Part shown: positions 1 to 64,000 of the stretch, one piece after another | Layout of the letters: the number at the start of each line of letters is the position of its first letter | Position numbering within the stretch: position 1 is the stretch's first letter | Source: Escherichia coli | GTDB taxonomy: Bacteria; Pseudomonadota; Gammaproteobacteria; Enterobacterales; Enterobacteriaceae | Strand: one strand, 5' to 3' | Length of the DNA: 64,000 nt | Assembly (NCBI RefSeq): GCF_016903815.1 | Contig: NZ_CP069973.1 | Notes under the pieces: generated by a model | What the model saw: only the letters and a program-made list of their open reading frames with translations | Database searches by the model: none | Told to the model about the DNA's origin: nothing | Program-made: the position numbers and the translations under genes

Positions 1-1087
1 CCCGTGAACTCAGCCTGTATGAATCACAGCTCTACAACTGGCGCAGTAAACAGCAAAATCAGCAGACGTCTTCTGAACGTGAACTGGAGATGTCTACCGA
101 GATTGCACGTCTCAAACGCCAGCTGGCAGAACGGGATGAAGAGCTGGCTATCCTCCAAAAGGCCGCGACATACTTCGCGAAGCGCCTGAAATGAAGTATG
201 TCTTTATTGAAAAACATCAGGCTGAGTTCAGCATCAAAGCAATGTGCCGCGTGCTCCGGGTGGCCCGCAGCGGCTGGTATACGTGGTGTCAGCGGCGGAC
301 AAGGATAAGCACGCGTCAGCAGTTCCGCCAACACTGCGACAGCGTTGTCCTCGCGGCTTTTACCCGGTCAAAACAGCGTTACGGTGCCCCACGCCTGACG
401 GATGAACTGCGTGCTCAGGGTTACCCCTTTAACGTAAAAACCGTGGCGGCAAGCCTGCGCCGTCAGGGACTGAGGGCAAAGGCCTCCCGGAAGTTCAGCC
501 CGGTCAGCTACCGCGCACACGGCCTGCCTGTGTCAGAAAATCTGTTGGAGCAGGATTTTTACGCCAGTGGCCCGAACCAGAAGTGGGCAGGAGACATCAC
601 GTACTTACGTACAGATGAAGGCTGGCTGTATCTGGCAGTGGTCATTGACCTGTGGTCACGTGCCGTTATTGGCTGGTCAATGTCGCCACGCATGACGGCG
701 CAACTGGCCTGCGATGCCCTGCAGATGGCGCTGTGGCGGCGTAAGAGGCCCCGGAACGTTATCGTTCACACGGACCGTGGAGGCCAGTACTGTTCAGCAG
801 ATTATCAGGCGCAACTGAAGCGGCATAATCTGCGTGGAAGTATGAGCGCAAAAGGTTGCTGCTACGATAATGCCTGCGTGGAAAGCTTCTTTCATTCGCT
901 GAAAGTGGAATGTATCCATGGAGAACACTTTATCAGCCGGGAAATAATGCGGGCAACGGTGTTTAATTATATCGAATGTGATTACAATCGGTGGCGGCGG
1001 CACAGTTGGTGTGGCGGCCTCAGTCCGGAACAATTTGAAAACCAGAACCTCGCTTATGCCTGTGTCCATATTACGTGGGTAGGATCA
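1..1087 (+). mobile_element. IS3: IS3 insertion sequence, 5' part cut by window edge; right inverted repeat ends ...CCATATTACGTGGGTAGGATCA at 1087
   Basis: orfA/orfB protein and DNA match recalled IS3 (InsE/InsF); terminal IR recognised at 1066-1087; window starts about 170 bp inside the element. Confidence 0.85.
3..194 (+). CDS. insE: IS3 OrfA (InsE) transposase N-terminal subunit, 5'-truncated by window start
   Basis: Frame 3 reads [63 protein letters not shown] then TGA at 192-194; overlaps orfB start as expected for the -1 frameshift arrangement. Confidence 0.8.
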
Positions 1088-1117
1088 GAACTCCATCCAG
1101 TCGTTTGGGGTTGCTAA
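191..1117 (+). CDS. insF: IS3 OrfB (InsF) DDE transposase; the recalled native stop position (1055-1057) reads TAT here, so the ORF runs 20 codons further, through the IS end into flanking DNA
   Basis: 308-aa [35 protein letters not shown]... identical over the recalled 288 aa of InsF apart from one K/Q difference; DDE integrase core ([18 protein letters not shown]). Confidence 0.85.
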
Positions 1118-1664
1118 TGACGTCCTGCATCCGCTTAATCTGGTCGGGCGTAGACATATAATCCCACAGGGTGAGCAGAACCTTTTTTGCGGCTACACTA
1201 TTTCCCTGATCTGATACTAATGCCATATAGCCCCATAAACTATCCCTCAGCCAGACACCATCATAGTGGGTTTCTGCCGCTGTTTTGTCATCTTCGAAAG
1301 TAGAAGCAAGAATAAATGTTCCCCAGGGTTTCTCCGTCAACGTTAACTTTCGTGTGTTTTCTGTTAATGTTAACAACCCTTGAATTTCGTCTTTGGTATA
1401 GTGGCTCTTTATTTCATTTTTTAATTTGGCTGAGTGAATCAAAAGACGATAATTAGGATACTTATCTGGATTTAACGATAAATAACTTTTATCTGTTGCT
1501 GCCCCCGTGGAATTAAGAATGTTAAATACAGATTCACTCGTCACTTCTGCCCCTGTCGCCTGGCATGTGCCGCACGAAAATATACCAGCGAGCAGAAGAG
1601 TTAATGCAGATTTCCCTTTCATAAAATATTCCATCAATCGTTTGTTAAAAGCGTAGATAACCAC
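1088..1664 (-). pseudogene. Putative secreted/lipoprotein gene (possibly the K-12 ygeQ-like gene of the glyU-adjacent island), C-terminally truncated by the IS3 insertion
   Basis: ORF MKGKSALTLLLAGIFSCGTCQATGAEV... with N-terminal signal peptide; reading frame runs straight into the IS3 right end at 1087, last residues are IS-derived; identity of the family not verified. Confidence 0.5.
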
Positions 1665-1859
1665 TTATTTAACAACTTGAAAATAAGGTGTTTTACCTGG
1701 GTTGTTACAAAAGGATTGCATTGCGTAAATGCTTTTTATTTACAACAAAATGGGGAAGTATTACGGCGATTGCGAAAAGTCTGAAGCGATTGAATTAAGA
1801 TAATATAGAAAATCGGATACAACAAAAATGGCAGGTTGATGAGGTGAAGATAAATTGAT

Positions 1860-1933
1860 TGGAGCGGGCGAAGGGAATCGAACCCTCGTATAGAGCTTGG
1901 GAAGCTCTCGTTCTACCATTGAACTACGCCCGC
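1860..1933 (-). tRNA. glyU: tRNA-Gly (anticodon CCC), glyU
   Basis: Reverse complement reads GCGGGCGTAGTTCAATGGTAGAACGAGAGCTTCCCAAGCTCTATACGAGGGTTCGATTCCCTTCGCCCGCTCCA: cloverleaf, CCC anticodon, encoded CCA. Confidence 0.93.
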
Positions 1934-2011
1934 TTCGAGATGCGTAAGGCATTATAAACCTTACGCTCTCCTTAGCAAGTGCCACGCTGCTGACTGCTGA
2001 TTAATTCGCCA

Positions 2012-2791
2012 TCAGCATTTTGGCTTGCTGCCCTGAGGCGGCAAGTAACGTAGCGGATCAATTGCCGTTGCACGGTAACGAATCTGGAAATGCAGGCGAA
2101 CAGATGCCGCATCCGTGCTCCCCATAGTGGCGATTTTTTGCCCAGTCTTCACGCTTTGCCCATTATTTACCAGCATCGTGTCATTATGGGCGTAAGCCGT
2201 AATGTAATCTTCACTGTGTTTAATCATGATGAGATTACCGTAGCCACGCAGCTGGTTGCCCACATACACCACCTTTCCTGCACCCGCGGCGTAAATAGGT
2301 GTACCCCGTGGAGCTGAGATATCAATCCCTTTATTGCCGCCATCTGCTGTCGAATACGGCATGATAACTTTCCCTGTCGTTGGCCATAACCAACAACGTT
2401 GCCCTACTGGCGGCCAGGATGATTTCGGTACCGCTGATGACGGTGTAACCGATGCGGTTTTGGTCGTTGATTTGGCGGTTGATTTACGTGTAATACTGCT
2501 ACTTTTCGCCCCACCCAGTTTTAGTTTCTGACCAACTTCAATGGTGTAAGGGGGGGAAATGCCGTTCAGTCGCGCCAGTTCTTTTACGCTGGTTCCCGTG
2601 GTGCGCGAAATACGATATAGCGTATCCCCCCGTTTCACGGTGTAAACGGAGCCGGAATACGTTCCTGTATCGGATGATTTGCTACCCGAACAGCCCGCCA
2701 AAAGCAGTCCAACCGATAACAACATCACGATACCCAGAGATTTTTTATTCAGGCGTCCCGCACTCAAAATCTTTCCTCGCTTAAAAAACAA
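2012..2791 (-). CDS. ygeR: LysM-domain M23-family peptidase lipoprotein YgeR (start codon uncertain; K-12 protein is a few residues shorter than the ORF)
   Basis: ORF with lipobox LLAGCSGS, LysM motif (YTVKRGDTLYRISRTTG), C-terminal M23 peptidase domain (GIDISAPRGTPIYAAGAGKVVYVG...HNDTMLV). Confidence 0.85.
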   Translation of the reverse strand: MFFKRGKILSAGRLNKKSLGIVMLLSVGLLLAGCSGSKSSDTGTYSGSVYTVKRGDTLYRISRTTGTSVKELARLNGISPPYTIEVGQKLKLGGAKSSSITRKSTAKSTTKTASVTPSSAVPKSSWPPVGQRCWLWPTTGKVIMPYSTADGGNKGIDISAPRGTPIYAAGAGKVVYVGNQLRGYGNLIMIKHSEDYITAYAHNDTMLVNNGQSVKTGQKIATMGSTDAASVRLHFQIRYRATAIDPLRYLPPQGSKPKC

Positions 2792-2893
2792 GACGCCTTA
2801 TCATAGCAGCCAGCCTCTTGATACCCAATCTCTTGCTTCTGGAAAAACGTGGTAATAGAGAAAGAGGTTAATTTCATTGGTAATGACTCCAAC

Positions 2894-3397
2894 TTATTGA
2901 TAGTGTTTTATGTTCAGATAATGCCCGATGACTTTGTCATGCAGCTCCACCGATTTTGAGAACGACAGCGACTTCCGTCCCAGCCGTGCCAGGTGCTGCC
3001 TCAGATTCAGGTTATGCCGCTCAATTCGCTGCGTATATCGCTTGCTGATTACGTGCAGCTTTCCCTTCAGGCGGGATTCATACAGCGGCCAGCCATCCGT
3101 CATCCATATCACCACGTCAAAGGGTGACAGCAGGCTCATAAGACGCCCCAGCGTCGCCATAGTGCGTTCACCGAATACGTGCGCAACAACCGTCTTCCGG
3201 AGCCTGTCATACGCGTAAAACAGCCAGCGCTGGCGCGATTTAGCCCCGACATAGCCCCACTGTCCGTCCATTTCCGCGCAGACGATGACGTCACTGCCCG
3301 GCTGTATGCGCGAGGTTACCGACTGCGGCCTGAGTTTTTTAAGTGACGTAAAATCGTGTTGAGGCCAACGCCCATAATGCGGGCTGTTGCCCGGCAT
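2894..3397 (-). CDS. insB: IS1 InsB (transposase C-terminal part, expressed as InsAB' by -1 frameshift)
   Basis: 167-aa [29 protein letters not shown]... matching IS1 InsB; A6C slippery motif TTAAAAAACTC on minus strand at 3331-3342. Confidence 0.9.
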
Positions 3398-3591
3398 CCA
3401 ACGCCATTCATGGCCATATCAATGATTTTCTGGTGCGTACCGGGTTGAGAAGCGGTGTAAGTGAACTGCAGTTGCCATGTTTTACGGCAGTGAGAGCAGA
3501 GATAGCGCTGATGTCCGGCGGTGCTTTTGCCGTTACGCACCACCCCGTCAGTAGCTGAACAGGAGGGACAGCTGATAGAAACAGAAGCCAC
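3316..3591 (-). CDS. insA: IS1 InsA (DNA-binding transposition inhibitor / transposase N-terminal part)
   Basis: 91-aa [45 protein letters not shown]... zinc-finger-like CxxC...CxxC, matches IS1 InsA. Confidence 0.9.
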
Positions 3592-3918
3592 TGGAGCACC
3601 TCAAAAACACCATCATACACTAAATCAGTAAGTTGGCAGCATCACCAAGAGCGCTATCCAGATAAAAACGATTAAATGCGAGAGTGCGACATGCCAGAAT
3701 GATTAATGAAATATCAATATGAGAAAATTACAGATAATTTCATTGTCAGGTTCTCTTCTCATTTTCGTGGTTTAACCACGATTATGTGATTGCCTCCGCA
3801 ATTCCTGTCTCTAACTCCCCTTCCTCGCAAAAACTGGCACTCCACGAGCATGTGTTTAGACAGTTTCATTAACGTAAACGGTTGCTTTTTACTCTGGCGG
3901 GCGAAAGGAGAAACACTG

Positions 3919-5367
3919 ATGAGCGCCATAGATTCCCAACTTCCCTCATCTTCTGGGCAAGACCGCCCAACTGATGAGGTTGACCGCATATTATCACCAG
4001 GAAAGCTGATCATACTCGGTCTGCAACACGTCCTTGTCATGTACGCAGGTGCAGTCGCTGTTCCTCTTATGATTGGTGACCGACTGGGCCTCTCAAAAGA
4101 AGCTATTGCGATGCTCATTAGCTCGGATCTCTTTTGCTGCGGGATCGTCACATTATTGCAATGTATCGGTATCGGCCGCTTTATGGGGATCCGCCTGCCG
4201 GTGATTATGTCGGTGACCTTTGCTGCTGTAACACCAATGATAGCCATTGGGATGAACCCGGATATCGGCCTGCTGGGGATATTTGGTGCCACTATCGCCG
4301 CGGGTTTTATCACCACATTATTAGCGCCACTTATCGGTCGCTTGATGCCTTTATTCCCGCCACTGGTTACCGGTGTGGTTATTACTTCTATCGGGCTTAG
4401 CATCATTCAGGTGGGCATTGACTGGGCCGCCGGAGGTAAAGGGAATCCGCAATATGGTAATCCCGTTTATTTAGGTATCTCCTTTGCCGTCTTAATTTTT
4501 ATCTTGCTCATTACTCGCTATGCGAAAGGATTTATGTCCAACGTCGCAGTATTACTGGGGATTGTATTTGGCTTTTTACTTTCGTGGATGATGAATGAAG
4601 TCAATTTATCCGGGCTACATGATGCTTCATGGTTTGCGATTGTTACGCCGATGTCGTTTGGTATGCCGATTTTCGATCCCGTTTCCATTCTGACCATGAC
4701 TGCCGTGTTAATCATCGTGTTTATCGAGTCGATGGGGATGTTCCTGGCACTGGGTGAAATAGTCGGTCGTAAACTCTCTTCGCACGATATTATTCGCGGG
4801 CTGCGTGTCGATGGCGTAGGGACAATGATAGGCGGCACGTTTAACAGCTTCCCCCACACGTCATTTTCACAAAACGTTGGCCTGGTTAGCGTGACGCGCG
4901 TTCATAGCCGCTGGGTGTGTATTTCTTCGGGAATTATATTAATCCTGTTTGGCATGGTGCCAAAAATGGCGGTGCTGGTAGCCTCCATTCCGCAATTTGT
5001 GCTGGGCGGCGCTGGTCTAGTGATGTTCGGCATGGTACTGGCGACAGGGATTCGAATTTTGTCGCGCTGTAACTACACCACCAACCGTTACAACCTCTAT
5101 ATTGTGGCGATCAGTCTCGGCGTTGGCATGACTCCGACGCTCTCTCACGATTTCTTTTCTAAGTTACCGGCCGTACTGCAACCGCTGCTACATAGCGGCA
5201 TTATGCTCGCAACCCTTAGCGCCGTTGTGCTGAACGTCTTCTTTAATGGCTATCAGCATCATGCTGACCTGGTGAAGGAATCCGTCTCTGATAAAGATTT
5301 AAAAGTCAGGACAGTACGTATGTGGCTTCTGATGCGCAAGCTGAAGAAAAATGAGCATGGAGAATAA
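3919..5367 (+). CDS. uacT: NCS2/NAT-family uric acid:H+ symporter UacT (YgfU); true start is the internal Met MSAIDSQLP, not the 525-aa ORF start
   Basis: 482-aa polytopic membrane protein with NAT signature region; matches recalled YgfU; extended ORF N-terminus is non-coding leader. Confidence 0.88.
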   Translation: MSAIDSQLPSSSGQDRPTDEVDRILSPGKLIILGLQHVLVMYAGAVAVPLMIGDRLGLSKEAIAMLISSDLFCCGIVTLLQCIGIGRFMGIRLPVIMSVTFAAVTPMIAIGMNPDIGLLGIFGATIAAGFITTLLAPLIGRLMPLFPPLVTGVVITSIGLSIIQVGIDWAAGGKGNPQYGNPVYLGISFAVLIFILLITRYAKGFMSNVAVLLGIVFGFLLSWMMNEVNLSGLHDASWFAIVTPMSFGMPIFDPVSILTMTAVLIIVFIESMGMFLALGEIVGRKLSSHDIIRGLRVDGVGTMIGGTFNSFPHTSFSQNVGLVSVTRVHSRWVCISSGIILILFGMVPKMAVLVASIPQFVLGGAGLVMFGMVLATGIRILSRCNYTTNRYNLYIVAISLGVGMTPTLSHDFFSKLPAVLQPLLHSGIMLATLSAVVLNVFFNGYQHHADLVKESVSDKDLKVRTVRMWLLMRKLKKNEHGE

Positions 5368-5368
5368 T

Positions 5369-5494
5369 ATGAATTTTTTAATGCGCGCTATATTCAGTCT
5401 GCTGTTGCTTTTTACTCTCTCTATTCCTGTCATTTCTGACTGTGTTGCAATGGCCATTGAAAGTCGCTTCAAATATATGATGCTACTTTTTTAA
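5369..5494 (+). CDS. yqfG: Small hydrophobic protein YqfG (41 aa: MNFLMRAIFSLLLLFTLSIPVISDCVAMAIESRFKYMMLLF)
   Basis: ATG 2 nt after uacT stop with GGAG 7 nt upstream; single predicted TM helix; corresponds to small K-12 ORF recalled between ygfU and idi; below ORF-track size cutoff. Confidence 0.5.
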   Translation: MNFLMRAIFSLLLLFTLSIPVISDCVAMAIESRFKYMMLLF

Positions 5495-5616
5495 ATGGTT
5501 TTTACCTGTCGGCATCCGCTCAAAACGGGCGGTTGTCGATAAACGCTCACTTGGTTAATCATTTCACTCTTCAATTATCTATAATGATGAGTGATCAGAA
5601 TTACATGTGAGAAATT

Positions 5617-6165
5617 ATGCAAACGGAACACGTCATTTTATTGAATGCACAGGGAGTTCCCACGGGTACGCTGGAAAAGTATGCCGCACACACGGCAGAC
5701 ACCCGCTTACATCTCGCGTTCTCCAGTTGGCTGTTTAATGCCAAAGGACAATTATTAGTTACCCGCCGCGCACTGAGCAAAAAAGCGTGGCCTGGCGTGT
5801 GGACTAACTCGGTTTGTGGGCACCCACAACTGGGAGAAAGCAACGAAGACGCGGTGATCCGCCGTTGCCGTTATGAGCTTGGCGTGGAAATTACGCCTCC
5901 TGAATCTATCTATCCTGACTTTCGCTATCGCGCCACCGATCCGAATGGCATTGTGGAAAATGAAGTGTGTCCGGTATTTGCCGCACGCACCACCAGTGCG
6001 TTACAGATCAACGATGATGAAGTGATGGATTATCAATGGTGTGATTTAGCAGATGTATTACACGGTATTGATGCCACACCGTGGGCGTTCAGTCCGTGGA
6101 TGGTGATGCAGGCAGCCAATAGTGAAGCAAGAAAATTGTTGTCTACTTTCGCGCAGCACAATTAA
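5617..6165 (+). CDS. idi: Isopentenyl-diphosphate delta-isomerase (type 1, Nudix fold)
   Basis: 182-aa [44 protein letters not shown]... matches E. coli Idi. Confidence 0.93.
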
Positions 6166-6192
6166 AAAACCCCGACATTTGCCGGGGTTGTG
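6164..6192. terminator. Bidirectional intrinsic terminator between convergent idi and lysS
   Basis: AAAAAACCCCGACATTTGCCGGGGTTGTG: A-run, GC hairpin CCCCGAC/GCCGGGG, T-rich tail. Confidence 0.6.
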
Positions 6193-6207
6193 AGCATAAC
6201 GTAATGC

Positions 6208-7725
6208 TTATTTTACCGGACGCATCGCCGGGAACAGAATAACGTCGCGGATGGTATGGCTGTTGGTGAACAGCATTACCATACGGTCGATGCCAATCCC
6301 CAGACCTGCTGTCGGCGGTAAGCCATGTTCCAGTGCGGTAACGTAATCTTCATCGTAGAACATCGCTTCGTCGTCACCTGCGTCTTTCGCGGCAACCTGA
6401 TCCAGGAAGCGTTGCGCCTGATCTTCCGCGTCATTCAGCTCGCTAAAGCCGTTACCGATTTCACGACCACCGATGAAGAACTCAAAGCGGTCTGTGATTT
6501 CCGGGTTAATGTCGTTACGACGCGCCAGCGGAGAAACTTCTGCCGGATATTCAGTAATGAAGGTCGGCTGAATCAGATGTGCTTCTGCCACTTCTTCGAA
6601 GATCTCGGTAACGATACGGCCCAGACCCCAGCTCTTCTCAACGTGGATACCGATAGATTCAGCAATCGCTTTCGCAGAGTCGAAGTTATCCAGATCCGCC
6701 ATGTCGGTTTCCGGGCGATATTTCTTGATCGCTTCACGCATGGTCAGTTTTTCGAACGGTTTACCGAAGTCCAGCGTCACGTCGCCGTAGGTCACTTCCG
6801 TCTTACCGAGAATATCCTGTGCCAGAGTACGGAACAGCGATTCGGTCAGCTCGATCAGATCTTTGTAATCTGCGTAAGCCATGTAGAGTTCCATCATGGT
6901 GAACTCTGGGTTATGACGTACGGAGATACCTTCGTTACGGAAGTTACGGTTGATTTCGAATACACGCTCGAAGCCACCGACCACCAGACGCTTGAGGTAC
7001 AGTTCCGGCGCGATACGCAGGTACATGTCGAGATCCAGCGCGTTATGGTGGGTGATAAACGGACGCGCAGCGGCACCGCCAGGGATCACCTGCATCATCG
7101 GCGTTTCAACTTCCATAAAGCCGCGGTTCACCATGAACTGGCGAATACCAGAGAGGATCTGCGAGCGCACTTTAAAGGTGTTACGGGATTCATCGTTAGA
7201 GATGAGATCCAGATAACGCTGACGATAGCGCGCTTCCTGATCCTGCAAGCCGTGGAATTTATCCGGCAGCGGACGCAGTGCTTTGGTCAGCAGACGCAGC
7301 TCGGTACAGTGGATAGACAGTTCGCCGGTTTTGGTTTTGAACAGTTTACCTTTCGCGCCGAGGATGTCACCGAGGTCCCATTTTTTGAACTGCTCGTTGT
7401 AAACGCCTTCCGGCAGATCGTCACGGGCAACGTACAGCTGAATGCGGCCACCCACATCCTGCAGGGTAACGAAAGACGCTTTACCCATAATACGGCGGGT
7501 CATCATGCGGCCAGCAACGGCGACTTCGATGTTCAGCGCTTCCAGTTCTTCGTTCTCTTTACCGTCGAATTCTGCGTGCAATTGGTCAGAGGTATGATCG
7601 CGACGGAAATCGTTCGGGAAGGCAATCCCCTGCTCGCGCAGGTTCGCCAGCTTCTCACGACGCGTTTTCAGTTCATTGTTAAGATCGACTACCGCGTCAG
7701 CGCCCTGTGCGTGTTGTTCAGACAT
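6208..7725 (-). CDS. lysS: Lysyl-tRNA synthetase (constitutive, class II)
   Basis: 505-aa [36 protein letters not shown]... class II aaRS motifs; 9 nt downstream of prfB as in the prfB-lysS operon. Confidence 0.95.
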
Positions 7726-7734
7726 GTTGGTTCC

Positions 7735-8833
7735 TCATAACCCTGCTTTCAAACTTGCTTCGATAAATTGATCCAGGCTGCCGTCCAGCACGGCCTGCGT
7801 GTTGCGGGTTTCTACCCCGGTACGCAGATCTTTAATGCGGGAGTCATCAAGGACATAAGAACGAATCTGGCTGCCCCAGCCGATGTCGGATTTGTTATCT
7901 TCCATCGCCTGTTTCTCGGCATTTTTCTTCTGCATCTCCAGTTCATAAAGCTTCGCTTTCATCTGCTTCATGGCCTGGTCTTTGTTCTTGTGCTGGGAAC
8001 GGTCGTTCTGGCATTGGGTCACGATCCCGGTTGGGATGTGGGTAATACGCACCGCAGATTCGGTACGGTTAACGTGCTGACCGCCCGCGCCGGACGCGCG
8101 ATAAACGTCAATGCGCAGATCCGCCGGGTTGATTTCGATATCAATATCATCATCAACTTCCGGGTAAACAAACGCAGAGCTGAACGATGTGTGGCGACGA
8201 CCGCCGGAGTCAAACGGGCTTTTACGCACCAGGCGGTGAACGCCAGTTTCTGTACGCAGCCAGCCGTAAGCGTAATCGCCGGAGATTTTGATCGTCACGG
8301 ATTTAATACCCGCCACTTCACCTTCCGACTCTTCGATGATTTCAGTTTTGAAACCACGCGATTCTGCCCAGCGCAGATACATACGCTCAAGCATGCTCGC
8401 CCAGTCCTGTGCTTCCGTACCGCCAGACCCCGCCTGAATATCGAGGTAGCAGTCGGCGCTGTCATATTCGCCAGAGAACATACGGCGGAACTCAAGCTGC
8501 GCCAGTTTTTCTTCCAGGGCGTCGAGTTCAGCAACGGCTTCGTTAAAGGTTTCTTCGTCGTCAGCTTCTACAGCCAGTTCCAGCAGACCAGAAACATCTT
8601 CCAGCCCCTGTTTCATTTGGTCGAGAGTGTCGACAACGGCTTCGAGGGAGGAACGCTCTTTACCCAGCGCCTGTGCGCGTTCGGGTTCGTTCCAGACATC
8701 CGGCTGTTCCAGCTCGGCGTTTACTTCTTCCAGACGCTCTTTCTTGGCGTCGTAGTCAAAGATACCCCCTAAGAACGTCGGAGCGTTCCGTGAGGTCCTG
8801 AATGCGATTATTTACCGGATTAATTTCAAACAT
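7735..8833 (-). CDS. prfB: Peptide chain release factor 2, expressed via programmed +1 ribosomal frameshift at in-frame UGA codon 26
   Basis: ATG at 8833 gives [25 protein letters not shown] then TGA (8758-8756); +1 frame continues [16 protein letters not shown]... to stop at 7735 (25+340=365 aa); GGQ and SPF motifs present. Confidence 0.93.
8755..8773 (-). promoter_or_regulatory. prfB autoregulatory frameshift window: internal Shine-Dalgarno-like AGGGGG, slippery CUU UGA C
   Basis: Minus-strand sequence CTTAGGGGGTATCTTTGAC read directly; matches the canonical RF2 recoding site. Confidence 0.9.
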
Positions 8834-8923
8834 GGTCTGATTTCTTTTATTGAGCTAGTCAAAATGCGGTGATAAGAGCGGGATTGTACCCAATCCACGC
8901 TCTTTTTTATAGAGAAGATGACG

Positions 8924-10657
8924 CTAAATTGGCCAGATATTGTCGATGATAATTTGCAGGCTGCGGTTGCCGCGAAACTCGTTGATATCGAGCTTGTAAG
9001 CCAGTTGCACTTCGCGCACGCCGTTATCCGGCCAGAGGGCGGTATCGACATTAAAAGCAATACCATCCAGCAGTGGACCGCCGCCGACCGGTTCGACCAT
9101 CACCTTCAAATGACGTTCGCCCACCAGCCGCTGTTGCAGCAGACGGAAATGACCGTCAAACAGCGGCTCCGGGAACATCTGCCCCCACGGGCCAGCATCG
9201 CGCAGCAACTGCGCCACTTCCATGGTCATTTCGGCCGGGCTTAACGGACCGTCTGACACCACTTCGCCTTGCAATAGCGAAGGGTCCAGCCACTCTGTAA
9301 CCAGTTCGCCAAACCGTTGTTGAAAGAGTTCGAATTTATCCTCTTCCAGCGACAAACCCGCCGCCATCGCATGACCGCCAAACTTCAGTATCATGCCAGG
9401 GTAGAGTGTGTCTAATCGCTCCAGTGCATCACGCATATGCAGCCCCTGAATGGAGCGACCTGAACCTTTCAGCGTACCATCACCTGCTGGCGCAAAGGCG
9501 ATAACCGGACGGTGAAAACGCTCTTTGATGCGCGAAGCCAGAATACCGACAACGCCCTGATGCCATTCGGGGTGATACATTGCCAGCCCGCCGGGTAGCG
9601 TGTCGCGACTTCGCTCCAGTTTCTCGCACAGGGTCAGGGCTTCAACTTGCATTCCTTGTTCGATCTCTTTTCGCGTCTGGTTTAGCGCATCGAGTTCATT
9701 TGCCAGCACGCGCGCTTCGCCGATGTTGTCGCACAGCAAGAGCGCCACACCGACGGACATATCGTCCAGTCGTCCGGCAGCATTGAGACGTGGCCCCAGC
9801 GCAAAACCTAAATCGCTGGCGGCGAGTTTTTGTGCATCACGGTTTGCCACTTCCAGCAGCGCTTTAATCCCTGGACGGCACTTTCCGGCACGGATGCGAC
9901 TCATCCCCTGCCAGGTCAGAATGCGATTATTAGCGTCCAGCGGCACGACGTCCGCCACTGTTCCCAGCGCGACCAGATCCAGCAGTTCTGCCAGGTTAGG
10001 AATTGCGATGCCACGCTCATAAAACCAGCCCTGATCGCGCAAAAAGGTGCGCAGCGCCAGCATCAGATAAAACGCCACACCCACGCCTGCCAGTGATTTC
10101 GACGGGAAATTACAGTCGCGCAAGTTAGGGTTAATGATCGCTTCCGCTGCGGGTAATGTTTCGCCCGGCAAATGGTGATCGGTAACAATAACCGGAATGC
10201 CCAACGAGCGAGCGTGTTCAACGCCCGCATGGGAGGAAATACCGTTATCCACCGTGACAATTAACTGCGCGCCACGGGCATGGGCCTGATCGACTACTTC
10301 CGGGCTTAAGCCGTAACCGTCTTCGAAACGGTTTGGTACCAGATAGTCGATATTGCTGCAACCAAGCGAGCGCATCGCCAGCACGCTTAGAGCCGTGCTG
10401 GTCGCGCCGTCGGCATCAAAATCACCAACCACAATAATCCGCGTTCCTTCGCGAAAAGCGTTGTAAAGGATCTCAACGGCCTTTTCGACGCCGCTCAGTT
10501 GCTGCCAGGGCAGCATACCTTTAACACTGCGTTCCAGTTCTTGCGCACTGCGTACTCCCCGGCTGGCGTATAAACGGCGCAGCAAGGGAGGCAATTCAGC
10601 GGGCAAGTCTGCCGTTTCATCGACTTCACGGCGACGAAGTTGTATCTGTTGTTTCAC
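8924..10657 (-). CDS. recJ: Single-stranded-DNA-specific 5'-3' exonuclease RecJ (DHH family)
   Basis: 577-aa ORF; DHH motif (VVGDFDADGATS, VTDHH), matches RecJ. Confidence 0.95.
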   Translation of the reverse strand: MKQQIQLRRREVDETADLPAELPPLLRRLYASRGVRSAQELERSVKGMLPWQQLSGVEKAVEILYNAFREGTRIIVVGDFDADGATSTALSVLAMRSLGCSNIDYLVPNRFEDGYGLSPEVVDQAHARGAQLIVTVDNGISSHAGVEHARSLGIPVIVTDHHLPGETLPAAEAIINPNLRDCNFPSKSLAGVGVAFYLMLALRTFLRDQGWFYERGIAIPNLAELLDLVALGTVADVVPLDANNRILTWQGMSRIRAGKCRPGIKALLEVANRDAQKLAASDLGFALGPRLNAAGRLDDMSVGVALLLCDNIGEARVLANELDALNQTRKEIEQGMQVEALTLCEKLERSRDTLPGGLAMYHPEWHQGVVGILASRIKERFHRPVIAFAPAGDGTLKGSGRSIQGLHMRDALERLDTLYPGMILKFGGHAMAAGLSLEEDKFELFQQRFGELVTEWLDPSLLQGEVVSDGPLSPAEMTMEVAQLLRDAGPWGQMFPEPLFDGHFRLLQQRLVGERHLKVMVEPVGGGPLLDGIAFNVDTALWPDNGVREVQLAYKLDINEFRGNRSLQIIIDNIWPI

Positions 10658-10662
10658 GCGAA

Positions 10663-11373
10663 TTATTTACCGCTGGTCATTTTTTGGTGTTCGTCGAGGA
10701 ATTCTTTCATCTCTTTCGGCGGCTGGTAACCCGGGACAAGTGTGCCATTGCTCAGCACAACTGCCGGAGTACCGCTAACGCCAAGCTGGACGCCAAGTGC
10801 GTAATGGTCGGCAATATCCACGTCGCAACTGGCTGGTGCGACGCTTTTACCTGCAATCACATCATCAAACGCTTTGTTTTTATCTTTCGCACACCAGATA
10901 GCTTTCATTTCTTTCTCTGCATCGCTGTCCAGCCCCTGGCGCGGGAAGGCAAGATAACGCACGGTGATCCCCAGCGCGTTATAGTCTGCCATTTGCTCAT
11001 GCAGTTTGTGGCAGTAACCACAGGTAATATCAGTAAACACGGTGATGACGTGTTTTTCCTGCGGTGCTTTATAAACGATCATCTCTTTTTCAAGCGCATT
11101 CAACTGCTTTAACAGCATCTTATTGGTGACATTGACCGGAGCCGTGCCGCTAACGTCATACATTGGCCCCTGAATGATATGTTTACCGTCATCGGTGATG
11201 TACAACACACCGCTGTTAGTCAGCACAGTCTTCATGCCAGCCACGGGTGCTGGCTGAATATCGCTGCTTTTAATGCCCATTTTGGCTAACGTTTGTTGAA
11301 TTGCCGCGTCATCCGCCTGAACAAAGCCTGAAAACGCCGCCAACAACGTAAATAACATAAAACCTTTCTTCAT
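10663..11373 (-). CDS. dsbC: Periplasmic thiol:disulfide interchange protein DsbC (start at MKKGFMLF rather than the longer ORF)
   Basis: Signal peptide, thioredoxin CGYC active site (ITCGYCHKLH), matches DsbC; 6 nt upstream of recJ. Confidence 0.93.
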   Translation of the reverse strand: MKKGFMLFTLLAAFSGFVQADDAAIQQTLAKMGIKSSDIQPAPVAGMKTVLTNSGVLYITDDGKHIIQGPMYDVSGTAPVNVTNKMLLKQLNALEKEMIVYKAPQEKHVITVFTDITCGYCHKLHEQMADYNALGITVRYLAFPRQGLDSDAEKEMKAIWCAKDKNKAFDDVIAGKSVAPASCDVDIADHYALGVQLGVSGTPAVVLSNGTLVPGYQPPKEMKEFLDEHQKMTSGK

Positions 11374-11396
11374 AAATCGTCCTATTTTCTCAGCAA

Positions 11397-12293
11397 TCAA
11401 GCCCGCGGGTGATGCTGTTGATGAAGTTGACGCAAACGCTCGGTGGCGACATGCGTATAAATTTGGGTGGTGGATAGATCGCTATGACCCAACAACATCT
11501 GCACCACACGTAAATCCGCACCATGATTTAATAAATGAGTGGCAAAAGCGTGACGCAACACATGCGGTGACAGCTTTTCGCTGTCGATACCCGCCAGCAC
11601 GGCATAATGTTTAATGCGGTGCCAGAAGGTCTGTCGCGTCATCTGCTGCGCACGCTGGCTGGGGAACAACACATCAATAGAGACACCGTTCAACAACCAC
11701 GGTCGCCCATGCTCGAGATACGTTTCCAGCCAGTAAACCGCCTCTTCACCTAACGGCACCAGGCGCTCTTTGTTGCCTTTACCAATGACCCGCACTACGC
11801 CCTGACGCAGGCTGATATCACTCATTGTCAGTCCGACCAGTTCAGAGACACGCAGCCCGGTAGCATACAACACTTCAAGCATGGCTTTATCGCGTAGCTC
11901 CAGTGGCTGATCAATTAATGGTGCCTGTAATAAACGTTCGACCTGCGCTTCGCTTAAATCTTTTGGCAAACGCTGTGGCAATTTCGGTGAAGCGAGATGC
12001 GCACTGGGATCGTCTTCACGAAACTTTTCGCGATAAAGATACTGGAACAATCGGCGCACTGCACTCAGCAAACGTGCCGAGCTGGTGGCTTTATACCCGC
12101 CCTCCAGCCTTTCTGCCAGTAATGCCTGCAAATCGTCACTTTGCGCCGTCGCCAGCGTCAACCCGCGGTGATGCAACCACTCCACCATCATTGACAGATC
12201 GCGACGGTAAGCGTTCAACGTATTTTCAGCCAGATTTTTTTCCAGCCACAGAGCATCAAGAAACTGCTCGATGCGTGCCAGATCCTGTTTCAC
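11397..12293 (-). CDS. xerD: Site-specific tyrosine recombinase XerD
   Basis: 298-aa ORF; tyrosine recombinase catalytic residues (R...HxxR...Y: LRHAFATHLLNHGADLRVVQMLLGHSDLSTTQIYTHV). Confidence 0.95.
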   Translation of the reverse strand: MKQDLARIEQFLDALWLEKNLAENTLNAYRRDLSMMVEWLHHRGLTLATAQSDDLQALLAERLEGGYKATSSARLLSAVRRLFQYLYREKFREDDPSAHLASPKLPQRLPKDLSEAQVERLLQAPLIDQPLELRDKAMLEVLYATGLRVSELVGLTMSDISLRQGVVRVIGKGNKERLVPLGEEAVYWLETYLEHGRPWLLNGVSIDVLFPSQRAQQMTRQTFWHRIKHYAVLAGIDSEKLSPHVLRHAFATHLLNHGADLRVVQMLLGHSDLSTTQIYTHVATERLRQLHQQHHPRA

Positions 12294-12404
12294 TTGCGCC
12301 CCTTATGGTCACTCATTTGATCCATTATGCCTTATTGTGCCGTGACTAAAGCGATTCTGATACACTAGCCGCAAAAGCCACAGCAGAATCGAGAAGCTTA
12401 CGTT

Positions 12405-12926
12405 ATGAATATGGGTCTTTTTTACGGTTCCAGCACCTGTTACACCGAAATGGCGGCAGAAAAAATCCGCGATATTATCGGCCCAGAACTGGTGACCTTA
12501 CATAACCTCAAGGACGACTCCCCGAAATTAATGGAGCAGTACGATGTGCTCATTCTGGGTATCCCGACCTGGGATTTTGGTGAAATCCAGGAAGACTGGG
12601 AAGCCGTCTGGGATCAGCTCGACGACCTGAACCTCGAAGGTAAAATTGTTGCGCTGTATGGGCTTGGCGATCAACTGGGATACGGCGAGTGGTTCCTCGA
12701 TGCGCTCGGTATGCTGCATGACAAACTCTCGACCAAAGGCGTGAAGTTCGTCGGCTACTGGCCAACGGAAGGATATGAATTTACCAGCCCGAAACCGGTG
12801 ATTGCTGACGGGCAACTGTTCGTGGGGCTGGCGCTGGACGAAACTAACCAGTATGACCTTAGCGACGAGCGTATTCAGAGCTGGTGTGAACAAATCCTCA
12901 ACGAAATGGCAGAGCATTACGCCTGA
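12405..12926 (+). CDS. fldB: Flavodoxin 2
   Basis: 173-aa [26 protein letters not shown]... long-chain flavodoxin FMN-binding N-terminus. Confidence 0.93.
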
Positions 12927-12959
12927 TGTCACTGACGGCTTAGCGCATATGCTTTGCCG

Positions 12960-13632
<673 letters not shown>

Positions 13633-13862
13633 TCACGAAAATCCAGTACCCCGCTATTGTAACGTGTTTTTCGACTTCTTTTACGGGAATATCAGTAAAC
13701 ACAATCGCGATCGCGAAATTAATTCACAACAATTCAAGGGCTTCATTTTTTTGGAAGTCGCCTCGCAGAAGGCACAGATCGCGTAGTGAAAGCACTTGCA
13801 TTGCCTCATAGCTCTTTTACCATTAGTCATTAATACGCCGTTAAGCAACTCAGGACTCTATT

Positions 13863-14843
13863 ATGGCTTTTACACCTTTTCCTCCCCGTCAGCCTACGGC
13901 TTCTGCCCGTTTACCGCTGACACTGATGACGCTTGATGACTGGGCGCTTGCCACCATTACTGGCGCGGACAGCGAAAAATATATGCAGGGTCAGGTGACA
14001 GCAGACGTCAGCCAGATGACAGAAGATCAGCACCTGCTGGCCGCCCATTGCGACGCCAAAGGTAAAATGTGGAGCAATTTACGTCTGTTCCGCGACGGCG
14101 ATGGCTTTGCGTGGATTGAACGGCGCAGCGTGCGTGAACCGCAGCTGACTGAACTGAAAAAATATGCGGTATTCTCTAAAGTGACCATCGCGCCAGACGA
14201 CGAGCGTGTGCTGCTTGGTGTTGCCGGTTTTCAGGCGCGCGCCGCGCTGGCAAACCTCTTTAGTGTATTACCTTCGAAGGAAAAGCAGGTTATCAGAGAA
14301 GATGCGACTACCCTGCTATGGTTTGAACACCCGGCAGAACGTTTCCTGATCGTAACCGATGAAGCTACTGCCAATATGCTGACCGATAAACTGCGCGGTG
14401 AAGCGGAACTGAACAATAGCCAACAGTGGCTGGCATTAAACATTGAAGCGGGTTTCCCGGTGATTGATGCCGCCAACAGCGGGCAGTTTATTCCACAGGC
14501 GACCAATCTCCAGGCGCTGGGCGGTATCAGCTTTAAGAAAGGCTGCTATACCGGACAAGAGATGGTGGCGCGAGCAAAATTCCGTGGTGCCAACAAACGC
14601 GCGCTCTGGTTGCTGACAGGTAGTGCCAGCCGACTGCCGGAAGCTGGTGAAGATTTAGAGCTGAAAATGGGCGAGAACTGGCGTCGCACCGGTACGGTGC
14701 TGGCTGCGGTAAAACTGGAAGATGGTCAGGTCGTGGTACAGGTCGTCATGAATAACGATATGGAACCGGACAGCATCTTCCGCGTGCGTGACGATGCGAA
14801 TACACTGCATATCGAGCCGCTGCCGTATTCGCTCGAAGAGTAA
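13863..14843 (+). CDS. ygfZ: tRNA-modifying / Fe-S cluster repair folate-binding protein YgfZ
   Basis: 326-aa ORF with GcvT-like fold and conserved KGCYTGQE motif. Confidence 0.9.
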
Positions 14844-14852
14844 ATCTCTGTA

Positions 14853-14907
14853 TCGCATCAGGCATTTATCGCCTGATGCGACGCTGACGCGTCTTATCAT
14901 GCCTACA
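14853..14907. repeat. REP (palindromic unit) element downstream of ygfZ
   Basis: CGCATCAGGC...GCCTGATGCGACGCTGACGCGTCTTATCATGCCTAC matches REP/PU consensus. Confidence 0.75.
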
Positions 14908-14919
14908 AAGGCATACCCA

Positions 14920-15582
<663 letters not shown>

Positions 15583-15742
15583 TTACTCCGGAGAAACGTA
15601 CACGCACATGTATACCTCTCCAGCGTAACTGAGAATAGTTCCAGTGAACACCTGTTAGCTAAAATAAATTCTGATTTGAGACTAATCTCCTAAAAATCAT
15701 GAAATTAAATGCGAAATTTCAACTAACAGGCGTGAGTTCAAT

Positions 15743-16054
15743 TTAAAGACATTTAAATTCAATCACATAAAATTGTGTCTGACCGGGATAGATGTCAGCA
15801 ATGACTTTTTTCAGTTCAGTCAGGGTCATATTTTCCTGCTCTGCATGTTTTTCCGTCAGCGTATCCAGCGTTACGGTTGAGGTTGCGGTGACTTCAATCG
15901 TGCAAAAATAACCGTCATCTTCAAAACGTCCGACACGAAGCACATCACCCGTTTTGAAGTGCGATTCAGACTCGTCGCGGATGGTGATGGTTTTACGCCC
16001 AGCCAGAATGTCATCCTGGAAACGTTGAAAAAAAGTGATGTCGTTTGGCTGCAT
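15743..16054 (-). CDS. yqfB: ASCH-domain protein YqfB (N4-acetylcytidine amidohydrolase)
   Basis: 103-aa [59 protein letters not shown]... Confidence 0.88.
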
Positions 16055-16071
16055 GGTACTATTTCCTGTAA

Positions 16072-17532
<1,461 letters not shown>

Positions 17533-17544
17533 GTCGATGAAGTA

Positions 17545-17570
17545 CCGGATGCAATACTTGTTGCATCCGG
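17545..17570. terminator. Hairpin between convergent bglA and ygfF (putative bidirectional terminator)
   Basis: CCGGATGCAATACTTGTTGCATCCGG perfect 10-bp stem. Confidence 0.5.
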
Positions 17571-17588
17571 TCAGACAACTTCCCTGTT

Positions 17589-18332
17589 TTATTTCCCGCC
17601 CGCCAAATCGATAAAACTTCCCGTGACGTAAGAGGCTTTATCACTTAGTAGCCAGACAATGGCCTGCGCGACCTCTTCTGCCTGTCCACCACGCTGCATG
17701 GGGATGTTCGACTTAACGCGATCGACGCGTCCAGGCTCGCCGCCGCTGGCGTGCATTTCGGTATAAATAAACCCTGGCCGCACGCAGTTAACGCGGATCC
17801 CCTGCGCGGCGACTTCCAGCGATAGTCCGGTGGTTAACGTATCAATCGCCCCTTTCGATGCCGCGTAATCAACATATTCCCCTGGCGAACCCAACCGTGA
17901 GGCCACCGAAGAGACATTGACGATAGCGCCGCCACTGCCACCATTTTTAAGCGCCATGCGTTTTACCGCCTCGCGGCAGCAGAGAAAATATCCCGTCACG
18001 TTGGTGGAAAGTACTCGGTTGATTCGCTCTGCGGTAAGGTTTTCAACGGTGCACTGGGTAAACAAGATCCCGGCGTTATTGACCAGCGCTGCTAGCGGTT
18101 CATCGTGCTGATCGATTGCTGTAAACATCGCAACGACCTGGTTTTCGTCGCTGATATCCGCTTGGAGCACGAATGCTTTGCCACCGGCTTGCGTTATTAA
18201 GTTCATCACTTCCTGCGCCGCGTGGAGGTTTTGCTGATAATTAACCGCCACCGTATACCCTTCTTGCGCCAACAGTAATGCAGTTGCCCGCCCGATGCCG
18301 CGACTGCCACCAGTCACAAGTGCTATAGCCAT
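17589..18332 (-). CDS. ygfF: Short-chain dehydrogenase/reductase YgfF
   Basis: 247-aa ORF; TGGSRGIG Rossmann motif, catalytic YxxxK (YAASKGA), NAG motif. Confidence 0.9.
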   Translation of the reverse strand: MAIALVTGGSRGIGRATALLLAQEGYTVAVNYQQNLHAAQEVMNLITQAGGKAFVLQADISDENQVVAMFTAIDQHDEPLAALVNNAGILFTQCTVENLTAERINRVLSTNVTGYFLCCREAVKRMALKNGGSGGAIVNVSSVASRLGSPGEYVDYAASKGAIDTLTTGLSLEVAAQGIRVNCVRPGFIYTEMHASGGEPGRVDRVKSNIPMQRGGQAEEVAQAIVWLLSDKASYVTGSFIDLAGGK

Positions 18333-18416
18333 TTGTTTTTCCGAGAAAAATTAATTCGTTGACGTATCTTTGAGATTGCTAACAAACTGGCTCAATCTTC
18401 AATGTTGGCACGCTTT

Positions 18417-18520
18417 TCCCCCTCGCCCTTTCAGGGAGAGGGCCGTGGTGAGGGTAAATATTCGCGCCAGTGCCGGCCTGTTCCCCTCACCCTAACCCTC
18501 TCCCCAAAGGGGCGAGGGGA
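18417..18520. repeat. GC-rich nested palindromic extragenic repeat (boxC-like?) downstream of gcvP
   Basis: CCCCTCGCCC-GGGAGAGGG-GGTGAGGGT ... ACCCTCACC-CCCTCTCCC-GGGCGAGGGG: three nested inverted-repeat pairs. Confidence 0.6.
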
Positions 18521-18598
18521 CTGTCTGAGCACTTTTGTACTTTGTCATCTGACTAAAAAGGCGCCGAAGCGCCTTTAGAAAATAGTCGAATCAGTGAA

Positions 18599-21472
18599 TT
18601 ACTGGTATTCGCTAATCGGTACGCAGGAGCAGAACAGGTTACGGTCGCCGTAAACATCATCCAGACGTTTCACTGTCGGCCAGTATTTGTCTGCCACACC
18701 TGCCGGGAATACCGCAACTTCACGGCTGTACGGATGCGCCCACTCGGCGACCAGTTCGCTCTGAATGTGCGGCGCGTTCACCAGCGGGTTATCTTCCAGC
18801 GGCCAGACACCGGCTTTCACCTGGTCAATTTCTGCGCGGATAGCCAGCATCGCGTCGATAAAGCGATCCAGTTCCACTTTGCTTTCAGATTCAGTCGGTT
18901 CAACCATCAGCGTACCCGCCACCGGGAACGACATCGTCGGCGCGTGGAAACCGTAGTCGATCAGGCGCTTGGCAATATCCAGCTCGCTGATGCCGGTTTC
19001 TTCTTTCAGCGGGCGAATATCGAGAATACATTCGTGCGCCACGCGACCGTCGCGACCGGTATACAGCACCGGGAAGGCATCCTGCAGGCGGCTGGCAATA
19101 TAGTTGGCGCTGAGGATTGCCACCTGGCTTGCTTTTTTCAGCCCTTCTGCGCCCATCATGCGGATGTACATCCAGCTGATTGGCAGGATAGAGGCGCTAC
19201 CGAACGGTGCCGCAGAAACCGCGCCCTGACGGGTTAACATGCCTTCGATGTGCACCACGCTATGACCCGGTACAAACGGTGCCAAATGCGCTTTCACGCC
19301 GATCGGTCCCATACCCGGACCACCACCGCCGTGCGGAATGCAGAAAGTTTTATGTAGGTTAAGGTGTGAAACGTCCGCACCAATAAAGCCCGGCGAGGTG
19401 ATGCCAACCTGGGCGTTCATGTTCGCGCCATCAAGGTAAACCTGACCGCCGAACTGATGCACGACTTCACACACTTCACGGATCGTTTCTTCATACACGC
19501 CGTGGGTAGAAGGATAAGTCACCATGATACAGGAGAGGTTATCGCCCGCCTGTTCCGCTTTCGCGCGCAGATCAGTCAGATCGATGTTGCCGTTTTTATC
19601 ACACGCCACAACCACCACCTGCATTCCTGCCATATGTGCAGAAGCGGGGTTAGTTCCGTGCGCAGAAGCCGGGATCAGGCAGATATCGCGATGCCCTTCG
19701 TTGCGGCTTTCATGATAATGACGAATCGCCAGCAGGCCCGCGTATTCGCCCTGTGCGCCAGAGTTCGGCTGCATACAAACGGCGTCGTAACCGGTCAGTT
19801 TCACCAGCCAGTCAGCCAGCTGCGCAATCATCTGCTGATAACCTTCGGCCTGCTCCGGCGGGCAGAACGGGTGCAGTTCGGCAAATTCCGGCCAGGTGAT
19901 TGGGATCATCTCGGCGGCGGCGTTCAGTTTCATGGTGCAGGAACCCAGCGGGATCATCGCCTGATTCAGCGCCAGATCTTTACGCTCCAGCGAGTGCATA
20001 TAGCGCATCATTTCGGTTTCGCTGTGGTAGCGATTAAACACCGGATGGGTGAGGATTTCGTCGTCGCGCAGCATCGCAGGTTGAATAGAGCGGCTGTCGT
20101 GAGCCACGTCTTTGTCCAGCGTGTCGATGTCCAGGCCGTGGTTATCCCCCAGCAGTACGCTGAAAAGCTGCATCACGTTTTCGCGCGTGGTGGTTTCATC
20201 AAGGGTGATCCCAACCGCGTTCAGGATATCGCTACGCAGGTTGATTTCAGCCGCTTCGGCACGCGTCAGTACGCCCGCCTTGTCGGCCACTTCCACACAC
20301 AGAGTGTCGAAATAGTGCGCATGGCGCAGCTTCAGACCTTTTTGTTGCAGGCCTGCCGCCAGGATATCGGTCAGACGGTGAATGCGGTTAGCGATACGTT
20401 TCAGGCCAACCGGGCCGTGATAAACGGCATACAGGCTGGCGATGTTTGCCAGCAGTACCTGGGAAGTACAAATGTTGGAGTTCGCTTTCTCACGACGAAT
20501 ATGTTGCTCGCGAGTCTGCATCGCCATGCGCAGAGCGGTGTTGCCAGCTGCATCTTTCGATACACCGATAATACGGCCCGGCATTGAGCGTTTGTATTCA
20601 TCTTTCGCCGCAAAGAATGCCGCGTGTGGGCCACCGTAGCCCATCGGCACGCCGAAGCGTTGCGCCGAACCAAAAACAATATCCGCGCCCTGTTTACCCG
20701 GCGCAGTTAACAGCACCAGCGCCATAATATCGGCGGCAACGCTGACCACAATTTTGCGTGATTTCAGTTCGCTAATAAGCGCAGTGTAGTCGTGAATTTC
20801 ACCGGTAGTGCCTACCTGCTGTAACAGCACGCCGAAGACGTCCTGATGGTCGAGCACTTTTTGCGCGTCATCGACAATCACTTCAAAACCAAAGGTTTCG
20901 GCACGAGTACGGACCACATCCAGCGTTTGCGGATGCACATCGGAAGCCACGAAGAAGCGGTTGGCATTTTTCAGTTTGCTGACGCGTTTCGCCATCGCCA
21001 TTGCTTCGGCGGCAGCGGTGGCCTCGTCCAGAAGAGAAGCAGAGGCCATATCCAGTCCAGTCAAATCCAGCGTTACCTGCTGGAAGTTGAGCAGTGCTTC
21101 AAGGCGGCCCTGGGAGACTTCAGGTTGATACGGAGTGTACGCGGTATACCAGCCCGGATTTTCCAGCATGTTACGCAGGATAACCGGCGGTAGCTGCACG
21201 GCGGTGTAACCCATGCCGATGTAAGACGTGAAGCGTTTATTGCGACTGGCAATAGCCTTGAGTTCTGCCAGTGCGGCGTATTCGGTCGCCGGTGCGCCAA
21301 CCTGCGGTGGTGTCGCAAGCTGAATATCTTTCGGCACAATCTGGCCGGTCAGCGCGTTTAACGATTGTGCACCAACGGCATTCAGCATTTCTTGCTGTTG
21401 CGCGGCGTCCGGTCCGATATGGCGTTCAATAAAAGCGCCGCTGTTTTCAAGCTGGCTTAACGTCTGTGTCAT
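18599..21472 (-). CDS. gcvP: Glycine dehydrogenase (decarboxylating), glycine cleavage P protein
   Basis: 957-aa ORF matching GcvP; PLP-lysine region; operon with gcvT-gcvH. Confidence 0.96.
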
Positions 21473-21508
21473 GAGCGATGGTTCCTGAAACGTGCAGTGA
21501 ATTGTGAA

Positions 21509-21580
21509 CCTCTCTCCTTACGAAGAGAGTGAGGGTGAGGCATAAATTTTCCTCACCCTGATCCTCTCCCGCAGAAGAGG
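21509..21580. repeat. Second copy of the same GC-rich palindromic repeat family, in gcvH-gcvP intergenic spacer
   Basis: GAGAGTGAGGGTGAGG-loop-CCTCACCCTGATCCTCTCCC shares GAGGGTGAGG/CCTCACCCT/CCTCTCCC modules, same orientation as the 18417-18520 copy. Confidence 0.6.
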
Positions 21581-21590
21581 AATAAAGCCG

Positions 21591-21980
21591 TTACTCGTCT
21601 TCTAACAATGCTTCGTATGCGGTCGCATCCAGCAGTGATTCCAGTTCGCTTTCATCGCTGGCTTTGATTTTAAAGATCCAGCCACCTGCATACGGTTCGC
21701 TGTTCACCAGTTCCGGGGAATCGCTCAGTGCATCGTTTACCGCCACGATTTCACCGCTTACTGGCGCATAAATGTCTGACGCCGCTTTTACTGATTCGGC
21801 AACCGCGCAGTCATCGCCCGCGCTAACCGTTGCGCCCACTTCCGGCAGGTCAACAAACACCATATCGCCTAACAGCTCCTGAGCATGTTCGGTAATACCA
21901 ACGGTGTAAGTGCCGTCGGCTTCTTTACGCAGCCATTCGTGTTCTTTGCTGTATTTCAGTTCTGCTGGTACGTTGCTCAT
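21591..21980 (-). CDS. gcvH: Glycine cleavage system lipoyl carrier H protein
   Basis: 129-aa [34 protein letters not shown]...; lipoyl-lysine motif ESVKAASD. Confidence 0.95.
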
Positions 21981-22003
21981 CAATCAATCTCCAAAAAAGT
22001 AAA

Positions 22004-23098
22004 TCACGCGACGGCTTTGCCGTTACGCACAAAAACAGGTTTTGTCACTTTAACCGGCATTTCACGGTTGCGAATTTGCACAATCGCCGTTTCGCCAATA
22101 CCTTCCGGCACGCGCGCCAGCGCAATGCTGTAACCCAGCGTCGGGGAGAAAGTACCGCTGGTGATAATGCCTTCATGCTGGTTGCCCTGCGCATCGGTAA
22201 AGCGTACCGGCAGTTCATTACGCAGCACGCCTTTTTCGGTCATCACCAGACCAACCAGTTTTTCTGTACCATGCTCACGCTGCACTTCCAGGGCTTCACG
22301 ACCGATAAAGTCACGATCTGCCGGTTCCCAGGCGATAGTCCAGCCCATGTTGGCGGCTAAAGGAGAAATAGTTTCGTCCATCTCCTGACCATAAAGATTC
22401 ATGCCCGCTTCCAGACGCAGCGTGTCACGCGCGCCCAAGCCACATGGCTTAACACCCGCTTCCACCAGCGCACGCCAGAAATCGGCCGCTTTTTCATTGG
22501 GCAGCGCAATTTCATAGCCCGCTTCACCGGTATAACCAGTGGTGGCAATAAACAGATCGCCCGCCTGCACGCCAAAGAACGGTTTCATCCCTTCCACCGC
22601 CTGACGCTGGGCGTCATTAAACAGTGTGGCAGCTTTTGCCTGCGCATTCGGCCCTTGCACGGCAATCATGGAAAGGTCATCACGAACGGTAATTTCGATG
22701 CCGAAAGGTTCAGCGTGTTGGGTAATCCAGGATAGGTCTTTTTCGCGGGTGGCGGAGTTAACAACGAGGCGGAAGAAATCTTCAGTAAAGTAGTAGACGA
22801 TGAGGTCATCTATCACACCGCCAGAGGCATTCAACATCCCCGAGTAAAGGGCTTTGCCGCTTTTGGTGAGCTTCGCCACATCGTTCGCCAGCAGATAACG
22901 CAGAAACTCCCGGGTGCGGCTGCCGCGGAGATCGACGATGGTCATATGTGACACATCAAACATTCCGGCATCGGTACGTACCGCATGATGTTCGTCGATT
23001 TGCGAACCGTAATGCAGCGGCATCATCCAGCCGTGGAAATCCACCATGCGAGCGCCGCAAAGCGTGTGTTGTTCGTACAAAGGAGTCTGTTGTGCCAT
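22004..23098 (-). CDS. gcvT: Aminomethyltransferase, glycine cleavage T protein (start at [11 protein letters not shown]; the longer ORF N-terminus is leader)
   Basis: 364-aa protein matching GcvT. Confidence 0.94.
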
Positions 23099-23470
23099 CT
23101 TGTCCTCATTGAATAAGCGGGGCTGACAACTTTTCATGGTGAAATTATCACCACGAAACCCAGCATCGGAGCCACTCCCGGTCCCCAACGCAATCGTTCT
23201 CTTTTGCCTGAACTTACCACCGAAACAGACTGTTAACCATAAGGTAAAATTGATCATCACATTAGCTTATGGTTAAAAAACGCCAAAATCGCGACAGAAT
23301 AAAAAACCAAAAAACACACCAGTTTCTATATAAAGATGATGCCATTAGAAAGCTAATTTGAATAAGGCAATATTAAGAGCTAAAAAAATGTCAAAAAACA
23401 CTAAATCAAAAAATAATGACATTAGAAAATATAATGCGAAAACGGAGGTGAAATTAGTTTATTTCAAATG
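23099..23470 (-). promoter_or_regulatory. gcvTHP promoter/control region: long AT-rich upstream tract with repeated CATTAG/CTAAT motifs
   Basis: CATTAG at 23343 and 23420, CTAATT at 23353, ATTAG at 23453, embedded in A/T-rich DNA with A-tracts; position upstream of gcvT fits the known GcvA/Lrp-controlled region. Confidence 0.55.
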
Positions 23471-23544
23471 AGGAAAATCTCCCGGCGAAAAAACCGGGAG
23501 ATGAAAGTGTGATGGGTATCAAATAAACAGCAGAAGAGAAATTT

Positions 23545-24747
23545 TTAACGCAGCCATTCAGGCAAATCGTTTAATCCCATTGCCTGGCGGATAAGTTGCG
23601 GCTTAACGCCAGGAAGCGTGTCGGCCAGTTTCAAACCAATATCACGCAGCAGTTTTTTCGCCGGATTGGTACCGGAAAACAGATCGCGGAATCCCTGCAT
23701 ACCAGCCAGCATCAGCGCCGCACTGTGCTTGCGGCTACGCTCATACCGGCGCAGGTAAATGTACTGCCCGATGTCTTTCCCCTGACGATGCAACCGTTTC
23801 AGTTCAGCAATCAGCTCTGCAGCATCCATAAAGCCGAGATTTACTCCCTGCCCCGCCAGCGGGTGAATGGTATGCGCGGCGTCGCCCACCAGCACCAGAC
23901 GGTGCGCGGCAAACTGGCGCGCATAACGCCCCGTCAGTGGGAACACCTGACGCGCGCTCTCAACCTTGCATAAGCCCAGGCGATTATCAAAAGCGATATT
24001 TAACGCGCGATTAAATTCATCTTCACTTGCCTGCTGCATCCGCTGCGCTTCCTCTGGCGACAGTGACCAGACAATTGAGCAAAGATGCGGATCGCTAAGC
24101 GGTAAAAAGGCCAGAATGCCTTCGCCATGGAAAACCTGCCGCGCCACCGCATCATGCGGTTCTTCCGTGCGAATGGTCGCTACCAGCGCGTGATGCTGAT
24201 AATCCCAGAAAGTCAGCGGAATATCTGCTTTGTTGCGCAACCAGGAATTAGCACCGTCCGCGCCAATCACCAGACGCGCCGTTAACATGCTGCCATCTTT
24301 CAGCGTCAGGAAAGTTTCATTTTCTCCCCAGGCGACCTGCTGTAATTCTGCGGGGGCCAACAGAGTGATATCTGACGACTGCTGCGCTTTGTTCCACAGC
24401 GTGTAGTGAATCACTGAGTTTTCAACGATATGCCCAAGATGGCTATAGCCCATGCTTTGATCGTCAAACGAAATGTGACCAAAACTGTCTTTGTCCCACA
24501 CTTCCATACCGTGATAACAACTGGCCCTACGAGAGAGAATGTCCTGCCAGACGCCAAGACGGGTGAGTAATTTTTCGCTGGCGGCATTGATAGCCGAAAC
24601 GCGCAGTTGTGGTGGTGCATCCGCCGCCAGAGGTTCCGGTACGCGCTGCTCCAGTACGGCAACGCGTAAGCCGCTCCCCTGTAAGCCGCAGGCAACCGCC
24701 AGCCCCACCATGCCGCCACCAACAATGGCTACATCAACACTTTGCAT
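23545..24747 (-). CDS. ubiI: FAD-dependent 2-octaprenylphenol hydroxylase UbiI (VisC)
   Basis: 400-aa ORF; N-terminal GxGxxG FAD motif (VAIVGGGMVGLAVA), flavin monooxygenase family. Confidence 0.92.
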   Translation of the reverse strand: MQSVDVAIVGGGMVGLAVACGLQGSGLRVAVLEQRVPEPLAADAPPQLRVSAINAASEKLLTRLGVWQDILSRRASCYHGMEVWDKDSFGHISFDDQSMGYSHLGHIVENSVIHYTLWNKAQQSSDITLLAPAELQQVAWGENETFLTLKDGSMLTARLVIGADGANSWLRNKADIPLTFWDYQHHALVATIRTEEPHDAVARQVFHGEGILAFLPLSDPHLCSIVWSLSPEEAQRMQQASEDEFNRALNIAFDNRLGLCKVESARQVFPLTGRYARQFAAHRLVLVGDAAHTIHPLAGQGVNLGFMDAAELIAELKRLHRQGKDIGQYIYLRRYERSRKHSAALMLAGMQGFRDLFSGTNPAKKLLRDIGLKLADTLPGVKPQLIRQAMGLNDLPEWLR

Positions 24748-24769
24748 TGTTTATTCCTTAAAACCGCCT

Positions 24770-25948
24770 TCAACGCGCCACCCAACCGAGGGTGCGCTGC
24801 GCCAGCACATCGCGTGCCGGGGTGAATAATTCCATCGTCATCAGTCCGATGTTGCGCCCGACAACCAGCGGTGCCCAACGGTTGGCAAAAAGATGTACCA
24901 GGCTGTCCGTGACGCCGATGGTTGCTTCGCGATCGCTCTGTCGACGCTGCTGATAACGGCACAATACGCCGTAATCCCCCATGTCTTCTCCGCGCTCCTG
25001 CGCCTGAGTCAGGGTTTCCGCAAGACTCATCACATCTCGCATACCGAGGTTGAACCCTTGCCCGGCAATCGGGTGCAGGGTTTGCGCCGCATTGCCCACC
25101 AGCACGGTACGATGGGTAATAGCTCTGGCGGCGCGGGTTAACGCCAGCGGATAAGCACTGCGTTTACCGGCGTGGGTAATTTTTCCAAGTCGCCAGCCAA
25201 AGGCCGACTGGAGCTCACGGCAAAACTTCTCGTCACTCCACGACAGCACCTCTTCGCGCCGTTCCAGTGGATGACACCAGACCAGCGAACAGCGTCCGTC
25301 AGACATCGGCAACATCGCCAGCGGGCCATGTTGCGTGAAGCGTTCAAAAGCGCGGCCTTCGTGCGCAACAGAAGTAGCAACGTTGGCAATCACTGCCAGT
25401 TGTTCGTAAGGCTCCTGCTGCCAGTCAACGCCGCACGCGGTGGCTAACGCTGAATGGGTGCCATCAGCGGCTACCAGCACGCGGCCCGTCAGCGTCTCGC
25501 CACTCTCCAGCGTCACTTCAACGTGACTCTGAGTACGGGCAACGTTAGCCACGCGATCAGGGCAATGCAGCGTTACGCCAGGTGCTTTACGCAGCAATGC
25601 AAACAGCCGTTGCCCGACATTGTGCAATTCGACAACCTGTCCCAGCGCCGCCAGTTGGTAATCTTCTGCGGCGAGGGTGACAAATCCAGCGTGACCACGA
25701 TCGCTGACATGCACGGTGGTGATGGCAGTTGCGCAATCCGCCAGAGATTGCCAGACGCCGATGCGCGCCAGTTGCTGACAGGTACCCGCCGCCAGCGCTA
25801 TCGCTCGTCCATCAAAGCCCGGATGAGCATGTGACTCTGGCGCAGTCGCTTCAATCAAATGTACCGGCAGCGCCCCGTGACTTAACCGGGAAATAGCCAG
25901 CGCCAGCGTCGCGCCCGCCATGCCGCCACCGACGATGATTACGCTCAT
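24770..25948 (-). CDS. ubiH: 2-octaprenyl-6-methoxyphenol hydroxylase UbiH
   Basis: 392-aa ORF; MSVIIVGGGMAGATLALA FAD motif; paralog of UbiI immediately upstream. Confidence 0.93.
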   Translation of the reverse strand: MSVIIVGGGMAGATLALAISRLSHGALPVHLIEATAPESHAHPGFDGRAIALAAGTCQQLARIGVWQSLADCATAITTVHVSDRGHAGFVTLAAEDYQLAALGQVVELHNVGQRLFALLRKAPGVTLHCPDRVANVARTQSHVEVTLESGETLTGRVLVAADGTHSALATACGVDWQQEPYEQLAVIANVATSVAHEGRAFERFTQHGPLAMLPMSDGRCSLVWCHPLERREEVLSWSDEKFCRELQSAFGWRLGKITHAGKRSAYPLALTRAARAITHRTVLVGNAAQTLHPIAGQGFNLGMRDVMSLAETLTQAQERGEDMGDYGVLCRYQQRRQSDREATIGVTDSLVHLFANRWAPLVVGRNIGLMTMELFTPARDVLAQRTLGWVAR

Positions 25949-27270
25949 TGCTTTCTCGCAGCAGCCATCAACGCTTCGATTTCTTCCGGCTTTTTCACCA
26001 CGCTGGCGGTGAGGTTTTCGTTACCGGTTTCGGTAATCACAATGTCGTCTTCAATACGAATGCCGATACCGCGATATTGTTCTGGCACATCCGCATCCGG
26101 CGCGATATACAGACCAGGCTCTACGGTCAGTACCATCCCCGGTTCCAGAATGCGCGAGCGATCCTGACCATAAACGCCAACGTCATGGACATCCAGTCCT
26201 AACCAGTGGCTAAGGCCATGCATAAAGAAAGGACGATGGGCGTTCTGAGCGATCAGTTCATCAACATCACCTTTCAGGATGCCGAGTTTTACCAGGCCGC
26301 TAACCATGATGCGCACCACTTCACCAGTGACTTCCAGAATGGAAGTTCCCGGACGATACAGGCGCAGGCTGGTTTCGAGAGACTCCAGCACAATGTCGTA
26401 GATTTCACGCTGGGTCTGGGTGAATTTGCCGTTGACCGGGAAGGTGCGGGTAATATCGCCAGCGTAACCTTTGTATTCGCAACCCGCGTCAATCAACACC
26501 AGGTCGCCGTCGCGCATTTCACACTCGTTTTCGGTGTAGTGCAGAATGCAGCCGTTTTCACCGCTGCCGACAATGGTGTTATAGGACGGATAGCGCGCAC
26601 CGTGGCGGTTAAATTCGTGGTGAATTTCGCCTTCCAGATGGTACTCGAACATTCCCGGACGGCATTTTTCCATCGCCCGGGTATGTGCCATGGCGGTGAT
26701 TTCTCCCGCGCGGCGGAGTACGGCAATCTCTTCTGGCGATTTGAACAGGCGCATTTCATGAACAACAGGACGCCAGTCGATCATCGTTGCCGGTGCGGTG
26801 AGATTTTGCCGCGAACCTTTACGCAGTTTTTCCAGCGCACTGTTCACGATTTCATCAGCATATGCATATTCGCCCTGGGCATGGTAAACCACATCCAGGC
26901 CGTTAAGTAGTTGATAAAGTTGCTGATTGATTTCGCTGAATGCCAGTGCGCGGTCAACGCCCAGTTTCTCTGGCGCGGCATCCTGGCCTAAGCGACGGCC
27001 AAACCAGATCTCCGCCGTCAGGTCGCGAACGCGGTTAAACAGAACGCTGTGGTTATGAGTGTCATCGCTTTTAATCAGCACCAGCACCGCTTCCGGTTCG
27101 TTAAAGCCGGTGAAGTACCAGAAGTCACTGTTCTGACGATAGGGGTATTCGCTGTCGGCGCTACGTGTTACTTCTGGTGCAGCAAAAATCAGCGCGGCGC
27201 TGCCGGGTTGCATTTGCTCCACCAGGGCCTGACGGCGACGCTGAAACTCTTGCCGGGATATCTCACTCAT
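25945..27270 (-). CDS. pepP: Xaa-Pro aminopeptidase (aminopeptidase P II); start at MSEISRQEF
   Basis: 441-aa M24B metallopeptidase with conserved metal ligands (HGLSHWLGLDVHD, EPG). Confidence 0.93.
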   Translation of the reverse strand: MSEISRQEFQRRRQALVEQMQPGSAALIFAAPEVTRSADSEYPYRQNSDFWYFTGFNEPEAVLVLIKSDDTHNHSVLFNRVRDLTAEIWFGRRLGQDAAPEKLGVDRALAFSEINQQLYQLLNGLDVVYHAQGEYAYADEIVNSALEKLRKGSRQNLTAPATMIDWRPVVHEMRLFKSPEEIAVLRRAGEITAMAHTRAMEKCRPGMFEYHLEGEIHHEFNRHGARYPSYNTIVGSGENGCILHYTENECEMRDGDLVLIDAGCEYKGYAGDITRTFPVNGKFTQTQREIYDIVLESLETSLRLYRPGTSILEVTGEVVRIMVSGLVKLGILKGDVDELIAQNAHRPFFMHGLSHWLGLDVHDVGVYGQDRSRILEPGMVLTVEPGLYIAPDADVPEQYRGIGIRIEDDIVITETGNENLTASVVKKPEEIEALMAAARKQ

Positions 27271-27295
27271 AACACTCTCCTTACGTTTTTTGTTT

Positions 27296-27874
27296 TTAGT
27301 GTAGAGTCGGTTTTTGTACTTCTGGCGCGGTCGGTTGCGGATGAGTAAAGGTGTCGTGGCATAACAGCGCGGCAACACGAACGTATTCGATGATCTCTTC
27401 AAGCGACATTTCAAGCTCTTCCTGATCTTCGTCTTCGTCGTAACCCAGTTGCGCAATGTTACGCAGATCGTCGATAGCTTCACCGGTTTCGCCGGTCACT
27501 TTATCCAGCTTCGGTTGCGTAACGCCAAGACCAAGCAGGAAGTGATTGACCCAACCTGCCAATGCATCAGCCCGATCGAAAACGCTGACATCATCGCCAT
27601 CAGGCAGATAAAGCTGAAAAAGGAAGCCGTCATCCTGCAGGGCATCGCTGGTGGCAGAGTGCATTTTACGCAGTGCCTGTGCCAGCTCATGACCGAAAGC
27701 CATGCCTTCGTTCGTCAGGTCGTGAAGTAGCGGTAGCCATGAGCTGTCATCGTTACCGCCACATATCATCCCGCTGATTAAACCATGCATCTCAGCTGGG
27801 GTCAGACCCGTCCCTTGTTGGTTCAGATACTGGTTCATTTCGTTGTAACCAGGCATTTCGTTCTGTATAGACAT
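27296..27874 (-). CDS. ygfB: UPF0149-family protein YgfB
   Basis: 192-aa acidic protein [21 protein letters not shown]...; first gene of ygfB-pepP-ubiH-ubiI cluster. Confidence 0.88.
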
Positions 27875-27975
27875 AAGCATTCGTCGTCAAAGGGAGGAAT
27901 ATTCATGATATGCTACCACTTTGGGCCCTGGTGGACCAGAAAAGGGCTTGTCTCTTCTCATCAGGGTAGCTATAG

Positions 27976-28371
<396 letters not shown>

Positions 28372-28412
28372 CACTTTTCGGTTTACTGTGGTAGAGTAAC
28401 CGTGAAGACAAA

Positions 28413-28596
28413 ATTTCTCTGAGATGTTCGCAAGCGGGCCAGTCCCCTGAGCCGATATTTCATACCACAAGAATGTGGCGCTCCGCGGTTGGTGAGCATG
28501 CTCGGTCCGTCCGAGAAGCCTTAAAACTGCGACGACACATTCACCTTGAACCAAGGGTTCAAGGGTTACAGCCTGCGGCGGCATCTCGGAGATTCC
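28413..28596 (+). ncRNA. ssrS: 6S RNA (SsrS), RNA polymerase sigma70 holoenzyme regulator
   Basis: ATTTCTCTGAGATGTTCGCAAGCGGGCCAGTCCCCTGAGCCGATATTTCATACC...GGCATCTCGGAGATTCCC matches recalled 6S RNA; 3' end +/- 3 nt. Confidence 0.88.
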
Positions 28597-28670
28597 CTTC
28601 TTATCTGGCACCAGCCATGACGCAACTACCAGAACTCCCACTGATATTATCCCGACAAGAAATCCGCAAA

Positions 28671-29219
28671 ATGATTCGGCAACGTCGTCGTGCGTTAACG
28701 CCGGAACAACAGCAGGAAATGGGTCAACAAGCCGCTACCCGGATGATGACTTATCCCCCGGTGGTGATGGCACATACGGTCGCTGTATTCCTCTCTTTTG
28801 ATGGCGAACTCGACACCCAGCCACTCATAGAACAACTCTGGCGCGCCGGTAAGCGCGTATATCTTCCAGTTTTGCATCCCTTTAGTGCCGGTAATTTGCT
28901 GTTCCTGAATTACCATCCGCAAAGCGAACTGGTGATGAACAGGTTGAAGATCCATGAGCCAAAATTGGATGTGCGTGACGTGCTCCCCCTTTCCCGATTA
29001 GACGTCCTGATCACCCCCCTGGTCGCCTTTGATGAGTACGGTCAGCGCCTGGGAATGGGCGGAGGTTTTTATGATCGGACCTTACAAAACTGGCAGCACT
29101 ATAAAATGCAACCGGTGGGTTATGCGCATGATTGTCAGTTGGTGGAAAAACTCCCCGTTGAAGAGTGGGATATCCCACTGCCTGCGGTGGTTACACCGTC
29201 GAAAGTCTGGGAGTGGTAA
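28671..29219 (+). CDS. ygfA: 5-formyltetrahydrofolate cyclo-ligase (YgfA/Fau); start at MIRQRRRALTP, co-transcribed downstream of ssrS
   Basis: 182-aa protein with conserved GMGGGFYDR motif; the 248-aa ORF extension overlaps the 6S RNA gene. Confidence 0.88.
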   Translation: MIRQRRRALTPEQQQEMGQQAATRMMTYPPVVMAHTVAVFLSFDGELDTQPLIEQLWRAGKRVYLPVLHPFSAGNLLFLNYHPQSELVMNRLKIHEPKLDVRDVLPLSRLDVLITPLVAFDEYGQRLGMGGGFYDRTLQNWQHYKMQPVGYAHDCQLVEKLPVEEWDIPLPAVVTPSKVWEW

Positions 29220-29277
29220 GGGCGACACACCTGCATCGCCCTGATTGACATCGTTGATTCTTTGACCTAATTTAGTG

Positions 29278-29418
29278 AGTAAGGGTAAGGGAGGATTGCT
29301 CCTCCCCTGAGACTGACTGTTAATAAGCGCTGAAACTTATGAGTAACAGTACAATCAGTATGATGACAAGTCGCATCATAACCCTTCTCCTTCAAGCCCT
29401 CGCTTCGGTGAGGGCTTT
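29278..29418 (+). ncRNA. sibC: SibC antisense sRNA (type I antitoxin RNA), approximate ends
   Basis: Fully antisense to ibsC; ends in hairpin GCCCTCGCTTCGGTGAGGGC; 5' end estimated from recalled ~140-nt length. Confidence 0.6.
29320..29379 (-). CDS. ibsC: Type I toxin IbsC, 19-aa hydrophobic membrane peptide MMRLVIILIVLLLISFSAY
   Basis: Minus-strand ATGATGCGACTTGTCATCATACTGATTGTACTGTTACTCATAAGTTTCAGCGCTTATTAA; AAGGAG 9 nt upstream; in ygfA-serA spacer. Confidence 0.8.
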   Translation of the reverse strand: MMRLVIILIVLLLISFSAY

Positions 29419-29607
29419 ACCGTTACAGCCCCATGCTGCCCTGCCATCGTAAATCCCCATTAAATAAACACAACGCATTGATCTGACTTTGATTTATTTT
29501 CTGGAGCAGACTCGCAAAGTAGAATGCGCAACGCGGCAACGGTGTGGAGAAGGGATAAAAAAACGGGCAAGTCAGTGACCTGCCCGTTGATTTTCAGAGA
29601 AGGGGAA

Positions 29608-30840
29608 TTAGTACAGCAGACGGGCGCGAATGGTACCCGGAATAGCTTTCATTGCCTGCAGCGCTTTTTCGGCAACGTCTTCGTCGGCTTCAATATCAAT
29701 AACTACATAACCCATCTGGGCGGAAGTTTGCAGATATTGCGCGGCGATGTTGACGCCCTGCTCGGCAAAAATTTTGTTGAGCGCAGTTAGCACGCCCGGA
29801 CGGTTTTCGTGGATGTGCATCAGACGACGCCCACCGTGCAGTGGCAGCGAGACTTCCGGGAAGTTCACCGCAGAGAGCGTTGAGCCATTGTCAGAATACT
29901 TGATCAATTTACCCGCAACTTCCAGGCCGATATTCTCCTGCGCTTCCTGAGTCGAACCGCCAATGTGTGGCGTCAGAAGGACGTTGTCGAATTCACACAG
30001 CGGAGAGGTAAATGGATCGCTATTGGTCGCCGGTTCCGTCGGGAATACGTCGATTGCCGCCCCCGCCAGATGTTTGCTCGCCAGCGCATCACACAGCGCC
30101 GGAATATCCACCACAGTACCGCGCGAAGCATTAATCAGCAGCGAGCCGGGCTTCATTAGTGAAATTTCTTTCGCGCCCATCATATTTTTGGTGGACGGAT
30201 TCTCTGGTACATGCAGACTCACCACATCGCTCATATTCAGCAGGTCAGAAAGATGCTGTACCTGAGTGGCGTTGCCCAGCGGCAGTTTATTTTCAATATC
30301 ATAAAAGTAAACATACATTCCCAGCGATTCAGCCAGAATGCCCAATTGCGTACCAATATGACCGTAGCCGATGATACCCAGCTTTTTGCCGCGCGCTTCA
30401 AAAGAACCCGCCGCCAGTTTGTTCCACACGCCACGGTGCGCTTTAGCATTGGCTTCCGGCACGCCGCGCAATAGCAGCAGCAGTTCGCCAATCACCAGCT
30501 CCGCAACAGAGCGCGTATTTGAGAACGGTGCGTTAAATACCGGGATCCCGCGCTTTGCCGCCGCATCCAGATCAACCTGGTTTGTTCCGATACAGAAACA
30601 GCCAATAGCGACCAGTTTTTCTGCGGCGTTGATCACGTCTTCAGTCAGATGGGTACGGGATCGCAGGCCGATGAAGTGGGCATCGCGGATGGATTCTTTT
30701 AATTGTTCATCATCCAGCGCGCCTTTGTGAAATTCGATGTTGGTGTAACCAGCTGCACGAAGGCTTTCCAGCGCCTTTTGGTGCACGCCTTCTACCAGCA
30801 GAAACTTAATCTTGTCTTTCTCCAGCGATACCTTTGCCAT
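29608..30840 (-). CDS. serA: D-3-phosphoglycerate dehydrogenase
   Basis: 410-aa ORF MAKVSLEKDKIKFLLVEGVHQKALESLRAAGYTNIEFHKGALDDEQL...; NAD Rossmann GYGHIG, C-terminal ACT domain. Confidence 0.96.
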   Translation of the reverse strand: MAKVSLEKDKIKFLLVEGVHQKALESLRAAGYTNIEFHKGALDDEQLKESIRDAHFIGLRSRTHLTEDVINAAEKLVAIGCFCIGTNQVDLDAAAKRGIPVFNAPFSNTRSVAELVIGELLLLLRGVPEANAKAHRGVWNKLAAGSFEARGKKLGIIGYGHIGTQLGILAESLGMYVYFYDIENKLPLGNATQVQHLSDLLNMSDVVSLHVPENPSTKNMMGAKEISLMKPGSLLINASRGTVVDIPALCDALASKHLAGAAIDVFPTEPATNSDPFTSPLCEFDNVLLTPHIGGSTQEAQENIGLEVAGKLIKYSDNGSTLSAVNFPEVSLPLHGGRRLMHIHENRPGVLTALNKIFAEQGVNIAAQYLQTSAQMGYVVIDIEADEDVAEKALQAMKAIPGTIRARLLY

Positions 30841-31095
30841 TTACCCAATCCTGTCTTTTGAAATGTTGTGTGCGGATTTGCGTCCGCCTTTCAACATATC
30901 AAAAAATAATATTGCGGCAATATGAACGTTTGCGTCGCGATGTTGAGGAAATATCACGCAAAGGTAATTCTTGGATGAATATGCTGGTTTAGAAGATTTA
31001 TTTAGAGCAATCGACAATAGCCAGGTAAAAACGTGACACATGTCACCAAATTTAATGAAGAGAATTTTTTTAACGGGGGAGGTTCCCCCGTCAGA

Positions 31096-31755
31096 TCATT
31101 TCACAATGGTTTTGACACCGTCAGGTGTGCCAATCAGCGCAACGTCCGCGCCACGGTTAGCAAACAAGCCAACAGTCACCACGCCAGGAATCGCATTTAT
31201 GGCGTTTTCCATCGCTATCGGGTCAAGGATTTCCATGCCGTGGACGTCGAGGATCACGTTGCCATTATCGGTCACCACGCCCTGACGGTATTCCGGACGA
31301 CCGCCCAGTTTCACCAGCTGGCGCGCCACTGCACTACGTGCCATCGGGATAACTTCTACTGGCAGCGGGAATTTACCCAGAATATCAACCTGCTTGGAAG
31401 CGTCTGCAATACAGATAAATTTTTCTGCAACCGAAGCAATGATTTTTTCACGGGTCAGCGCCGCGCCGCCGCCTTTGATCATTTGCATGTGGCCGTTGAT
31501 TTCATCTGCGCCATCAACGTAGATGCCAAGGCTGTCGACTTCGTTGAGATCAAAAACGTGAATGCCGAGGCTTTTCAGTTTTTCAGTGGAAGCATCTGAA
31601 CTGGAAACGGCCCCTTCAATCTGGCCTTTCATTGTACCGAGCGCGTCAATAAAGTGTGCGGCGGTGGAACCTGTACCTACACCAACAATGGTGCCGGGCT
31701 GAACATACTGAAGTGCCGCCCATCCTACTGCTTTTTTCAATTCATCCTGCGTCAT
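31096..31755 (-). CDS. rpiA: Ribose-5-phosphate isomerase A; start at [12 protein letters not shown]
   Basis: 219-aa protein matching RpiA (GVGTGST motif). Confidence 0.94.
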
Positions 31756-31810
31756 GATCGTTTCGCCTGTGGTATGAAATTTCACACGCATTATATACAA
31801 AAAAAGCGAT

Positions 31811-32041
31811 TCAGACCCCGTTGGCAAGCCGCGTGGTTAACTCATCCATAAAATATCGCGCAATGGCAGGCATCCCCTTTCGCCCCGCAAATAAGGCATG
31901 CAACAATCTGGGTATGCCGCTCCACGGAGCAAACAGGCGCACCAGTTCACCGTTCACAAGCCCCTGTTTACAGGCAAATTGAGGCAATAACGCCACGCCA
32001 TTCAACACAACCAGGGCGCGAACTCGCTGAGCGAAATGCAT
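31811..32041 (-). pseudogene. yqfE: LysR-family regulator C-terminal fragment (yqfE-like remnant)
   Basis: 76-aa ORF resembling only the C-terminal co-inducer domain of a LysR regulator; no HTH domain upstream. Confidence 0.45.
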
Positions 32042-32182
32042 TAGCGCAAATCCCTGATCTTTTAAGCTGCGCGTTTAACCACGAATACAAATGTTACCCG
32101 CCGACGGCTTCGGTATATGCAACCTGACACAAAATTGTGTCATAGTGCAGGAAAAAGCATTTACCAGGAGCAGACAACAGCA

Positions 32183-33076
32183 ATGAAACGCCCGGACTAC
32201 AGAACATTACAGGCACTGGATGCGGTGATACGTGAACGAGGATTTGAGCGCGCGGCACAAAAGCTGTGCATTACACAATCAGCCGTCTCACAGCGCATTA
32301 AGCAACTGGAAAATATGTTCGGGCAGCCGCTGTTGGTGCGTACCGTACCGCCGCGCCCGACGGAACAAGGGCAAAAACTGCTGGCACTGCTGCGCCAGGT
32401 GGAGTTGCTGGAAGAAGAGTGGCTGGGCGATGAACAAACCGGTTCGACTCCGCTGCTGCTTTCACTGGCGGTCAACGCCGACAGTCTGGCGACGTGGTTG
32501 CTTCCTGCACTGGCTCCTGTGTTGGCTGATTCGCCTATCCGCCTCAACTTGCAGGTAGAAGATGAAACCCGCACTCAGGAACGTCTGCGCCGCGGCGAAG
32601 TGGTCGGCGCGGTGAGTATTCAACATCAGGCGCTGCCGAGTTGTCTTGTCGATAAACTTGGTGCGCTCGACTATCTGTTCGTCAGCTCAAAACCCTTTGC
32701 CGAAAAATATTTCCCTAACGGCGTAACGCGTTCGGCATTACTGAAAGCGCCAGTGGTCGCGTTTGACCATCTTGACGATATGCACCAGGCCTTTTTGCAG
32801 CAAAACTTCGATCTGCCTCCAGGCAGCGTGCCCTGCCATATCGTTAATTCTTCAGAAGCGTTCGTACAACTTGCTCGCCAGGGCACCACCTGCTGTATGA
32901 TCCCGCACCTGCAAATCGAGAAAGAGCTGGCCAGCGGTGAACTGATTGACTTAACGCCTGGGCTATTTCAACGACGGATGCTCTACTGGCACCGCTTTGC
33001 TCCTGAAAGCCGCATGATGCGTAAAGTCACTGATGCGTTACTCGATTATGGTCACAAAGTCCTTCGTCAGGATTAA
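32183..33076 (+). CDS. argP: LysR-family transcriptional regulator ArgP (IciA); start at [10 protein letters not shown]
   Basis: 297-aa protein; N-terminal HTH ([35 protein letters not shown]). Confidence 0.93.
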
Positions 33077-33279
33077 TCTATCAAATAATGCCTGATAGCA
33101 CATATCAGGCGTTGTCCTCACTTCTTTTTGTATTCCTTGAATCACATCACAAAATAGACAAATCTCAGGCGGCAAAAAACGACGTCTGAATGCATTTTTT
33201 TTGCTGGCGACAAACCCACGTAAAAAGCTCACCGTAGGCGCAAATACCCTCATTTTGATTGCGTTTTACGGAGCAAATA

Positions 33280-35424
33280 ATGTCTAACGTGCAGGAGTGG
33301 CAACAGCTTGCCAACAAGGAATTGAGCCGTCGGGAGAAAACTGTCGACTCGCTGGTTCATCAAACCGCGGAAGGGATCGCCATCAAGCCGCTGTATACCG
33401 AAGCCGATCTCGATAATCTGGAGGTGACAGGTACCCTTCCTGGTTTGCCGCCCTACGTTCGTGGCCCGCGTGCCACTATGTATACCGCCCAACCGTGGAC
33501 CATCCGTCAGTATGCTGGTTTTTCAACAGCAAAAGAGTCCAACGCTTTTTATCGCCGTAACCTGGCCGCCGGGCAAAAAGGTCTTTCCGTTGCGTTTGAC
33601 CTTGCCACCCACCGTGGCTACGACTCCGATAACCCGCGCGTGGCGGGCGACGTCGGCAAAGCGGGCGTCGCTATCGACACCGTGGAAGATATGAAAGTCC
33701 TGTTCGACCAGATCCCGCTGGATAAAATGTCGGTTTCGATGACCATGAATGGCGCAGTGCTACCAGTACTGGCGTTTTATATCGTCGCCGCAGAAGAGCA
33801 AGGTGTTACACCTGATAAACTGACCGGCACCATTCAAAACGATATTCTCAAAGAGTACCTCTGCCGCAACACCTATATTTACCCACCAAAACCGTCAATG
33901 CGCATTATCGCCGACATCATCGCCTGGTGTTCCGGCAACATGCCGCGATTTAATACCATCAGTATCAGCGGTTACCACATGGGTGAAGCGGGTGCCAACT
34001 GCGTGCAGCAGGTAGCATTTACGCTCGCTGATGGGATTGAGTACATCAAAGCAGCAATCTCTGCCGGACTGAAAATTGATGACTTCGCTCCTCGCCTGTC
34101 GTTCTTCTTCGGCATCGGCATGGATCTGTTTATGAACGTCGCCATGTTGCGTGCGGCACGTTATTTATGGAGCGAAGCGGTCAGTGGATTTGGCGCACAG
34201 GACCCGAAATCACTGGCGCTGCGTACCCACTGCCAGACCTCAGGCTGGAGCCTGACTGAACAGGATCCGTATAACAACGTTATCCGCACCACCATTGAAG
34301 CGCTGGCTGCGACGCTGGGCGGTACTCAGTCACTGCATACCAACGCCTTTGACGAAGCGCTTGGTTTGCCTACCGATTTCTCAGCACGCATTGCCCGCAA
34401 CACCCAGATCATCATCCAGGAAGAATCAGAACTCTGCCGCACCGTCGATCCACTGGCCGGATCCTATTACATTGAGTCGCTGACCGATCAAATCGTCAAA
34501 CAAGCCAGAGCTATTATCCAACAGATCGACGAAGCCGGTGGCATGGCGAAAGCGATCGAAGCAGGTCTGCCAAAACGAATGATCGAAGAGGCCTCAGCGC
34601 GCGAACAGTCGCTGATCGACCAGGGCAAGCGTGTCATCGTTGGTGTCAACAAGTACAAACTGGATCACGAAGACGAAACCGATGTACTTGAGATCGACAA
34701 CGTGATGGTGCGTAACGAGCAAATTGCTTCGCTGGAACGCATTCGCGCCACCCGTGATGATGCCGCCGTAACCGCCGCGTTGAACGCCCTGACTCACGCC
34801 GCACAGCATAACGAAAACCTGCTGGCTGCCGCTGTTAATGCCGCTCGCGTTCGCGCCACCCTGGGTGAAATTTCCGATGCGCTGGAAGTCGCTTTCGACC
34901 GTTATCTGGTGCCAAGCCAGTGTGTTACCGGCGTGATTGCGCAAAGCTATCATCAGTCTGAGAAATCGGCCTCCGAGTTCGATGCCATTGTTGCGCAAAC
35001 GGAGCAGTTCCTTGCCGACAATGGTCGTCGCCCGCGCATTCTGATCGCTAAGATGGGCCAGGATGGACACGATCGCGGCGCGAAAGTGATCGCCAGCGCC
35101 TATTCCGATCTCGGTTTCGACGTAGATTTAAGCCCGATGTTCTCTACACCTGAAGAGATCGCCCGCCTGGCCGTAGAAAACGACGTTCACGTAGTGGGCG
35201 CATCCTCACTGGCTGCCGGTCATAAAACGCTGATCCCGGAACTGGTCGAAGCGCTGAAAAAATGGGGACGCGAAGATATCTGCGTGGTCGCGGGTGGCGT
35301 CATTCCGCCGCAGGATTACGCCTTCCTGCAAGAGCGCGGCGTGGCGGCGATTTATGGTCCAGGTACACCTATGCTCGACAGTGTGCGCGACGTACTGAAT
35401 CTGATAAGCCAGCATCATGATTAA
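33280..35424 (+). CDS. scpA: Coenzyme B12-dependent methylmalonyl-CoA mutase (Sbm/ScpA); start at MSNVQEWQQ
   Basis: 714-aa protein; C-terminal B12-binding DxHxxG motif ([11 protein letters not shown]). Confidence 0.93.
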
Positions 35425-36412
35425 TGAAGCCACGCTGGCAGAAAGTATTCGCCGCTTACGTCAGGGTGAGCGTGCCACACTCGCCCAGGCCATGACGCTG
35501 GTGGAAAGCCGTCACCCGCGTCATCAGGCACTAAGTACGCAGCTGCTTGATGCCATTATGCCGTACTGCGGTAACACCCTGCGACTGGGCGTTACCGGCA
35601 CCCCCGGCGCGGGGAAAAGTACCTTTCTTGAGGCCTTTGGCATGTTGTTGATTCGAGAGGGATTAAAGGTCGCGGTTATTGCGGTCGATCCCAGCAGCCC
35701 GGTCACTGGCGGTAGCATTCTCGGGGATAAAACCCGCATGAATGACCTGGCGCGTGCCGAAGCGGCGTTTATTCGCCCGGTACCATCCTCCGGTCATCTG
35801 GGCGGTGCCAGTCAGCGAGCGCGGGAATTAATGCTGTTATGCGAAGCAGCGGGTTATGACGTAGTGATTGTCGAAACGGTTGGCGTCGGGCAGTCGGAAA
35901 CAGAAGTCGCCCGCATGGTGGACTGTTTTATCTCGTTGCAAATTGCCGGTGGCGGCGATGATCTGCAGGGCATTAAAAAAGGGCTGATGGAAGTGGCTGA
36001 TCTGATCGTTATCAACAAAGACGATGGCGATAACCATACCAATGTTGCCATTGCCCGGCATATGTACGAGAGTGCCCTGCATATTCTGCGACGTAAATAC
36101 GACGAATGGCAGCCACGGGTTCTGACTTGTAGCGCACTGGAAAAACGTGGAATCGATGAGATCTGGCACGCCATCATCGACTTCAAAACCGCGCTAACTG
36201 CCAGTGGTCGTTTACAACAAGTGCGGCAACAACAATCGGTGGAATGGCTGCGTAAGCAGACCGAAGAAGAAGTACTGAATCACCTGTTCGCGAATGAAGA
36301 TTTCGATCGCTATTACCGCCAGACGCTTTTAGCGGTCAAAAACAATACGCTCTCACCGCGCACCGGCCTGCGGCAGCTCAGTGAATTTATCCAGACGCAA
36401 TATTTTGATTAA
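35417..36412 (+). CDS. argK: MeaB/ArgK-type G-protein chaperone for methylmalonyl-CoA mutase
   Basis: 331-aa ORF; P-loop GTPGAGKST; start overlaps scpA stop by 8 nt. Confidence 0.92.
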
Positions 36413-36422
36413 AGGAATTTTT

Positions 36423-37208
36423 ATGTCTTATCAGTATGTTAACGTTGTCACTATCAACAAAGTGGCGGTCATTGAGTTTAACTATGGCCGAAAACTTAAT
36501 GCCTTAAGTAAAGTCTTTATTGATGATCTTATGCAGGCGTTAAGCGATCTCAACCGGCCGGAAATTCGCTGTATCATTTTGCGCGCACCGAGTGGATCCA
36601 AAGTCTTCTCCGCAGGTCACGATATTCACGAACTGCCGTCTGGCGGTCGCGATCCGCTCTCCTATGATGATCCATTGCGTCAAATCACCCGCATGATCCA
36701 AAAATTCCCGAAACCGATCATTTCGATGGTGGAAGGTAGTGTTTGGGGTGGCGCATTTGAAATGATCATGAGTTCCGATCTGATCATCGCCGCCAGTACC
36801 TCAACCTTCTCAATGACGCCTGTAAACCTCGGCGTCCCGTATAACCTGGTCGGCATTCACAACCTGACCCGCGACGCGGGCTTCCACATTGTCAAAGAGC
36901 TGATTTTTACCGCTTCGCCAATCACCGCCCAGCGCGCGCTGGCTGTCGGCATCCTCAACCATGTTGTGGAAGTGGAAGAACTGGAAGATTTCACCTTACA
37001 AATGGCGCACCACATCTCTGAGAAAGCGCCGTTAGCCATTGCCGTTATCAAAGAAGAGCTGCGTGTACTGGGCGAAGCACACACCATGAACTCCGATGAA
37101 TTTGAACGTATTCAGGGGATGCGCCGCGCGGTGTATGACAGCGAAGATTACCAGGAAGGGATGAACGCTTTCCTCGAAAAACGTAAACCTAATTTCGTTG
37201 GTCATTAA
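36423..37208 (+). CDS. scpB: Methylmalonyl-CoA decarboxylase (crotonase fold); start at MSYQYVNVV
   Basis: 261-aa enoyl-CoA hydratase/isomerase family protein. Confidence 0.92.
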   Translation: MSYQYVNVVTINKVAVIEFNYGRKLNALSKVFIDDLMQALSDLNRPEIRCIILRAPSGSKVFSAGHDIHELPSGGRDPLSYDDPLRQITRMIQKFPKPIISMVEGSVWGGAFEMIMSSDLIIAASTSTFSMTPVNLGVPYNLVGIHNLTRDAGFHIVKELIFTASPITAQRALAVGILNHVVEVEELEDFTLQMAHHISEKAPLAIAVIKEELRVLGEAHTMNSDEFERIQGMRRAVYDSEDYQEGMNAFLEKRKPNFVGH

Positions 37209-37231
37209 TCCCTGCGAACGAAGGAGTAAAA

Positions 37232-38710
37232 ATGGAAACTCAGTGGACAAGGATGACCGCCAATGAAGCGGCAGAAATTATCCAGCATAACGACATGGTG
37301 GCATTTAGCGGCTTTACCCCGGCGGGTTCGCCGAAAGCCCTACCCACCGCGATTGCCCGCAGAGCTAACGAACAGCATGAGGCCAAAAAGCCGTATCAAA
37401 TTCGCCTTCTGACGGGTGCGTCAATCAGCGCCGCCGCTGACGATGTACTTTCTGACGCCGATGCTGTTTCCTGGCGTGCGCCATATCAAACATCGTCCGG
37501 TTTACGTAAAAAGATCAATCAGGGCGCGGTGAGTTTCGTTGACCTGCATTTGAGCGAAGTGGCGCAAATGGTCAATTACGGTTTCTTCGGCGACATTGAT
37601 GTTGCCGTCATTGAAGCATCGGCACTGGCACCGGATGGTCGAGTCTGGTTAACCAGCGGGATCGGTAATGCGCCGACCTGGCTGCTGCGGGCGAAGAAAG
37701 TGATCATTGAACTCAATCACTATCACGATCCGCGCGTTGCAGAACTGGCGGATATTGTGATTCCTGGCGCGCCACCGCGGCGCAATAGCGTGTCGATCTT
37801 CCATGCAATGGATCGCGTCGGTACCCGCTATGTGCAAATCGATCCGAAAAAGATTGTCGCCGTCGTGGAAACCAACTTGCCCGACGCCGGTAATATGCTG
37901 GATAAGCAAAATCCCATGTGCCAGCAGATTGCCGATAACGTGGTCACGTTCTTATTGCAGGAAATGGCGCATGGGCGTATTCCGCCGGAATTTCTGCCGC
38001 TGCAAAGTGGCGTGGGCAATATCAATAATGCGGTAATGGCGCGTCTGGGGGAAAACCCGGTAATTCCTCCGTTTATGATGTATTCGGAAGTGCTACAGGA
38101 ATCGGTGGTGCATTTACTGGAAACCGGCAAAATCAGCGGGGCCAGCGCCTCCAGCCTGACAATCTCGGCCGATTCCCTGCGCAAGATTTACGACAATATG
38201 GATTACTTTGCCAGCCGCATTGTGTTGCGTCCGCAGGAGATTTCCAATAACCCGGAAATCATCCGTCGTCTGGGCGTCATCGCTCTGAACGTCGGCCTGG
38301 AGTTTGATATTTACGGGCATGCCAACTCAACACACGTAGCCGGGGTCGATCTGATGAACGGCATCGGCGGCAGCGGTGATTTTGAACGCAACGCGTATCT
38401 GTCGATCTTTATGGCCCCGTCGATTGCTAAAGAAGGCAAGATCTCAACCGTCGTGCCAATGTGCAGCCATGTTGATCACAGCGAACACAGCGTCAAAGTG
38501 ATCATCACCGAACAAGGGATCGCCGATCTGCGCGGTCTTTCCCCGCTTCAACGCGCCCGCACTATCATTGATAATTGTGCACATCCTATGTATCGGGATT
38601 ATCTGCATCGCTATCTGGAAAATGCGCCTGGCGGACATATTCACCACGATCTTAGCCACGTCTTCGACTTACACCGTAATTTAATTGCAACCGGCTCGAT
38701 GCTGGGTTAA
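37232..38710 (+). CDS. scpC: Propionyl-CoA:succinate CoA transferase
   Basis: 492-aa ORF, acetyl-CoA hydrolase/transferase family. Confidence 0.92.
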   Translation: METQWTRMTANEAAEIIQHNDMVAFSGFTPAGSPKALPTAIARRANEQHEAKKPYQIRLLTGASISAAADDVLSDADAVSWRAPYQTSSGLRKKINQGAVSFVDLHLSEVAQMVNYGFFGDIDVAVIEASALAPDGRVWLTSGIGNAPTWLLRAKKVIIELNHYHDPRVAELADIVIPGAPPRRNSVSIFHAMDRVGTRYVQIDPKKIVAVVETNLPDAGNMLDKQNPMCQQIADNVVTFLLQEMAHGRIPPEFLPLQSGVGNINNAVMARLGENPVIPPFMMYSEVLQESVVHLLETGKISGASASSLTISADSLRKIYDNMDYFASRIVLRPQEISNNPEIIRRLGVIALNVGLEFDIYGHANSTHVAGVDLMNGIGGSGDFERNAYLSIFMAPSIAKEGKISTVVPMCSHVDHSEHSVKVIITEQGIADLRGLSPLQRARTIIDNCAHPMYRDYLHRYLENAPGGHIHHDLSHVFDLHRNLIATGSMLG

Positions 38711-39603
38711 TGACTCGTCCCGTCACGATCTTCAGCAATATGCTGAAGCATCGTGGCGGTATAACGATGATTTCTGATTGAATAAAGATATTCCTGCATA
38801 TACATCGGCCTGTGCGGTGCATCAAAATATTTCAGCGTTGCCGGATTCACCAGTCGCCAGGCAAAATGCGGGATCACCGTCAGAAAATGTCCGCGCTCCA
38901 CGGCGCTGATTTTGGCCATAAAACTGTAGGGACGATAAATAATGGTTGGATTGATCCCACAAGGTCGCATATTCGCATCAATCATTGCTTCGAAGTTGGC
39001 CCGGTTCTGAAAGCGCATTTGTAGCCAGGGCAGCTCCTGAAGCAGCTCTTGCTCTTGTCGCTCTTCATAACGGCGAGAAACGAGAAAGCCTAATCGCAGC
39101 GGTGGTAGTTCACTGATAGTCAGGTTTTCCAGTTCCTGAACTCGTGCAGATACATGCTGTGGGGAGATAATAAAATCTAACTGGCGGTCAAAAAGATTAT
39201 CGATAACGCCATTTTCGCTGAACTCAACTGGCTGGGCGGTCACGCCTTCATACTTATCTCCGAGACTAATCAACTGATCGAAAATAATTGTCGGATAAGT
39301 ATTATCTATGCCAATCACAATTTCTCGTGAACGACGTCCTGAGTTATGGATTTCATTATCAATCGCAGAAAGCCGTTGATAAACCGGGAACAGTTTTTGA
39401 TACAGTTCCTGTCCGGCTTTATTGAGGCTGATATTATTATCTTTGCGGGTAAATAGCGTATAGCCAATTTGTTCTTCCAGCGCGGCAATGCTTTTACCAA
39501 ATGGCGAAGCCGTCATATGGATTTTTTCTGCCGCCCGGGCAATATTATTGGTTTGCGCTAATAAAATGAAATTGCGCATCTTTTTCGAAATAAAAATGTC
39601 CAT
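38707..39603 (-). CDS. ygfI: LysR-family transcriptional regulator YgfI; start at MDIFISKKMRNF
   Basis: 298-aa protein with N-terminal HTH; convergent with scpC, 4-nt overlap of stops. Confidence 0.85.
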   Translation of the reverse strand: MDIFISKKMRNFILLAQTNNIARAAEKIHMTASPFGKSIAALEEQIGYTLFTRKDNNISLNKAGQELYQKLFPVYQRLSAIDNEIHNSGRRSREIVIGIDNTYPTIIFDQLISLGDKYEGVTAQPVEFSENGVIDNLFDRQLDFIISPQHVSARVQELENLTISELPPLRLGFLVSRRYEERQEQELLQELPWLQMRFQNRANFEAMIDANMRPCGINPTIIYRPYSFMAKISAVERGHFLTVIPHFAWRLVNPATLKYFDAPHRPMYMQEYLYSIRNHRYTATMLQHIAEDRDGTSH

Positions 39604-39769
39604 CCCCCTCCCCCGCATCCTTGTCCGCTTAACCGTTTCAGTCAGCCTATCCTTGATGAAACCGCGAGCAAAGATAGGTGATTACGTCATGGTTTTACAG
39701 AAAATTACAGAAAAAGGAGGCAATATCGGGTAAAGGCATTAGCCCGACGAATACGTCGGGCTACAAATA

Positions 39770-40510
39770 TTATTGTGCTGCAGGTGTTTTAGCGGGTTGT
39801 TGATCCACAGGTTCTAACTGGAAGACCACATCGACCTGATCATCAAACTGAATAGCGGCCTGCTCGTAAGTTTCCTGGGCGGACACCGGCGCGGCATCGG
39901 CTTTCATCATCCGCACCATTGGGCTGGGCTGATAGTTGGAAACATGGTAGCGCACGCTATATACCGGCCCCAGTTTACGATGAAAGCCGTTCGCCAGTTC
40001 CTGCGCCTGATGAATCGCGTTATCAATCGCTGCCTTACGCGCTTTGTCTTTATAGGCATCCGGCTGCGCCACGCCCAGCGACACAGAACGAATTTCGTTA
40101 AGACCCGCCTTCAGCGCGCCATCCAGCAAGGAATTCAGTTTGTCTAACTGACGGAGCGTGACTTCCACCGTTCTCACAGCGCGGTAGCCTTTAAGGATAC
40201 TTTTACCATCCTGATAATCATAATCTGGCTGGGTGCGTAAGTTTGCTGAGCTGATATCTTTTTTCGCGATCTGATTGAGTTCAAGGAAGGAAATGTATTG
40301 TGCGACGCGCTCATCTGCCTGTTTTTTGGCAGTAGCGGCATCCTTCGCGGCCACGTTAACTTCAATCGCAAGAGTGGCAATGTCTGGCACCGCATCCACG
40401 CTTGCCGTACCGGAGGTGACAATATGCGGTCCATCCGGCAATTCGTTAGCCTGCGCTGCCATCCCGCTAATACCCATTAATGCCGCCAGGGCGATAACTT
40501 TGAACTTCAC
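39770..40510 (-). CDS. yggE: Periplasmic SIMPL/DUF541-family protein YggE
   Basis: 246-aa ORF with signal peptide MKFKVIALAALMGISGMAAQA. Confidence 0.88.
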   Translation of the reverse strand: MKFKVIALAALMGISGMAAQANELPDGPHIVTSGTASVDAVPDIATLAIEVNVAAKDAATAKKQADERVAQYISFLELNQIAKKDISSANLRTQPDYDYQDGKSILKGYRAVRTVEVTLRQLDKLNSLLDGALKAGLNEIRSVSLGVAQPDAYKDKARKAAIDNAIHQAQELANGFHRKLGPVYSVRYHVSNYQPSPMVRMMKADAAPVSAQETYEQAAIQFDDQVDVVFQLEPVDQQPAKTPAAQ

Positions 40511-40602
40511 GTTAGTCTCTCCGTGTTAATTGACTTGCCCAAAATTCAGGACCTCTGGAGGCAAGCTTAGCGCCTCTGTTTTATTTTTCCATCAGATAGC
40601 GC

Positions 40603-41238
40603 CTAACTGAACAAGGCTTGTGCATGAGCAATACCGTCTCTCGCCAGCTGCAAGGCAATAAACCACATAACACATCCCACAACCAGATTGATAATGCGCT
40701 GTGCTTTTGCCGTGCGCAGACGCGGTGCCAGCCAGGCTGCGAGAAGAGCCAGACCAAAGAACCACAGGAAAGAGGCGCTAATTGTCCCGAGTGCAAACCA
40801 GCGTTTTGGTTCCACATCAAGTTGCCCGCCAAGGCTGCCCAGTACAACAAAAGTATCCAGGTAAACATGCGGATTCAGCCAGGTCACTGCCAACATGGTG
40901 GCGATAATTTTCCATCTGCCTTGCTTCATGACTTCGGCGCTGGCTAACTCAATATTACTGCTCATTGCTGTTTTAAAAGCGCCAAAACCATACCACAGCA
41001 AGAAGGCTACGCCGCCCCAGGTGACCAGCGCCAGCAACCACGGCGACTGCATCAATAACGCGCTGCCACCAAAAATCCCGGCGCAAATCAGGACCAAATC
41101 GCTGATAGCACAAAGTAAGGCAATCATAATGTGGTACTGACGACGTATGCCCTGATTCATCACAAAAGCATTTTGTGGACCGAGCGGTAGGATCATAGCC
41201 GCCCCAAGTGCAAGACCTTGAAAGTAATAAGAAAACAC
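40603..41238 (-). CDS. argO: Arginine exporter ArgO (LysE family)
   Basis: 211-aa multi-[41 protein letters not shown]... Confidence 0.92.
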
Positions 41239-41376
41239 GTTGGATATTCCGAATTAAGTATCTGATGCAGAGACTATATCGCGGGATTGTTATTAGCGGA
41301 AATTGATAATATTAATTGGCAATCAGAAAAACTAATAAGAGAGAGGCCAGAGAGTATTATCTGGCCTCAGCGTTGA

Positions 41377-42237
<861 letters not shown>

Positions 42238-42431
42238 TCAATATTCCTTTTCAACTGACTCAAAATGGAGAAATACACTCCGCCGCCTTATGACGGGCAG
42301 TCTGACAAGGGTAAACAATAAAGCATAATTTTGCCAAATAGATCACAGATTTCTCATCTGAATCACCTTGCTTTTGGCGAAAAAATCCCCGCAGAGCGGG
42401 GCTCAGACAGATATCAATGTGCGCTTTGTCA

Positions 42432-42529
42432 TGCCGGATGCGGCGTGAACGCCTTATCCGGCCTACAAAAACCTGCAAATTCAATATATTGCAGGATACG
42501 TGTAGGCCTGATAAGCGTAGCGCATCAGG
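42432..42529. repeat. BIME: two inverted REP units with central spacer, mscS-fbaA intergenic
   Basis: GCCGGATGCGGCGTGAACGCCTTATCCGGCCTAC ... GTAGGCCTGATAAGCGTAGCGCATCAGGC. Confidence 0.8.
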
Positions 42530-42594
42530 CAATTTTGCTTTTGGCGAAAAAAAGACCCGCAGAGCGGGCCTTGAGATAAGCAGAAAGGAATATC

Positions 42595-43674
42595 TTACAG
42601 AACGTCGATCGCGTTCAGTTCCTGGAATGCTTTCTCCAGACGAGCGATCATCGAAGTCTGACCGGCACGCAGCCATACGCGCGGATCGTAGTATTTCTTG
42701 TTCGGCTGATCTTCGCCTTTCGGGTTACCCAGCTGACCCTGCAGATAAGCTTCGTTCGCTTTGTAGTAGTTCAGAACGCCTTCCCAGGTTGCCCATTGGG
42801 TATCGGTATCGATGTTCATTTTTACTACGCCGTAGCTTACGGAGTCTTTGATTTCCTGAGCAGTAGAACCGGAACCACCGTGGAATACGAAGTTCAGGCT
42901 GTTGTGCGGCAGGTTGTGTTTCTTGGAAACATATTCCTGAGAATCACGCAGGATGGTCGGAGTCAGAACCACGTTACCCGGCTTGTAAACACCGTGTACG
43001 TTACCGAAGGACGCTGCGATGGTGAAACGCGGGCTGATTTTGCTCAGTTCGGTGTATGCGTAATCAACGTCTTCCGGCTGGGTGTACAGTGCAGAAGCGT
43101 CCATGTGGCTGTTGTCCACGCCGTCTTCTTCACCACCGGTGCAACCCAGTTCGATTTCCAGAGTCATGCCGATTTTGGACATGCGCTCCAGGTATTTAGA
43201 GCAGATTTCGATGTTCTCTTGCAGAGATTCTTCAGACAGGTCGATCATGTGAGAAGAGAACAGCGGCTTACCGGTAGCTGCGAAGTGTTTTTCACCCGCG
43301 TCCAACAGACCGTCGATCCACGGCAGCAGTTTCTTCGCGCAGTGGTCAGTGTGCAGGATAACCGGAACACCATAATGTTCAGCCATCTGGTGAACGTGAT
43401 GCGCACCAGAGATCGCGCCCAGGATAGCAGCACCCTGCGGAACGTCAGATTTCACGCCTTTACCAGCGATAAAGGAAGCACCACCGTTGGAGAACTGAAC
43501 GATAACCGGCGCTTTAACTTTAGCAGCGGTTTCCAGTACGGCGTTGATGGAGTCAGTACCGACGCAGTTTACTGCTGGCAGTGCGAAGTTGTTTTCTTTT
43601 GCTACCTGGAAAACTTTCTGTACGTCATCACCAGTGATTACGCCAGGTTTTACGAAATCAAAAATCTTAGACAT
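42595..43674 (-). CDS. fbaA: Fructose-bisphosphate aldolase class II; start at MSKIFDFVKPG
   Basis: 359-aa protein matching FbaA; Zn-binding His motifs. Confidence 0.96.
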   Translation of the reverse strand: MSKIFDFVKPGVITGDDVQKVFQVAKENNFALPAVNCVGTDSINAVLETAAKVKAPVIVQFSNGGASFIAGKGVKSDVPQGAAILGAISGAHHVHQMAEHYGVPVILHTDHCAKKLLPWIDGLLDAGEKHFAATGKPLFSSHMIDLSEESLQENIEICSKYLERMSKIGMTLEIELGCTGGEEDGVDNSHMDASALYTQPEDVDYAYTELSKISPRFTIAASFGNVHGVYKPGNVVLTPTILRDSQEYVSKKHNLPHNSLNFVFHGGSGSTAQEIKDSVSYGVVKMNIDTDTQWATWEGVLNYYKANEAYLQGQLGNPKGEDQPNKKYYDPRVWLRAGQTSMIARLEKAFQELNAIDVL

Positions 43675-43700
43675 GTCTCTTGTCCTGTATCGTCGGGCCT

Positions 43701-43786
43701 TATACTCGTCATACTTCAAGTTGCATGTGCTGCGTCTGCGTTCGCTCACCCCAGTCACTTACTTATGTAAGCTCCTGGGGATTCAC
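43701..43786. repeat. ERIC/IRU partial element (about half of the 127-bp consensus) in pgk-fbaA spacer
   Basis: ...GTTCGCTCACCCCAGTCACTTACTTATGTAAGCTCCTGGGGATTCAC matches the conserved ERIC arm. Confidence 0.7.
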
Positions 43787-43888
43787 TCTCTTGTCGCCTT
43801 CCTGCAACTCGAATTATTTAGAGTATGAAAAATTGCGTGCTCTAAAAGCGCGCTGAAACAAGGGCAGGTTTCCCTGCCCTGTGATTTT

Positions 43889-45052
43889 TTACTTCTTAGC
43901 GCGCTCTTCGAGCATCGCTACTGCAGGCAGTACTTTACCTTCCACGAATTCGAGGAATGCGCCGCCGCCAGTGGAGATGTAGGAGATTTTGTCAGCAATG
44001 CCGAACAGGTCGATTGCTGCCAGAGTGTCGCCGCCGCCAGCGATGGAGAACGCTTCGCTGTCTGCGATAGCGTTAGCCACGATTTCAGTACCTTTGCGGA
44101 AGTTCGGGAATTCGAACACGCCAACCGGACCGTTCCACAGAATGGTTTTCGCATTCTTCAGGATTTCAGCCAGTTCCTGAGCGGAAGCATCACCGATATC
44201 CAGGATCTGCTCGTCAGCTTTCACATCGTTAACAGATTTCAGGGTAGCCGGTGCAGTTTCAGAGAACTCGGTTGCTACGCGAACATCAGACGGAACCGGG
44301 ATGTTGCAGGTGGTCAGCAGACGTTTAGCTTCGTCAACCAGGTCAGCTTCGTACAGGGATTTACCCACATCGTGGCCTTGTGCCGCGATAAAGGTGTTAG
44401 CGATACCACCACCAACAATCAGCTGGTCAGCGATTTTAGACAGGGAGTCCAGAACGGTCAGTTTGGTAGATACTTTAGAACCACCAACGATAGCCACCAT
44501 CGGGCGAGCAGGTTCTTTCAGTGCTTTACCCAGCGCGTCCAGTTCAGCTGCCAGCAGCGGGCCTGCGCACGCAACGTCAGCGAATTTACCGATACCGTGA
44601 GTAGAAGCCTGCGCGCGGTGAGCAGTACCGAATGCGTCCATTACGAACACGTCACACAGTGCAGCGTATTTTTTGGACAGGGTTTCGTCGTCTTTCTTCT
44701 CGCCTTTGTTGAAGCGAACGTTTTCCAGAACAACCAGTTCACCTTCAGCAACGTCAACGCCGTCGAGGTAATCTTTAACCAGACGAACCGGGTTAGACAG
44801 TTTGTCTTTCAGGTAGTTAACAACCGGCAGCAGAGAGAATTCTTCGTTGTACTCGCCTTCGGTAGGACGACCCAGGTGGGAAGTTACCATCACTTTTGCG
44901 CCTTGTTTCAGGGCCAGTTCGATGGTCGGCAGAGAAGCACGGATACGCGCGTCGCTGGTTACTTTCCCGTCTTTTACTGGTACGTTCAGATCCGCACGGA
45001 TAAATACACGTTTCCCAGCAAGATCCAGATCGGTCATCTTAATTACAGACAT
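43889..45052 (-). CDS. pgk: Phosphoglycerate kinase; start at [15 protein letters not shown]
   Basis: 387-aa protein matching Pgk. Confidence 0.96.
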
Positions 45053-45101
45053 GGTGAATCCTCTCGTTGATTCTAAAAGTTTTGCAGACGCTGCTTGCGT
45101 C

Positions 45102-46121
45102 TTACCTGAAAGCAACAGTAGCCATAGCTAACGTCGTGTCGAGCATTCGGTTAGCAAAGCCCCATTCGTTATCGCACCAGACCAACGTTTTGATCAGGTG
45201 TGCGCCACTGACCCGGGTTTGGGTGCCATCGACAATGGCACTGTGCGGATCGTGGTTAAAATCTACAGAGACCAACGGCAATTCCGTATAGTCAACTATA
45301 CCATGAAATGCACCTTGTGCTGCTTTTTGCAGCAACAGGTTGACTTCATTGGCTTTTACAGGTTTCTTCACCGTCACGCTTAAATCGATTGCCGTCACAT
45401 TTATGGTTGGCACACGTACCGCAATCGCTTCAAAGCGATCGTTAAATTGCGGAAAAAATCGTGTGATACCGGCGGCCAGTTTAGTATCGACCGGAATGAT
45501 CGACTGGCTGGCTGCCCGGGTGCGACGCAGGTCAGGATGGTATGCATCAATAACCTGTTGATCGTGCATGGCGGAGTGAATTGTGGTCACAGTGCCGGAC
45601 TCAATACCGTACGCATCATCTAACAATTTGATGACGGGAATTATGCAATTCGTGGTACAGGAAGCGTTAGAAACGATGCGGTGTTCCGCACCAAGTTGAT
45701 CCTGATTGACGCCGTAAACAACGGTCGCGTCGAGATCGTTACTGCCAGGATGTGAAAAGAGCACTTTTTTGGCCCCGGCGGCAATATGCGCTTCGCCATG
45801 CTCGCGGGAGCCATATACGCCGGTGCAGTCGAGGACTACATCAACGCCAAGTTCACGCCAGGGGAGCGATTGCAGTGAACGTTCATGCAATACGCGGATG
45901 GCGTCATCACCAACAAAAAGTTGATCGCGTTCCTGTCGTACTTCCCATGCAAAACGGCCATGGCTGGTGTCATATTTCAACAAATGCGCCATGCCCGCAG
46001 CATCCGCCAGTTCGTTGATTGCCACCACGGTAATTTCCGCCCGGCGTCCGGATTCATACAAAGCACGAACCACATTACGCCCGATGCGACCGAAGCCATT
46101 TATCGCTACGCGTACGGTCAT
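45102..46121 (-). CDS. epd: D-erythrose-4-phosphate dehydrogenase; start at [15 protein letters not shown]
   Basis: 339-aa GAPDH-family protein; catalytic SNASCTTNC. Confidence 0.94.
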
Positions 46122-46405
46122 AGATCTCCTGCAAGGTTTTCCCTGAGCAAATTTGCCAGACAGAGTAATCCAGCAAATCGTCCGGGGAAACCTTACCTGT
46201 CGCAAACTGCGACTGATTGGTTAATTGTCGAACATTTAATCGACTGAAACGCTTCAGCTAGGATAAGCGAAACGTGGAATAAAAGGAATGTTTGTCCAGC
46301 CGAAGAAGACATTTATCTGACTCACATCACACTTTTATCCCCTTTTGTGGGAAGCTTTATTCCAGGCTGGCGTAATAATAACCCTACAATAACTGGAATA
46401 AATTG

Positions 46406-47119
46406 TCAGCTTGTGAAGTGATACCGGCCTTCTTCAGTCATCTCTACTATCAGATTGGCCTGACGGCTATTCATCAGCACACGCTCGACATTGGGGCCAT
46501 CGGTGCGGGCATAAAATGCTTCGGCTACTTGCCGCGTTAATCCTCCCGCAATTTTACGACTAATCAAGCGCTCCCGCAGAATTTGAGCAGGTGCATGAAT
46601 AAAAATAGAAAAATCGCAGAAAGATGCCAACTCCAGCCACTTTTCATCATCCAGTAACAACCAGTTTCCTTCGACGATGACGAGTGGTGCGGTAACGTGC
46701 AACGCATCTTCAACAGGATCATGCTTTTGTCGATCGTACTGCGGCCACGTACAATCCCCTTCCACGACCTGGCGCAGATTTTCCGTCAGTTTCGCAACGT
46801 CAAATGTCTCTGGTGCGCCTTTGAAGGGGCGCAATTGATGCGCATCCAGCCAGCTATTGTAATGGTGAAAACCATCCATCGGGAGCGTCTGAATAGCGGG
46901 CAGTTCCGGGTCTTGTTGCGCGAGATATTCCCAGAAGGTGGTTAGGGTTGATTTACCCGTCCCCGGCGGAGCGCAAAGAAAAACCACCGTACGCCGCTGC
47001 GGATTTACCGTCTGTAAGGCCGCCAACATGTGCAGCAACGGTTTATGTACATTTTCAATCTCTTCGTTCTGGTACTGTGCCTGTATCTTCAGCCCATTCA
47101 CCGTTAATTCAATTTTCAC
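46406..47119 (-). CDS. yggC: P-loop kinase-like protein YggC
   Basis: 237-aa ORF; Walker A CAPPGTGKST. Confidence 0.85.
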   Translation of the reverse strand: MKIELTVNGLKIQAQYQNEEIENVHKPLLHMLAALQTVNPQRRTVVFLCAPPGTGKSTLTTFWEYLAQQDPELPAIQTLPMDGFHHYNSWLDAHQLRPFKGAPETFDVAKLTENLRQVVEGDCTWPQYDRQKHDPVEDALHVTAPLVIVEGNWLLLDDEKWLELASFCDFSIFIHAPAQILRERLISRKIAGGLTRQVAEAFYARTDGPNVERVLMNSRQANLIVEMTEEGRYHFTS

Positions 47120-47625
47120 GGCGTTAATTCCTTTAAGGTGGTCGTTACTGCCAGCGTCAGCGCCGTTTTGACCATTCCGCTAAAACGCGCCTCTGACCAG
47201 ACGGCGAAATCGGCGAACTTCATCGCTTTCAACGCGTCATAGAGCGTCGCATTGCAGGTTATGCTATTGACGTTGCTGATAAAATCCCAGGTCATGTCAT
47301 CGGCAAATCCGGGCGTTTCATCCTGTTCGTTCAGGTAATGCCAGAACTGGGAAAAATGCGTGATATCGGCGTACAACCATTTATCCATTTTCCCCAACGC
47401 ATAAATCAAACGCAGTGCAACATCAATATCGTCAAGCGGGCCGCTTTGGGCGAGTAACGGCTTCACTGCATATTCCACGATCTCTTCATCGTTATCGACA
47501 AACAGCGACGGCAGAAACTGGCGTATCCCCTGGAGCAAAATGGTATGCGCAGTTTTCATAAATGAAAATAAATTGTCCTGTGCATCCAGTTGCTCAAGCA
47601 CATCATCTTCTGTCAGCGTCGCCAT
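47116..47625 (-). CDS. yggD: MtlR-like protein YggD
   Basis: 169-aa ORF MATLTEDDVLEQLDAQDNLFSFMKTAHTILLQG...; 4-nt overlap with yggC. Confidence 0.85.
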   Translation of the reverse strand: MATLTEDDVLEQLDAQDNLFSFMKTAHTILLQGIRQFLPSLFVDNDEEIVEYAVKPLLAQSGPLDDIDVALRLIYALGKMDKWLYADITHFSQFWHYLNEQDETPGFADDMTWDFISNVNSITCNATLYDALKAMKFADFAVWSEARFSGMVKTALTLAVTTTLKELTP

Positions 47626-47646
47626 TGGTCTTCCGATAGATCACCA

Positions 47647-48612
47647 TCAATGCAGGGAGTCTATTATATTACACGTTTGGTCCGCGCCGCCGATCAGTAA
47701 TGTCTGCGTCCGCACCCCATTCGCCGTCTGTTGGATACCGTTCACCAGCTCACCGCCCGTCACGCCCGTAGCGCTAAAGAGGATATCGTTCCCCCTCACC
47801 AGTTCATCGAGCGAGTACACACGGTTAACGTCAACGCCCATTGCCTTGCAACGCTTGCGCTCCTGCTCTGCAATCTGCCGATTTTCCGTGTAATCCCCTT
47901 TAGCCTGGCAAAAGTCAATCAGCTCGGCCTGCATATCCCCGCCTAATGCTTTAACGGCACAGGCAGAAATCACGCCTTCTGGCGCACCGCCGATGGTGTA
48001 CATCACATCGTAAGGATTATCCTGCCAGCAGGTCAGCACGCTGGCGGCGACATCGCCATCCGGCAGGGCAAAAACCTTCACGCCCAGCTGTGTTGCTTCC
48101 TCAATCGCGGCACTCAGGCGCGGTTTATCCAGCGTAACCATGCGCAGCTTATCCAGCGGTTTGCCTAACGCTTTCGCCACGTTGCGCAGGTTGTCCGTCA
48201 GAGGCAAAGACAGATCAATCGCGCCCGCCGCCAGCCGATTAACAACCAGCTTTTTCATATACATATCGGGCGCATGTAACAGGCTATCTCGAGGGGCGAA
48301 AGCCATGACCGCCAGCGCATTGCTCTGCCCCATCGCCACCATCCGCGTGCCTTCAATGGGATCAACCGCGATATCGACTTCTGGCCCATCGCCTTTGCCC
48401 ACCTCTTCGCCAATCCACAGCATCGGCGCATGGTCAATTTCTCCTTCGCCGATAACCACTCGTCCACGAAAAGCGACGTCGTTTAATGCCTGGCGCATCG
48501 CGGTGACCGCCAGGCCATCAATTTTATTTTTGTCGCCACATCCGGTTTGCGGCCAGGCAGCCAACGCTGCCTGTTCCGTAACGCGAAATAATGGCCACGC
48601 CAGGGACATCAT
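47647..48612 (-). CDS. yggF: Class II (GlpX-like) fructose-1,6-bisphosphatase YggF
   Basis: 321-aa ORF with GlpX-family motifs (DPIEGT). Confidence 0.88.
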   Translation of the reverse strand: MMSLAWPLFRVTEQAALAAWPQTGCGDKNKIDGLAVTAMRQALNDVAFRGRVVIGEGEIDHAPMLWIGEEVGKGDGPEVDIAVDPIEGTRMVAMGQSNALAVMAFAPRDSLLHAPDMYMKKLVVNRLAAGAIDLSLPLTDNLRNVAKALGKPLDKLRMVTLDKPRLSAAIEEATQLGVKVFALPDGDVAASVLTCWQDNPYDVMYTIGGAPEGVISACAVKALGGDMQAELIDFCQAKGDYTENRQIAEQERKRCKAMGVDVNRVYSLDELVRGNDILFSATGVTGGELVNGIQQTANGVRTQTLLIGGADQTCNIIDSLH

Positions 48613-49886
48613 TGCGCGGCCTCCCCGATATCAACGCCAAATTGTGCCAGCAGATATTTCTCGGCCTGTTCATTCCAGATGCCGTGCGTTTCCTCAACCA
48701 GCCGCGCCAACTCTTTAAACAGCGGATCGGTTTTGCCTTTTTCGGCAAAATCGGCAATGGCAGTGAGCGGCATGGTCACGCCGTTATAAATGAGTTTTTT
48801 ACCGCCAGGGATATCCGGCAGATTGAGCACGGTTTCTGGCACCGCATCCAGGCCACCGATATGGGTCACCATAAACGACGGCTGTAACTGCCCAGTGGCG
48901 CTAAGGGCAATCGCCTCTTTCATGTCGTCCGTTGAACCGCCAGATGTACCGACGACGTGCGTGCTGTTGTAATGGACGTTGTAGAAATTAAACGGCACTT
49001 TGAAGTTTTTATCCGTCGGCCCGGCAAAGAAGTTCAGACAGCCATCTTCCGCCAGTAATTCATCAGCCATCTCAACGACAGCAGGCACCGCCGCATAAAC
49101 AAAAATGTCATCGAACCCGGCATCTCCTGTCAGCGCCCGCAGCATCTGGACAGGATCGCTCATCCCTTTGGTATTCACATACACCAGCTCAATGCCTTTA
49201 CTGGCCGCCAGTTCCACCGGCAGCAGCTTCTGTACCTGCGCCAGACGTTTGTCGTCGATATCGACCACCACCACCCGCGACGGTTGTATGCCGCCGTTAA
49301 TGGCGTAATCGATAGCGCCAATGCCCATCGGACCTGCACACGCCAGCAGTGCAATATTGCCGCCAGGTTTGACGCCCATGCGATGCTCATAAACATATTG
49401 CGTGGTGTGATAATTGGCATGATAAGCACCAATAATGCAGCACATAGGCTCTGCCAGCGACGCCGCAGCAAAATAAGAGCCGTGATACGGTAATACGCAG
49501 CCCAAATTAATGGCGATTTCGGGAATAATCATATAAGTGGCATTGCCGCCAAAATATTCGTAGCTGTAGCCCGCTGAATATCCGCTTGGTAACCCCATCG
49601 CCGGTTGCAATACAAAACGCTGGCCTTTTTTATATTTGCCAGTGAGATTTTTACCCACTTCGACAATAACCCCGGCACATTCATGCCCGGTAATGACCGG
49701 ATGATTTTCTAAATCGTCGGGTACGCGTTTATGTTCACTACCGAGTAACGCCGCTTTCCAGGTCGATAAACAGACGCTGTCAGAAATTACACTCACCAGT
49801 AATTCATTATCGGTAATTTCTGGCAGTTCAAATACGCGCAGACGGACATCCCGCTTGCCATAAATAGCAGCAACTTTGGTTTTCAT
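48609..49886 (-). CDS. yggP: Zn-dependent medium-chain dehydrogenase YggP (putative sugar-phosphate dehydrogenase)
   Basis: 425-aa ORF; MDR-family Zn-binding region (GHECAG), Rossmann motif; 4-nt overlap with yggF. Confidence 0.85.
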   Translation of the reverse strand: MKTKVAAIYGKRDVRLRVFELPEITDNELLVSVISDSVCLSTWKAALLGSEHKRVPDDLENHPVITGHECAGVIVEVGKNLTGKYKKGQRFVLQPAMGLPSGYSAGYSYEYFGGNATYMIIPEIAINLGCVLPYHGSYFAAASLAEPMCCIIGAYHANYHTTQYVYEHRMGVKPGGNIALLACAGPMGIGAIDYAINGGIQPSRVVVVDIDDKRLAQVQKLLPVELAASKGIELVYVNTKGMSDPVQMLRALTGDAGFDDIFVYAAVPAVVEMADELLAEDGCLNFFAGPTDKNFKVPFNFYNVHYNSTHVVGTSGGSTDDMKEAIALSATGQLQPSFMVTHIGGLDAVPETVLNLPDIPGGKKLIYNGVTMPLTAIADFAEKGKTDPLFKELARLVEETHGIWNEQAEKYLLAQFGVDIGEAAQ

Positions 49887-49900
49887 TTTTACCTCTGTAA

Positions 49901-51289
49901 TCAGTGTTTATGTTCGGCGGTTAATTGATTAAATAAAGTGTCGAGTTTTGGATCGCCAATATAGTTATTAATCAATATCAGTGGTTTATCCGTCACACGT
50001 TTCACGCGCCCTTCCAGACTGGCATGAGTAACGACGATATCCGCATCCGCAGGCACGTTTTCTATGGCGTAATGTTTTACTTCAATTGCCAGCCCCGCTT
50101 TTTCCAGGCGTTTACGGAAGGTGGTCGCGCCCATCGCACTGGAGCCCATCCCCGCATCGCAAACAAAGGCGATACGCTTAACCCTGCTTAACGAGAATGC
50201 ACCCTCTTGTTTCATCGCCTTAACCGCATTGGCTGACTGAGCAAACTCATCTTCGCTCTCCGTTTCCACCGTTTTTTCCATCTTCAGTATCAGCGAAGTA
50301 ATAGCAAAGGACACCAGGGTACCTACCGTAACACCGGCAATTGTCGCCAGGAACGAGCCTTTCGGCGTCAGTGCCAGGTAAGCAAAGATAGACCCCGGAC
50401 TTGGGCCAGCCACCAGACCACCGTCCAGTAAGTTAAACATCCAGGTGCCAGACATACCGCCCGCAATCATGGCAATAATGGTCAGCGGCTTCATCAGCAC
50501 ATACGGGAAATACAGTTCGTGGATCCCACCGAGGAAGTGAATAATCATCGCCCCGGGCGCAGAACGTTTACTCATCCCTTTACCAAACAAGGTAAACGCC
50601 AGCAGCAGCCCCAGGCCCGGACCTGGGTTAGAGGCCACCATAAAGAAGATGGATTTACCGTTAACCGAAGCCTGTTGCATTCCCAGCGGATAATAGACGC
50701 CCTGATCGATCGCATTATTGAGGAAAAGCACTTTCGCCGGTTCATTGATGACTGACAACAATGGCAGATAACCCGCATGTACCAGCGCCTCAATACACTC
50801 TTTGACGAAAGTATTGGCAATTAACACCGCCGGGCCGATCACTTCAAAACCCAGCAGACAAAGGAGCATCCCCGCGATACCTAATGAGAAGTTATTGATA
50901 ACCATCTCAAAACCAGCAGGTATGCGTTTTTCCAGTGCCTTATCAACATATTTTATGACCAGCCCACCGAGCGGCCCCATAATCATTGAGCCAAGGAACA
51001 TCGGGATCTCTGCGCCGACGATCACACCAATAGTACCTATTCCGCCCATGACCGCGCCGCGTTTACCGCCGACCAGATGACCACCGGTAGAACCAATCAT
51101 CACGGGCAATAAATAGGTAATCATCGGGCCGACAATTTTGGCGAAATGTTCGTTAGGCAGCCAACCGGTGGGAATAAATAACGCAGTAATAAAACCCCAG
51201 GCAATAAAAGCACCAATATTGGGGATGACCATTGCAGTCAAAAAGCCCCCAAAAGCCAGGACCTTTGCACGAGCAGACTTGTTTTCCAT
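49901..51289 (-). CDS. cmtA: PTS mannitol-family EIICB component CmtA (cryptic)
   Basis: 462-aa polytopic membrane ORF with C-terminal EIIB domain containing conserved Cys (VCDAGMGSS). Confidence 0.9.
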   Translation of the reverse strand: MENKSARAKVLAFGGFLTAMVIPNIGAFIAWGFITALFIPTGWLPNEHFAKIVGPMITYLLPVMIGSTGGHLVGGKRGAVMGGIGTIGVIVGAEIPMFLGSMIMGPLGGLVIKYVDKALEKRIPAGFEMVINNFSLGIAGMLLCLLGFEVIGPAVLIANTFVKECIEALVHAGYLPLLSVINEPAKVLFLNNAIDQGVYYPLGMQQASVNGKSIFFMVASNPGPGLGLLLAFTLFGKGMSKRSAPGAMIIHFLGGIHELYFPYVLMKPLTIIAMIAGGMSGTWMFNLLDGGLVAGPSPGSIFAYLALTPKGSFLATIAGVTVGTLVSFAITSLILKMEKTVETESEDEFAQSANAVKAMKQEGAFSLSRVKRIAFVCDAGMGSSAMGATTFRKRLEKAGLAIEVKHYAIENVPADADIVVTHASLEGRVKRVTDKPLILINNYIGDPKLDTLFNQLTAEHKH

Positions 51290-51316
51290 AATATTATCCT
51301 GTAGAGGAGAGAGTAA

Positions 51317-51760
51317 TTATCCGCGGCTGATAATGTCCGCTAATTGTTTTTCTGATGATGCTGTTAAGAGTTGTTCGAGTATTTCTTCTTCGCACAGTAA
51401 TTCACTTAACGCCTGAATAGCGCCAATGTGCGAATCGGCATCGGCAGCAGAGAGTCCGATGAGTAATTTAATTGGTTCGTCATTCCCCGGAAAATAAACA
51501 CCTTGTTCAAGTAATGTCAAAGACATCCCGGTTTTAAGCGCCCCACATTCCGGTCGCGCATGAGGCATTGCCACGCCTGGTGCGAGAATATAATAAGGGC
51601 CATTGTTAATGGTGGAATCTTTAATTGCCTGAATGTAATTCTCGCTGATATAGTTTTTATCCAGCAATGATACCATCGAGAAATCGATAGCTTCCTGCCA
51701 ATCTTTTGCTGAATGTATAACTGAGATTGATGATTCTGGAAAATAATCACTAAGCCGCAT
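51317..51760 (-). CDS. cmtB: PTS mannitol-family EIIA component CmtB (cryptic)
   Basis: 147-aa ORF with EIIA-Mtl phospho-His region (GVAMPHARP). Confidence 0.9.
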   Translation of the reverse strand: MRLSDYFPESSISVIHSAKDWQEAIDFSMVSLLDKNYISENYIQAIKDSTINNGPYYILAPGVAMPHARPECGALKTGMSLTLLEQGVYFPGNDEPIKLLIGLSAADADSHIGAIQALSELLCEEEILEQLLTASSEKQLADIISRG

Positions 51761-52032
51761 AAATTATCCTTATTTTATTTTTAGGGTACCGTCCGGCGGT
51801 AAAAATAAAATACTCGTGCGGTTTAATGAAAGCAATTGAGCAGGGAAACCGGTGTTTTGAAAACAGTTAATTATTAATTTCTTATATAACATTGAGTTAT
51901 AGTTATAACAACAAATGTCAATACGCATATCGTGATGCATATTACATAATTGATATTTATTGCATATAAATATTTGTGATCTACAACACGCTTTATCTAT
52001 TGCTTGTCCGCAAACGGACATATCAAGGTAAT

Positions 52033-52060
52033 AAAAAAGGTCGCCGAAGCGACCTTTTTA
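52033..52060 (-). terminator. Intrinsic terminator of tktA
   Basis: Minus strand reads hairpin GGTCGCTTCGGCGACC followed by TTTTTTAT. Confidence 0.75.
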
Positions 52061-52073
52061 CCCGAAATGCTAA

Positions 52074-54065
52074 TTACAGCAGTTCTTTTGCTTTCGCAAC
52101 AACGTTATCAACAGTGAAGCCGAACTCTTCAAACAGCAGCTCTGCCGGAGCAGATTCACCGAAGGTGGTCATACCGACGATAGCACCGTTCAGGCCAACA
52201 TACTTGTACCAGTAGTCAGCAATACCCGCTTCTACAGCAACGCGTGCAGTAACCGCTTTCGGCAGTACGGATTCACGGTAAGCAGCATCCTGCTTGTCAA
52301 ATGCGTCGGTAGACGGCATGGACACCACGCGCGCTTTCACGCCTTCGGCAGTCAGTTTTTCGTAGGCAGCAACAGCCAGTTCAACTTCTGAACCGGTAGC
52401 GATGAAAATCAGTTCCGGCTGACCGGCGCAGTCTTTCAGCACATAACCACCGCGCGCGATGTTTGCCAGTTGCTCTTCAGTTCGTTCCTGCTGCGCCAGG
52501 TTCTGACGGGAGAGGATAAGCGCAGTCGGGCCGTCCTGACGCTCAACGCCGTATTTCCACGCGACCGCGGATTCAACCTGGTCACACGGACGCCATGTAG
52601 ACATGTTCGGGGTCACGCGCAGAGAAGCGACCTGCTCAACCGGCTGGTGAGTCGGGCCATCTTCGCCCAGACCGATGGAGTCGTGGGTGTAAACCATCAC
52701 CTGACGCTGTTTCATCAGCGCAGCCATACGTACGGCGTTACGTGCGTATTCCACGAACATCAGGAAGGTGGAGGTGTACGGCAGGAAACCACCGTGCAGG
52801 GAGATACCGTTAGCAATCGCGGTCATACCGAACTCGCGAACACCGTAGTGGATGTAGTTACCTGCAGCATCTTCGTTGATTGCTTTAGAACCAGACCACA
52901 GGGTCAGGTTAGACGGTGCCAGGTCAGCAGAGCCGCCGAGGAATTCAGGCAACAGCGGGCCGAACGCTTCGATAGCATTCTGCGACGCTTTACGGCTGGC
53001 GATTTTCGCCGGATTAGCCTGCAGTTTAGCGATAAACTCTTTCGCTTTGGCGTCGAAGTCAGACGGCATTTCGCCTTTCATACGGCGGGTAAATTCAGCC
53101 GCTTCCTGCGGATAAGCTTTCGCGTAAGCCGCAAACTTCTCATTCCATGCAGATTCTTTCGCCTGGCCTGCTTCTTTCGCATCCCACTGAGCATAGATTT
53201 CAGACGGGATTTCGAACGGCGCGTATTTCCAGCCCAGCTGTTCGCGGGTCAGGGCAATTTCAGCGTCGCCCAGCGGCGCACCGTGGGAGTCGTGGGTACC
53301 GGCTTTGTTCGGGGAACCGAAACCGATGATGGTTTTGCACATCAGCAGGGACGGTTTGTCAGTCACTGCGCGCGCTTCTTCTACTGCGCGTTTGATGGAT
53401 GCCGCGTCATGACCGTCGATGTCGCGAATAACGTGCCAGCCGTAAGCTTCGAAACGCATTGCGGTGTCGTCAGTGAACCAGCCTTCAACGTGACCATCGA
53501 TTGAGATACCGTTGTCATCGTAGAACGCAATCAGTTTACCCAGCTTCAGCGTACCCGCCAGAGAGCAAACTTCGTGGGAGATGCCTTCCATCATGCAGCC
53601 GTCGCCCATGAAGGCGTAGGTGTAGTGGTCGACAATGTCGTGACCTGGACGGTTAAACTGCGCCGCCAGCGTTTTTTCTGCAATCGCCATACCGACTGCG
53701 TTGGCAATACCCTGACCCAGCGGACCGGTGGTGGTTTCCACACCAGCGGTATAACCTACTTCCGGGTGGCCCGGAGTTTTAGAGTGCAGCTGACGGAAGT
53801 TTTTCAGTTCTTCCATCGGCAGATCGTAACCGGTGAGGTGCAGCAGGCTGTAGATCAGCATGGAGCCGTGGCCGTTGGACAGCACGAAGCGGTCACGGTC
53901 AGCCCAGGACGGATTCTGCGGGTTGTGTTTCAGGAAATCACGCCACAGGACTTCGGCAATGTCAGCCATACCCATAGGGGCACCCGGGTGACCGGATTTG
54001 GCTTTCTGTACTGCGTCCATGCTCAGCGCACGAATAGCATTGGCAAGCTCTTTACGTGAGGACAT
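52074..54065 (-). CDS. tktA: Transketolase 1; start at [12 protein letters not shown]
   Basis: 663-aa protein matching TktA; ThDP-binding motif. Confidence 0.96.
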
Positions 54066-54342
54066 TTTGACTCCAGATCGGATGATGAAGGGCACGCCCT
54101 TAACGACTTGACGACAGCGCGTTTTGGGCTACGCCGGAAAATTTGCCAACAATTTACCGCAAGCCGCGCGTCATGTACATGGAACATCCTTTTGCTGCTT
54201 CAGAAATCTCTGGATCATGCTCGCATGTTGCGCAATCTACTCGCCCGTCCGTTGCGCTTTTCCTTATACTGAGACTGAGCGTCGATTCACCTGCAAACGG
54301 CGCATTTTTAGAATAATCCTGACCTTGTGCGGAAGAGAAAAC

Positions 54343-55101
54343 ATGAAAATTCGCGCCTTATTGGTAGCAATGAGCGTGGCAACGGTACTGACCGGTTGCC
54401 AGAATATGGACTCCAACGGACTGCTCTCATCAGGAGCGGAAGCTTTTCAGGCTTACAGTTTGAGTGATGAGCAGGTGAAAACCCTGAGCGATCAGGCATG
54501 TCAGGAGATGGACAGCAAGGCGACGATTGCGCCAGCCAATAGCGAATACGCTAAACGTCTGACAACTATTGCCAATGCGCTAGGCAACAATATCAACGGT
54601 CAGCCGGTAAATTACAAAGTGTATATGGCGAAGGATGTGAACGCCTTTGCAATGGCTAACGGCTGTATCCGTGTCTATAGCGGGCTGATGGATATGATGA
54701 CGGATAACGAAGTCGAAGCGGTGATCGGTCACGAAATGGGGCACGTGGCATTAGGCCATGTGAAAAAAGGAATGCAGGTGGCACTTGGTACAAATGCCGT
54801 GCGAGTAGCTGCGGCCTCTGCGGGCGGGATTGTCGGCAGTTTATCTCAATCACAACTCGGTGATCTGGGCGAGAAATTAGTCAATTCGCAATTCTCCCAG
54901 CGCCAGGAAGCAGAAGCCGATGATTATTCTTACGATCTTCTGCGCCAACGCGGCATCAGCCCGGCAGGTCTTGCCACCAGCTTTGAAAAACTGGCAAAAC
55001 TGGAAGAAGGTCGCCAAAGCTCAATGTTTGACGACCATCCTGCATCCGCCGAACGCGCCCAGCATATTCGCGATCGTATGAGCGCAGATGGGATTAAGTA
55101 A
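54343..55101 (+). CDS. loiP: Outer-membrane M48-family metalloprotease lipoprotein LoiP (YggG); start at MKIRALLVAM
   Basis: 252-aa lipoprotein (LTGCQ lipobox), HEMGH zinc motif. Confidence 0.92.
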   Translation: MKIRALLVAMSVATVLTGCQNMDSNGLLSSGAEAFQAYSLSDEQVKTLSDQACQEMDSKATIAPANSEYAKRLTTIANALGNNINGQPVNYKVYMAKDVNAFAMANGCIRVYSGLMDMMTDNEVEAVIGHEMGHVALGHVKKGMQVALGTNAVRVAAASAGGIVGSLSQSQLGDLGEKLVNSQFSQRQEAEADDYSYDLLRQRGISPAGLATSFEKLAKLEEGRQSSMFDDHPASAERAQHIRDRMSADGIK

Positions 55102-55104
55102 AGC

Positions 55105-55300
<196 letters not shown>

Positions 55301-55306
55301 TGGTGC

Positions 55307-56227
55307 TTACTCGCCCTTTTTCGCCGCCTGAATATAGAGCATCTCCAGCGCCAGCGTCGCCGCAGCCAGAGCGGTGATTTCCGACTGATCGTATGCCGGA
55401 GCCACTTCCACTACGTCCATCCCAACGATGTTGAGATCTTTCAGGCCGCGTACCAGTTTAATGGCGCGATCGGAGGTCAGGCCGCCAATCACTGGCGTAC
55501 CGGTTCCCGGCGCGAAAGCAGGATCCAGGCAGTCGATATCAAAGGTCAGGTAAACCGGCATATCACCCACAATCTGTTTCACTTGGGCGATAACGTCATC
55601 CACGCTGCGATCGTTCACCTGGCAGGCGTCCAGCACGGTAAAACCGTTGTCTTTATCAAACTCGGTACGAATACCAATCTGCACGGAATGATTCGGGTCG
55701 ATCAGACCTTCTTTCGGCGCGGTATAGAACATGGTGCCGTGGTCAAATTCACAACCGTTCGCGTAGGTATCGGTGTGGGCGTCAAAGTGTACCAGCGCCA
55801 TTTTGCCGAAATGCTTCGCATGAGCACGCAGCAGCGGCAGCGTAACAAAGTGGTCACCACCGAAGGAGAGCATACGCTTACCGGCAGCCAGCAGCTTCTC
55901 GGCGTGCGCCTGCAGCTTCTCGCTCATCTCACGGGCATCGCCAAAGGCATATACCAGATCGCCGCAGTCCACGACGTTCAGACGCTCACGCATGTCGAAA
56001 TTCCACGGGAAGCGGTTGTGTTCCCAGGCCAGATTCGTCGAAACCTGACGGATCGCTGCCGGACCGTGGCGACCACCCGCACGGCCAGAGGTGGCCATGT
56101 CGAACGGCACGCCGGTGATCACCCAGTCGGCATCGCTGTCATACGGCTGGAAGTTCATCGGCAGGCGTAAAAAACCAAAGGCGTTGGAAACCAGTGAGTT
56201 ATCGTATTGATGACCTAAGGTGCTCAT
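55307..56227 (-). CDS. speB: Agmatinase (agmatine ureohydrolase)
   Basis: 306-aa [32 protein letters not shown]...; arginase-family Mn ligands ([14 protein letters not shown]). Confidence 0.95.
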
Positions 56228-56261
56228 GGATGGACTCCTATTACAAAGTCGATATAAAAAA

Positions 56262-56296
56262 ACCCTTCCGCGTCGTTAGGCCCGACGAGGAAGGGT
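56262..56296 (-). terminator. Intrinsic terminator after speA
   Basis: Minus strand reads hairpin ACCCTTCCTCGTCGGGCCTAACGACGCGGAAGGGT followed by TTTTTTTA. Confidence 0.7.
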
Positions 56297-56364
56297 TGGA
56301 TTTGTCACAATAAATTGTGGCGGATTATCACCGCTAAATTAAGCGGATTCAAGTAACACAGGAC

Positions 56365-58341
56365 TTACTCATCTTCAAGATAAGTATAACCGTACAAACC
56401 TGCCTCGAACTCTTCAAGGAACTGTTGTTGCAGTTCAGCATCAAGATCGGTTTTCTTCACTTGATCGCGGAACTGGGTTAACAGCGTTTTCGGATCGAGC
56501 TGTACATATTGCAGCATGTCTGCCACGGTATCGCCTTCGTCAGACAGTTCTACTTCTACGCTACCGTCAGGGAACACGAACACGTCAACCGCTTCGGTAT
56601 CACCGAACAGGTTGTGCATATTGCCAAGGATCTCCTGATATGCGCCGACCATAAAGAAACCGAGCATCGGCGGATTCTCTGGATCGTACTCCGGCATTGG
56701 CATTGTCGTGGCAATACCATCACCATCAATATAGTGGTCGATAGCACCGTCAGAGTCACAGGTAATATCCAGCAGCACAGCGCGACGTTCCGGCACTTGA
56801 TCCAGCCCTTCCAGCGGCAGAACCGGGAACAACTGGTCGATCCCCCATGCGTCCGGCATTGACTGGAACAGCGAGAAATTGACGTACATTTTGTCCGCCA
56901 TACGTTCCTGCAGTTCGTCGATTATCGGACGATGCGCACGGTTTTGCGGATCCAGTTGCTTCTGCACTTCATGGCACATGCTCAGATAGAGTTGTTCTGC
57001 CCATGCACGTTCTTGCAGGCTAAAGGTGCCGGAAGAGTAGCCGATATGAATGTCGTGCAGATCCATCTGACTGTCGTGTAACCATTCACGCAGAGAACGG
57101 CGAGTTCCCGGTTCGTGCATCTCCTGCCAGGTTTCCCACATGCTTTGCAGCGCGCGCGGCGCATCTTCTGCAGGCGCGGTCGGCACCGTGTATTCGTTAC
57201 GTTCCACGCCGATGATATTAGACACCAGCACGGTGTGATGCGCAGTCACCGCACGACCCGATTCGGTGATTACCGTCGGATGCGGCAGACCGTTTTCTTC
57301 ACACGCATCACCAATCGCCCAGATGATGTTGTTGGCATATTCATTGAGGCCGTAGTTTACGGAGCAGTCAGACTGCGAACGGGTGCCTTCATAGTCCACG
57401 CCCAGACCGCCGCCGACGTCGAAGCACTGAATATTGACGCCCAGCTTGTGCAGTTCCACATAGAAACGCGCCGATTCACGAACGCCTGTGGCGATATCGC
57501 GAATATTCGCCATCTGCGAACCGAGGTGGAAGTGCAGTAGTTGCAGGCTGTCGAGACGCCCGGCTTCACGCAGGGTTTCAACCAGTTGCAGTACCTGAGT
57601 CGCAGCCAGGCCGAACTTCGATTTTTCCCCGCCGGAGGACTGCCATTTACCCGAGCCCTGCGAAGCCAGACGTGCACGCACGCCCAGACGAGGAACGACA
57701 TTCAGACGTTCTGCTTCATCCAGCACAATGGCGATTTCTGACATCTTCTCAATGACCAGGTAGACCTTGTGGCCCATCTTCTCGCCAATTAATGCCAGGC
57801 GGATATATTCGCGGTCTTTATAACCGTTGCAGACGATGACGCTACGGGTCATGCCAGCATGTGCCAGCACCGCCATCAACTCTGCTTTCGAGCCTGCTTC
57901 CAGTCCCAGCGGTTCGCCCGAATGAATCAGGGACTCAATCACGCGGCGGTGCTGGTTAACTTTGATCGGATAAACAAGGAAGTAATCGCCGTTATAGCCG
58001 TAGGATTCCCGCGCACGTTTGAACGCGGCGTTAATGGAACGCAAACGGTGCTGCAGGATCTGTGGGAAACAGAACAGTGCAGGCAGACGCTGACCCTGTG
58101 CTTCACGAGTTTTCACTAACTGCGCGAGATCGACGCGAGCTTCCGGGACGTCCGGGTCCGGGCACACGCTGATGTGGCCCAGCTCGTTAACGTCATAGTA
58201 GTTATTGCCCCACCAGGCAATATTGTAAGTACGCAGCATCTTGCTGGCTTCCTGGGAGCTCATTGCAACCTCCTGCATGGAGCGTAGTACACCGTGTTCG
58301 CCCGCTGACGAAGGCAAACCCATAGACATGTCGTCAGACAT
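56365..58341 (-). CDS. speA: Biosynthetic arginine decarboxylase; start at [12 protein letters not shown]
   Basis: 658-aa PLP-dependent Orn/Arg/DAP decarboxylase family protein. Confidence 0.95.
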
Positions 58342-58349
58342 AGCGAACC

Positions 58350-58481
58350 TCAAATTATTTTATTAAGTGTAAAACAGTTAACGACTATCGCAGCCTGGAA
58401 CTGCGATAACAACCCATAAGCACATGGATTTTCCAGCAGTGTATGCTGACGCTCCGACTGCGCAACCGGTTTCTTTTTCAT
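58350..58481 (-). CDS. yqgB: Small protein YqgB (43 aa: [43 protein letters not shown])
   Basis: Short ORF immediately upstream of speA on the same strand, found by direct translation; matches recalled K-12 yqgB; below ORF-track cutoff. Confidence 0.55.
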
Positions 58482-58616
58482 AACATTATTAAGCACATAA
58501 CCGAACGTAAGTGTGACAGTTCGGCGAAACCACGAGAAAACTCTTGTTTTTACAAGAGCGCCCTTGTTCAGTCCTCAGTAACTGTAACCAGCTCTTGAAT
58601 CCTGAGAAGCGCCGAG

Positions 58617-58832
58617 ATGGGTATAACATCGGCAGGTATGCAAAGCAGAGATGCAGAGTGCGGGGAACGAATCTTCACCAGAACGGTGAGACAGGTTAAG
58701 CAGCAGACAACGGTTCATTATTTCGTATCACCTCCACGGCCGCCTGTTAAGACGAACCCACAAGCCAAAACTCTGATTTCAACCCGGCTGGAAGTGGCAA
58801 CACGAAAGAAACGTCGTGTGCTTTTTATTTAA
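58617..58832 (+). CDS. yqgC: Hypothetical small ORF (K-12 yqgC-like, 71 aa); coding status doubtful
   Basis: ORF-track entry [24 protein letters not shown]...; basic, low-complexity; positional equivalence to K-12 annotation only. Confidence 0.3.
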
Positions 58833-59095
58833 GCCGCGCGCCGCGTTTTATACCCCACAATGGCAGAAAATTGCAAAAGATAAATACGCAGAATGCCGGC
58901 ATTGTCAGGAAAAATTTCCAGCCACGTTTTTAACAGAATGAGACACGATTCAAAAAAAAGTGGAAATCGGGTGAAGAATTGACCTAAAATAGCCATCCAG
59001 ATGTTAATCCATCCATACCGATTAACACTCAGACTGCCAGTGTTTTTAACCTGCAGAGTCGTGGTAGGATCCGCTACCACAGAAAATCCACACAA
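58829..59095 (-). CDS. yqgD: Hypothetical small ORF (K-12 yqgD-like); coding status doubtful
   Basis: ORF-track entry [23 protein letters not shown]... overlapping the metK upstream region. Confidence 0.3.
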
Positions 59096-59135
59096 CAGTT
59101 TGAGCTAACCAAATTCTCTTTAGGTGATATTAAAT

Positions 59136-60290
59136 ATGGCAAAACACCTTTTTACGTCCGAGTCCGTCTCTGAAGGGCATCCTGACAAAATTGCTGACCA
59201 AATCTCTGATGCCGTTTTAGACGCGATCCTCGAACAGGATCCGAAAGCACGCGTTGCTTGCGAAACCTACGTAAAAACCGGCATGGTTTTAGTTGGCGGC
59301 GAAATCACCACTAGCGCCTGGGTAGACATCGAAGAGATCACCCGTAACACCGTTCGCGAAATTGGCTATGTACATTCCGACATGGGCTTTGACGCTAACT
59401 CCTGTGCGGTTCTGAGTGCTATCGGCAAACAGTCTCCTGACATCAACCAGGGCGTTGACCGTGCCGATCCGCTGGAACAGGGCGCGGGTGACCAGGGTCT
59501 GATGTTTGGCTACGCAACTAATGAAACCGACGTGCTGATGCCAGCACCTATCACCTATGCACACCGTCTGGTACAGCGTCAGGCTGAAGTGCGTAAAAAC
59601 GGTACTCTGCCGTGGCTGCGCCCGGACGCGAAAAGCCAGGTGACTTTCCAGTATGACGACGGCAAAATCGTTGGTATTGATGCTGTCGTGCTTTCCACTC
59701 AGCACTCTGAAGAGATCGACCAGAAATCGCTGCAAGAAGCGGTAATGGAAGAGATCATCAAGCCGATTCTGCCCGCTGAATGGCTGACTTCTGCCACCAA
59801 ATTCTTCATCAACCCGACCGGTCGTTTTGTTATCGGTGGCCCGATGGGTGACTGCGGTCTGACTGGTCGTAAAATTATCGTTGATACCTACGGCGGCATG
59901 GCACGTCACGGTGGCGGAGCATTCTCTGGTAAAGATCCATCAAAAGTGGACCGTTCCGCAGCCTACGCAGCACGTTATGTCGCGAAAAACATCGTTGCTG
60001 CTGGCCTGGCCGATCGTTGTGAAATTCAGGTTTCCTACGCAATCGGCGTGGCTGAACCGACCTCCATCATGGTAGAAACTTTCGGTACTGAGAAAGTGCC
60101 TTCTGAACAACTGACTCTGCTGGTACGTGAGTTCTTCGACCTGCGCCCATACGGTCTGATTCAGATGCTGGATCTGCTGCACCCGATCTACAAAGAAACC
60201 GCAGCATACGGTCACTTTGGTCGTGAACATTTCCCGTGGGAAAAAACCGACAAAGCGCAGCTGCTGCGCGATGCTGCCGGTCTGAAGTAA
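59136..60290 (+). CDS. metK: S-adenosylmethionine synthetase; start at [18 protein letters not shown]
   Basis: 384-aa protein matching MetK (GGGAFSGKD motif). Confidence 0.97.
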
Positions 60291-60310
60291 TCTTTCTTCA
60301 CCTGCTTTCA

Positions 60311-60342
60311 AAGGCCAGCCTCGCGCTGGCCTTTTTCTTTTA
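60311..60342 (+). terminator. Intrinsic terminator of metK
   Basis: AAGGCCAGCCTCGCGCTGGCCTTTTTCTTTT: GC hairpin plus T-run. Confidence 0.8.
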
Positions 60343-60725
60343 CCTCACCGCGGTGGATAGGCATTCACGCCGCATCCGGCAAAAAGCTGCCCGCACAATA
60401 ACATCATTCTTCCTCAACACGTTTTATCGCAAATTATCATCACTACTGAAACCGATTACACCAATAACACCAGCCAAATATTTGTAATATTTTCATATTA
60501 TTATTCAGTTTTCACAGTTGTTACATTTCTTTTCAGTAAAGTCTTAATTGCAGATAACAGCGTTTAATCTATGATGATATAACTCAATTATTTTCATGCA
60601 CTTAAACCATAACTAAGATAAATGTTAGTGTAAGCGATTACACTGATGTGATTTGCTTCACATCTTTTTACGTCGTACTCACCTATCTTAATTCACAATA
60701 AAAAATAACCATATTGGAGGGCATC

Positions 60726-62120
60726 ATGCCTGACGCTAAAAAACAGGGGCGGTCAAACAAGGCAATGACGTTTTTCGTCTGCTTCCTTGCCGCTCTGGCG
60801 GGATTACTCTTTGGCCTGGATATCGGTGTAATTGCTGGCGCACTGCCGTTTATTGCAGATGAATTCCAGATTACTTCGCACACGCAAGAATGGGTCGTAA
60901 GCTCCATGATGTTCGGTGCGGCAGTCGGTGCGGTGGGCAGCGGCTGGCTCTCCTTTAAACTCGGGCGCAAAAAGAGCCTGATGATCGGCGCAATTTTGTT
61001 TGTTGCCGGTTCGCTGTTCTCTGCGGCTGCGCCAAACGTTGAAGTACTGATTCTTTCCCGCGTTCTACTGGGGCTGGCGGTGGGTGTGGCCTCTTATACC
61101 GCACCGCTGTACCTCTCTGAAATTGCGCCGGAAAAAATTCGTGGCAGTATGATCTCGATGTATCAGTTGATGATCACTATCGGGATCCTCGGTGCTTATC
61201 TTTCTGATACAGCCTTCAGCTACACCGGTGCATGGCGCTGGATGCTGGGTGTGATTATCATCCCGGCAATTTTGCTGCTGATTGGTGTCTTCTTCCTGCC
61301 AGACAGCCCACGTTGGTTTGCCGCCAAACGCCGTTTTGTTGATGCCGAACGCGTGCTGCTACGCCTGCGTGACACCAGCGCGGAAGCGAAACGCGAACTG
61401 GATGAAATCCGTGAAAGTTTGCAGGTTAAACAGAGTGGCTGGGCGCTGTTTAAAGAGAACAGCAACTTCCGCCGCGCGGTGTTCCTTGGCGTACTGTTGC
61501 AGGTAATGCAGCAATTCACCGGGATGAACGTCATCATGTATTACGCGCCGAAAATCTTCGAACTGGCGGGTTATACCAACACTACCGAGCAAATGTGGGG
61601 GACCGTGATTGTCGGCCTGACCAACGTACTTGCCACCTTTATCGCAATCGGCCTTGTTGACCGCTGGGGACGTAAACCAACGCTAACGCTGGGCTTCCTG
61701 GTGATGGCTGCTGGCATGGGCGTACTCGGTACAATGATGCATATCGGTATTCACTCTCCGTCGGCGCAGTATTTCGCCATCGCCATGCTGCTGATGTTTA
61801 TTGTCGGTTTTGCCATGAGTGCCGGTCCGCTGATTTGGGTACTGTGCTCCGAAATTCAGCCGCTGAAAGGCCGCGATTTTGGCATCACCTGCTCCACTGC
61901 CACCAACTGGATTGCCAACATGATCGTTGGCGCAACGTTCCTGACCATGCTCAACACGCTGGGTAACGCCAACACCTTCTGGGTGTATGCGGCTCTGAAC
62001 GTACTGTTTATCCTGCTGACATTGTGGCTGGTACCGGAAACCAAACACGTTTCGCTGGAACATATTGAACGTAATCTGATGAAAGGTCGTAAACTGCGCG
62101 AAATAGGCGCTCACGATTAA
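60726..62120 (+). CDS. galP: Galactose:H+ symporter GalP (MFS sugar porter); start at [12 protein letters not shown]
   Basis: 464-aa 12-TM MFS protein with sugar-porter signatures ([16 protein letters not shown]-like PDSPRW). Confidence 0.95.
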
Positions 62121-62129
62121 TCTCCCCAA

Positions 62130-62153
62130 GCTTCCTCCCATCGCGGAGGAAGC
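62130..62153 (+). terminator. Hairpin terminator after galP
   Basis: GCTTCCTCCCATCGCGGAGGAAGC perfect 9-bp stem followed by T-rich tract. Confidence 0.6.
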
Positions 62154-62196
62154 CACCTCTTGCAGTCATCTTTTCTTCGCTCTATCCTCTGCCGCT

Positions 62197-62694
62197 ATGA
62201 AAACATCCCGTCTCCCTATCGCCATCCAACAGGCCGTTATGCGTCGCCTGCGGGAAAAACTCGCCCAGGCCAACCTGAAGCTAGGGCGTAACTACCCGGA
62301 GCCAAAACTCTCTTACACCCAGCGCGGAACCTCCGCCGGAACAGCCTGGCTGGAAAGCTATGAAATTCGCCTCAATCCCGTTTTGCTGTTGGAAAACAGT
62401 GAAGCCTTTATTGAAGAAGTGGTGCCGCACGAACTGGCACATTTGCTGGTATGGAAACATTTCGGCCGCGTAGCGCCACATGGCAAAGAGTGGAAGTGGA
62501 TGATGGAAAACGTGCTGGGTGTTCCCGCCCGTCGTACGCATCAGTTCGAACTGCAATCCGTGCGTCGCAACACCTTCCCCTACCGCTGCAAGTGCCAGGA
62601 GCATCAGCTTACCGTACGCCGCCATAATCGCGTAGTTCGTGGCGAGGCCGTCTATCGCTGTGTTCACTGCGGTGAACAGCTGGTTGCGAAATAA
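62197..62694 (+). CDS. sprT: SprT-like zinc metalloprotease-fold protein (YggI)
   Basis: 165-aa ORF; HELAH zinc motif, C-terminal CxxC...CxxC zinc ribbon. Confidence 0.9.
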
Positions 62695-62788
62695 CCATCT
62701 GAACTATCAGGAACTTTCCTGATCTGGCTGATTGCATACCAAAACAACTTTCGCTACGTTGCTGGCTCGTTTTAACACGGAGTAAGTG

Positions 62789-63496
62789 ATGTACCGTTAT
62801 TTGTCTATTGCTGCGGTGGTACTGAGCGCAGCATTTTCCGGCCCGGCGTTGGCCGAAGGTATCAATAGTTTTTCTCAGGCGAAAGCCGCGGCGGTAAAAG
62901 TCCACGCTGACGCGCCCGGTACGTTTTATTGCGGATGTAAAATTAACTGGCAGGGCAAAAAAGGCGTTGTTGATCTGCAATCGTGCGGCTATCAGGTGCG
63001 CAAAAATGAAAACCGCGCCAGCCGCGTAGAGTGGGAACACGTCGTTCCCGCCTGGCAATTCGGTCACCAGCGCCAGTGCTGGCAGGACGGTGGACGTAAA
63101 AACTGCGCTAAAGATCCGGTCTATCGCAAGATGGAAAGCGATATGCATAACCTGCAGCCGTCAGTCGGTGAGGTGAATGGCGATCGCGGCAACTTTATGT
63201 ACAGCCAGTGGAATGGCGGCGAAGGCCAGTACGGTCAATGCGCCATGAAGGTCGATTTCAAAGAAAAAGCTGCCGAACCACCAGCGCGTGCACGCGGTGC
63301 CATTGCGCGCACCTACTTCTATATGCGCGACCAATACAACCTGACACTCTCTCGCCAGCAAACGCAGCTGTTCAACGCATGGAACAAGATGTATCCGGTT
63401 ACCGACTGGGAGTGCGAGCGCGATGAACGCATCGCGAAGGTGCAGGGCAATCATAACCCGTATGTGCAACGCGCTTGCCAGGCGCGAAAGAGCTAA
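62789..63496 (+). CDS. endA: Periplasmic DNA-specific endonuclease I; start at [14 protein letters not shown]
   Basis: 235-aa secreted protein matching EndA. Confidence 0.94.
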
Positions 63497-63575
63497 CCTA
63501 CACTAGCGGGATTCTTTTTGTTAACCCCTACCCCACGCGTACAACCGCGTGGGGAGACGACGCGGATTTTTAACT

Positions 63576-64000
63576 ATGCGTATCCCCCGCATTTATCATC
63601 CTGAACCACTGACCAGCCATTCTCACATCGCGCTTTGCGAAGATGCCGCCAACCATATCGGGCGCGTACTGCGCATGGGGCCGGGGCAGGCGTTGCAATT
63701 GTTTGACGGTAGCAACCAGGTCTTTGACGCCGAAATTACCAGCGCCAGCAAAAAAAGCGTGGAAGTGAAGGTGCTGGAAGGCCAGCTCGACGATCGCGAA
63801 TCTCCGCTGCATATTCACCTCGGTCAGGTGATGTCGCGTGGTGAAAAAATGGAATTTACGATCCAGAAATCGATCGAACTCGGTGTAAGCCTCATTACGC
63901 CACTTTTTTCTGAGCGCTGCGGCGTTAAACTGGATAGTGAACGTCTGAACAAGAAGCTCCAGCAGTGGCAGAAGATTGCAATTGCTGCCTGTGAGCAGTG
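63576..64000 (+). CDS. rsmE: 16S rRNA m3U1498 methyltransferase RsmE (YggJ), 3'-truncated by window end
   Basis: [54 protein letters not shown]... reading to window edge. Confidence 0.88.

Follow-up and report, generated by a model that had tools for sequence, protein, structure and literature searches.

The window, the 64-kb stretch of Escherichia coli DNA analysed here, opens inside a copy of IS3. Bases 1..1087 (plus strand) correspond to positions 172-1258 of the element, which is 1258 bp long and has its first 171 bp to the left of the window. The right end reads ...ACGTGGGTAGGATCA, with 1087 as its last base, and the sequence in which bases 1-1087 terminate, ...CCTGTGTCCATATTACGTGGGTAGGATCA, occurs a single time within the 64 kb; a further IS3 copy for comparison was sought across the window and none was found. 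The complete element was read from E. coli strain 7/2 (NZ_CP023820.1), to which window positions 1-9933 are 100% identical. There it occupies L001 7830-9087, measures 1258 bp and begins with TGATCTTACC; alignment of its left and right inverted repeats (IRL and IRR) gives imperfect terminal repeats with a TG start and a CA end, the 39-bp IRR lying at 1049..1087 (plus strand). The 3' part of orfA (insE) covers 1..194 (plus strand), from a start codon at L001 7895, left of the window, and its translation ends in ...AKRLK*. It overlaps orfB (insF), which starts at 191 and, with its read-through extension, spans 191..1117 (plus strand), 308 codons versus the usual 288. The two frames are joined by a -1 programmed frameshift at the motif A AAA G, 157..161 (plus strand; context CCAAAAGG, IS3 positions 326-333), which we take, from established knowledge of IS3, to be the slippery site, and PGAP labels the same point 'programmed frameshift'. 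OrfB contains the Pfam domains rve (DDE integrase core, E = 6e-28) and HTH_21, and matches the NCBIfam equivalog transpos_IS3 with 338.8 bits, the cut-off being 160. The element is thus IS3 (IS3 family, IS3 group), and its missing stop is a derived defect that leaves membership unaffected. With K-12 IS3 (insE/insF, e.g. IS3A, b0298-b0299), the prototype of the family, it has in common the 1258-bp length, the ~39-bp TG...CA repeats, the orfA/orfB overlap at A AAA G and the DDE/rve domain in orfB. Only four internal differences separate it from K-12 IS3A (IS3 positions 165, 200, 1214 and 1228), and only two from the copy that REL606 has at this site (positions 165 and 1228). Unlike IS3A, it has TAT in place of the TAG stop (adding 20 codons), Q instead of K at OrfB residue 285, the OrfA substitution A34T, found in the lineage studied (IS3 position 165, outside the window), and no flanking target duplication at this locus.

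The lost stop lies at 1055..1057 (plus strand), codon 289 of orfB, where a G to T transversion at IS3 nucleotide 1228 has turned TAG into TAT; TAG stands at the same codon in K-12 IS3A, REL606, MB7671 and p140_MLI109. The first-pass annotation had recognized both this change and a frame that leaves the element antisense to the truncated gene beyond it, and the reference orfB does end at the TAG equivalent to 1055-1057 rather than at 1117. The annotation was mistaken, however, in extending the frame 20 codons beyond the inverted repeat: the 20 extra codons are counted from the normal stop, 11 of them falling inside the IRR and only 9 outside the element. This read-out part, at 1088..1117 (plus strand), comprises the 9 sense codons and a TAA at 1115-1117, antisense to the ygeQ remnant (ygeQ'). 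Ribosomes translating OrfB, or the frameshifted OrfAB, would accordingly read on for 11 codons through the IRR and 9 into the flank as far as this TAA, and we infer that a 20-residue tail would be added. The mutated base is also IRR position 31 from the tip, at which the wild-type IRR matches the IRL, so that recognition of this end may be weakened. PGAP calls the transposase a pseudogene 'missing C-terminus'. A promoter and terminator scan of 900-2100 returned counts matching those of shuffled controls and is uninformative on read-out transcription. According to the review of Mahillon and Chandler, a transposase stop placed within a terminal inverted repeat or farther out is said to be a general feature of insertion sequences, and the wild-type IS3 orfB stop already falls within the IRR. 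Unlike elements that carry such a stop by design, the present copy owes its layout to a rare mutation (<1% of copies), and its frame closes in flanking DNA.

To the right of IS3 lies a truncated ygeQ, a GH15-family putative lipoprotein gene, at 1071..1622 (minus strand), composed of 178 native codons (1088-1622), 5 IS-encoded codons and a stop. The minus-strand open reading frame extends over 1071-1664, with the K-12 start at 1622; the protein begins MKGKSALTLLLAGIFSC and has 183 residues, the final five of which, LILPT, are encoded by the element. Its N-terminus fits what we take to be the PROSITE PS51257 pattern, with K2, K4, a hydrophobic core and G-I-F-S-C17, and the K-12 annotation of the protein is 'putative lipoprotein'. 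The earlier description of an IS3 end lying inside the frame of a signal-peptide protein, a putative lipoprotein, that is 3'-truncated and finishes in IS-derived residues is supported, with 178 of 536 codons left. The family of the 1088-1664 fragment, which had remained to be identified, is ygeQ: 177 of the 178 native residues agree with WP_000676900.1 of strain 042 (536 aa), and that homologue, far from ending at this position, extends 358 codons farther. Intact ygeQ in strain 042 (1611 bp, 536 aa) is annotated as glycoside hydrolase family 15, and residues 94-401 of its product match PF00723 weakly, at 25.4 bits where the cut-off is 22; the family assignment comes only from this intact homologue. 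The 183-aa product has no match in Pfam or NCBIfam, the GH15 domain being absent, and because of this we regard ygeQ' as a truncated pseudogene. PGAP describes it as 'protein YgeQ, incomplete, missing C-terminus'.

Beyond the ygeQ remnant, ARAGORN and Rfam (RF00005, 71.6 bits) place a tRNA-Gly(CCC) gene at 1860..1933 (minus strand), which matches K-12 glyU by position; nothing besides this tRNA was returned by the Rfam scan of 1-4000. It is followed by an intact actS (ygeR), coding for a LysM/M23 amidase activator (2012..2767, minus strand; Pfam, PGAP), and by a 768-bp IS1 at 2879..3646 (minus strand). The ends and flanks of this IS1, GTTAATTTCATT and AAGAGCGCTATC, have no duplication, and the flanks map to positions 1003 and 32096 of K-12 L006. 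The element is thus the scar of a second deletion, in which 31,092 bp of K-12, xdhA through ygfT, are gone; it joins the upstream regions of actS and uacT, so that the urate permease gene uacT (ygfU; 3919..5367, plus strand; Pfam Xan_ur_permease, PGAP) now stands next to actS. IS3 and IS1 do lie within 3 kb of tRNA-Gly, as first read from the sequence. A separate arrangement is seen in strain ET846, which has the junction with TAT, yet a different, IS1B-bounded deletion that has brought yqfH up against the 3' end of xdhA.

How IS3 came to lie against ygeQ is answered by its flanks. The left end abuts nucleotide 551 of yqeH and the right end nucleotide 535 of ygeQ, and these flanks map to yqeH and ygeQ in both K-12 and 042. 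The DNA missing between the two junction points amounts to 22,163 bp in 042, where the interval contains a full type III secretion gene set, and to 10,207 bp in K-12, where it holds an already degraded ETT2 plus an IS2. The type III secretion apparatus genes found between yqeH and ygeQ in 042 (epr, epa and eiv) are all absent here. The triplets bordering the element (CTA to its left, GAA to its right) form no target duplication, the distal part of ygeQ is not across the element, and the left flank is yqeH; therefore IS3 is the scar of an ETT2 deletion, and replaces the whole island at glyU. The remaining yqeH encodes a 189-aa product with an IS-encoded tail. The first-pass annotation had instead taken IS3 to interrupt the gene, that is, to have inserted itself into a complete ygeQ and cut the gene in two. 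Such a reading draws on the position of the IS3 end within the ygeQ frame and on the IS-encoded tail that the frame has gained, but it would leave a 3-bp, occasionally 4-bp, duplication at the element's ends, of the kind seen in MB7671, our positive control, where an independent simple IS3 insertion in yqeH is bordered by a 3-4 bp duplication. It would also leave distal ygeQ, not yqeH, to the left of IS3, and these two genes lie 22 kb apart in the ETT2-intact strain, all of which is missing; the flank mapping refutes this reading, and we consider a simple interruption most improbable.

In its intact form ETT2 lies beside glyU and measures ~29.9 kb, and it has been widely degraded by deletions and IS elements (PMC11068852), with isoforms common to several lineages (Ren et al. 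2004, as summarised in PMC11068852). The present allele shares island, site and mode of decay with these attrition isoforms at glyU (PMC11068852). It differs from those summarised there in being a near-total loss, in which one IS3 joins all that is left, 551 nt from the start of yqeH and 535 nt from the start of ygeQ; the review mentions neither ygeQ nor an IS3 junction (PMC11068852). The earlier suggestion of an ETT2 remnant at this site holds in that glyU is the attachment site of the island, but nothing of ETT2 remains here beyond the two stubs, yqeH' and ygeQ'. Probably, either two IS3 copies in direct orientation recombined to give the deletion, or IS3 mediated an adjacent rearrangement. 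IS3 transposes through a circular copy-out intermediate, and for this reason we favour recombination between two directly oriented copies as the most likely route. A precursor with a simple IS3 insertion was found at neither the ygeQ site nor the yqeH site among 5,426 complete E. coli genomes (0 in each case). MB7671, the one apparent hit, was considered as a yqeH-site precursor and rejected, its insertion being an independent one 487 bp upstream in yqeH.

The junction itself is shared by ~190 of the 5,426 complete E. coli genomes, among them REL606, BL21(DE3) and C41/C43. Since the query spanned the stop position and the junction together, these genomes could be divided by allele: 34 are 100% identical (TAT), and ~156 match at 98.8%, with one mismatch and an intact annotated transposase (TAG). 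Most junction genomes, REL606 included, retain TAG; therefore the junction came first and the stop was lost later, the loss being, as far as these alleles tell, a later point mutation in a sub-lineage of 34 genomes. Comparison with E. coli B (REL606, BL21(DE3)) makes the relationship explicit. Its yqeH'-IS3-ygeQ' arrangement has both junctions base-identical and ETT2 absent, the truncated YqeH product is identical (WP_001389254.1), and the yqeF-actS haplotype is 99.9% identical; E. coli B differs in keeping TAG, with the transposase annotated as intact, in having no IS1 next to actS (REL606 lacks it at the actS-side site) and in the presence of the xdh-ygf cluster. More precisely, identity to REL606 across the yqeF-actS block is 99.92-99.94%; the block is less similar to 042 and K-12, and divergence from REL606 rises to ~1.6% immediately to the left of the block, around L001 3930. 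We infer from these comparisons that the junction formed once, its distribution fitting vertical descent, homologous recombination or both. The haplotype pattern fits a single origin, after which the deletion allele was possibly transferred via homologous recombination.

The TAT allele is rare. Of the 4,172 E. coli records in which an IS3 right end is present, each represented by its best place, 35 have it, namely 34 chromosomes and one plasmid, pE1246_1. In PLSDB, where 918 plasmids have such an end, pE1246_1 is again the 1 carrier. Among metagenome contigs the TAT right end had 0 exact matches, whereas the TAG control was matched at least 120 times. On the chromosome the IS3 right end is single in ~20 of the 34 TAT genomes and present in two or more copies in the other 14; in the former group the comparison with sister copies of IS3 that the first-pass annotation proposed has no second copy to draw on. 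The plasmid copy is defective, with positions 407-600 missing. The pE1246_1 site is occupied by IS3 in three other plasmids too, which match with a single mismatch and in which the transposase is annotated as intact; p140_MLI109, the one examined among these same-site plasmids, has TAG. As TAG is found at the same sites elsewhere, TAT arose in place, by mutation or conversion, and not by insertion; no TAT element at a new insertion site came to light among the E. coli records (best place of each), plasmids and metagenome contigs searched. Single-nucleotide differences help to choose between mutation and conversion for the plasmid. At IS3 positions 27/165/200/1214/1228 the window copy reads G/A/G/C/T, REL606 G/G/G/C/G, ET846 G/G/A/C/T, pE1246_1 A/G/A/C/T, p140_MLI109 A/G/G/A/G, and K-12 IS3A and MB7671 both G/G/A/A/G. 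The pE1246_1 copy is thus a mosaic, its left end resembling p140_MLI109 and the remainder, from position 200 on, being of the ET846 type. Recombination or gene conversion between IS3 copies would account for this plasmid better than transposition of a stop-less element.

A recurrent, independent G to T mutation in the plasmid, as opposed to a patch copied between IS3 copies, deserves some weight, given that the allele is defined by one base and that the E-1246 chromosome is not among the TAT records. Yet pE1246_1 and p140_MLI109 differ jointly at positions 200, 1214 and 1228, all three ET846-like in the former, whereas position 27 is plasmid-like; conversion is the more economical because one tract replaces three separate changes, and we hold recurrent mutation to be unlikely, though it keeps a real share of plausibility. 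Gene conversion also enters a more speculative proposal, in which the locus-specific tails and altered IRR of the stop-less allele could cut activity in cis, lock the element and stabilise the ETT2-deletion junction, the apparent spread from chromosome to a pAA-type plasmid being by gene conversion and not by transposition. To this proposal we attach very little probability. No more credible would be a functional isoform, a stop-less IS3 that takes its C-terminus from flanking DNA and transposes actively. The occurrence of TAT at two loci, the chromosomal ygeQ junction and pE1246_1, together with intact catalytic domains and an intact frameshift site, could be read in this way. Against it, same-site copies of other strains have TAG at both loci, the plasmid copy is internally deleted and its polymorphisms are a mosaic of same-site plasmid and ET846-type copies, 34 of the 35 TAT records share a single locus, the metagenome counts go entirely to TAG, and IS3 has its sole right end at the junction allele in ~20 TAT genomes; we judge this reading highly unlikely. 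That TAT is a sequencing or assembly error, conceivable for a difference of one base, can practically be dismissed, as 34 complete chromosomes, each assembled independently and together representing several countries and hosts, agree on the base; it is likewise seen against the divergent ET846 background and on one plasmid.

Overall, we consider it very probable that the locus is an ETT2-deletion scar whose junction had a single origin, with a later loss of the transposase stop and neutral decay thereafter. Neutral decay of a trapped IS copy, with no sign of functional innovation, is the most likely fate of the element. Part of this was already known, in that both genes carry the pseudogene label in RefSeq and the E. 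coli B reference genomes contain this very junction; current understanding of IS3 and ETT2 is unchallenged, and the value of the finding is mostly one of annotation. There is also a lesson of method, namely that both flanks and the target duplication should be checked before an IS beside a truncated gene is called a simple insertion. For strain typing, TAT serves as a clean marker of its lineage, present in 34 of 5,426 genomes. What the locus records is ordinary genome reduction through IS elements, after which the trapped IS copy has decayed by point mutation: a 1.8-kb glyU-actS remnant is bracketed by two IS-bounded deletions, which together removed ~53 kb. One took away the ETT2 secretion island, the other the purine and selenium-molybdoenzyme genes of the xdh-ygf cluster.

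The stub of yqeH, encoding an ETT2 LuxR-type regulator, lies directly left of the window, at 7279-7848 of the strain 7/2 locus (NZ_CP023820.1), which is identical to the window over window positions 1-9933 and supplies the left end of IS3. The gene is cut at codon 184 and its reading frame ends within the IS3 IRL sequence. REL606, ET846, and the window lineage all encode the same resulting product, annotated as a "hypothetical protein" of 189 aa (WP_001389254.1). MB7671 keeps ETT2 and carries an independent simple insertion of IS3 (3787-5044 of its locus). This copy lies at nucleotide 64 of yqeH, has the same orientation, and is flanked by a duplication of 3-4 bp; yqeH has therefore been hit by IS3 repeatedly. 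ETT2-intact strains also possess a GhoT/OrtT-family small toxin gene beside ygeQ (in strain 042 at 19281-19460 of the locus, between ygeQ and the T3SS genes), which the window lineage lost along with the island.

The IS3 of the window lineage bears a second nonsynonymous change, OrfA A34T (IS3 position 165; strain 7/2 locus 7994), 7 bp ahead of the window start, that is missing from the IS3 of REL606, ET846, K-12, and both plasmid copies (pE1246_1 and p140_MLI109). The pE1246_1 copy (1980-3043 of its locus), adjoining the agg5A AAF/V fimbrial genes, is defective: it has lost positions 407-600. It, too, reads TAT at the orfB stop. Its SNPs form a mosaic of the same-site p140_MLI109 copy and an ET846-type copy and, like the IS3 of the window, it lacks a target duplication, being flanked by GAT and ATA.

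Divergence from REL606 drops abruptly, from ~1.6% to ~0.06%, at ~3930 of the strain 7/2 locus, between kduI and yqeF; this switch is the left edge of the shared deletion-bearing haplotype, in which ET846 takes part only from ~5820 rightwards.

Beside actS, the window carries an IS1 (2879-3646; flanks 2600-2878 and 3647-3950) without the 9-bp target duplication; REL606 has no such element there. The window's IS1 replaces 31,092 bp of K-12, xdhA through ygfT, comprising 21 genes of purine catabolism and selenium-dependent molybdoenzymes; actS now adjoins uacT via the IS1. The actS/IS1 junction (2800-2960) finds a 100% one-piece match in YJ6, ETEC6, and UID2309220033, none of them on the list of TAT carriers. 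UID2309220007 has 20.8 kb between its IS3 and IS1 junctions, where other genomes have 1.76 kb.

ET846 (NZ_CP100895.1) matches the window lineage in its actS allele and in carrying the IS3 junction with TAT. Its own deletion (at 11138-14241 of its locus), however, is bounded by IS1B, joins the xdhA 3' end to yqfH, and has removed uacT as well. Because this deletion differs from that of the window, IS1 has brought about the loss of the xdh-ygf cluster on at least two occasions.

Follow-up and report, generated by a model that had tools for sequence, protein, structure and literature searches.

Adjacent deletions mediated by IS1 were reportedly described by Reif and Saedler in 1975 in the gal region of Escherichia coli K-12, as laboratory events selected in gal. 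The locus analysed here resembles these gal deletions in that the deletion starts exactly at an end of the IS1, the IS1 is retained, the other endpoint is variable and there is no target duplication. It differs from them in being a natural loss of 31 kb (xdh to ygfT) that is present in 34 complete genomes, including known ST405 strains, whereas the gal deletions are laboratory events. Cooper et al. (2001) are said to have found parallel IS150-associated losses of the rbs operon in Lenski's long-term evolution experiment, with fixed and variable endpoints; insertion followed by recombination was reportedly the route, with a high local mutation rate possibly combined with selection. The likeness to our case lies in the repeated independent deletion of one catabolic operon with an IS at each junction, but IS150 is an element of the IS3 family and not an IS1, and the rbs losses occurred in a laboratory population and not in natural lineages. 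The event described below is therefore of a known kind, an ordinary IS-driven genome reduction, to which we add the exact coordinates, the derived state, the occurrence in a group that contains ST405 strains and the recurrence of the loss.

The region concerned carries the genes of an anaerobic reductive uric-acid pathway, which involves XdhD, YgfK, SsnA, ring-cleavage and ureido-cleavage enzymes and YgeX (bioRxiv 10.1101/2025.05.19.654654; see also 10.1101/2025.04.24.650524). The anaerobic urate genes of the papers on this cluster (xdhD, ygfK, ssnA, hyuA, ygeW/X/Y, yqeA and others; 10.1101/2025.05.19.654654; 10.1101/2025.04.24.650524; 10.1101/2022.07.24.501321) are those deleted here. One of these studies (10.1101/2025.04.24.650524) examined ten E. 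coli strains and found the cluster highly conserved, whereas about 5% of the complete genomes in the present survey lack it, ST405 strains among them.

In MG1655 (NC_000913.3 2,999,136-3,032,815), actS (ygeR) and uacT (ygfU) are separated by 21 genes: xdhA, xdhB, xdhC, ygeV, ygeW, ygeX, ygeY, hyuA, yqeA, yqeB, yqeC, mocA, ygfK, ssnA, ygfM, xdhD, xanQ, guaD, ghxQ, ygfS and ygfT. A first reading of the locus made from the letters alone (hereafter the sequence-only reading) had named this gene content correctly and put its length at about 30 kb. The window, i.e. the whole stretch of 64,000 nucleotides analysed here, is collinear with MG1655 on both flanks (about 98.6–98.7% identity), with actS, a tRNA-Gly gene, uacT, yqfG, idi and lysS in equal order. 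However, blastn of the window against the MG1655 locus shows that an IS1 replaces exactly K-12 3,000,003-3,031,094, i.e. 31,092 bp comprising all 21 genes from xdhA through ygfT (Table 1). The alignment confirms the deleted interval proposed earlier and places its ends flush with the IS1 ends. The last nine bases before the element, AATTTCATT (2870-2878), correspond to K-12 2999994-3000002 and the first nine after it, AAGAGCGCT (3647-3655), to K-12 3031095-3031103; there is no microhomology between the left and right K-12 breakpoints. The IS1 lies 272 bp from the uacT ATG (window 3919), as the sequence-only reading had it, and 111 bp from actS if the RefSeq ATG start is used (2767; 251 aa). 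The 88 bp given earlier for this second distance does not hold for the annotated gene, because it had been counted from the TTG at 2791, upstream of the RefSeq ATG, where the longest actS ORF begins (259 aa). The compact actS-uacT arrangement is derived, the cluster having been deleted rather than translocated or inverted, and it was almost certainly IS1 that caused this deletion in an ancestor of the strains carrying the allele.

Table 1. Features of the actS-uacT region in the window (window coordinates) and other deletion alleles of the cluster (left and right breakpoints in K-12 coordinates)
Feature or genome	Coordinates	Strand or IS1 orientation	Basis or remark
IS3-family OrfB remnant (ORF 191-1117, +) adjoining truncated ygeQ (1088-1769)	1..1769		
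actS (ygeR), amidase activator, intact	2012..2767	-	251 aa by RefSeq start; annotation of identical sequence in strain 7/2; aligns to K-12 b2865
actS-xdhA intergenic remainder, 111 bp	2768..2878		left breakpoint; blastn to MG1655 stops at K-12 3,000,002
IS1 (IS1A type), complete	2879..3646	-	length, inverted repeats, NF033558 matches, RefSeq annotation
IRR of IS1	2879-2901		terminal inverted repeat
insB' frame	2894..3397	-	167-aa ORF; joined to insA via -1 frameshift at TTAAAAAACTC
insA ORF	3316..3591	-	91 aa, GTG start; IS1/IS1595 zinc-binding domain and N-terminal part of NF033558
IRL of IS1	3624-3646		terminal inverted repeat
ygfT-uacT intergenic remainder, 272 of 435 bp	3647..3918		right breakpoint; blastn to MG1655 restarts at K-12 3,031,095
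uacT (ygfU), urate:H+ symporter, intact	3919..5367	+	pathway genes now gone from beside it
YJ6, ETEC6	left 3000002, right 3031113	IS1(-)	
KH_005	left ~3000088, right 3031004	IS1(+)	left end from junction sequence; blastn extends K-12 match to 3000104
AST217	left 3000144, right 3031055	IS1(+)	
23CRST013	left 3000063, right 3031029	IS1(+)	
N-01	left 3000128, right 3031029	IS1(+)	
Z226-6	left 3000221, right 3031004	IS1(-)	
EC24	left 3000150, right 3030948	IS1(-)	
SC516	left 3000365, right 3030980	IS1(-)	
1217KP	left 3000588, right 3030980	IS1(-)	
EA7	left 3000064, right 3031836	IS1(-)	reaches into uacT
13P484A, XJW9B277	left 3004881, right 3031094	IS1(-)	xdhABC kept
22F46	left 3000749, right 3031713		no IS bridge

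The element between actS and uacT reads from insA to insB on the minus strand. The sequence-only reading had recognised in it a complete IS1 of 768 bp, which is borne out by its length, its terminal inverted repeats (18 of 23 positions match), its ORFs and its annotation. In a profile search, both ORFs match NCBIfam NF033558 ('IS1 family transposase'). The insB' product covers profile positions 75-199 with 141.7 bits, above the curated cut-off of 100 bits, while the insA product covers positions 1-81 with 91.3 bits, a score under this whole-protein cut-off that is expected because the product is partial. The A6C frameshift motif (3332-3342, minus strand) occurs only once within the window, and RefSeq annotates an intact transposase of the IS1A family, produced by programmed frameshifting, for the identical sequence in strain 7/2. 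The IS1 looks active. No further copy of IS1 is found elsewhere in the window. The two 9-mers that flank the element (aatttcatt at 2870-2878 and aagagcgct at 3647-3655) differ and no 8-9 bp direct repeat was found at the IS1 ends when the flanking sequences were compared, so that the IS1 of the window has no target-site duplication. As had been concluded from the unmatched 9-mers, this argues against a simple insertion; it does not argue against the element being an IS1.

Further deletion alleles were identified by mapping onto K-12 coordinates those genomes in which actS and uacT lie close together. The probes lay 150-500 bp from the junctions of the window, so the clustering of endpoints in the two intergenic regions is partly built into the search. 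At least 13 distinct alleles were found, including that of the window, and 12 of them are bridged by an IS1, in either orientation (Table 1); a target-site duplication was found at none of the IS1-bridged alleles mapped. The cluster has thus been removed many times independently, usually by IS1. Not every loss is IS1-bridged, as 22F46 carries an IS-free deletion that fuses xdhA to uacT (at 3247/3248 of the 22F46 locus) with no obvious microhomology. A partial-loss allele, found in at least 11 genomes (the 13P484A/XJW9B277 group), extends from ygeV to ygfT and has its left end inside ygeV. Descent of its right junction from that of the window was considered and rejected: this junction is 1 bp off (3031094), the IS1 is a variant with 97.1% identity and the left end is in ygeV, and the allele therefore stems from an independent event.

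YJ6 and ETEC6 have a left junction identical to that of the window but lack 18 more bp at the IRL-side junction. As they are without these 18 bp, they cannot be ancestral to the allele of the window, and they are best read as showing a second, small IS1-adjacent deletion nested on the first. A mirror image of this pattern is seen on the other side in 23CRST013 and N-01, which have their right junction in common and left ends 65 bp apart. Between YJ6 and the window, there is no difference from 3665 to about 10000, there are four up to 14000 and the divergence is about 1.2% thereafter; leftward, the first difference is at 2493, and they become dense beyond it, with about 20 from 1100 to 2000. 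The identity pattern is thus mosaic, and the IS1-bridged allele appears to lie within a tract of about 11 kb common to the window and YJ6/ETEC6, for which descent or recombination is the simplest explanation. The deletion allele may have been transferred by recombination between the clone of the window and the YJ6/ETEC6 lineage. The IS1 copies of YJ6 and the window, although otherwise co-inherited, differ at five places clustered in a patch of 240 bp (window 3146-3385); among them, a 1-bp indel shifts the reading frame in YJ6. The clustering resembles gene conversion by a further copy of IS1 and not clock-like divergence.

Simple insertions of IS1 into the same spacers were confirmed in three genomes. 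In APEC-O117H42, a different IS1 variant (94% identity) sits at the left site of the window with the orientation found there; AATTTCATT is duplicated (9 bp) and xdhA is intact. What this insertion shows is a preference for AATTTCATT as a target, and not that it was the first site used. OW968288 carries a simple IS1 in the left intergenic region (3000019-3000027, 9-bp duplication CATCAGCAA) and strain 200112 carries one in the ygfT-uacT spacer (9-bp duplication GCCTCCGCA). Distinct deletion alleles outnumber these confirmed insertions and those deduced from the geometry of the searches taken together. A search of the 5426 complete genomes for an IS1 at 3031095 next to an intact ygfT side gave no exact match, no locus opened for inspection has an intact cluster bracketed by two IS1 copies and no direct intermediate was found on the ST405 haplotype.

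The route by which the window lost the cluster may be pictured as a one-step intramolecular transposition, the classical IS1 'adjacent deletion'. An IS1 would first have inserted into one of the two AT-richer intergenic regions. It would then have transposed intramolecularly into the other intergenic region, one of its ends retaining the original junction and the other being joined to the new target. The intervening 31,092 bp would have left as a circle, with the IS1 remaining as a scar. The flanking 9-mers would come from two different targets and would therefore be unmatched. We infer both the dependence on the transposase and which end of the IS1 was the original one. We lean, with modest confidence, towards this one-step route because deletion alleles are found more often than simple insertions, because no opened locus has an IS1 on each side of an intact cluster and because nested small deletions are seen at IS1 ends. 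Its end product is however identical to that of a two-step route and does not by itself tell which was taken.

In this two-step alternative, which is quite possible but which we consider somewhat less probable, each intergenic region would have received a separate IS1, the two having the same orientation, and RecA-dependent homologous recombination between them would have left a hybrid IS1 with half of each duplication. Both spacers do receive simple IS1 insertions (the left one in APEC-O117H42 and OW968288, the right one in strain 200112), and the genomes concerned are rich in IS1 copies, since IS1-containing queries matched 11-18 places per record in the clone of the window and about 40 in YJ6, ETEC6, Z226-6 and 13P484A. 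The product would be indistinguishable from the junction observed, and a pattern with one fixed and one variable end arises by this route too, as is reported for IS150 and the rbs operon. However, the expected precursors, i.e. an intact cluster with IS1 on both sides or an IS1 at the right site of the window with ygfT intact, are those that were sought in vain, and states with a single insertion are rarer than deletion alleles, the opposite of what this route predicts unless the loss is strongly selected. To account for the extra 18-bp loss in YJ6/ETEC6, it would also require a further insertion, 18 bp away from an IS1 already present.

Some endpoints recur. In clearly independent events, endpoint 3031004 was used with IS1 in both orientations and 3030980 with IS1 variants 98.8% and 96.5% identical to that of the window; 3000002 was used with two IS1 variants. 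By a rough birthday-type estimate, made without a tool, such coincidences are only marginally beyond chance and are suggestive at most. The A+T content of the two intergenic regions is 58.7% and 60.9%, compared with 49.2% in the deleted interval. That these regions are a hot spot for IS1 is suggestive only. A sequence resembling an IS1 end in the actS-xdhA spacer was tried as a cause of such a hot spot and gave no evidence for it, matches to the inverted repeat at 14 or more of 23 positions being common (74 in the 46-kb K-12 locus). A broader scenario, in which the AT-richer flanking spacers would be preferred targets of IS1 and make the uric-acid/purine module fragile, its loss would be favoured in some lineages (e.g. 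the extraintestinal multidrug-resistant ST405) and the deletion allele would spread between lineages by homologous recombination, as the 11-kb tract common to YJ6 and ETEC6 suggests, appears unlikely as a whole.

The derived state of the compact arrangement follows from its distribution. In 5148 of the 5426 complete E. coli genomes (95%), a single place covers 80% or more of the initial 24.9 kb of the interval; about 5% lack the cluster, wholly or for the most part. When the actS-side and uacT-side flanks joined without IS1 were used as a query against these 5426 genomes, the flanks were found close together in 40, all of which have an IS1 between them; an IS1-free actS-uacT junction was found in none of the 5426. 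The closest IS1-free haplotype, EC2641, differs from the window by a single mismatch over 6.3 kb of the right flank and shares its structure on the left side (IS3 remnant and truncated ygeQ), but its cluster is intact and both sites are empty (…aatttcatt/tggcaaaggg… and …gaccaa/aagagcgct…, the slash marking the breakpoint). IS1-free relatives with ygeR beside uacT, which the sequence-only reading had named as the finding that would speak against a loss, are thus lacking among the complete genomes, and the IS1-free EC2641 has the whole cluster. One could imagine that the compact arrangement is ancestral, other E. coli having acquired the 31-kb cluster as an island and the IS1 being a later simple insertion with a duplication that has since decayed. 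The genomes that lack all or most of the cluster are the one point open to this reading, which is otherwise extremely improbable. The cluster is held at the actS-uacT locus by 95% of the genomes species-wide, including EC2641 with its near-identical flanks, the IS1 ends are those of the missing interval to the base and the two 9-mers have no similarity that would hint at a decayed repeat. Moreover, the other cluster-less genomes have different breakpoints and are therefore the result of independent losses.

A relocation of the cluster was checked by adding 800 bp of ssnA to the right-flank query and running the search again. The number of matching places per chromosome was unchanged at two in all 34 genomes that carry the allele of the window, i.e. 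there is no relocated copy, and unchanged at one in YJ6 and ETEC6, while it rose in the positive controls (from one to two in EC2641 and from two to three in O121 strains). In the whole collection (5425 genomes), the ssnA segment added 5177 places (15883 - 10706), which leaves about 250 genomes without it; only one additional plasmid place appeared. The flanks of the window also lie in their native orientation to each other, with a single IS1 between them. IS1 is multicopy and such repeats often break or misjoin assemblies, but a misjoin of contigs at the IS1, or a move of the cluster to another place, can be dismissed with near certainty, as 34 complete genomes, each assembled independently, have this pair of junctions and the ssnA probe finds no copy elsewhere in them, whereas the controls gain a place. 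Taken as a whole, the alignment to K-12, the EC2641 haplotype and the ssnA probe support what had been proposed from the letters alone, i.e. a loss of the cluster through IS1 with the uric acid permease gene kept.

Two further results go beyond this proposal: the loss recurs across E. coli, and the exact pair of junctions is found in a group of 34 genomes, among the 5426 complete ones, that includes known ST405 strains. Within this group, the allele is carried by strains of the multidrug-resistant and clinically important ST405 lineage, a link that is made through WCHEC4533 and WCHEC96200. WCHEC96200 occurs in a paper on ST405 isolates (PMC5762679), and a second ST405 paper (PMC9037040) names both strains in its section on comparative genomes. 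The actS-IS1-uacT junction provides a simple marker, by PCR or in silico, for the 34-genome group. In the literature searched, no link between ST405 and xdh was found, and the papers retrieved with IS1, xdhA and deletion deal, by their titles and abstracts, with unrelated topics (e.g. PMC12416847).

From the published functions of the missing genes, a strain with this allele would be devoid of the reductive uric-acid degradation pathway (XdhD, YgfK, SsnA, HyuA, YgeW/X/Y and YqeA). It would also lack XdhABC, guanine deaminase, XanQ, GhxQ, YgfS/T (YgfT has the annotation of a protein for formate-dependent uric-acid utilisation), MocA and YgeV, a sigma-54 activator, while keeping the urate importer UacT. 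The UacT protein of the window (WP_001295374.1) is the same as in cluster-intact strains such as EC2641. The pathway is discussed for gut urate disposal and engineered uricolytic probiotics; strains without the cluster should be unable to use the anaerobic urate pathway, besides having neither guanine deaminase nor MocA. In several other cluster-less strains, uacT is itself damaged. In ETEC6, uacT is interrupted by a second IS1 (3593-4360 of the ETEC6 locus), which is flanked by a 9-bp duplication of K-12 3031929-3031937; the deletions of EA7 and 22F46 remove the 5' end of uacT, and NT1N31 and NT1N34 have an apparent IS1 in this gene. Repeated damage to an orphan uacT in cluster-less strains fits relaxed selection.

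The left part of the window has a history of its own. The OrfB of the IS3-family remnant has an aberrant C-terminal tail, the truncated ygeQ begins at K-12 2998294 and the ETT2-region genes that lie to the left of ygeQ in K-12 are absent from the window. The ETT2 region was lost in an earlier IS-associated event, separate from the deletion of the xdh-ygfT cluster. In EC2641, the same junction of the IS3 remnant with ygeQ is accompanied by an IS30, while in YJ6 and ETEC6 ygeQ is truncated at about 2998298 and lies instead beside a pseudogene of an HTH regulator. Elsewhere in the window, a 127-bp stretch (42419-42543) is 87% identical to the yqeA-yqeB intergenic region of K-12, inside the deleted cluster, and is probably a dispersed repeat of the REP type. 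The ygfX gene is intact in the window and a pseudogene in strain 7/2.

Follow-up and report, generated by a model that had tools for sequence, protein, structure and literature searches.

The uacT gene (ygfU) encodes the urate/proton symporter, and immediately behind it, before idi, lies a reading frame of only 41 codons. The earlier note on this DNA, made from the letters alone, had called the frame yqfG, described its product as a hydrophobic peptide with a single membrane-spanning segment, and suggested that it may be co-transcribed with uacT and serve the permease as a small partner. Two questions arise, namely whether this frame encodes a protein at all, and, if it does, whether that protein has to do with UacT. 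We considered both in a stretch of 64,000 nucleotides of an E. coli genome, called the window below. Our best overall explanation is a known gene, yqfG, encoding an inner-membrane protein with a single helix, together with the mechanism proposed at the end, and we hold it to be very probable as a whole. Its parts differ in strength. The identity and the reality of the YqfG protein are practically certain, and the role of this protein at UacT is considered separately.

The gene turns out to be on record. RefSeq labels this exact coding sequence yqfG, 'protein YqfG' (WP_001010156.1), between uacT and idi in loci that are 100% identical. At least 80% of a 401-base query (window positions 5250–5650) is present in 5349 of 5426 complete E. 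coli genomes, and among the matches listed every one that covers the reading frame is annotated 'yqfG: protein YqfG' between uacT and idi. The name given in the earlier note is hence the correct one, RefSeq having the same coding sequence at the corresponding coordinates. The remark of the same note that the frame is not in the list of open reading frames is true of that list, where it is absent through the length cut-off, but the gene is publicly annotated. Thus the feature is an already known, annotated gene and not an unrecognised one. In E. coli K-12, YqfG (the same accession) is identical over its 41 residues, and its gene likewise lies between uacT and idi, with yqfH as antisense neighbour. 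The two are one and the same gene, and the difference from K-12 lies upstream, where an IS1 element stands in place of 31 kb from xdhA to ygfT. E. coli YqfG matches no Pfam or NCBIfam model, and its relatives give sub-threshold noise only. A sequence search of the PDB returned only hits with E > 0.1, and no related solved structure was found. In the searches of Pfam-A, NCBIfam, Rfam and the PDB, YqfG reaches no curated family threshold. The features of the locus are listed in Table 1.

Table 1. Features at and around yqfG, in coordinates of the window.
Feature	Position	Strand	Description and basis
IS1 element	2879..3646	-	replaces 31 kb (xdhA to ygfT); 272 bp of native sequence left upstream of uacT
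uacT (ygfU)	3919..5367	+	urate/proton symporter, 482 aa; stop TAA 5365–5367; ORF and annotation in identical loci
GGAG, Shine-Dalgarno-like for yqfG	5359..5362	+	within the last uacT codons, 6 nt before the ATG
yqfG	5369..5494	+	41-aa small inner-membrane protein; annotation, selection, predicted helix, literature
yqfH	5491..5562	-	annotated 23-aa ORF, antisense to the hairpin; 4-nt overlap with the yqfG stop
Hairpin 13 nt past the yqfG stop	5507..5541	+	stable fold; no U-tract in E. coli
idi sigma-70 promoter TTGTCG-18-AATCAT	5533..5562	+	reported in PMC3946193; hexamers located in the window sequence
idi, isopentenyl-diphosphate isomerase	5617..6165	+	downstream neighbour in Escherichia and Citrobacter only

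The junction of the two genes is tight. A single base, 5368, separates the uacT stop codon from the ATG of yqfG at 5369, and the yqfG stop TAA occupies 5492–5494. The frame translates exactly to MNFLMRAIFSLLLLFTLSIPVISDCVAMAIESRFKYMMLLF, 41 residues, hydrophobic. All this agrees with the earlier description, which had placed the ATG two nucleotides after the uacT stop (the last base of uacT being 5367), had seen GGAG upstream of it (six bases before, as it happens), and had quoted the same peptide. Two further in-frame ATGs, at 5351 and 5357, are situated inside the 3' end of uacT and would yield products of 47 or 45 residues, and the list of open reading frames has the former, 5351..5494 (47 aa). 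Both seem to arise incidentally from the uacT codons that specify N-E-H-G. The Kluyvera homologue, which begins at its own ATG preceded by a Shine-Dalgarno sequence, supports the 41-residue start as the likelier one compared with the longer forms. The six frames of the window contain 198 open reading frames of 41–60 residues, and therefore the size of yqfG by itself is unremarkable. It is conservation, not length, that sets this frame apart from chance.

Orthologous regions were compared from E. albertii, divergent E. coli, two cryptic Escherichia lineages, Citrobacter sp. R56, C. amalonaticus, C. enshiensis, a Citrobacter-like contig and one further taxon. Throughout the orthologous regions collected (Escherichia, Citrobacter and the further taxon) yqfG is exactly 41 codons long, with zero indels. 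Summed over nine pairs from 10 taxa, its frame has pN/pS of 0.32 and contains no stops, whereas the other five frames over the same segment have 2–43 stops and pN/pS from 0.50 to 5.15. The Nei-Gojobori omega of yqfG is 0.07–0.13 within Escherichia and 0.10–0.41 in divergent comparisons, and the single exception, close to 1, is a Citrobacter pair with only four differing sites. For two phylogenetically independent pairs, the differences at the first, second and third codon positions number 10, 2 and 24, respectively (chi-square p = 3e-5). The earlier note had named the loss of the frame, with no synonymous-site pattern in orthologous uacT-idi spacers, as the observation that would speak against the gene. 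Both the frame and the pattern are conserved. These comparisons indicate that the yqfG frame is under purifying selection, although the peptide evolves faster than its neighbours: between Escherichia and Citrobacter omega is about 0.3 for yqfG, versus about 0.02 for uacT. For idi it is about 0.07–0.11. Such fast evolution is usual for a helix that is constrained mainly in its hydrophobicity. An antisense frame of 57 codons (5299..5472, minus strand) was considered as a separate candidate and rejected, as it has stops in two of the 10 taxa and pN/pS of 0.50, compared with 0.32 for yqfG.

AlphaFold2, applied with 13 sequences, predicts one helix spanning residues 3–40, with mean pLDDT of 83.8, dropping towards the C-terminus. 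The best 19-residue Kyte-Doolittle window scores 2.18 in E. coli YqfG and 2.1–2.5 in five family members. Along with the published membrane integration and intramembrane cleavage, described below, these values bear out the peptide with a single transmembrane segment that had been suspected from the sequence.

Homology search with YqfG as a single sequence finds Escherichia and Shigella only. The wider family emerged solely through tblastn on the uacT loci and profile searches. The former yielded a 54%-identical ORF of 41 residues in Citrobacter sp. R56 and a 32%-identical ORF of 38 residues in Kluyvera, both just past uacT, and the latter, relatives of 38–42 residues in Escherichia, Citrobacter, Kluyvera, Klebsiella and Enterobacter. 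The names of the sequence clusters cover Citrobacter, Klebsiella michiganensis, oxytoca, pasteurii and aerogenes, the Enterobacter cloacae complex, and also Salmonella enterica subsp. diarizonae and Apirhabdus/Erwinia sp. HR93, whose membership is taken from these cluster names. Identity within the family ranges from 29 to 56% across several genera. The alignment of 30 sequences has a gap-free core in which Arg6, Pro20, Arg33 and Phe34 are invariant. The motif Ser32-Arg-Phe is near-invariant, Ser32 being replaced by Gly in three sequences (Klebsiella michiganensis-type, P0106). The family pattern may be written as [SA]-[IL]-P-x-[IV]-[SQ]-x-[GA]-[IL]-x-[LF]-[GA]-[IL]-x-S-R-F-x-[FYW]. The tetrapeptide ISDC of the E. 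coli sequence could be taken for a lipoprotein signal. This was rejected, as a lipobox would not have Asp at −1, and no cysteine stands there outside Escherichia.

The position of the gene was examined starting from the peptide sequences, so that the look-ups were unbiased towards uacT. In all 13 of them the peptide gene lies directly after, or overlaps, a gene of the Xan_ur_permease family. These permeases have 482–493 residues, and their genes stand beside homologues of ygfT/ygfS or of ssnA. The junction itself takes several forms. Escherichia and Citrobacter have the permease stop, one base, and the ATG of the peptide; Klebsiella and Enterobacter have a TAATG overlap, and a third genus (locus L104) a TGATG overlap; two metagenomic lineages have a gap of 3–4 nt, and Kluyvera a gap of 66 nt with its own AGGA. 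At every orthologous junction the last permease codons contain a Shine-Dalgarno-like purine run (GGTGA, AGGAT, GAGGA, AGGAA, GGAGGGG). What follows the peptide gene is variable: idi in Escherichia and Citrobacter, regulators of the AraC family (rhaSR-like) in one further taxon, a molybdopterin oxidoreductase 17–27 nt further on in Klebsiella, Enterobacter and locus L108, and opposite-strand genes similar to mocA or to yqeB/yqeC elsewhere. Since all 13 contexts adjoin or overlap the permease gene while the downstream gene varies, co-expression with UacT is supported. Co-transcription of uacT and yqfG is strongly suggested by this arrangement.

Applied to the six-frame translations of all loci, the family HMM matches only at positions following uacT. 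It finds no match behind the uacT homologues of C. freundii M-21, Serratia oryzae, Pluralibacter, Morganella, Hafnia, Edwardsiella, Aeromonas and the Burkholderiales. As several uacT homologues have no family member, the peptide is not essential for a transporter of this type. The peptide gene thus seems to travel with uacT, yet not every uacT has one.

Several of these loci deserve separate description. In K. michiganensis, the Enterobacter cloacae complex and one metagenomic lineage (L098–L103 and L108, at about 4001–4145) the family ORF is situated between uacT and the oxidoreductase gene, overlapping uacT or leaving a 4-nt gap. The oxidoreductase starts 17–27 nt later and begins with MK(R/K)VTTVCPYC. 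This arrangement suggests an ancestral unit of three genes, uacT, peptide and oxidoreductase, of which E. coli would have kept the first two only. The Serratia oryzae locus (L004, about 4441–4545) has a 34-residue ORF (MIRFWFAAALLHRYKECDSHERC...) that overlaps with the stop of uacT (ATGA) and is followed by the same oxidoreductase gene. Its beginning resembles a family member, its continuation is not hydrophobic, and the family HMM does not match it; it may be what a decayed family member has left. Finally, in Escherichia sp. E2593 (L092, GCA_004745145.1, 2551..3999) uacT is out of frame for about 70 first codons, has three premature stops and is not called as a gene, and yqfG is intact. Seen in one genome, this uacT could be a true pseudogene, or else the assembly is wrong here.

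The region between yqfG and idi contains a hairpin with a folding energy of −23.5 kcal/mol (z = −3.4); none of 200 shuffled sequences folds as well. Hairpins of 13–17 bp are predicted at the same place in E. albertii, cryptic Escherichia, three Citrobacter groups, C. amalonaticus and one further taxon. Their stems differ in sequence between the lineages, and they are situated 12–15 nt past the yqfG stop (loci L002, L080, L093, L094, L017, L085, L090, L082, L087, L005 and L089). Only in Kluyvera is the hairpin followed by a T-run, as in an intrinsic terminator. Klebsiella and Enterobacter, where the next gene begins within about 20 nt, have no such hairpin, and one is predicted in L104, where the next gene is on the opposite strand. 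A scan for consensus terminators found nothing after uacT or yqfG. The hairpin is probably the 3' end, or a stabiliser, of the uacT-yqfG transcript. Since it follows yqfG and not uacT, and since a constitutive sigma-70 promoter of idi is listed between yqfG and idi (PMC3946193), uacT and yqfG would form one transcript ending after yqfG. The layout argues for such a single transcript, and we infer it from there. An RNA element instead of a gene was considered and rejected: in the Rfam scan of 5200–5700 the only match, to the model of an Enterococcus sRNA, scored 21 bits, with a threshold of 100 bits.

The yqfH frame on the other strand of the hairpin is not maintained. It has 30 codons in E. 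albertii and 61 in divergent E. coli, and cryptic Escherichia has a different call of 17 residues. Hence the conservation of yqfH may merely reflect that of the hairpin. The gene was reported on the basis of chromosomal epitope tagging (PMC6001520).

The window adds one more circumstance. The IS1 element is 768 bp long (junctions 2878/2879 and 3646/3647) and joins the actS side directly to the 272 bp of native sequence before uacT. It stands in place of 31,092 bp, which in a K-12-like genome carry xdhA through ygfT, a cluster implicated in purine catabolism, namely the anaerobic, formate-dependent degradation of urate. This junction is common to only 38 of the 5426 complete E. coli genomes. 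In this lineage uacT and yqfG are both intact, orphaned from the deleted pathway.

The protein has been studied mostly as a substrate of the intramembrane protease RseP. An SPA-tagged form of YqfG was reportedly detected by Hemm in 2008. The Akiyama laboratory described YqfG as a small membrane protein, its function not known and its predicted orientation N-in/C-out (PMC4597795); that paper credits Hemm et al. 2008 with the discovery of these small proteins and the evidence of their expression. The choice of YqfG there rested on its likeness to signal peptides, an established class of RseP substrates (PMC4597795). [quoted passage not shown] A later screen counted YqfG among the class I substrates of RseP, with cleavage in each of the four assays, among them those with chromosomally encoded RseP and with purified RseP acting on a peptide synthesised in a cell-free system (PMC10470546). 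The data on RseP and on the membrane, in vivo and in vitro, come from tagged constructs (HA-MBP-, 3xFLAG-, HA-Met6-) expressed from plasmids, and the physiological meaning of the cleavage was left open by its authors (PMC4597795). The searchable literature yielded no experiment linking YqfG to UacT, nor a change in the transporter upon loss of yqfG. Published studies have overexpressed ygfU by itself in E. coli, with probiotic strains meant for the lowering of uric acid, and also in yeast. These are uninformative on YqfG, because the E. coli hosts keep the chromosomal yqfG and expression in yeast failed for other reasons.

Given these data, the readings of the locus may be compared. That the frame arose by chance in the uacT-idi spacer and has no product that matters is suggested by the abundance of ORFs of this size in the window and the lack of a Pfam or NCBIfam match. 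However, frame, length and motif are conserved across genera at the identity levels given above, the other five frames are interrupted by stops, the third-position bias is significant, and the literature treats YqfG as an expressed small membrane protein (PMC4597795). The comparative data exclude the chance frame, to which we give next to no credence. Another reading takes YqfG for a mini-precursor: residues 1–23 would be a Sec signal peptide, signal peptidase I would release a periplasmic peptide of about 18 residues, DCVAMAIESRFKYMMLLF, and RseP would clear the leftover. In outline the E. coli sequence has a basic n-region (R6) and a hydrophobic core, with V-x-S just ahead of Asp24 and Pro at −4; the motif conserved best, S-R-F, falls in the would-be mature part, and the RseP authors selected the protein for this very likeness. 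However, the hydrophobic stretch runs past the putative site up to residue 30. Sites of signal peptidase need small residues at −3 and −1, and the corresponding family columns hold Gln, Arg, Asp, Glu, Thr or Tyr in many members (PAVQQA, PVVQQG, PAVRQA). Furthermore, tagged YqfG is integral to the membrane (PMC4597795), and purified RseP cuts the full-length tagged protein without signal peptidase (PMC10470546). Processing by signal peptidase is thus quite improbable.

More serious is the reading in which YqfG is a real membrane peptide that is not tied to UacT. It could belong to some other membrane component, of the anaerobic metabolism of urate and formate or elsewhere, or the act of its translation could be what matters, by protecting the 3' end of the uacT mRNA or by regulating the flow of ribosomes into the next gene. 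In every case the locus is part of a urate-catabolic cluster, with ygfT/ygfS or ssnA upstream and, in Klebsiella and Enterobacter, the molybdopterin oxidoreductase close behind, so that a tie to the pathway and a tie to the permease are inseparable. Many uacT homologues lack the peptide, which also favours a role elsewhere. On the other hand, a purely cis-acting function of translation does not explain conservation at the level of the peptide, with four invariant residues (R6, P20, R33 and F34) and pN/pS of 0.32. At that, the stop-start adjacency or overlap is specifically with uacT in all 13 contexts, allowing for the 66-nt gap in Kluyvera, and in the lineage of the window the two genes persist together, intact, though xdhA through ygfT are deleted. 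We regard a function apart from UacT as unlikely, while giving it far more weight than the signal peptide.

A role of YqfG linked to UacT, for which synteny is the evidence, is the reading that we prefer, if at somewhat less than even chances. It is weakened by the existence of uacT homologues without the peptide and by the fast evolution of the latter. The mechanism that we propose is as follows. The yqfG gene would be transcribed with uacT, and the ribosomes finishing uacT would re-initiate on yqfG, that is, the two genes would be translationally coupled; such coupling would mean that the peptide is made alongside the permease. YqfG would insert with its N-terminus in the cytoplasm, the hydrophobic residues 7–30 being bracketed by Arg6 on one side and by the periplasmic Ser-Arg-Phe plus an aromatic residue on the other. 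It would then be a small subunit, accessory or regulatory, that acts on or with UacT or in the urate pathway. Free or excess YqfG would be removed by RseP, the conserved, helix-breaking Ser18 and Pro20 aiding the cleavage. Extended to the Enterobacterales, this gives a more specific and still more tentative hypothesis: proteins of the YqfG family may be dedicated subunits or regulators of UacT, synthesised in a coupled manner, setting the stability or activity of the permease by binding to it, with RseP clearing the unassembled excess.

Small proteins with one helix that modulate transporters or membrane complexes are known from several pairs, AcrZ-AcrB, KdpF-KdpABC, CydX-CydAB and MgtS-MgtA. 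Like them, YqfG has at most 50 residues (41), one hydrophobic helix, according to AlphaFold2 and hydropathy, and little sequence outside the membrane. The kdpF and cydX genes are encoded in the operon of the large partner, and yqfG likewise stands beside uacT. The likeness comes from size, helix and gene position: YqfG has no sequence similarity to AcrZ, KdpF, CydX or MgtS, and its putative partner is a secondary permease of the NCS2/NAT family. To our knowledge, no such small subunit is known for these permeases. With other RseP substrates (remnant signal peptides, YkgR, HokB, HokE, Blr and YshB) YqfG shares the type II orientation, a very short periplasmic tail and helix-destabilising residues. 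The differences are that remnant signal peptides are by-products of secretion, whereas YqfG is a primary gene product, and that, unlike for the Hok toxins, neither toxicity nor a function has been reported for YqfG.

The gene itself was known, and what is added here is the definition of the family and its strict linkage to the urate permease gene in several genera. The linkage holds across different downstream genes and, in the strain studied here, after the loss of the rest of the urate-degradation cluster, which makes a role at UacT a hypothesis that can be tested cheaply. If YqfG indeed tunes UacT, this could be of consequence for work on probiotic E. coli in which ygfU is overexpressed by itself against uric acid. 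It would be the first small-protein partner described for a nucleobase transporter of the NCS2/NAT family, and a secondary nucleobase transporter would join the short list of those controlled by tiny membrane proteins.

Follow-up and report, generated by a model that had tools for sequence, protein, structure and literature searches.

The frameshift mechanism of prfB has been known since the 1980s. The autoregulatory frameshift of the release factor RF2 dates from the work of Craigen and Caskey (1986), to which PMC5373646 refers. Across 12,753 surveyed genomes, prfB is interrupted in 64%, with AGGGGG, CTTT, TGA and the next C almost invariant, and the survey counts Actinomycetota among the lineages that are devoid of the motif altogether (PMC12421855). 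The prfB sites of other bacteria have in common an SD-like AGGGGG, a 3-nt spacer, CTTT, TGA and a C, at a distance of about 24-27 codons from the start of the gene; the spacer codon alone varies: most Gammaproteobacteria have TAT or TAC there, and Paenibacillus and Staphylococcus have TCT.

The closest described system is the prfB gene of E. coli K-12 (b2891), which has the same neighbours as the gene examined here (recJ-prfB-lysS), the same length of 1099 nt and the same 30 nt around the site. The RF2 sequences of K-12 MG1655 and of the window (the whole stretch of E. coli chromosomal DNA that we analysed, 64 kb in length) are identical at 364 of 365 residues; the sole amino acid difference is A246T, to which nine synonymous differences are added. 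Residue 246 is an alanine in the window (GCG, with G at window position 8097) and a threonine in K-12. Ala246 is the form encountered outside K-12 and terminates better, while Thr246 is a peculiarity of K-12 associated with a reduced termination activity (PMC5373646). The DNA therefore belongs to a strain other than K-12.

The same window contains another recoding site, in the insAB' gene of IS1, which PGAP also labels 'programmed frameshift'. Its slippery site, A-AAA-AAC at 3342..3334, induces a shift in the -1 direction, versus +1 in prfB. The IS1 shift has no stop-codon sensor, and it sets the transposase ratio rather than providing autoregulation through a release factor. The annotated IS1A transposase occupies window positions 2894-3591 on the minus strand and has the classical A6C -1 slippery site, TTAAAAAAC, at 3342..3334. 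At the left edge of the window (1-1054), a truncated IS3-family transposase is likewise annotated as a programmed-frameshift gene.

The locus that we describe here is almost certainly E. coli prfB, a gene under classical autoregulation by a +1 programmed ribosomal frameshift. The site is ordinary, textbook and already known, and it is correctly annotated in public genomes; it is the founding example of the RF2 frameshift family rather than one of its variants. Our analysis establishes how the sequence is laid out, what the product is and how far the site is conserved; the base pairing, the slippage and the dependence on the level of RF2 are taken from the literature (PMC12421855).

On the minus strand, the ATG at 8833 starts a series of 25 sense codons which, translated in frame 0, ends at TGA 8758-8756. 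The +1 frame, translated from 8757 (GAC), is open over 340 codons, until the stop TGA 7737-7735. The joined product is therefore 25 + 340 = 365 amino acids long. The coding region is organized as follows.

7735..8833, minus strand: prfB, full RF2 coding region; 1099 nt, made of 25 frame-0 codons, the +1 shift, and 340 codons plus the stop; joined CDS in RefSeq.
8759..8833, minus strand: frame-0 segment, codons 1-25; encodes the 25-aa peptide that would be freed if RF2 terminates at the UGA (outcome described in PMC12421855).
7735..8757, minus strand: +1-frame segment, codons 26-365 and the TGA stop; contains SPF 205-207, GGQ 250-252 and Ala246.

A mechanical list of open reading frames breaks this gene in two: it gives an ORF of 293 aa (7735..8616, minus strand) and a separate ORF of 25 aa (8756..8833, minus strand). 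The list shows a 293-aa fragment because the first ATG, GTG or TTG of the +1 frame is codon 73 (ATG 8616). Between the shift site and ATG 8616 there are 47 open codons with no ATG, GTG or TTG, and there is none either on going back to TAA 8814-8812, the first +1-frame stop in the upstream direction. The sequence-only reading of this stretch had stated that the ORF track gives only a 293-aa fragment, which matches the mechanical list, and that 25 codons from ATG 8833, a UGA and a +1 continuation add up to 365 aa, which the translation of both frames confirms; codon 26, where it had envisaged a sense codon as the contrary case, is TGA.

The window is collinear over its 64 kb with the genome of strain 7/2 (NZ_CP023820.1), from which it differs by a single base (window 13249). 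In that genome, the RefSeq/PGAP annotation places at the same coordinates prfB, "peptide chain release factor 2", as a CDS joined from two pieces and marked 'programmed frameshift', so that the span of 7735-8833 proposed from the sequence coincides with the RefSeq prfB CDS of a genome that differs by one base in 64 kb. The joined structure, with the same 'programmed frameshift' mark, is also that of b2891 in K-12 MG1655.

Judging from its sequence, the joined product is full-length RF2, a class I peptide chain release factor. The 365-aa product scores 525.9 bits against the NCBIfam model TIGR00020 (prfB), for a cutoff of 370, and the RF1 models give 304-306 bits on the same product, under their cutoffs of 400 and 423.25. 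NCBIfam flags TIGR00020 as a model of the kind 'exception'; this flag, together with the fact that a mechanical ORF finder yields just the 293-aa fragment, makes "annotation trap", the expression used earlier for this locus, a fair one. Solved chains of E. coli RF2 can be aligned with the product from residue 1 to residue 365, without any gap at the junction RGYL|DYD; the translation of both frames followed by an alignment to RF2, which had been suggested as a check, thus results in a continuous RF2 alignment. In the case of PDB 1gqe, the match is exact at 364 of 365 residues and the alignment runs unbroken through the junction. The joined product has SPF, the stop-codon recognition tripeptide, at residue 205, and GGQ, the catalytic motif, at residue 250. 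The roles of SPF and GGQ in RF2 are described in PMC5373646.

A different view of the same coding region would be that ribosomes initiate independently in the +1 frame to make RF2, ATG 8616 (293 aa) being one possible start, and that the 25 codons form an upstream ORF with no relation to it. The mechanical list does include a 293-aa ORF from this ATG, but the 25 frame-0 residues align with RF2 residues 1-25, both in PDB entries and across species, and the open stretch that lacks a start codon encodes residues 26-72, which align with RF2 structures and homologues; initiation at ATG 8616 would lose residues 1-72. We consider this internal initiation very improbable.

Coming back to the frameshift, the motif itself, CTTAGGGGGTATCTTTGAC, is found at 8773-8755 on the minus strand. 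Its core, AGGGGGTATCTTTGAC, occurs only once in the 64-kb window, at 8770..8755 (minus strand), where the chance expectation, allowing up to one mismatch, is 0.04 matches. Its elements are the following.

8770-8765, minus strand: internal SD-like AGGGGG, 3 nt upstream of CTT; its pairing with the 3' end of 16S rRNA, which would stimulate the shift, is known from the literature (PMC12421855).
8764-8762, minus strand: 3-nt spacer TAT (UAU, Tyr24); the E-site codon while CUU is in the P site.
8761-8758, minus strand: slippery CUU-U, made of CTT 8761-8759 and T 8758; site where the P-site tRNA-Leu would re-pair from CUU to UUU (PMC12421855).
8758-8756, minus strand: in-frame UGA, codon 26; RF2-specific stop, which senses the level of RF2.
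8755, minus strand: C that directly follows the UGA; gives the weak termination context UGAC (PMC12421855), and is also the third base of GAC (Asp26), the first +1 codon.

All the elements of the canonical RF2 frameshift are therefore present with the canonical spacing, on comparison with PMC12421855. The claim that every one of them could be recognized in the sequence (internal SD, CUU slippery codon, UGA followed by C) holds, at coordinates 8770-8755 of the minus strand.

In the mechanism that is described for such sites, translation from ATG 8833 would proceed over 25 codons until CUU (Leu25) occupies the P site and UGA the A site. The UGA followed by C would be a weak stop, read by RF2 alone. 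When RF2 is plentiful, termination would occur at the UGA with release of the 25-aa peptide, and when RF2 is scarce, the ribosome would pause there (PMC12421855). AGGGGG, 3 nt upstream of CUU, would then pair with the anti-SD of 16S rRNA, the E-site tRNA would be destabilised and the peptidyl-tRNA-Leu would slip from CUU to UUU; GAC (Asp26) would enter the A site, and translation in the +1 frame would produce the 365-aa RF2 (PMC12421855). Since termination at the UGA prevails when RF2 is plentiful and the shift when it is scarce, RF2 would repress its own synthesis.

Ribosome profiling, which had been put forward as a way of checking the site, has already been carried out and published at the native locus in E. 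coli: frameshifting amounts to about 28% when RF2 is that of K-12 and about 21% when it is the Ala246 (B-type) form, and it reaches about 47%, also by ribosome profiling, in an E. coli strain lacking RF3 (PMC5373646). These published measurements apply directly to the window, because K-12 and the window share the same 30 nt around the site.

A requirement for a downstream RNA structure was considered and rejected, nothing unusual being found in the fold. The z-score for the 111 nt around the site is -1.49, and 16 of 200 shuffled sequences folded equally well. The folding around the prfB site is thus unremarkable, in keeping with a mechanism that operates without a downstream structure. A permissive Rfam scan of 7000-9500 matched no family, SECIS included; this blank reflects a missing curated model and not a missing element.

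The surroundings of the gene are as follows.

6208..7725, minus strand: lysS (lysine-tRNA ligase), the downstream neighbour, which starts 9 nt past the prfB stop.
8834..8923, minus strand: recJ-prfB intergenic region, 90 nt; presumed site of the prfB promoter and leader.

A consensus scan of 7600-9200 did not locate the promoter of prfB: it gave no sigma-70-like site in the recJ-prfB gap, and its one promoter-like match falls within prfB, which is what chance would give (1 found, 1.1 expected). The gap also contains, at 8881-8896, a 6-bp hairpin (GGATTG TACC CAATCC) which is terminator-like on the plus strand only; there is no T-run after it on the strand of recJ and prfB. Two long ORFs of the mechanical list run antisense to prfB and lysS, 7768-8772 (plus strand, 334 aa) and 6325-7740 (plus strand, 471 aa); these long antisense ORFs are most likely shadow ORFs that result from the codon bias of highly expressed sense genes. 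Further away, the single base that distinguishes the window from strain 7/2, at 13249, falls in ygfX (12960-13373, minus strand): the codon is that of Trp42 in the window, where YgfX is intact, and is a stop in strain 7/2, where the annotation lists ygfX as a pseudogene that has an internal stop.

The locus is conserved throughout the species. Many RefSeq genomes match the 1401 nt around the site at 100% identity, and a single copy of this region occurs in 5425 of the 5426 complete E. coli genomes. Of these 5425 prfB matches, one belongs to a record whose label is that of a plasmid; in one of the 5426 genomes there is no match to prfB. The 40 nt that span the site (8792-8753) are found exactly in 5416 of the 5426 genomes. 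In an 80-nt comparison, the variants sampled are outside the motif: codon 27 alternates synonymously between TAC and TAT, and one strain has D19N.

The conservation extends well beyond E. coli. A scan with CTTAGGGGGNNNCTTTGAC as the query and one genome per species gave at least 120 loci, and 119 of the 120 matches listed are prfB, with the same layout as in the window. Since these loci were picked by the motif itself, they show that the motif marks prfB and do not give its unbiased frequency. The only match of the 120 listed that is not prfB (locus L101) has TAG as a spacer and no RF2 homology, and is presumably a chance match. The number of codons that precede the TGA is 24-27 in about 106 of the 119 prfB loci listed and ranges from 18 to 53 in the others; the start codon was called by a simple script, and these outliers mostly come from the choice of an ATG further upstream. 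Where the contig spans the whole gene, the +1 frame of the listed loci is about 340-350 aa long and matches the RF2 of the window.

Among the matches listed, prfB genes that bear the motif reach Firmicutes, Gemmatimonadales, Poribacteria and Marinimicrobia. The identity of their RF2 to that of the window goes down to 44% over the full length (Staphylococcus) in the 119 listed loci, and to 33-35% in two partial matches; it is near 47-53% in Paenibacillus, Gemmatimonadales, Poribacteria and Marinimicrobia. The spacer in the 119 prfB loci listed is TAT in 77 cases, TAC in 19 and TCT in 16. It tracks taxonomy, with TAT/TAC (Tyr) in Gammaproteobacteria and TCT (Ser) in Firmicutes (Paenibacillus and Staphylococcus: L009, L029, L035, L038, L052, L053, L073, L077 and others), and the rare spacers in the same set are TTC, TTT, CAT, TCA and AGA.

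Two public E. coli records depart from the layout by the deletion of one nucleotide in a homopolymer run within the motif, which removes the need for a frameshift. In BH100 substr. MG2014 (NZ_CP024650.2, 3122832-3122910; L002 1236-1240), the G5 of the motif is reduced to G4 and the predicted protein reads ...RGIFDYD. In O157:H7 SS17 (NZ_CP008805.1, 3830558-3830596; L130 1232-1234), CTTTGAC becomes CTTGAC and the predicted protein is identical to the normal RF2. In both of these records prfB is annotated as an uninterrupted CDS of 1098 nt. The two deletions may be homopolymer sequencing or polishing artefacts. That they are genuine natural losses of RF2 autoregulation (bypass alleles) seems rather unlikely to us; they could nevertheless be real, because exactly such single-nucleotide deletions in prfB are reported as compensatory mutations in the experimental evolution of Pseudomonas fluorescens (bioRxiv 10.64898/2026.01.08.698412). 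If genuine, the two E. coli deletions would parallel these compensatory prfB mutations.

The BH100 record has a bearing on another explanation of the window's layout, namely that the frame is restored in the RNA, by slippage of RNA polymerase in the G5 run, and not by the ribosome. The motif does contain a G5 homopolymer, and the deletion of one G in the DNA of BH100 does restore the frame. However, the loss of one G changes the junction to RGIFDYD, but the deposited RF2 sequences read RGYLDYD, and slippage of the polymerase would account neither for the conservation of CTT-TGA-C nor for its constant distance of 3 nt from the SD-like element. A run of five Gs is also short for transcriptional slippage, to which we give next to no credence.

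The same two records speak for regarding the interruption as a sequencing or assembly error, or the gene as a pseudogene in this strain, inasmuch as single-base homopolymer indels are seen at exactly this spot in public records (BH100 substr. MG2014 and O157:H7 SS17). Against this, 5416 of the 5426 complete E. coli genomes have exactly the same 40 nt at the site, the interrupted layout recurs in 119 other species among the matches listed, and prfB is single-copy. It is also an essential gene, which counts against a pseudogene. An error or a pseudogene is thus refuted by the conservation, and its probability is negligible.

Least probable of all is a readthrough of the UGA (as Trp, Cys or selenocysteine) with no frameshift. 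UGA followed by C is indeed a leaky stop context (PMC12421855), but frame 0 continues past the UGA for 31 codons of unrelated sequence before a stop and cannot yield RF2, the RF2 homology continues in the +1 frame only, and the Rfam scan found neither a SECIS nor another element.

For annotation, the consequence of the programmed +1 frameshift is that plain ORF calling reports prfB as a 293-aa fragment, so that the gene needs to be handled as a known exception, as the NCBI pipeline already does. As regards the organism, this is a release factor that senses its own concentration through a stop codon located inside its own gene, and the intact site means only that the strain is normal in this respect.

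Follow-up and report, generated by a model that had tools for sequence, protein, structure and literature searches.

The window, a 64-kb stretch of Escherichia coli DNA, has a GC-rich palindromic repeat on either side of gcvP (18599..21472, minus strand). Both repeats are intergenic, and only one of them, copy 2, is within the gcvTHP operon, in the spacer between gcvP and gcvH (21591..21980, minus strand). The positions of the two genes are from the list of open reading frames and the RefSeq annotation of the identical K-12 region. The locus raises two questions: to which repeat family the copies belong, and whether the copy inside the operon could affect the expression of gcvTH relative to gcvP.

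Copy 1 (18418..18521, plus strand) is a full-length BoxC palindrome in the gcvP-ygfF spacer. It was matched with 120.9 bits (E 1.4e-27) by R1, a covariance model trained on five further E. coli copies, copy 2 not among them. It is composed of two inverted BoxC units with a centre of ~20 nt between them; its inverted-repeat arms, 18419-18457 and 18481-18519, are 39 nt each and show 79% complementarity. The right-arm unit (18479..18529, plus strand) is an exact string match to the published K-12 member eco:11 (eco:11_BoxC), and sequence comparison identified the left-arm unit (18411..18458, minus strand) as the published member eco:10 with one mismatch. An arm profile built from 20 other published BoxC members recognized the two units with E 2.7e-17 and E 6.3e-10, respectively. 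The BoxC small hairpin, CCCTCTCCC-loop-GGGAGAGGG in a GC-rich imperfect palindrome, is present. Judged by its sequence, copy 1 is a canonical BoxC inverted dimer that is already catalogued.

Copy 1 probably has no role in gcv expression. As RNA it would form one long hairpin inside a region of -107.7 kcal/mol (z -5.96), and it is upstream of ygfF and downstream of the intrinsic terminator of the operon after gcvP (AAAGGCGCUUCGGCGCCUUUUU, 18556..18578, minus strand). The hairpin of this terminator is in the predicted fold, and its primary Term-seq 3' end (MG1655 3046123, window 18554) has 36,065 reads (LB, OD 0.4). Copy 1 and ygfF are jointly absent from up to 44% of E. coli genomes, including both of the two genomes checked at this locus. 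With regard to the criteria for MITEs, the element is palindromic, and the one polymorphism seen for copy 1 replaces ~1 kb, with loss of ygfF as well; it differs from a precise insertion or excision.

The REP consensus motif is GCCGGATG... / ...CATCCGGC, and ERIC/IRU is a palindrome of about 126 bp with the core …GTGACTGGGGTGAGCG…. Neither E. coli element contains the REP motif, which the Salmonella and Citrobacter spacers do have, and neither window element shows similarity to ERIC/IRU (ERIC was recognized in the Kluyvera and C. youngae spacers). The number of places found by BLAST with copy 1 as a query had a median of 17 per E. coli genome (range 1-31) and was 21 in the K-12 strain BW25113. 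Further BoxC loci include alx-sstT, entC-fepB, phnE-phnD, tusA-zntA, gldA-yijF, and fabI-ycjD. For K-12, Bachellier, Clement and Hofnung (1999), cited in PMC2267715, reported 32 BoxC copies of 56 bp; the analysis in PMC2267715 itself has a 50-bp unit and 22 members. A literature search for BoxC function returned this one relevant paper and no functional study. The other matches for "boxC" in the literature are pneumococcal BOX elements or snoRNAs.

Copy 2 (21504..21586, minus strand) is in the 118-nt gcvH-gcvP spacer. R1 matched it with 31.1 bits (E 2.4e-5) on the minus strand and with 23.6 bits (E 0.0017) on the plus strand; besides copies 1 and 2, no match in the window was below E 0.9. The half-unit profile gave marginal values for its arms (E 0.0056 and 0.24). 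With copy 2 as a BLAST query, no other copy was recruited and copy 2 looks unique. Its inverted-repeat arms, 21512-21540 and 21551-21579, are 29 nt each with 72% complementarity, and it carries degenerate BoxC small hairpins of 8 bp each, one G-U pair included. A 20-mer is common to copies 1 and 2 with 18 of 20 positions matching. The pattern CCTCACCCTNNNCCTCTCCC, searched with up to 3 mismatches, has only four matches in the 64 kb, which are the four arms of the two copies; 0.04 matches were expected by chance, and four were reached in 0 of 100 shuffles. Both elements belong to BoxC, a known GC-rich palindromic family dispersed in E. coli intergenic regions, and copy 2 is an old BoxC palindrome that has degenerated and is fixed between gcvH and gcvP. 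It is therefore transcribed inside the gcvTHP mRNA. Copy 2 is present in 5425 of 5426 E. coli genomes, and the K-12 spacer is identical to that in the window. Among six E. coli alleles, the stems are invariant and all substitutions are in loops.

A preliminary description of this locus had placed both copies in one BoxC-like family distinct from REP and ERIC, with further members expected elsewhere in the genome. Both statements agree with the eco:10 and eco:11 matches, the R1 match to the degenerate copy 2, and the BLAST counts. The modules GAGGGTGAGG, CCTCACCCT, and CCTCTCCC described for copy 2 are all there. Two of the inverted pairs described for copy 1, CCCCTCGCCC/GGGGCGAGGGG and GGGAGAGGG/CCCTCTCCC, are present, but the third agrees at 8 of 9 positions, its right arm being CCCCTCACC and not ACCCTCACC. 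The same orientation had been assigned to both copies. The half-unit profile has both on the plus strand, whereas the full-length R1 model prefers the plus strand for copy 1 (120.9 vs 67.6 bits) and the minus strand for copy 2.

The spacer RNA is predicted to fold with -44.3 kcal/mol (z -4.35). Hairpin 1 (UCCUCUUC-UGCG-GGGAGAGGA, 21562..21581, minus strand, -11.8 kcal/mol) is in the minimum-energy fold and begins 9 nt past the gcvH stop codon, corresponding to spacer positions 10-29. The central hairpin (AGGGUGAGG, 10-nt loop, CCUCACCCU; 21532..21559, minus strand) has a 9-bp stem and -15.1 kcal/mol; its stem is invariant and its loop variable in the six alleles. Hairpin 3 (CUCUCUUC-GUAA-GGAGAGAG, 21510..21529, minus strand, -10.6 kcal/mol) is also in the fold. 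Outside the repeat is the gcvP leader with the ribosome-binding region (AUUCACUGCACGUUUCAGGAACCAUCGCUC, 21473..21502, minus strand), nearly identical across Enterobacteriaceae spacers whichever element is upstream. In E. coli, the sense strand of the spacer folds better than the antisense strand (-44.3 vs -37.5 kcal/mol) because of G-U pairs. Over 45 spacers across species, the same comparison favoured neither strand consistently; on average, antisense was ahead by 2.4 kcal/mol.

The central stem is followed by CACUCUCUUCGUAA, and no U-tract or T-run follows any stem of copy 2; the terminator scan calls nothing there. Consensus scans for promoters and terminators found no site at either element and no gcvP promoter in the spacer. 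An Rfam covariance-model scan of 16000-25000 gave no match above threshold; the only one below it, whalefall-1, has 19.8 bits (E 0.22), where its gathering score is 37.

A published Term-seq 3' end (MG1655 3049097; Adams et al. 2021) is located in copy 2, at window position 21528 on the minus strand (offset 3027569 between MG1655 and window coordinates). It is 4 nt past the central stem and cuts into the 5' strand of hairpin 3. Supplementary file 1 of Adams et al. (2021) gives it 412,219 reads (LB, OD 0.4) and 171,112 reads (LB, OD 2.0) and lists it also for M63, so that it is present in all three growth conditions. It is the strongest 3' end of the operon, with ~11 times more reads than the peak at the operon terminator (LB, OD 0.4); the authors caution that some ends may come from library preparation. 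Term-seq as a method cannot tell termination from processing. At three other BoxC hairpins (847200, 3781065, and 3959467) and at the bglA hairpin, the 3' end likewise follows a stem by 4-5 nt. The preliminary description had proposed that the intra-operon copy could form a stable RNA hairpin and that RNA 3' ends might map to it. The predicted folds and the published end support this, except that three separate hairpins, and not the one nested stem described, are the best fold for the RNA of copy 2; the inverted repeats themselves are real.

Published half-lives of gcvH and gcvP are ambiguous. At three growth rates, gcvH values were 3.00/2.51/1.85 min vs 2.38/1.96/1.71 min for gcvP, and at the fastest growth rate the order was reversed, with 2.52 min for gcvH vs 3.67 min for gcvP (Esquerre 2015). 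There are no gcv entries in the Yan 2018 dataset, and none in the file of Rho-termination regions of Adams et al. (2021).

The gcvTHP synteny is conserved across Enterobacterales, and the element in the gcvH-gcvP spacer changes with the lineage. In Enterobacter and Pseudocitrobacter this spacer holds canonical BoxC palindromes (67-72 bits), and a divergent Escherichia genome has an intermediate form. REP pairs were observed in Salmonella and Citrobacter, ERIC/IRU in Kluyvera, some Citrobacter, and Atlantibacter, and a hairpin with a U-run at the same place in Yersinia, Serratia, Providencia, Pantoea, Dickeya, and Shewanella. Spacer classes were assigned crudely by regular expressions, and the counts of element types are only approximate because some REP and terminator labels are false calls. 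A strong hairpin is found directly after gcvH in almost every lineage of the sample, which is without Klebsiella, E. albertii, and E. fergusonii; no hairpin is in the 23-nt spacer of Erwinia or the 8-nt spacer of Rosenbergiella. The distance from the stop codon to the element is likewise about 10 nt or less for BoxC and REP elements of other species. The gcvT-gcvH spacer, about 25 nt long, was never colonised.

It is fairly likely that copy 2 acts as a hairpin inside the operon, marking and protecting the 3' end of gcvTH and uncoupling gcvTH levels from those of gcvP. In the gcvTHP mRNA, copy 2 would form three GC-rich hairpins, of which the central 9-bp one would define the abundant RNA 3' end, located 4 nt beyond its stem. 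The end would most likely be caused by 3'-to-5' exonucleases that are blocked after cleavage or pausing downstream, as at REP hairpins elsewhere. The outcome would be a stable gcvT-gcvH RNA species, which should uncouple the gcvTH levels from the gcvP levels. We infer this exonuclease barrier and, with it, an effect on relative gcvTH/gcvP expression. A protector role would explain how a single promoter could yield more message for the T and H proteins than for the P protein.

Copy 2 could instead be selfish or junk repeat DNA in decay, tolerated by a permissive spacer, with the 3' end as an incidental by-product of a stable hairpin and no selected effect. Such a neutral origin, which would make copy 2 an ordinary decayed repeat, appears rather doubtful. 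It would suit the degenerate sequence, the literature search without a BoxC functional study, the ambiguous half-lives, the absence of a hairpin in Erwinia and Rosenbergiella, and the three unrelated repeat families in the spacer, as expected of an insertion hot spot. It does not fit well with stems that stay invariant while loops vary, near-universal presence in E. coli (5425/5426), G-U pairs that favour the transcribed strand, terminator-like hairpins at the same place in distant relatives, and a gcvT-gcvH spacer that was never colonised. If RNA polymerase itself stopped at the central hairpin, the 3' end would come from partial termination and not from exonuclease trimming. The great abundance of the end and the hairpins with a U-run at this position in related Enterobacterales are consistent with termination, but the sequence after the central stem, CACUCUCUUCGUAA, lacks a U-tract, and no terminator was called there by the scan. 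The end is also only 4 nt past the stem, an offset seen at other hairpins lacking a U-tract, and the site is not in the Rho-termination list of Adams et al. (2021); on balance, termination is unlikely.

A translational effect is less probable still, and it is proposed by analogy. When they are at most about 15 nt from a stop codon, REP elements reportedly cause ribosome stalling and lower output. Hairpin 1, close behind the gcvH stop codon as BoxC and REP elements elsewhere are behind theirs, could similarly stall terminating ribosomes and lower GcvH output, or modulate gcvP initiation. However, hairpin 1 is a weaker structure than the central one, and the gcvP leader is apart from the element and conserved independently. 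Two related palindromes about 3 kb apart around one gene could also be the ends of a gcvP-carrying mobile segment, or protein-binding or cruciform sites at the DNA level. This is very improbable, as copy 2 is fixed in E. coli and copy 1 is often absent, synteny of gcvTHP is kept across Enterobacterales, and copy 1 is outside the operon terminator. A composite transposon around gcvP was considered and is contradicted by the fixed copy 2, the variable copy 1, and the conserved gcv synteny. The preliminary description had the two copies bracketing gcvP; this is without structural significance, given that copy 2 is fixed and up to 44% of genomes have no copy 1, and the flanking of gcvP by two BoxC copies is coincidental.

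Protection of the gcvTH 3' end by copy 2 could be one case of something wider, which we put forward tentatively. The hairpin after gcvH may be a selected 3'-end module that sets gcvTH above gcvP and whose sequence has been swapped repeatedly; the repeats would then be interchangeable RNA-structure cassettes, and BoxC generally an exonuclease barrier. If so, the module would be a true terminator in Yersinia, Serratia, Providencia, Pantoea, and Shewanella, and REP, ERIC, or BoxC in different Enterobacteriaceae. The variety at this one junction, with palindrome families that differ between lineages or a genuine terminator, is a natural experiment that could tell an insertion hot spot from a selected hairpin. 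BoxC has been catalogued for decades and its function never assigned. The dominant 3' end at copy 2 and the 4-5 nt offset at three other BoxC hairpins suggest a testable role for the family, as REP-like 3'-end protectors.

Among known systems, copy 1 and copy 2 share with BoxC the GC-rich unit CCCCTCACCCTAACCCTCTCCCC-NNN-GGGGCGAGGGGAC, and the arms of copy 1 are published members. BoxC elements are likewise extragenic and often transcribed, with alternative structures predicted (PMC2267715). Copy 2 differs in that it is missing from the 2008 member list, has no long central segment, and has lost several G-C pairs. ERIC/IRU elements are also transcribed intergenic palindromes, and some are in the gcvH-gcvP spacer. 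As with an operon-internal intrinsic terminator, a hairpin right after gcvH goes with a strong RNA 3' end, but the E. coli element has no U-tract and its end is 4 nt past the stem. REP/BIME elements are of another sequence family than the E. coli elements, and we know of no link between BoxC and a RAYT-type transposase. REP/BIME hairpins reportedly stabilise intercistronic mRNA, for example between malE and malF. Copy 2 resembles them as a dispersed palindromic repeat inside an operon that marks a stable upstream 3' end without a U-tract.

The window shows 100% identity to strain 7/2 and is very close to K-12. Its minus strand carries gcvT (about 22004-23098), gcvH (21591-21980), gcvP (18599-21472) and ygfF (17589-18332). 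The preliminary description placed related palindromic repeats at the two ends of gcvP, and both are real. Copy 1 (18418-18521), in the gcvP-ygfF spacer, follows the intrinsic terminator of gcvP (18556-18578) in the direction of transcription and is therefore outside the operon. Copy 2 (21504-21586) lies in the 118-nt gcvH-gcvP spacer, whose sequence is identical in MG1655. The arms of copy 1 (39 nt) are 79% complementary and those of copy 2 (29 nt) are 72% complementary. A 20-mer common to both copies matches at 18/20 positions, and a degenerate core pattern with 0.04 expected matches in the 64 kb hits only their four arms. The inverted-repeat pairs originally quoted for copy 1 do belong to a palindrome; the third, as quoted, pairs at 8/9 positions.

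The proposal that the repeats are boxC-like holds. Among the K-12 BoxC members published in PMC2267715 (Additional file 1), eco:11 is the right arm of copy 1 verbatim and eco:10 is its left arm with one mismatch. Thus, copy 1 is an inverted dimer of BoxC units that was catalogued earlier, and neither it nor the family is new. BoxC is given as 56 bp in 32 copies (Bachellier et al. 1999, as cited in PMC2267715). When copy 1 is the BLAST query, between 1 and 31 places are hit in each E. coli genome, with a median of 17 and with 21 in a K-12 strain; further members were read at alx-sstT, entC-fepB, phnE-phnD (an intra-operon spacer), tusA-zntA, gldA-yijF and fabI-ycjD. Bergler et al. reportedly introduced the name BoxC in 1992 for a repeat at envM (fabI), and a BoxC unit is found at that locus. 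In the MG1655 fabI-ycjD region (record L095, 3395-3418), a BoxC left-arm-like sequence (CCCCCTCGCTCTTTCAGGGAGAGG) enters the annotated ycjD CDS at its 3' end; a separate BoxC half-unit lies ~190 bp away. The listed ST131 and similar genomes (e.g., H41 and H42) have only 1-2 BLAST-detectable places, so E. coli lineages may differ markedly in how many BoxC copies they carry or in how far the copies have diverged.

BLAST with copy 2 finds a median of one place per E. coli genome, which makes it seemingly unique. It is not among the members in the 2008 BoxC list (PMC2267715). In the window, a profile of 20 published BoxC members, built without members from the gcv locus, gives E-values of 0.0056 and 0.24 for the two arms of copy 2. 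A covariance model derived from five further full-length E. coli BoxC copies detected only copy 1 and copy 2 (31.1 bits, E 2.4e-5, minus strand for copy 2), with everything else in the window at E 0.9 or worse. In 1.54 Mb around the gcv loci of 86 other genomes, its matches fall almost exclusively in gcvH-gcvP spacers. In five Enterobacter genomes and one Pseudocitrobacter genome, the element there is a canonical BoxC palindrome scoring 55-72 bits, and a divergent Escherichia (L017) has an intermediate form (32.9 bits). Because of these matches, copy 2 is considered a degenerate BoxC-derived palindrome with a shortened central segment, an assignment that appears to be previously unremarked. 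As to the common orientation first described for the two copies, the profile favours the plus strand for both, whereas the covariance model favours plus for copy 1 (120.9 against 67.6 bits) and minus for copy 2 (31.1 against 23.6 bits).

The nested palindrome described for copy 2 exists as an inverted repeat, but in RNA three hairpins are favoured over a single nested stem. In the best fold of the sense-strand spacer (-44.3 kcal/mol, z -4.35) these are, in order after gcvH, hairpin 1 (21562-21581), the central hairpin (21532-21559) and hairpin 3 (21510-21529), with predicted energies of -11.8, -15.1 and -10.6 kcal/mol. Two of the sense-strand pairs are G-U, and for this reason the antisense strand folds less well (-37.5 kcal/mol). 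Among six E. coli alleles, all substitutions and indels fall in the central loop or the hairpin 3 loop, and stem positions are invariant. In strain VTB96775v (L099, 1501-1670), copy 2 carries a 52-nt palindromic expansion, an inverted duplication that yields a near-perfect long hairpin and a spacer fold of -96 kcal/mol. The expansion has the look of a template switch at the palindrome.

RNA 3' ends at the intra-operon copy, an expectation of the preliminary description, are indeed on record. A Term-seq end at MG1655 3049097, minus strand (Adams et al. 2021, PMC7815308, Supplementary file 1), corresponds to window 21528, inside copy 2 and 4 nt past its central 9-bp stem (...CCUCACCCU CACU). Its mean reads are 412,219 (LB, OD 0.4) and 171,112 (LB, OD 2.0), with an M63 entry as well, and it was classed as "orphan" because it is >50 nt past gcvH (PMC7815308). 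The operon terminator peak at 3046123 is ~11 times lower (36,065 reads, LB OD 0.4; PMC7815308). That copy 2 coincides with this strong, unremarked end seems not to have been noted earlier. For copy 1, no 3' end is listed at LB OD 0.4 (PMC7815308). BoxC hairpins at 847200, 3781065 (after lldD) and 3959467 have 3' ends 4-5 nt past the stem with no U-run. Just after bglA, a hairpin without a U-tract (17544-17575; ACCGGATGCAA..TTGCATCCGGT) has a published plus-strand end at MG1655 3045144, window 17575 (PMC7815308), also 4 nt past the stem. At the operon start, strong minus-strand ends in the published Term-seq data lie 65 nt inside gcvT (105,625 reads; window 23033, MG1655 3050602) and in the gcvT leader (80,101 reads, LB OD 2.0; window 23154, MG1655 3050723), which hints at premature termination or processing there.

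In gcvH-gcvP spacers extracted from 85 genomes, the final ~30 nt before the gcvP start codon are conserved, and the stretch just after gcvH depends on the lineage. A full BoxC palindrome occupies it in Enterobacter, Pseudocitrobacter and Escherichia, a single BoxC-type small hairpin in Lelliottia, Phytobacter and Cedecea, a REP pair in Salmonella, many Citrobacter and others, and an ERIC element in Kluyvera, some Citrobacter and Atlantibacter. A hairpin followed by a U-run is found in Providencia, Dickeya, Yersinia nurmii, Pantoea and several Shewanella, and by eye in Serratia and Photorhabdus, which fall outside the rule of the scan. Erwinia (23-nt spacer) and Rosenbergiella (8-nt spacer) have no hairpin. 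Unlike this spacer, the gcvT-gcvH spacer is constant at about 25 nt. Full ERIC elements are seen in C. youngae, Kluyvera and C. freundii (L018, L025, L029, L042), and shortened ERIC-like palindromes in Atlantibacter, Citrobacter Cu233 and two others; in Kluyvera, a REP directly adjoins the ERIC, forming composite repeats in one short spacer. The 30 nt before gcvP (21473-21502; AUUCACUGCACGUUUCAGGAACCAUCGCUC) are almost invariant in Enterobacteriaceae whatever repeat lies upstream, and reach well upstream of the ribosome-binding site itself; their UUCAGGA is retained in Pantoea and Yersinia. That different hairpin types succeed one another here appears previously unremarked. The pattern fits selection for a hairpin after gcvH, and an insertion hot spot could also be the source of much of it.

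Of 5426 complete E. coli genomes, 5425 carry copy 2; in only two of them does its identity fall below 95%. On the copy 1 side, the alignment ends at the gcvP terminator in up to 44% of genomes. The variable segment of ~1 kb, from the bglA stop codon to the gcvP terminator (17533-18552), carries ygfF and copy 1. Two such genomes were examined, from strain 875 and an O157 strain, and both have ~115 bp of unrelated sequence including a REP-like hairpin in its place. Since the ancestral arrangement in Enterobacterales has ygfF after gcvP, the replacement represents a loss. With copy 2 near-universal and copy 1 variable, the copies are independent, and the "bracketing" of gcvP has no structural meaning.

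Copy 2 is probably the remnant of a BoxC element that became fixed between gcvH and gcvP, and its central hairpin probably sets the position of a gcvTH 3' end and shields it. The hairpin would stop 3'-to-5' exonucleases, and the protected end would uncouple gcvTH from gcvP at the RNA level. The 4-nt offset fits trimming up to a stable hairpin, although the exonuclease step is one that we infer. Published half-lives are longer for gcvH than for gcvP at three of the four growth rates, which gives weak and mixed support to this reading. A less likely explanation is that copy 2 is a neutral remnant and the 3' end incidental.

A partial terminator is rather unlikely; no U-tract follows the central stem, a consensus terminator scan made no call there, and the gcv region is not among the Rho-termination regions listed by Adams et al. 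2021 (PMC7815308). Since hairpin 1 begins 9 nt past the gcvH stop codon, it might influence termination of gcvH or initiation of gcvP, but that reading is doubtful, and a DNA-level or composite role is very improbable. The assignment of copy 2 to BoxC, its coincidence with a strong 3' end and the varied hairpins found at this junction extend the familiar theme of REP-like stabilisers inside operons.

Follow-up and report, generated by a model that had tools for sequence, protein, structure and literature searches.

Three conserved GcvA-type cores in the gcvT–ubiI control region of Escherichia coli, and a lineage-specific palindrome that is most likely incidental

The 446-bp intergenic region at positions 23099–23544 of the 64-kb stretch of Escherichia coli DNA that we analysed (64,000 nucleotides; hereafter the window) is the gcvT–ubiI intergenic region. 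It corresponds to the classical control region of gcvTHP, the glycine-cleavage operon, which is already known as a textbook case of LysR/Lrp loop regulation. Taking all lines of evidence jointly, we consider it highly probable that the conserved ATTAG/CTAAT boxes of this region are the cores of three GcvA sites and that a further, palindromic occurrence of the motif between them is most likely incidental.

Results

The region upstream of gcvT is the gcvTHP control region

The region lies between two open reading frames (ORFs) on the minus strand, 22004–23098 and 23545–24747. Many E. coli chromosomes match a 651-bp query that spans it at 100% identity, and in such chromosomes RefSeq names the two flanking genes gcvT and ubiI. 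The original prediction, which placed the sequence upstream of gcvT and read it in general terms as the control region of the gcv operon, was thus correct on both counts. The gcvT gene (22004–23098, minus strand; from the ORF list and RefSeq) begins with an ATG at 23096–23098, as indicated by the ORF list, the translation and the RefSeq annotation of a 100% identical strain, and the upstream gene, ubiI, ends with a stop codon at 23545–23547 (minus strand; from the ORF list and RefSeq). The query is present as a single copy in 5425 of 5426 complete E. coli genomes. One of the 5426 is without a match to the region, and in another the match lies on a record labelled as a plasmid.

The description of about 370 bp of A/T-rich DNA upstream of gcvT holds for positions 23241–23477, which are 27% GC, and fails for the 142 bp that adjoin gcvT (23099–23240; the 5′ untranslated region (UTR) and core promoter), which are 48.6% GC. 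A scan of 22900–23700 with the Rfam covariance models at E ≤ 1 returned two noise matches only, with no riboswitch and no small RNA; specifically, the 5′ UTR gave no Rfam match to the glycine riboswitch, which is the usual form of gcvT control in many other bacteria.

We infer that gcvT transcription starts at 23203 ± 2, a placement that follows from a conserved extended −10 element and from a CRP-like site at 23508–23523, and that gives a 5′ UTR of ~105 nt (23099–23203, minus strand). The extended −10 element (TGgTAAGTT; 23211–23219, minus strand), which we recognised by reading the sequence, is 80–100% conserved among 63 Enterobacteriaceae sequences and is accompanied by a weak −35-like TGGTTA (23234–23239, minus strand), likewise found by reading. 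A sigma-70 and terminator consensus scan missed this promoter, with its extended −10 and weak −35, and also missed the ubiI terminator. Overlapping the inferred start is a 16-bp PurR-operator-like palindrome (ACGCAATCGTTCTCTT; 23188–23203, about +1 to +16) that has two mismatches to ANGMAAACGTTTKCNT and is conserved across genera; we assign it to PurR on the basis of the literature. The CRP-like site (TGTGATGGGTATCAAA) has one mismatch to TGTGA-N6-TCACA, a pattern whose matches across the whole window are not above chance, and it is centred ~312–313 bp ahead of the inferred start, in the gap that separates the ubiI stop codon from the terminator of that gene. The TCACAC half of this site (sense strand) is ~90–100% conserved across Enterobacteriaceae, and the assignment of the site to CRP leans in part on the literature. 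The intrinsic terminator of ubiI, which we located by folding and as an inverted repeat, is a hairpin, ATCTCCCGG-N8-CCGGGAGAT, followed by a U-rich tail (23477–23502, minus strand); the hairpin has a minimum free energy of −17.6 kcal/mol (z −6.2) and directly abuts GcvA site 1.

The 5′ UTR also contains an A-run (23130–23137, with an indel at ~23131) that has the A4 form in the window and in the T43 and RIVM alleles, and the A5 form in K-12 and most others. In the A4 allele an upstream ATG (23137–23135) is in frame with gcvT, 13 codons upstream of it. In the A5 allele of K-12 this ATG opens a separate 10-codon upstream ORF that ends in the gcvT Shine-Dalgarno region, and the gcvT frame itself is interrupted by a stop at the equivalent place. 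The upstream ATG is preceded by no obvious Shine-Dalgarno sequence.

Three conserved CTAAT boxes correspond to the predicted cores of GcvA sites 1–3

The motifs on which the original prediction was built are present where it had placed them, namely CATTAG at 23343–23348 followed by four nucleotides (AAAG) and CTAATT at 23353–23358, a second CATTAG at 23420–23425 and an ATTAG at 23453–23457. It had overlooked a further CATTAG at 23260–23265, which is the promoter-proximal box of site 3. On the gcvT-sense (minus) strand the boxes read CTAAT(G), with the CTAAT core at 23265–23261, 23425–23421 and 23457–23453 and also, within the palindrome, at 23348–23344. Counted post hoc against dinucleotide-preserving shuffles, ATTAG/CTAAT occurs five times in 23099–23470 where 0.86 occurrences are expected (p ~6e-4), and CATTAG/CTAATG three times where 0.18 are expected (p ~8e-4). 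The Stauffer laboratory defined the GcvA consensus as T-N11-A containing 5′-CTAAT-3′ (PMC3658693). In DNase footprints GcvA protects stretches of 35 bp and 57 bp upstream of gcvTHP; CTAAT is common to the protected sequences and was shown by mutagenesis to be needed for binding, and the ATTA-n7-TAAT that these sequences contain has been refined by comparative analysis to ATTAG-n5-CTAAT (PMC5002191).

The three boxes other than the palindrome (23260–23265, 23420–23425 and 23453–23457) map onto the predicted cores of GcvA sites 3, 2 and 1, respectively. Site 3, delimited by an inverted repeat and by conservation, is a block at 23233–23276 (minus strand, about −30 to −73) with a CTAATG core at 23265–23260 (−57 to −62 counted from the inferred start); nearly every Enterobacteriaceae locus has the CTAAT box at the orthologous position, and the site 3 core is embedded in a 15-nt inverted repeat, TTAACCATAAGcTAA / TTAcCTTATGGTTAA. 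Site 2, identified by a dyad scan and by conservation, is the dyad ATTAG-AAAAT-ATAAT at 23421–23435 (about −218 to −232; ATTAT-ATTTT-CTAAT on the sense strand). It is the sole intergenic match to ATTAG-N5-CTAAT at ≤1 mismatch, having one mismatch, and in most other genera the same site is a perfect CATTAG-N5-CTAATG dyad. Site 1 is a block at 23445–23474 (minus strand) that is ~90–100% conserved across genera, with its CTAAT core at 23457–23453 (about −250 to −254). Sites 1 and 3 each have a single good CTAAT half-site, and the boxes of sites 2 and 1 lie ~160 and 192 bp further upstream than that of site 3.

Two repeats that involve these sites are worth recording. The arms of the site 3 inverted repeat (23233–23247 and 23262–23276; TTAACCATAAGGTAA / TTAGCTTATGGTTAA) are 93% complementary over 15 nt, are strongly conserved across genera and have their centres ~29–32 bp apart; we know of no earlier description of this sequence as a dyad. 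An exact 10-nt direct repeat, GGTGAAATTA (sense TAATTTCACC), occurs at 23138–23147 in the gcvT 5′ UTR and at 23447–23456 across the site 1 core and its flank, and is probably due to chance, since the copy in the UTR is only moderately conserved.

We take the published footprints on this promoter to run from −34 to −69 for GcvA at site 3 and from −214 to −271 for GcvA at sites 2 and 1, with Lrp covering −92 to −229, CRP centred near −313 and PurR lying over the transcription start. Counted from a start at 23203 ± 2, all three conserved boxes would lie within these presumed GcvA intervals, and the palindrome (−141 to −154) would lie beyond them. The evolutionarily invariant blocks, 23203–23280 and 23420–23477, coincide with the same presumed footprint limits. 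PMC5002191 gives lengths of 35 and 57 bp for the GcvA footprints, which is consistent with the intervals assumed here.

The operators are held in place while the spacer between them drifts

To compare strains we picked 12 E. coli alleles across the range of identity and aligned them. None of the three boxes varies among these alleles, and the variation is almost wholly confined to 23281–23419, with abrupt edges at 23280|23281 and 23419|23420. In unbiased counts over 5425 genomes made with equal-length 71-mers, the block containing the promoter and site 3 (23205–23275) is identical to the window in 5241 genomes and the block containing sites 2 and 1 (23420–23490) in 4145, with no genome below 95% identity for either. 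The corresponding spacer block (23315–23385) is identical in 1166 genomes, and falls below 95% identity in 3949 and below 90% in 2036.

The AT-rich spacer (23281–23419, about −78 to −216), which we delimit by variation and conservation and which is ascribed to Lrp binding and bending, drifts in sequence about as fast as the third codon positions of ubiI, yet keeps a constant length. Among the 12 alleles, 28% of spacer sites are segregating and pi is 0.098, as compared with 28% and a pi of 0.083 at ubiI third codon positions and a pi of 0.004–0.018 in the operator blocks; there is no indel column in the spacer despite its six A-runs of six or more. It is this combination of a diversity equal to that of ubiI third positions with an absence of indels that leads us to regard the spacer as free in sequence and fixed in length. 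A variation hot spot at 23413–23419 (AATAATGA versus TACGATGA and similar) reaches precisely to where the CATTAG core of site 2 begins, giving the operator a sharp evolutionary edge.

The same organisation is seen across genera. A GcvT scan gave 80 Enterobacterales loci, and a conservation profile was drawn over the 63 Enterobacteriaceae sequences. The CTAAT boxes recur at orthologous positions in the Enterobacterales loci, and the conserved blocks are 23473–23420 (sites 1 and 2), 23274–23234 (site 3) and 23224–23186 (the −10 element, the start and the PurR box), whereas the intervening spacer is poorly conserved. In all 53 sequences that have both anchors, the cores of sites 1 and 3 are either 193 bp (35 sequences) or 192 bp (18 sequences) apart, with no other value, and the cores of sites 1 and 2 keep a distance of 32 bp that extends to Erwinia, Pantoea and Rahnella. 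The interval between site 3 and the ATG, by comparison, varies between 124 and 239 bp. A fixed spacing of the operators together with a drifting spacer fits the published model, being what a loop between distal and proximal operators separated by an architectural spacer would predict.

A scan for the Lrp SELEX consensus YAGHAWATTWTDCTR gave one match with three mismatches in the spacer (23295–23309), and across the window gave 69 matches where 72 are expected by chance. The phased A-tracts that had been proposed were not borne out, as the AA periodicity at 10–11.5 bp is reached by 35% of shuffles and the sole signal, a peak at 9 bp, is marginal and uncorrected. Homopolymers in 23241–23477 are distributed unevenly between the strands, with 11 runs of four or more A on the plus strand and no run of four or more T, such that all T-runs are on the gcvT-sense strand; the lengths of these A-runs are the same in all 12 aligned E. 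coli alleles. A short conserved island at 23329–23336 (sense CTTTAT, plus strand TATAAAG) stands within the otherwise unconserved spacer and may serve either as a contact for Lrp or as a −10-like element that drives plus-strand transcription towards yqfI. Position 23331 within it is polymorphic in E. coli.

The ATTAG-N4-CTAAT palindrome is a strain variant within the spacer

The perfect palindrome ATTAG-N4-CTAAT at 23344–23357 (about −141 to −154), which we found by exact matching, is confined to a lineage. It is absent from K-12, the source of the footprints, where the plus strand reads GTGATGAGAAAGTCAATT, as well as from O157, ST131, UPEC and other alleles, which carry GTGATGAGAAAGTTAATT; the T43 allele has the left half only, and single-base differences in the two half-sites are at 23345 (T/G) and 23353 (C/T). 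Strain IAI1 is an example of a carrier of the palindrome allele. An exact 40-mer containing it is present in 1198 of 5426 genomes (~22%), with 295 more at one mismatch. It is also absent from the Escherichia clade outgroup (L014), from the GTDB E. coli representative (L013) and from other genera, which indicates that it is derived, and the conservation of the window base across genera at its columns is 0–0.3. We conclude that the palindrome most likely arose incidentally within a lineage through two to five point substitutions, and that GcvA probably does not use it as a regular operator. An origin by gene conversion from site 2 was considered and set aside: the left half and its flank match the flank of site 2 at 17 of 20 positions now, as compared with ~15 of 20 in the common allele, and a rise of this size is too small to point to templated change.

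The principal alternative is that the palindrome is a genuine fourth GcvA site in the middle of the loop, which would alter the geometry of the loop or the strength of control by glycine and purines. Several features of the sequence speak for this. The palindrome joins a CTAAT and an ATTAG half without mismatch, and no other exact dyad of this kind occurs in the 64-kb window; besides the 17 of 20 matches between its left half with flank and the flank of site 2, its right half (AAGCTAAT) reproduces the core of site 3; and at about a fifth of complete genomes the allele is a common one. Its CTAAT core is 83 bp, or ~8 helical turns, from that of site 3, and as sites 1 and 3 work with one good CTAAT half, weak binding of GcvA is conceivable. 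However, the halves of the palindrome are separated by N4, 1 bp short of the canonical N5 that is seen at gcvB and, for most genera, at site 2, and the palindrome is accordingly not matched in a scan for ATTAG-N5-CTAAT. Furthermore, the stretch in which it lies changes as fast as third codon positions do, the 14-mer is only two substitutions away from the common allele, and the palindrome is missing from K-12, the clade outgroup and other genera. On balance we regard a functional fourth site as unlikely, and the stronger proposition, that about one fifth of E. coli genomes have gained, through a few clustered substitutions, a perfect palindrome of the GcvA type at the centre of the loop that rewires glycine and purine control, as likewise unlikely.

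We therefore favour the reading of the palindrome as an incidental variant, and the proposal in the original prediction that the ATTAG half-sites are GcvA boxes divides accordingly. It holds for 23420 and 23453, which belong to sites 2 and 1. It does not hold for the motif at 23343–23358, which is not conserved and is unlikely to be a footprinted GcvA site: it is absent from K-12, from ~78% of E. coli genomes and from other genera, has a spacing 1 bp short, and lies in the spacer that is ascribed to Lrp.

yqfI overlaps GcvA sites 2 and 1

The distal operators are overlapped by yqfI (23388–23471, plus strand; from RefSeq and the K-12 annotation), a gene for a 27-amino-acid small protein that runs antisense over GcvA sites 2 and 1. 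The original prediction had not included this annotated gene, which covers two of its boxes. Its product in the window is MSKNTKSKNNDIRKYNAKTEVKLVYFK, which differs from that of K-12 by G11D; codons 9–11 are hypervariable among E. coli strains. The YqfI protein has been detected in K-12 by epitope tagging (PMC6001520). The ORF is intact in Escherichia only, having a stop at codon 7 in Citrobacter and, in other genera, no start codon as well as stop codons. Outside Escherichia a C-terminal “NAK..VKL.YFK” nevertheless persists in translation, which only reflects the conserved GcvA sites, whose reverse complement encodes it. Since the DNA is kept where the yqfI ORF is broken, the conservation of 23420–23471 is explained by the operators rather than by the peptide, and yqfI looks like a young gene that may have arisen on top of conserved operator DNA.

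The presence of yqfI raises the possibility that the palindrome, together with the TATAAA-like island (23329–23334, plus strand), forms the promoter or leader of yqfI, such that the differences between strains tune YqfI rather than gcvT. The palindrome does lie 31–44 bp upstream of the yqfI ATG, and the short island (~23331–23336) is conserved across genera within a variable spacer. This conservation nonetheless extends more widely than yqfI itself, which is confined to Escherichia; a consensus scan detected no sigma-70-like promoter upstream of yqfI, the sole plus-strand match being inside the ORF; and YqfI is detected in K-12, which lacks the palindrome. We consider this explanation very unlikely.

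That the ATTAG motifs bind no protein at all, and are by-products of base composition or of the yqfI coding sequence, is scarcely credible: although the AT-rich part is only 27% GC and two of the boxes fall within the annotated yqfI ORF, shuffled sequences yield 0.86 motifs where five are observed, the boxes are kept at a fixed spacing where the yqfI frame lacks a start or contains stops, and CTAAT is the published, mutagenesis-supported core of GcvA sites (PMC5002191).

Discussion

Our analysis indicates that the region between gcvT and ubiI in the window is the known gcvTHP control region, with three predicted GcvA cores at conserved positions. In the published loop model, GcvA and GcvR form a repression loop in the absence of glycine with the help of an Lrp-assisted bend, and glycine frees GcvR and allows GcvA to activate (PMC13104608). 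Applied to the window, and following the literature for these steps, the model would place GcvA on both the distal and the proximal sites; GcvR would act as its co-repressor and Lrp would bend the intervening AT-rich DNA, thereby giving the repression loop. Glycine would then release GcvR, and GcvA at the proximal sites would activate the extended −10 promoter, which would be activator-dependent. PurR at the start site and CRP further upstream may add purine and carbon inputs.

The closest comparison is with gcvTHP of K-12, for which GcvA sites 1–3, the Lrp region, PurR and CRP were described by the Stauffer laboratory and which is the same locus as that in the window. The promoter, 5′ UTR, site blocks, CRP-like site and terminator are identical or nearly so between the two, and the three CTAAT cores are at the same positions; base 3050667 of K-12 (NC_000913.3) is the counterpart of 23098 in the window. 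The differences are that the 5′ UTR of the window has one A fewer, that codon 11 of yqfI encodes Asp instead of Gly, and that the spacer allele has seven differences in the 71-mer 23315–23385, which have created the ATTAG-N4-CTAAT palindrome in the window.

Two other systems help to place the arrangement. At the divergent gcvA/gcvB promoter, the gcvB site of K-12 (ATTAGTTTTTTTAAT; L093, 326–340) is of the ATTAG-n5-CTAAT type, like site 2 of the window. In contrast to the gcvA/gcvB operator, the sites at gcvT are split into a proximal site and a pair ~160–190 bp upstream that, according to the literature, work via a loop; moreover, sites 1 and 3 at gcvT have one good half-site each, and the palindrome of the window has an n4 spacing. 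The gcvT region is also reminiscent of araBAD with AraC and of loops assisted by Lrp or IHF in that it has distal and proximal operators, a strict spacing between them (192 or 193 bp here) and an AT-rich spacer of fixed length. The predicted loop at gcvT differs from these examples in relying on a LysR-type regulator that works together with a distinct co-repressor protein, GcvR.

Taken together, the invariant operator blocks, the 192/193-bp spacing and the neutrally drifting spacer of fixed length constitute a comparative footprint that independently backs the published loop model. The palindrome illustrates, for its part, that the most striking motif in a reading of raw sequence can carry the least meaning, being in this case a drifting strain variant. 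Should GcvA bind it after all, it would represent a natural, lineage-specific change in the geometry of the loop and in the control of one-carbon metabolism by glycine and purines. In either case the palindrome is a common natural allele that could be used to probe how well the gcvTHP loop tolerates an additional operator-like sequence.
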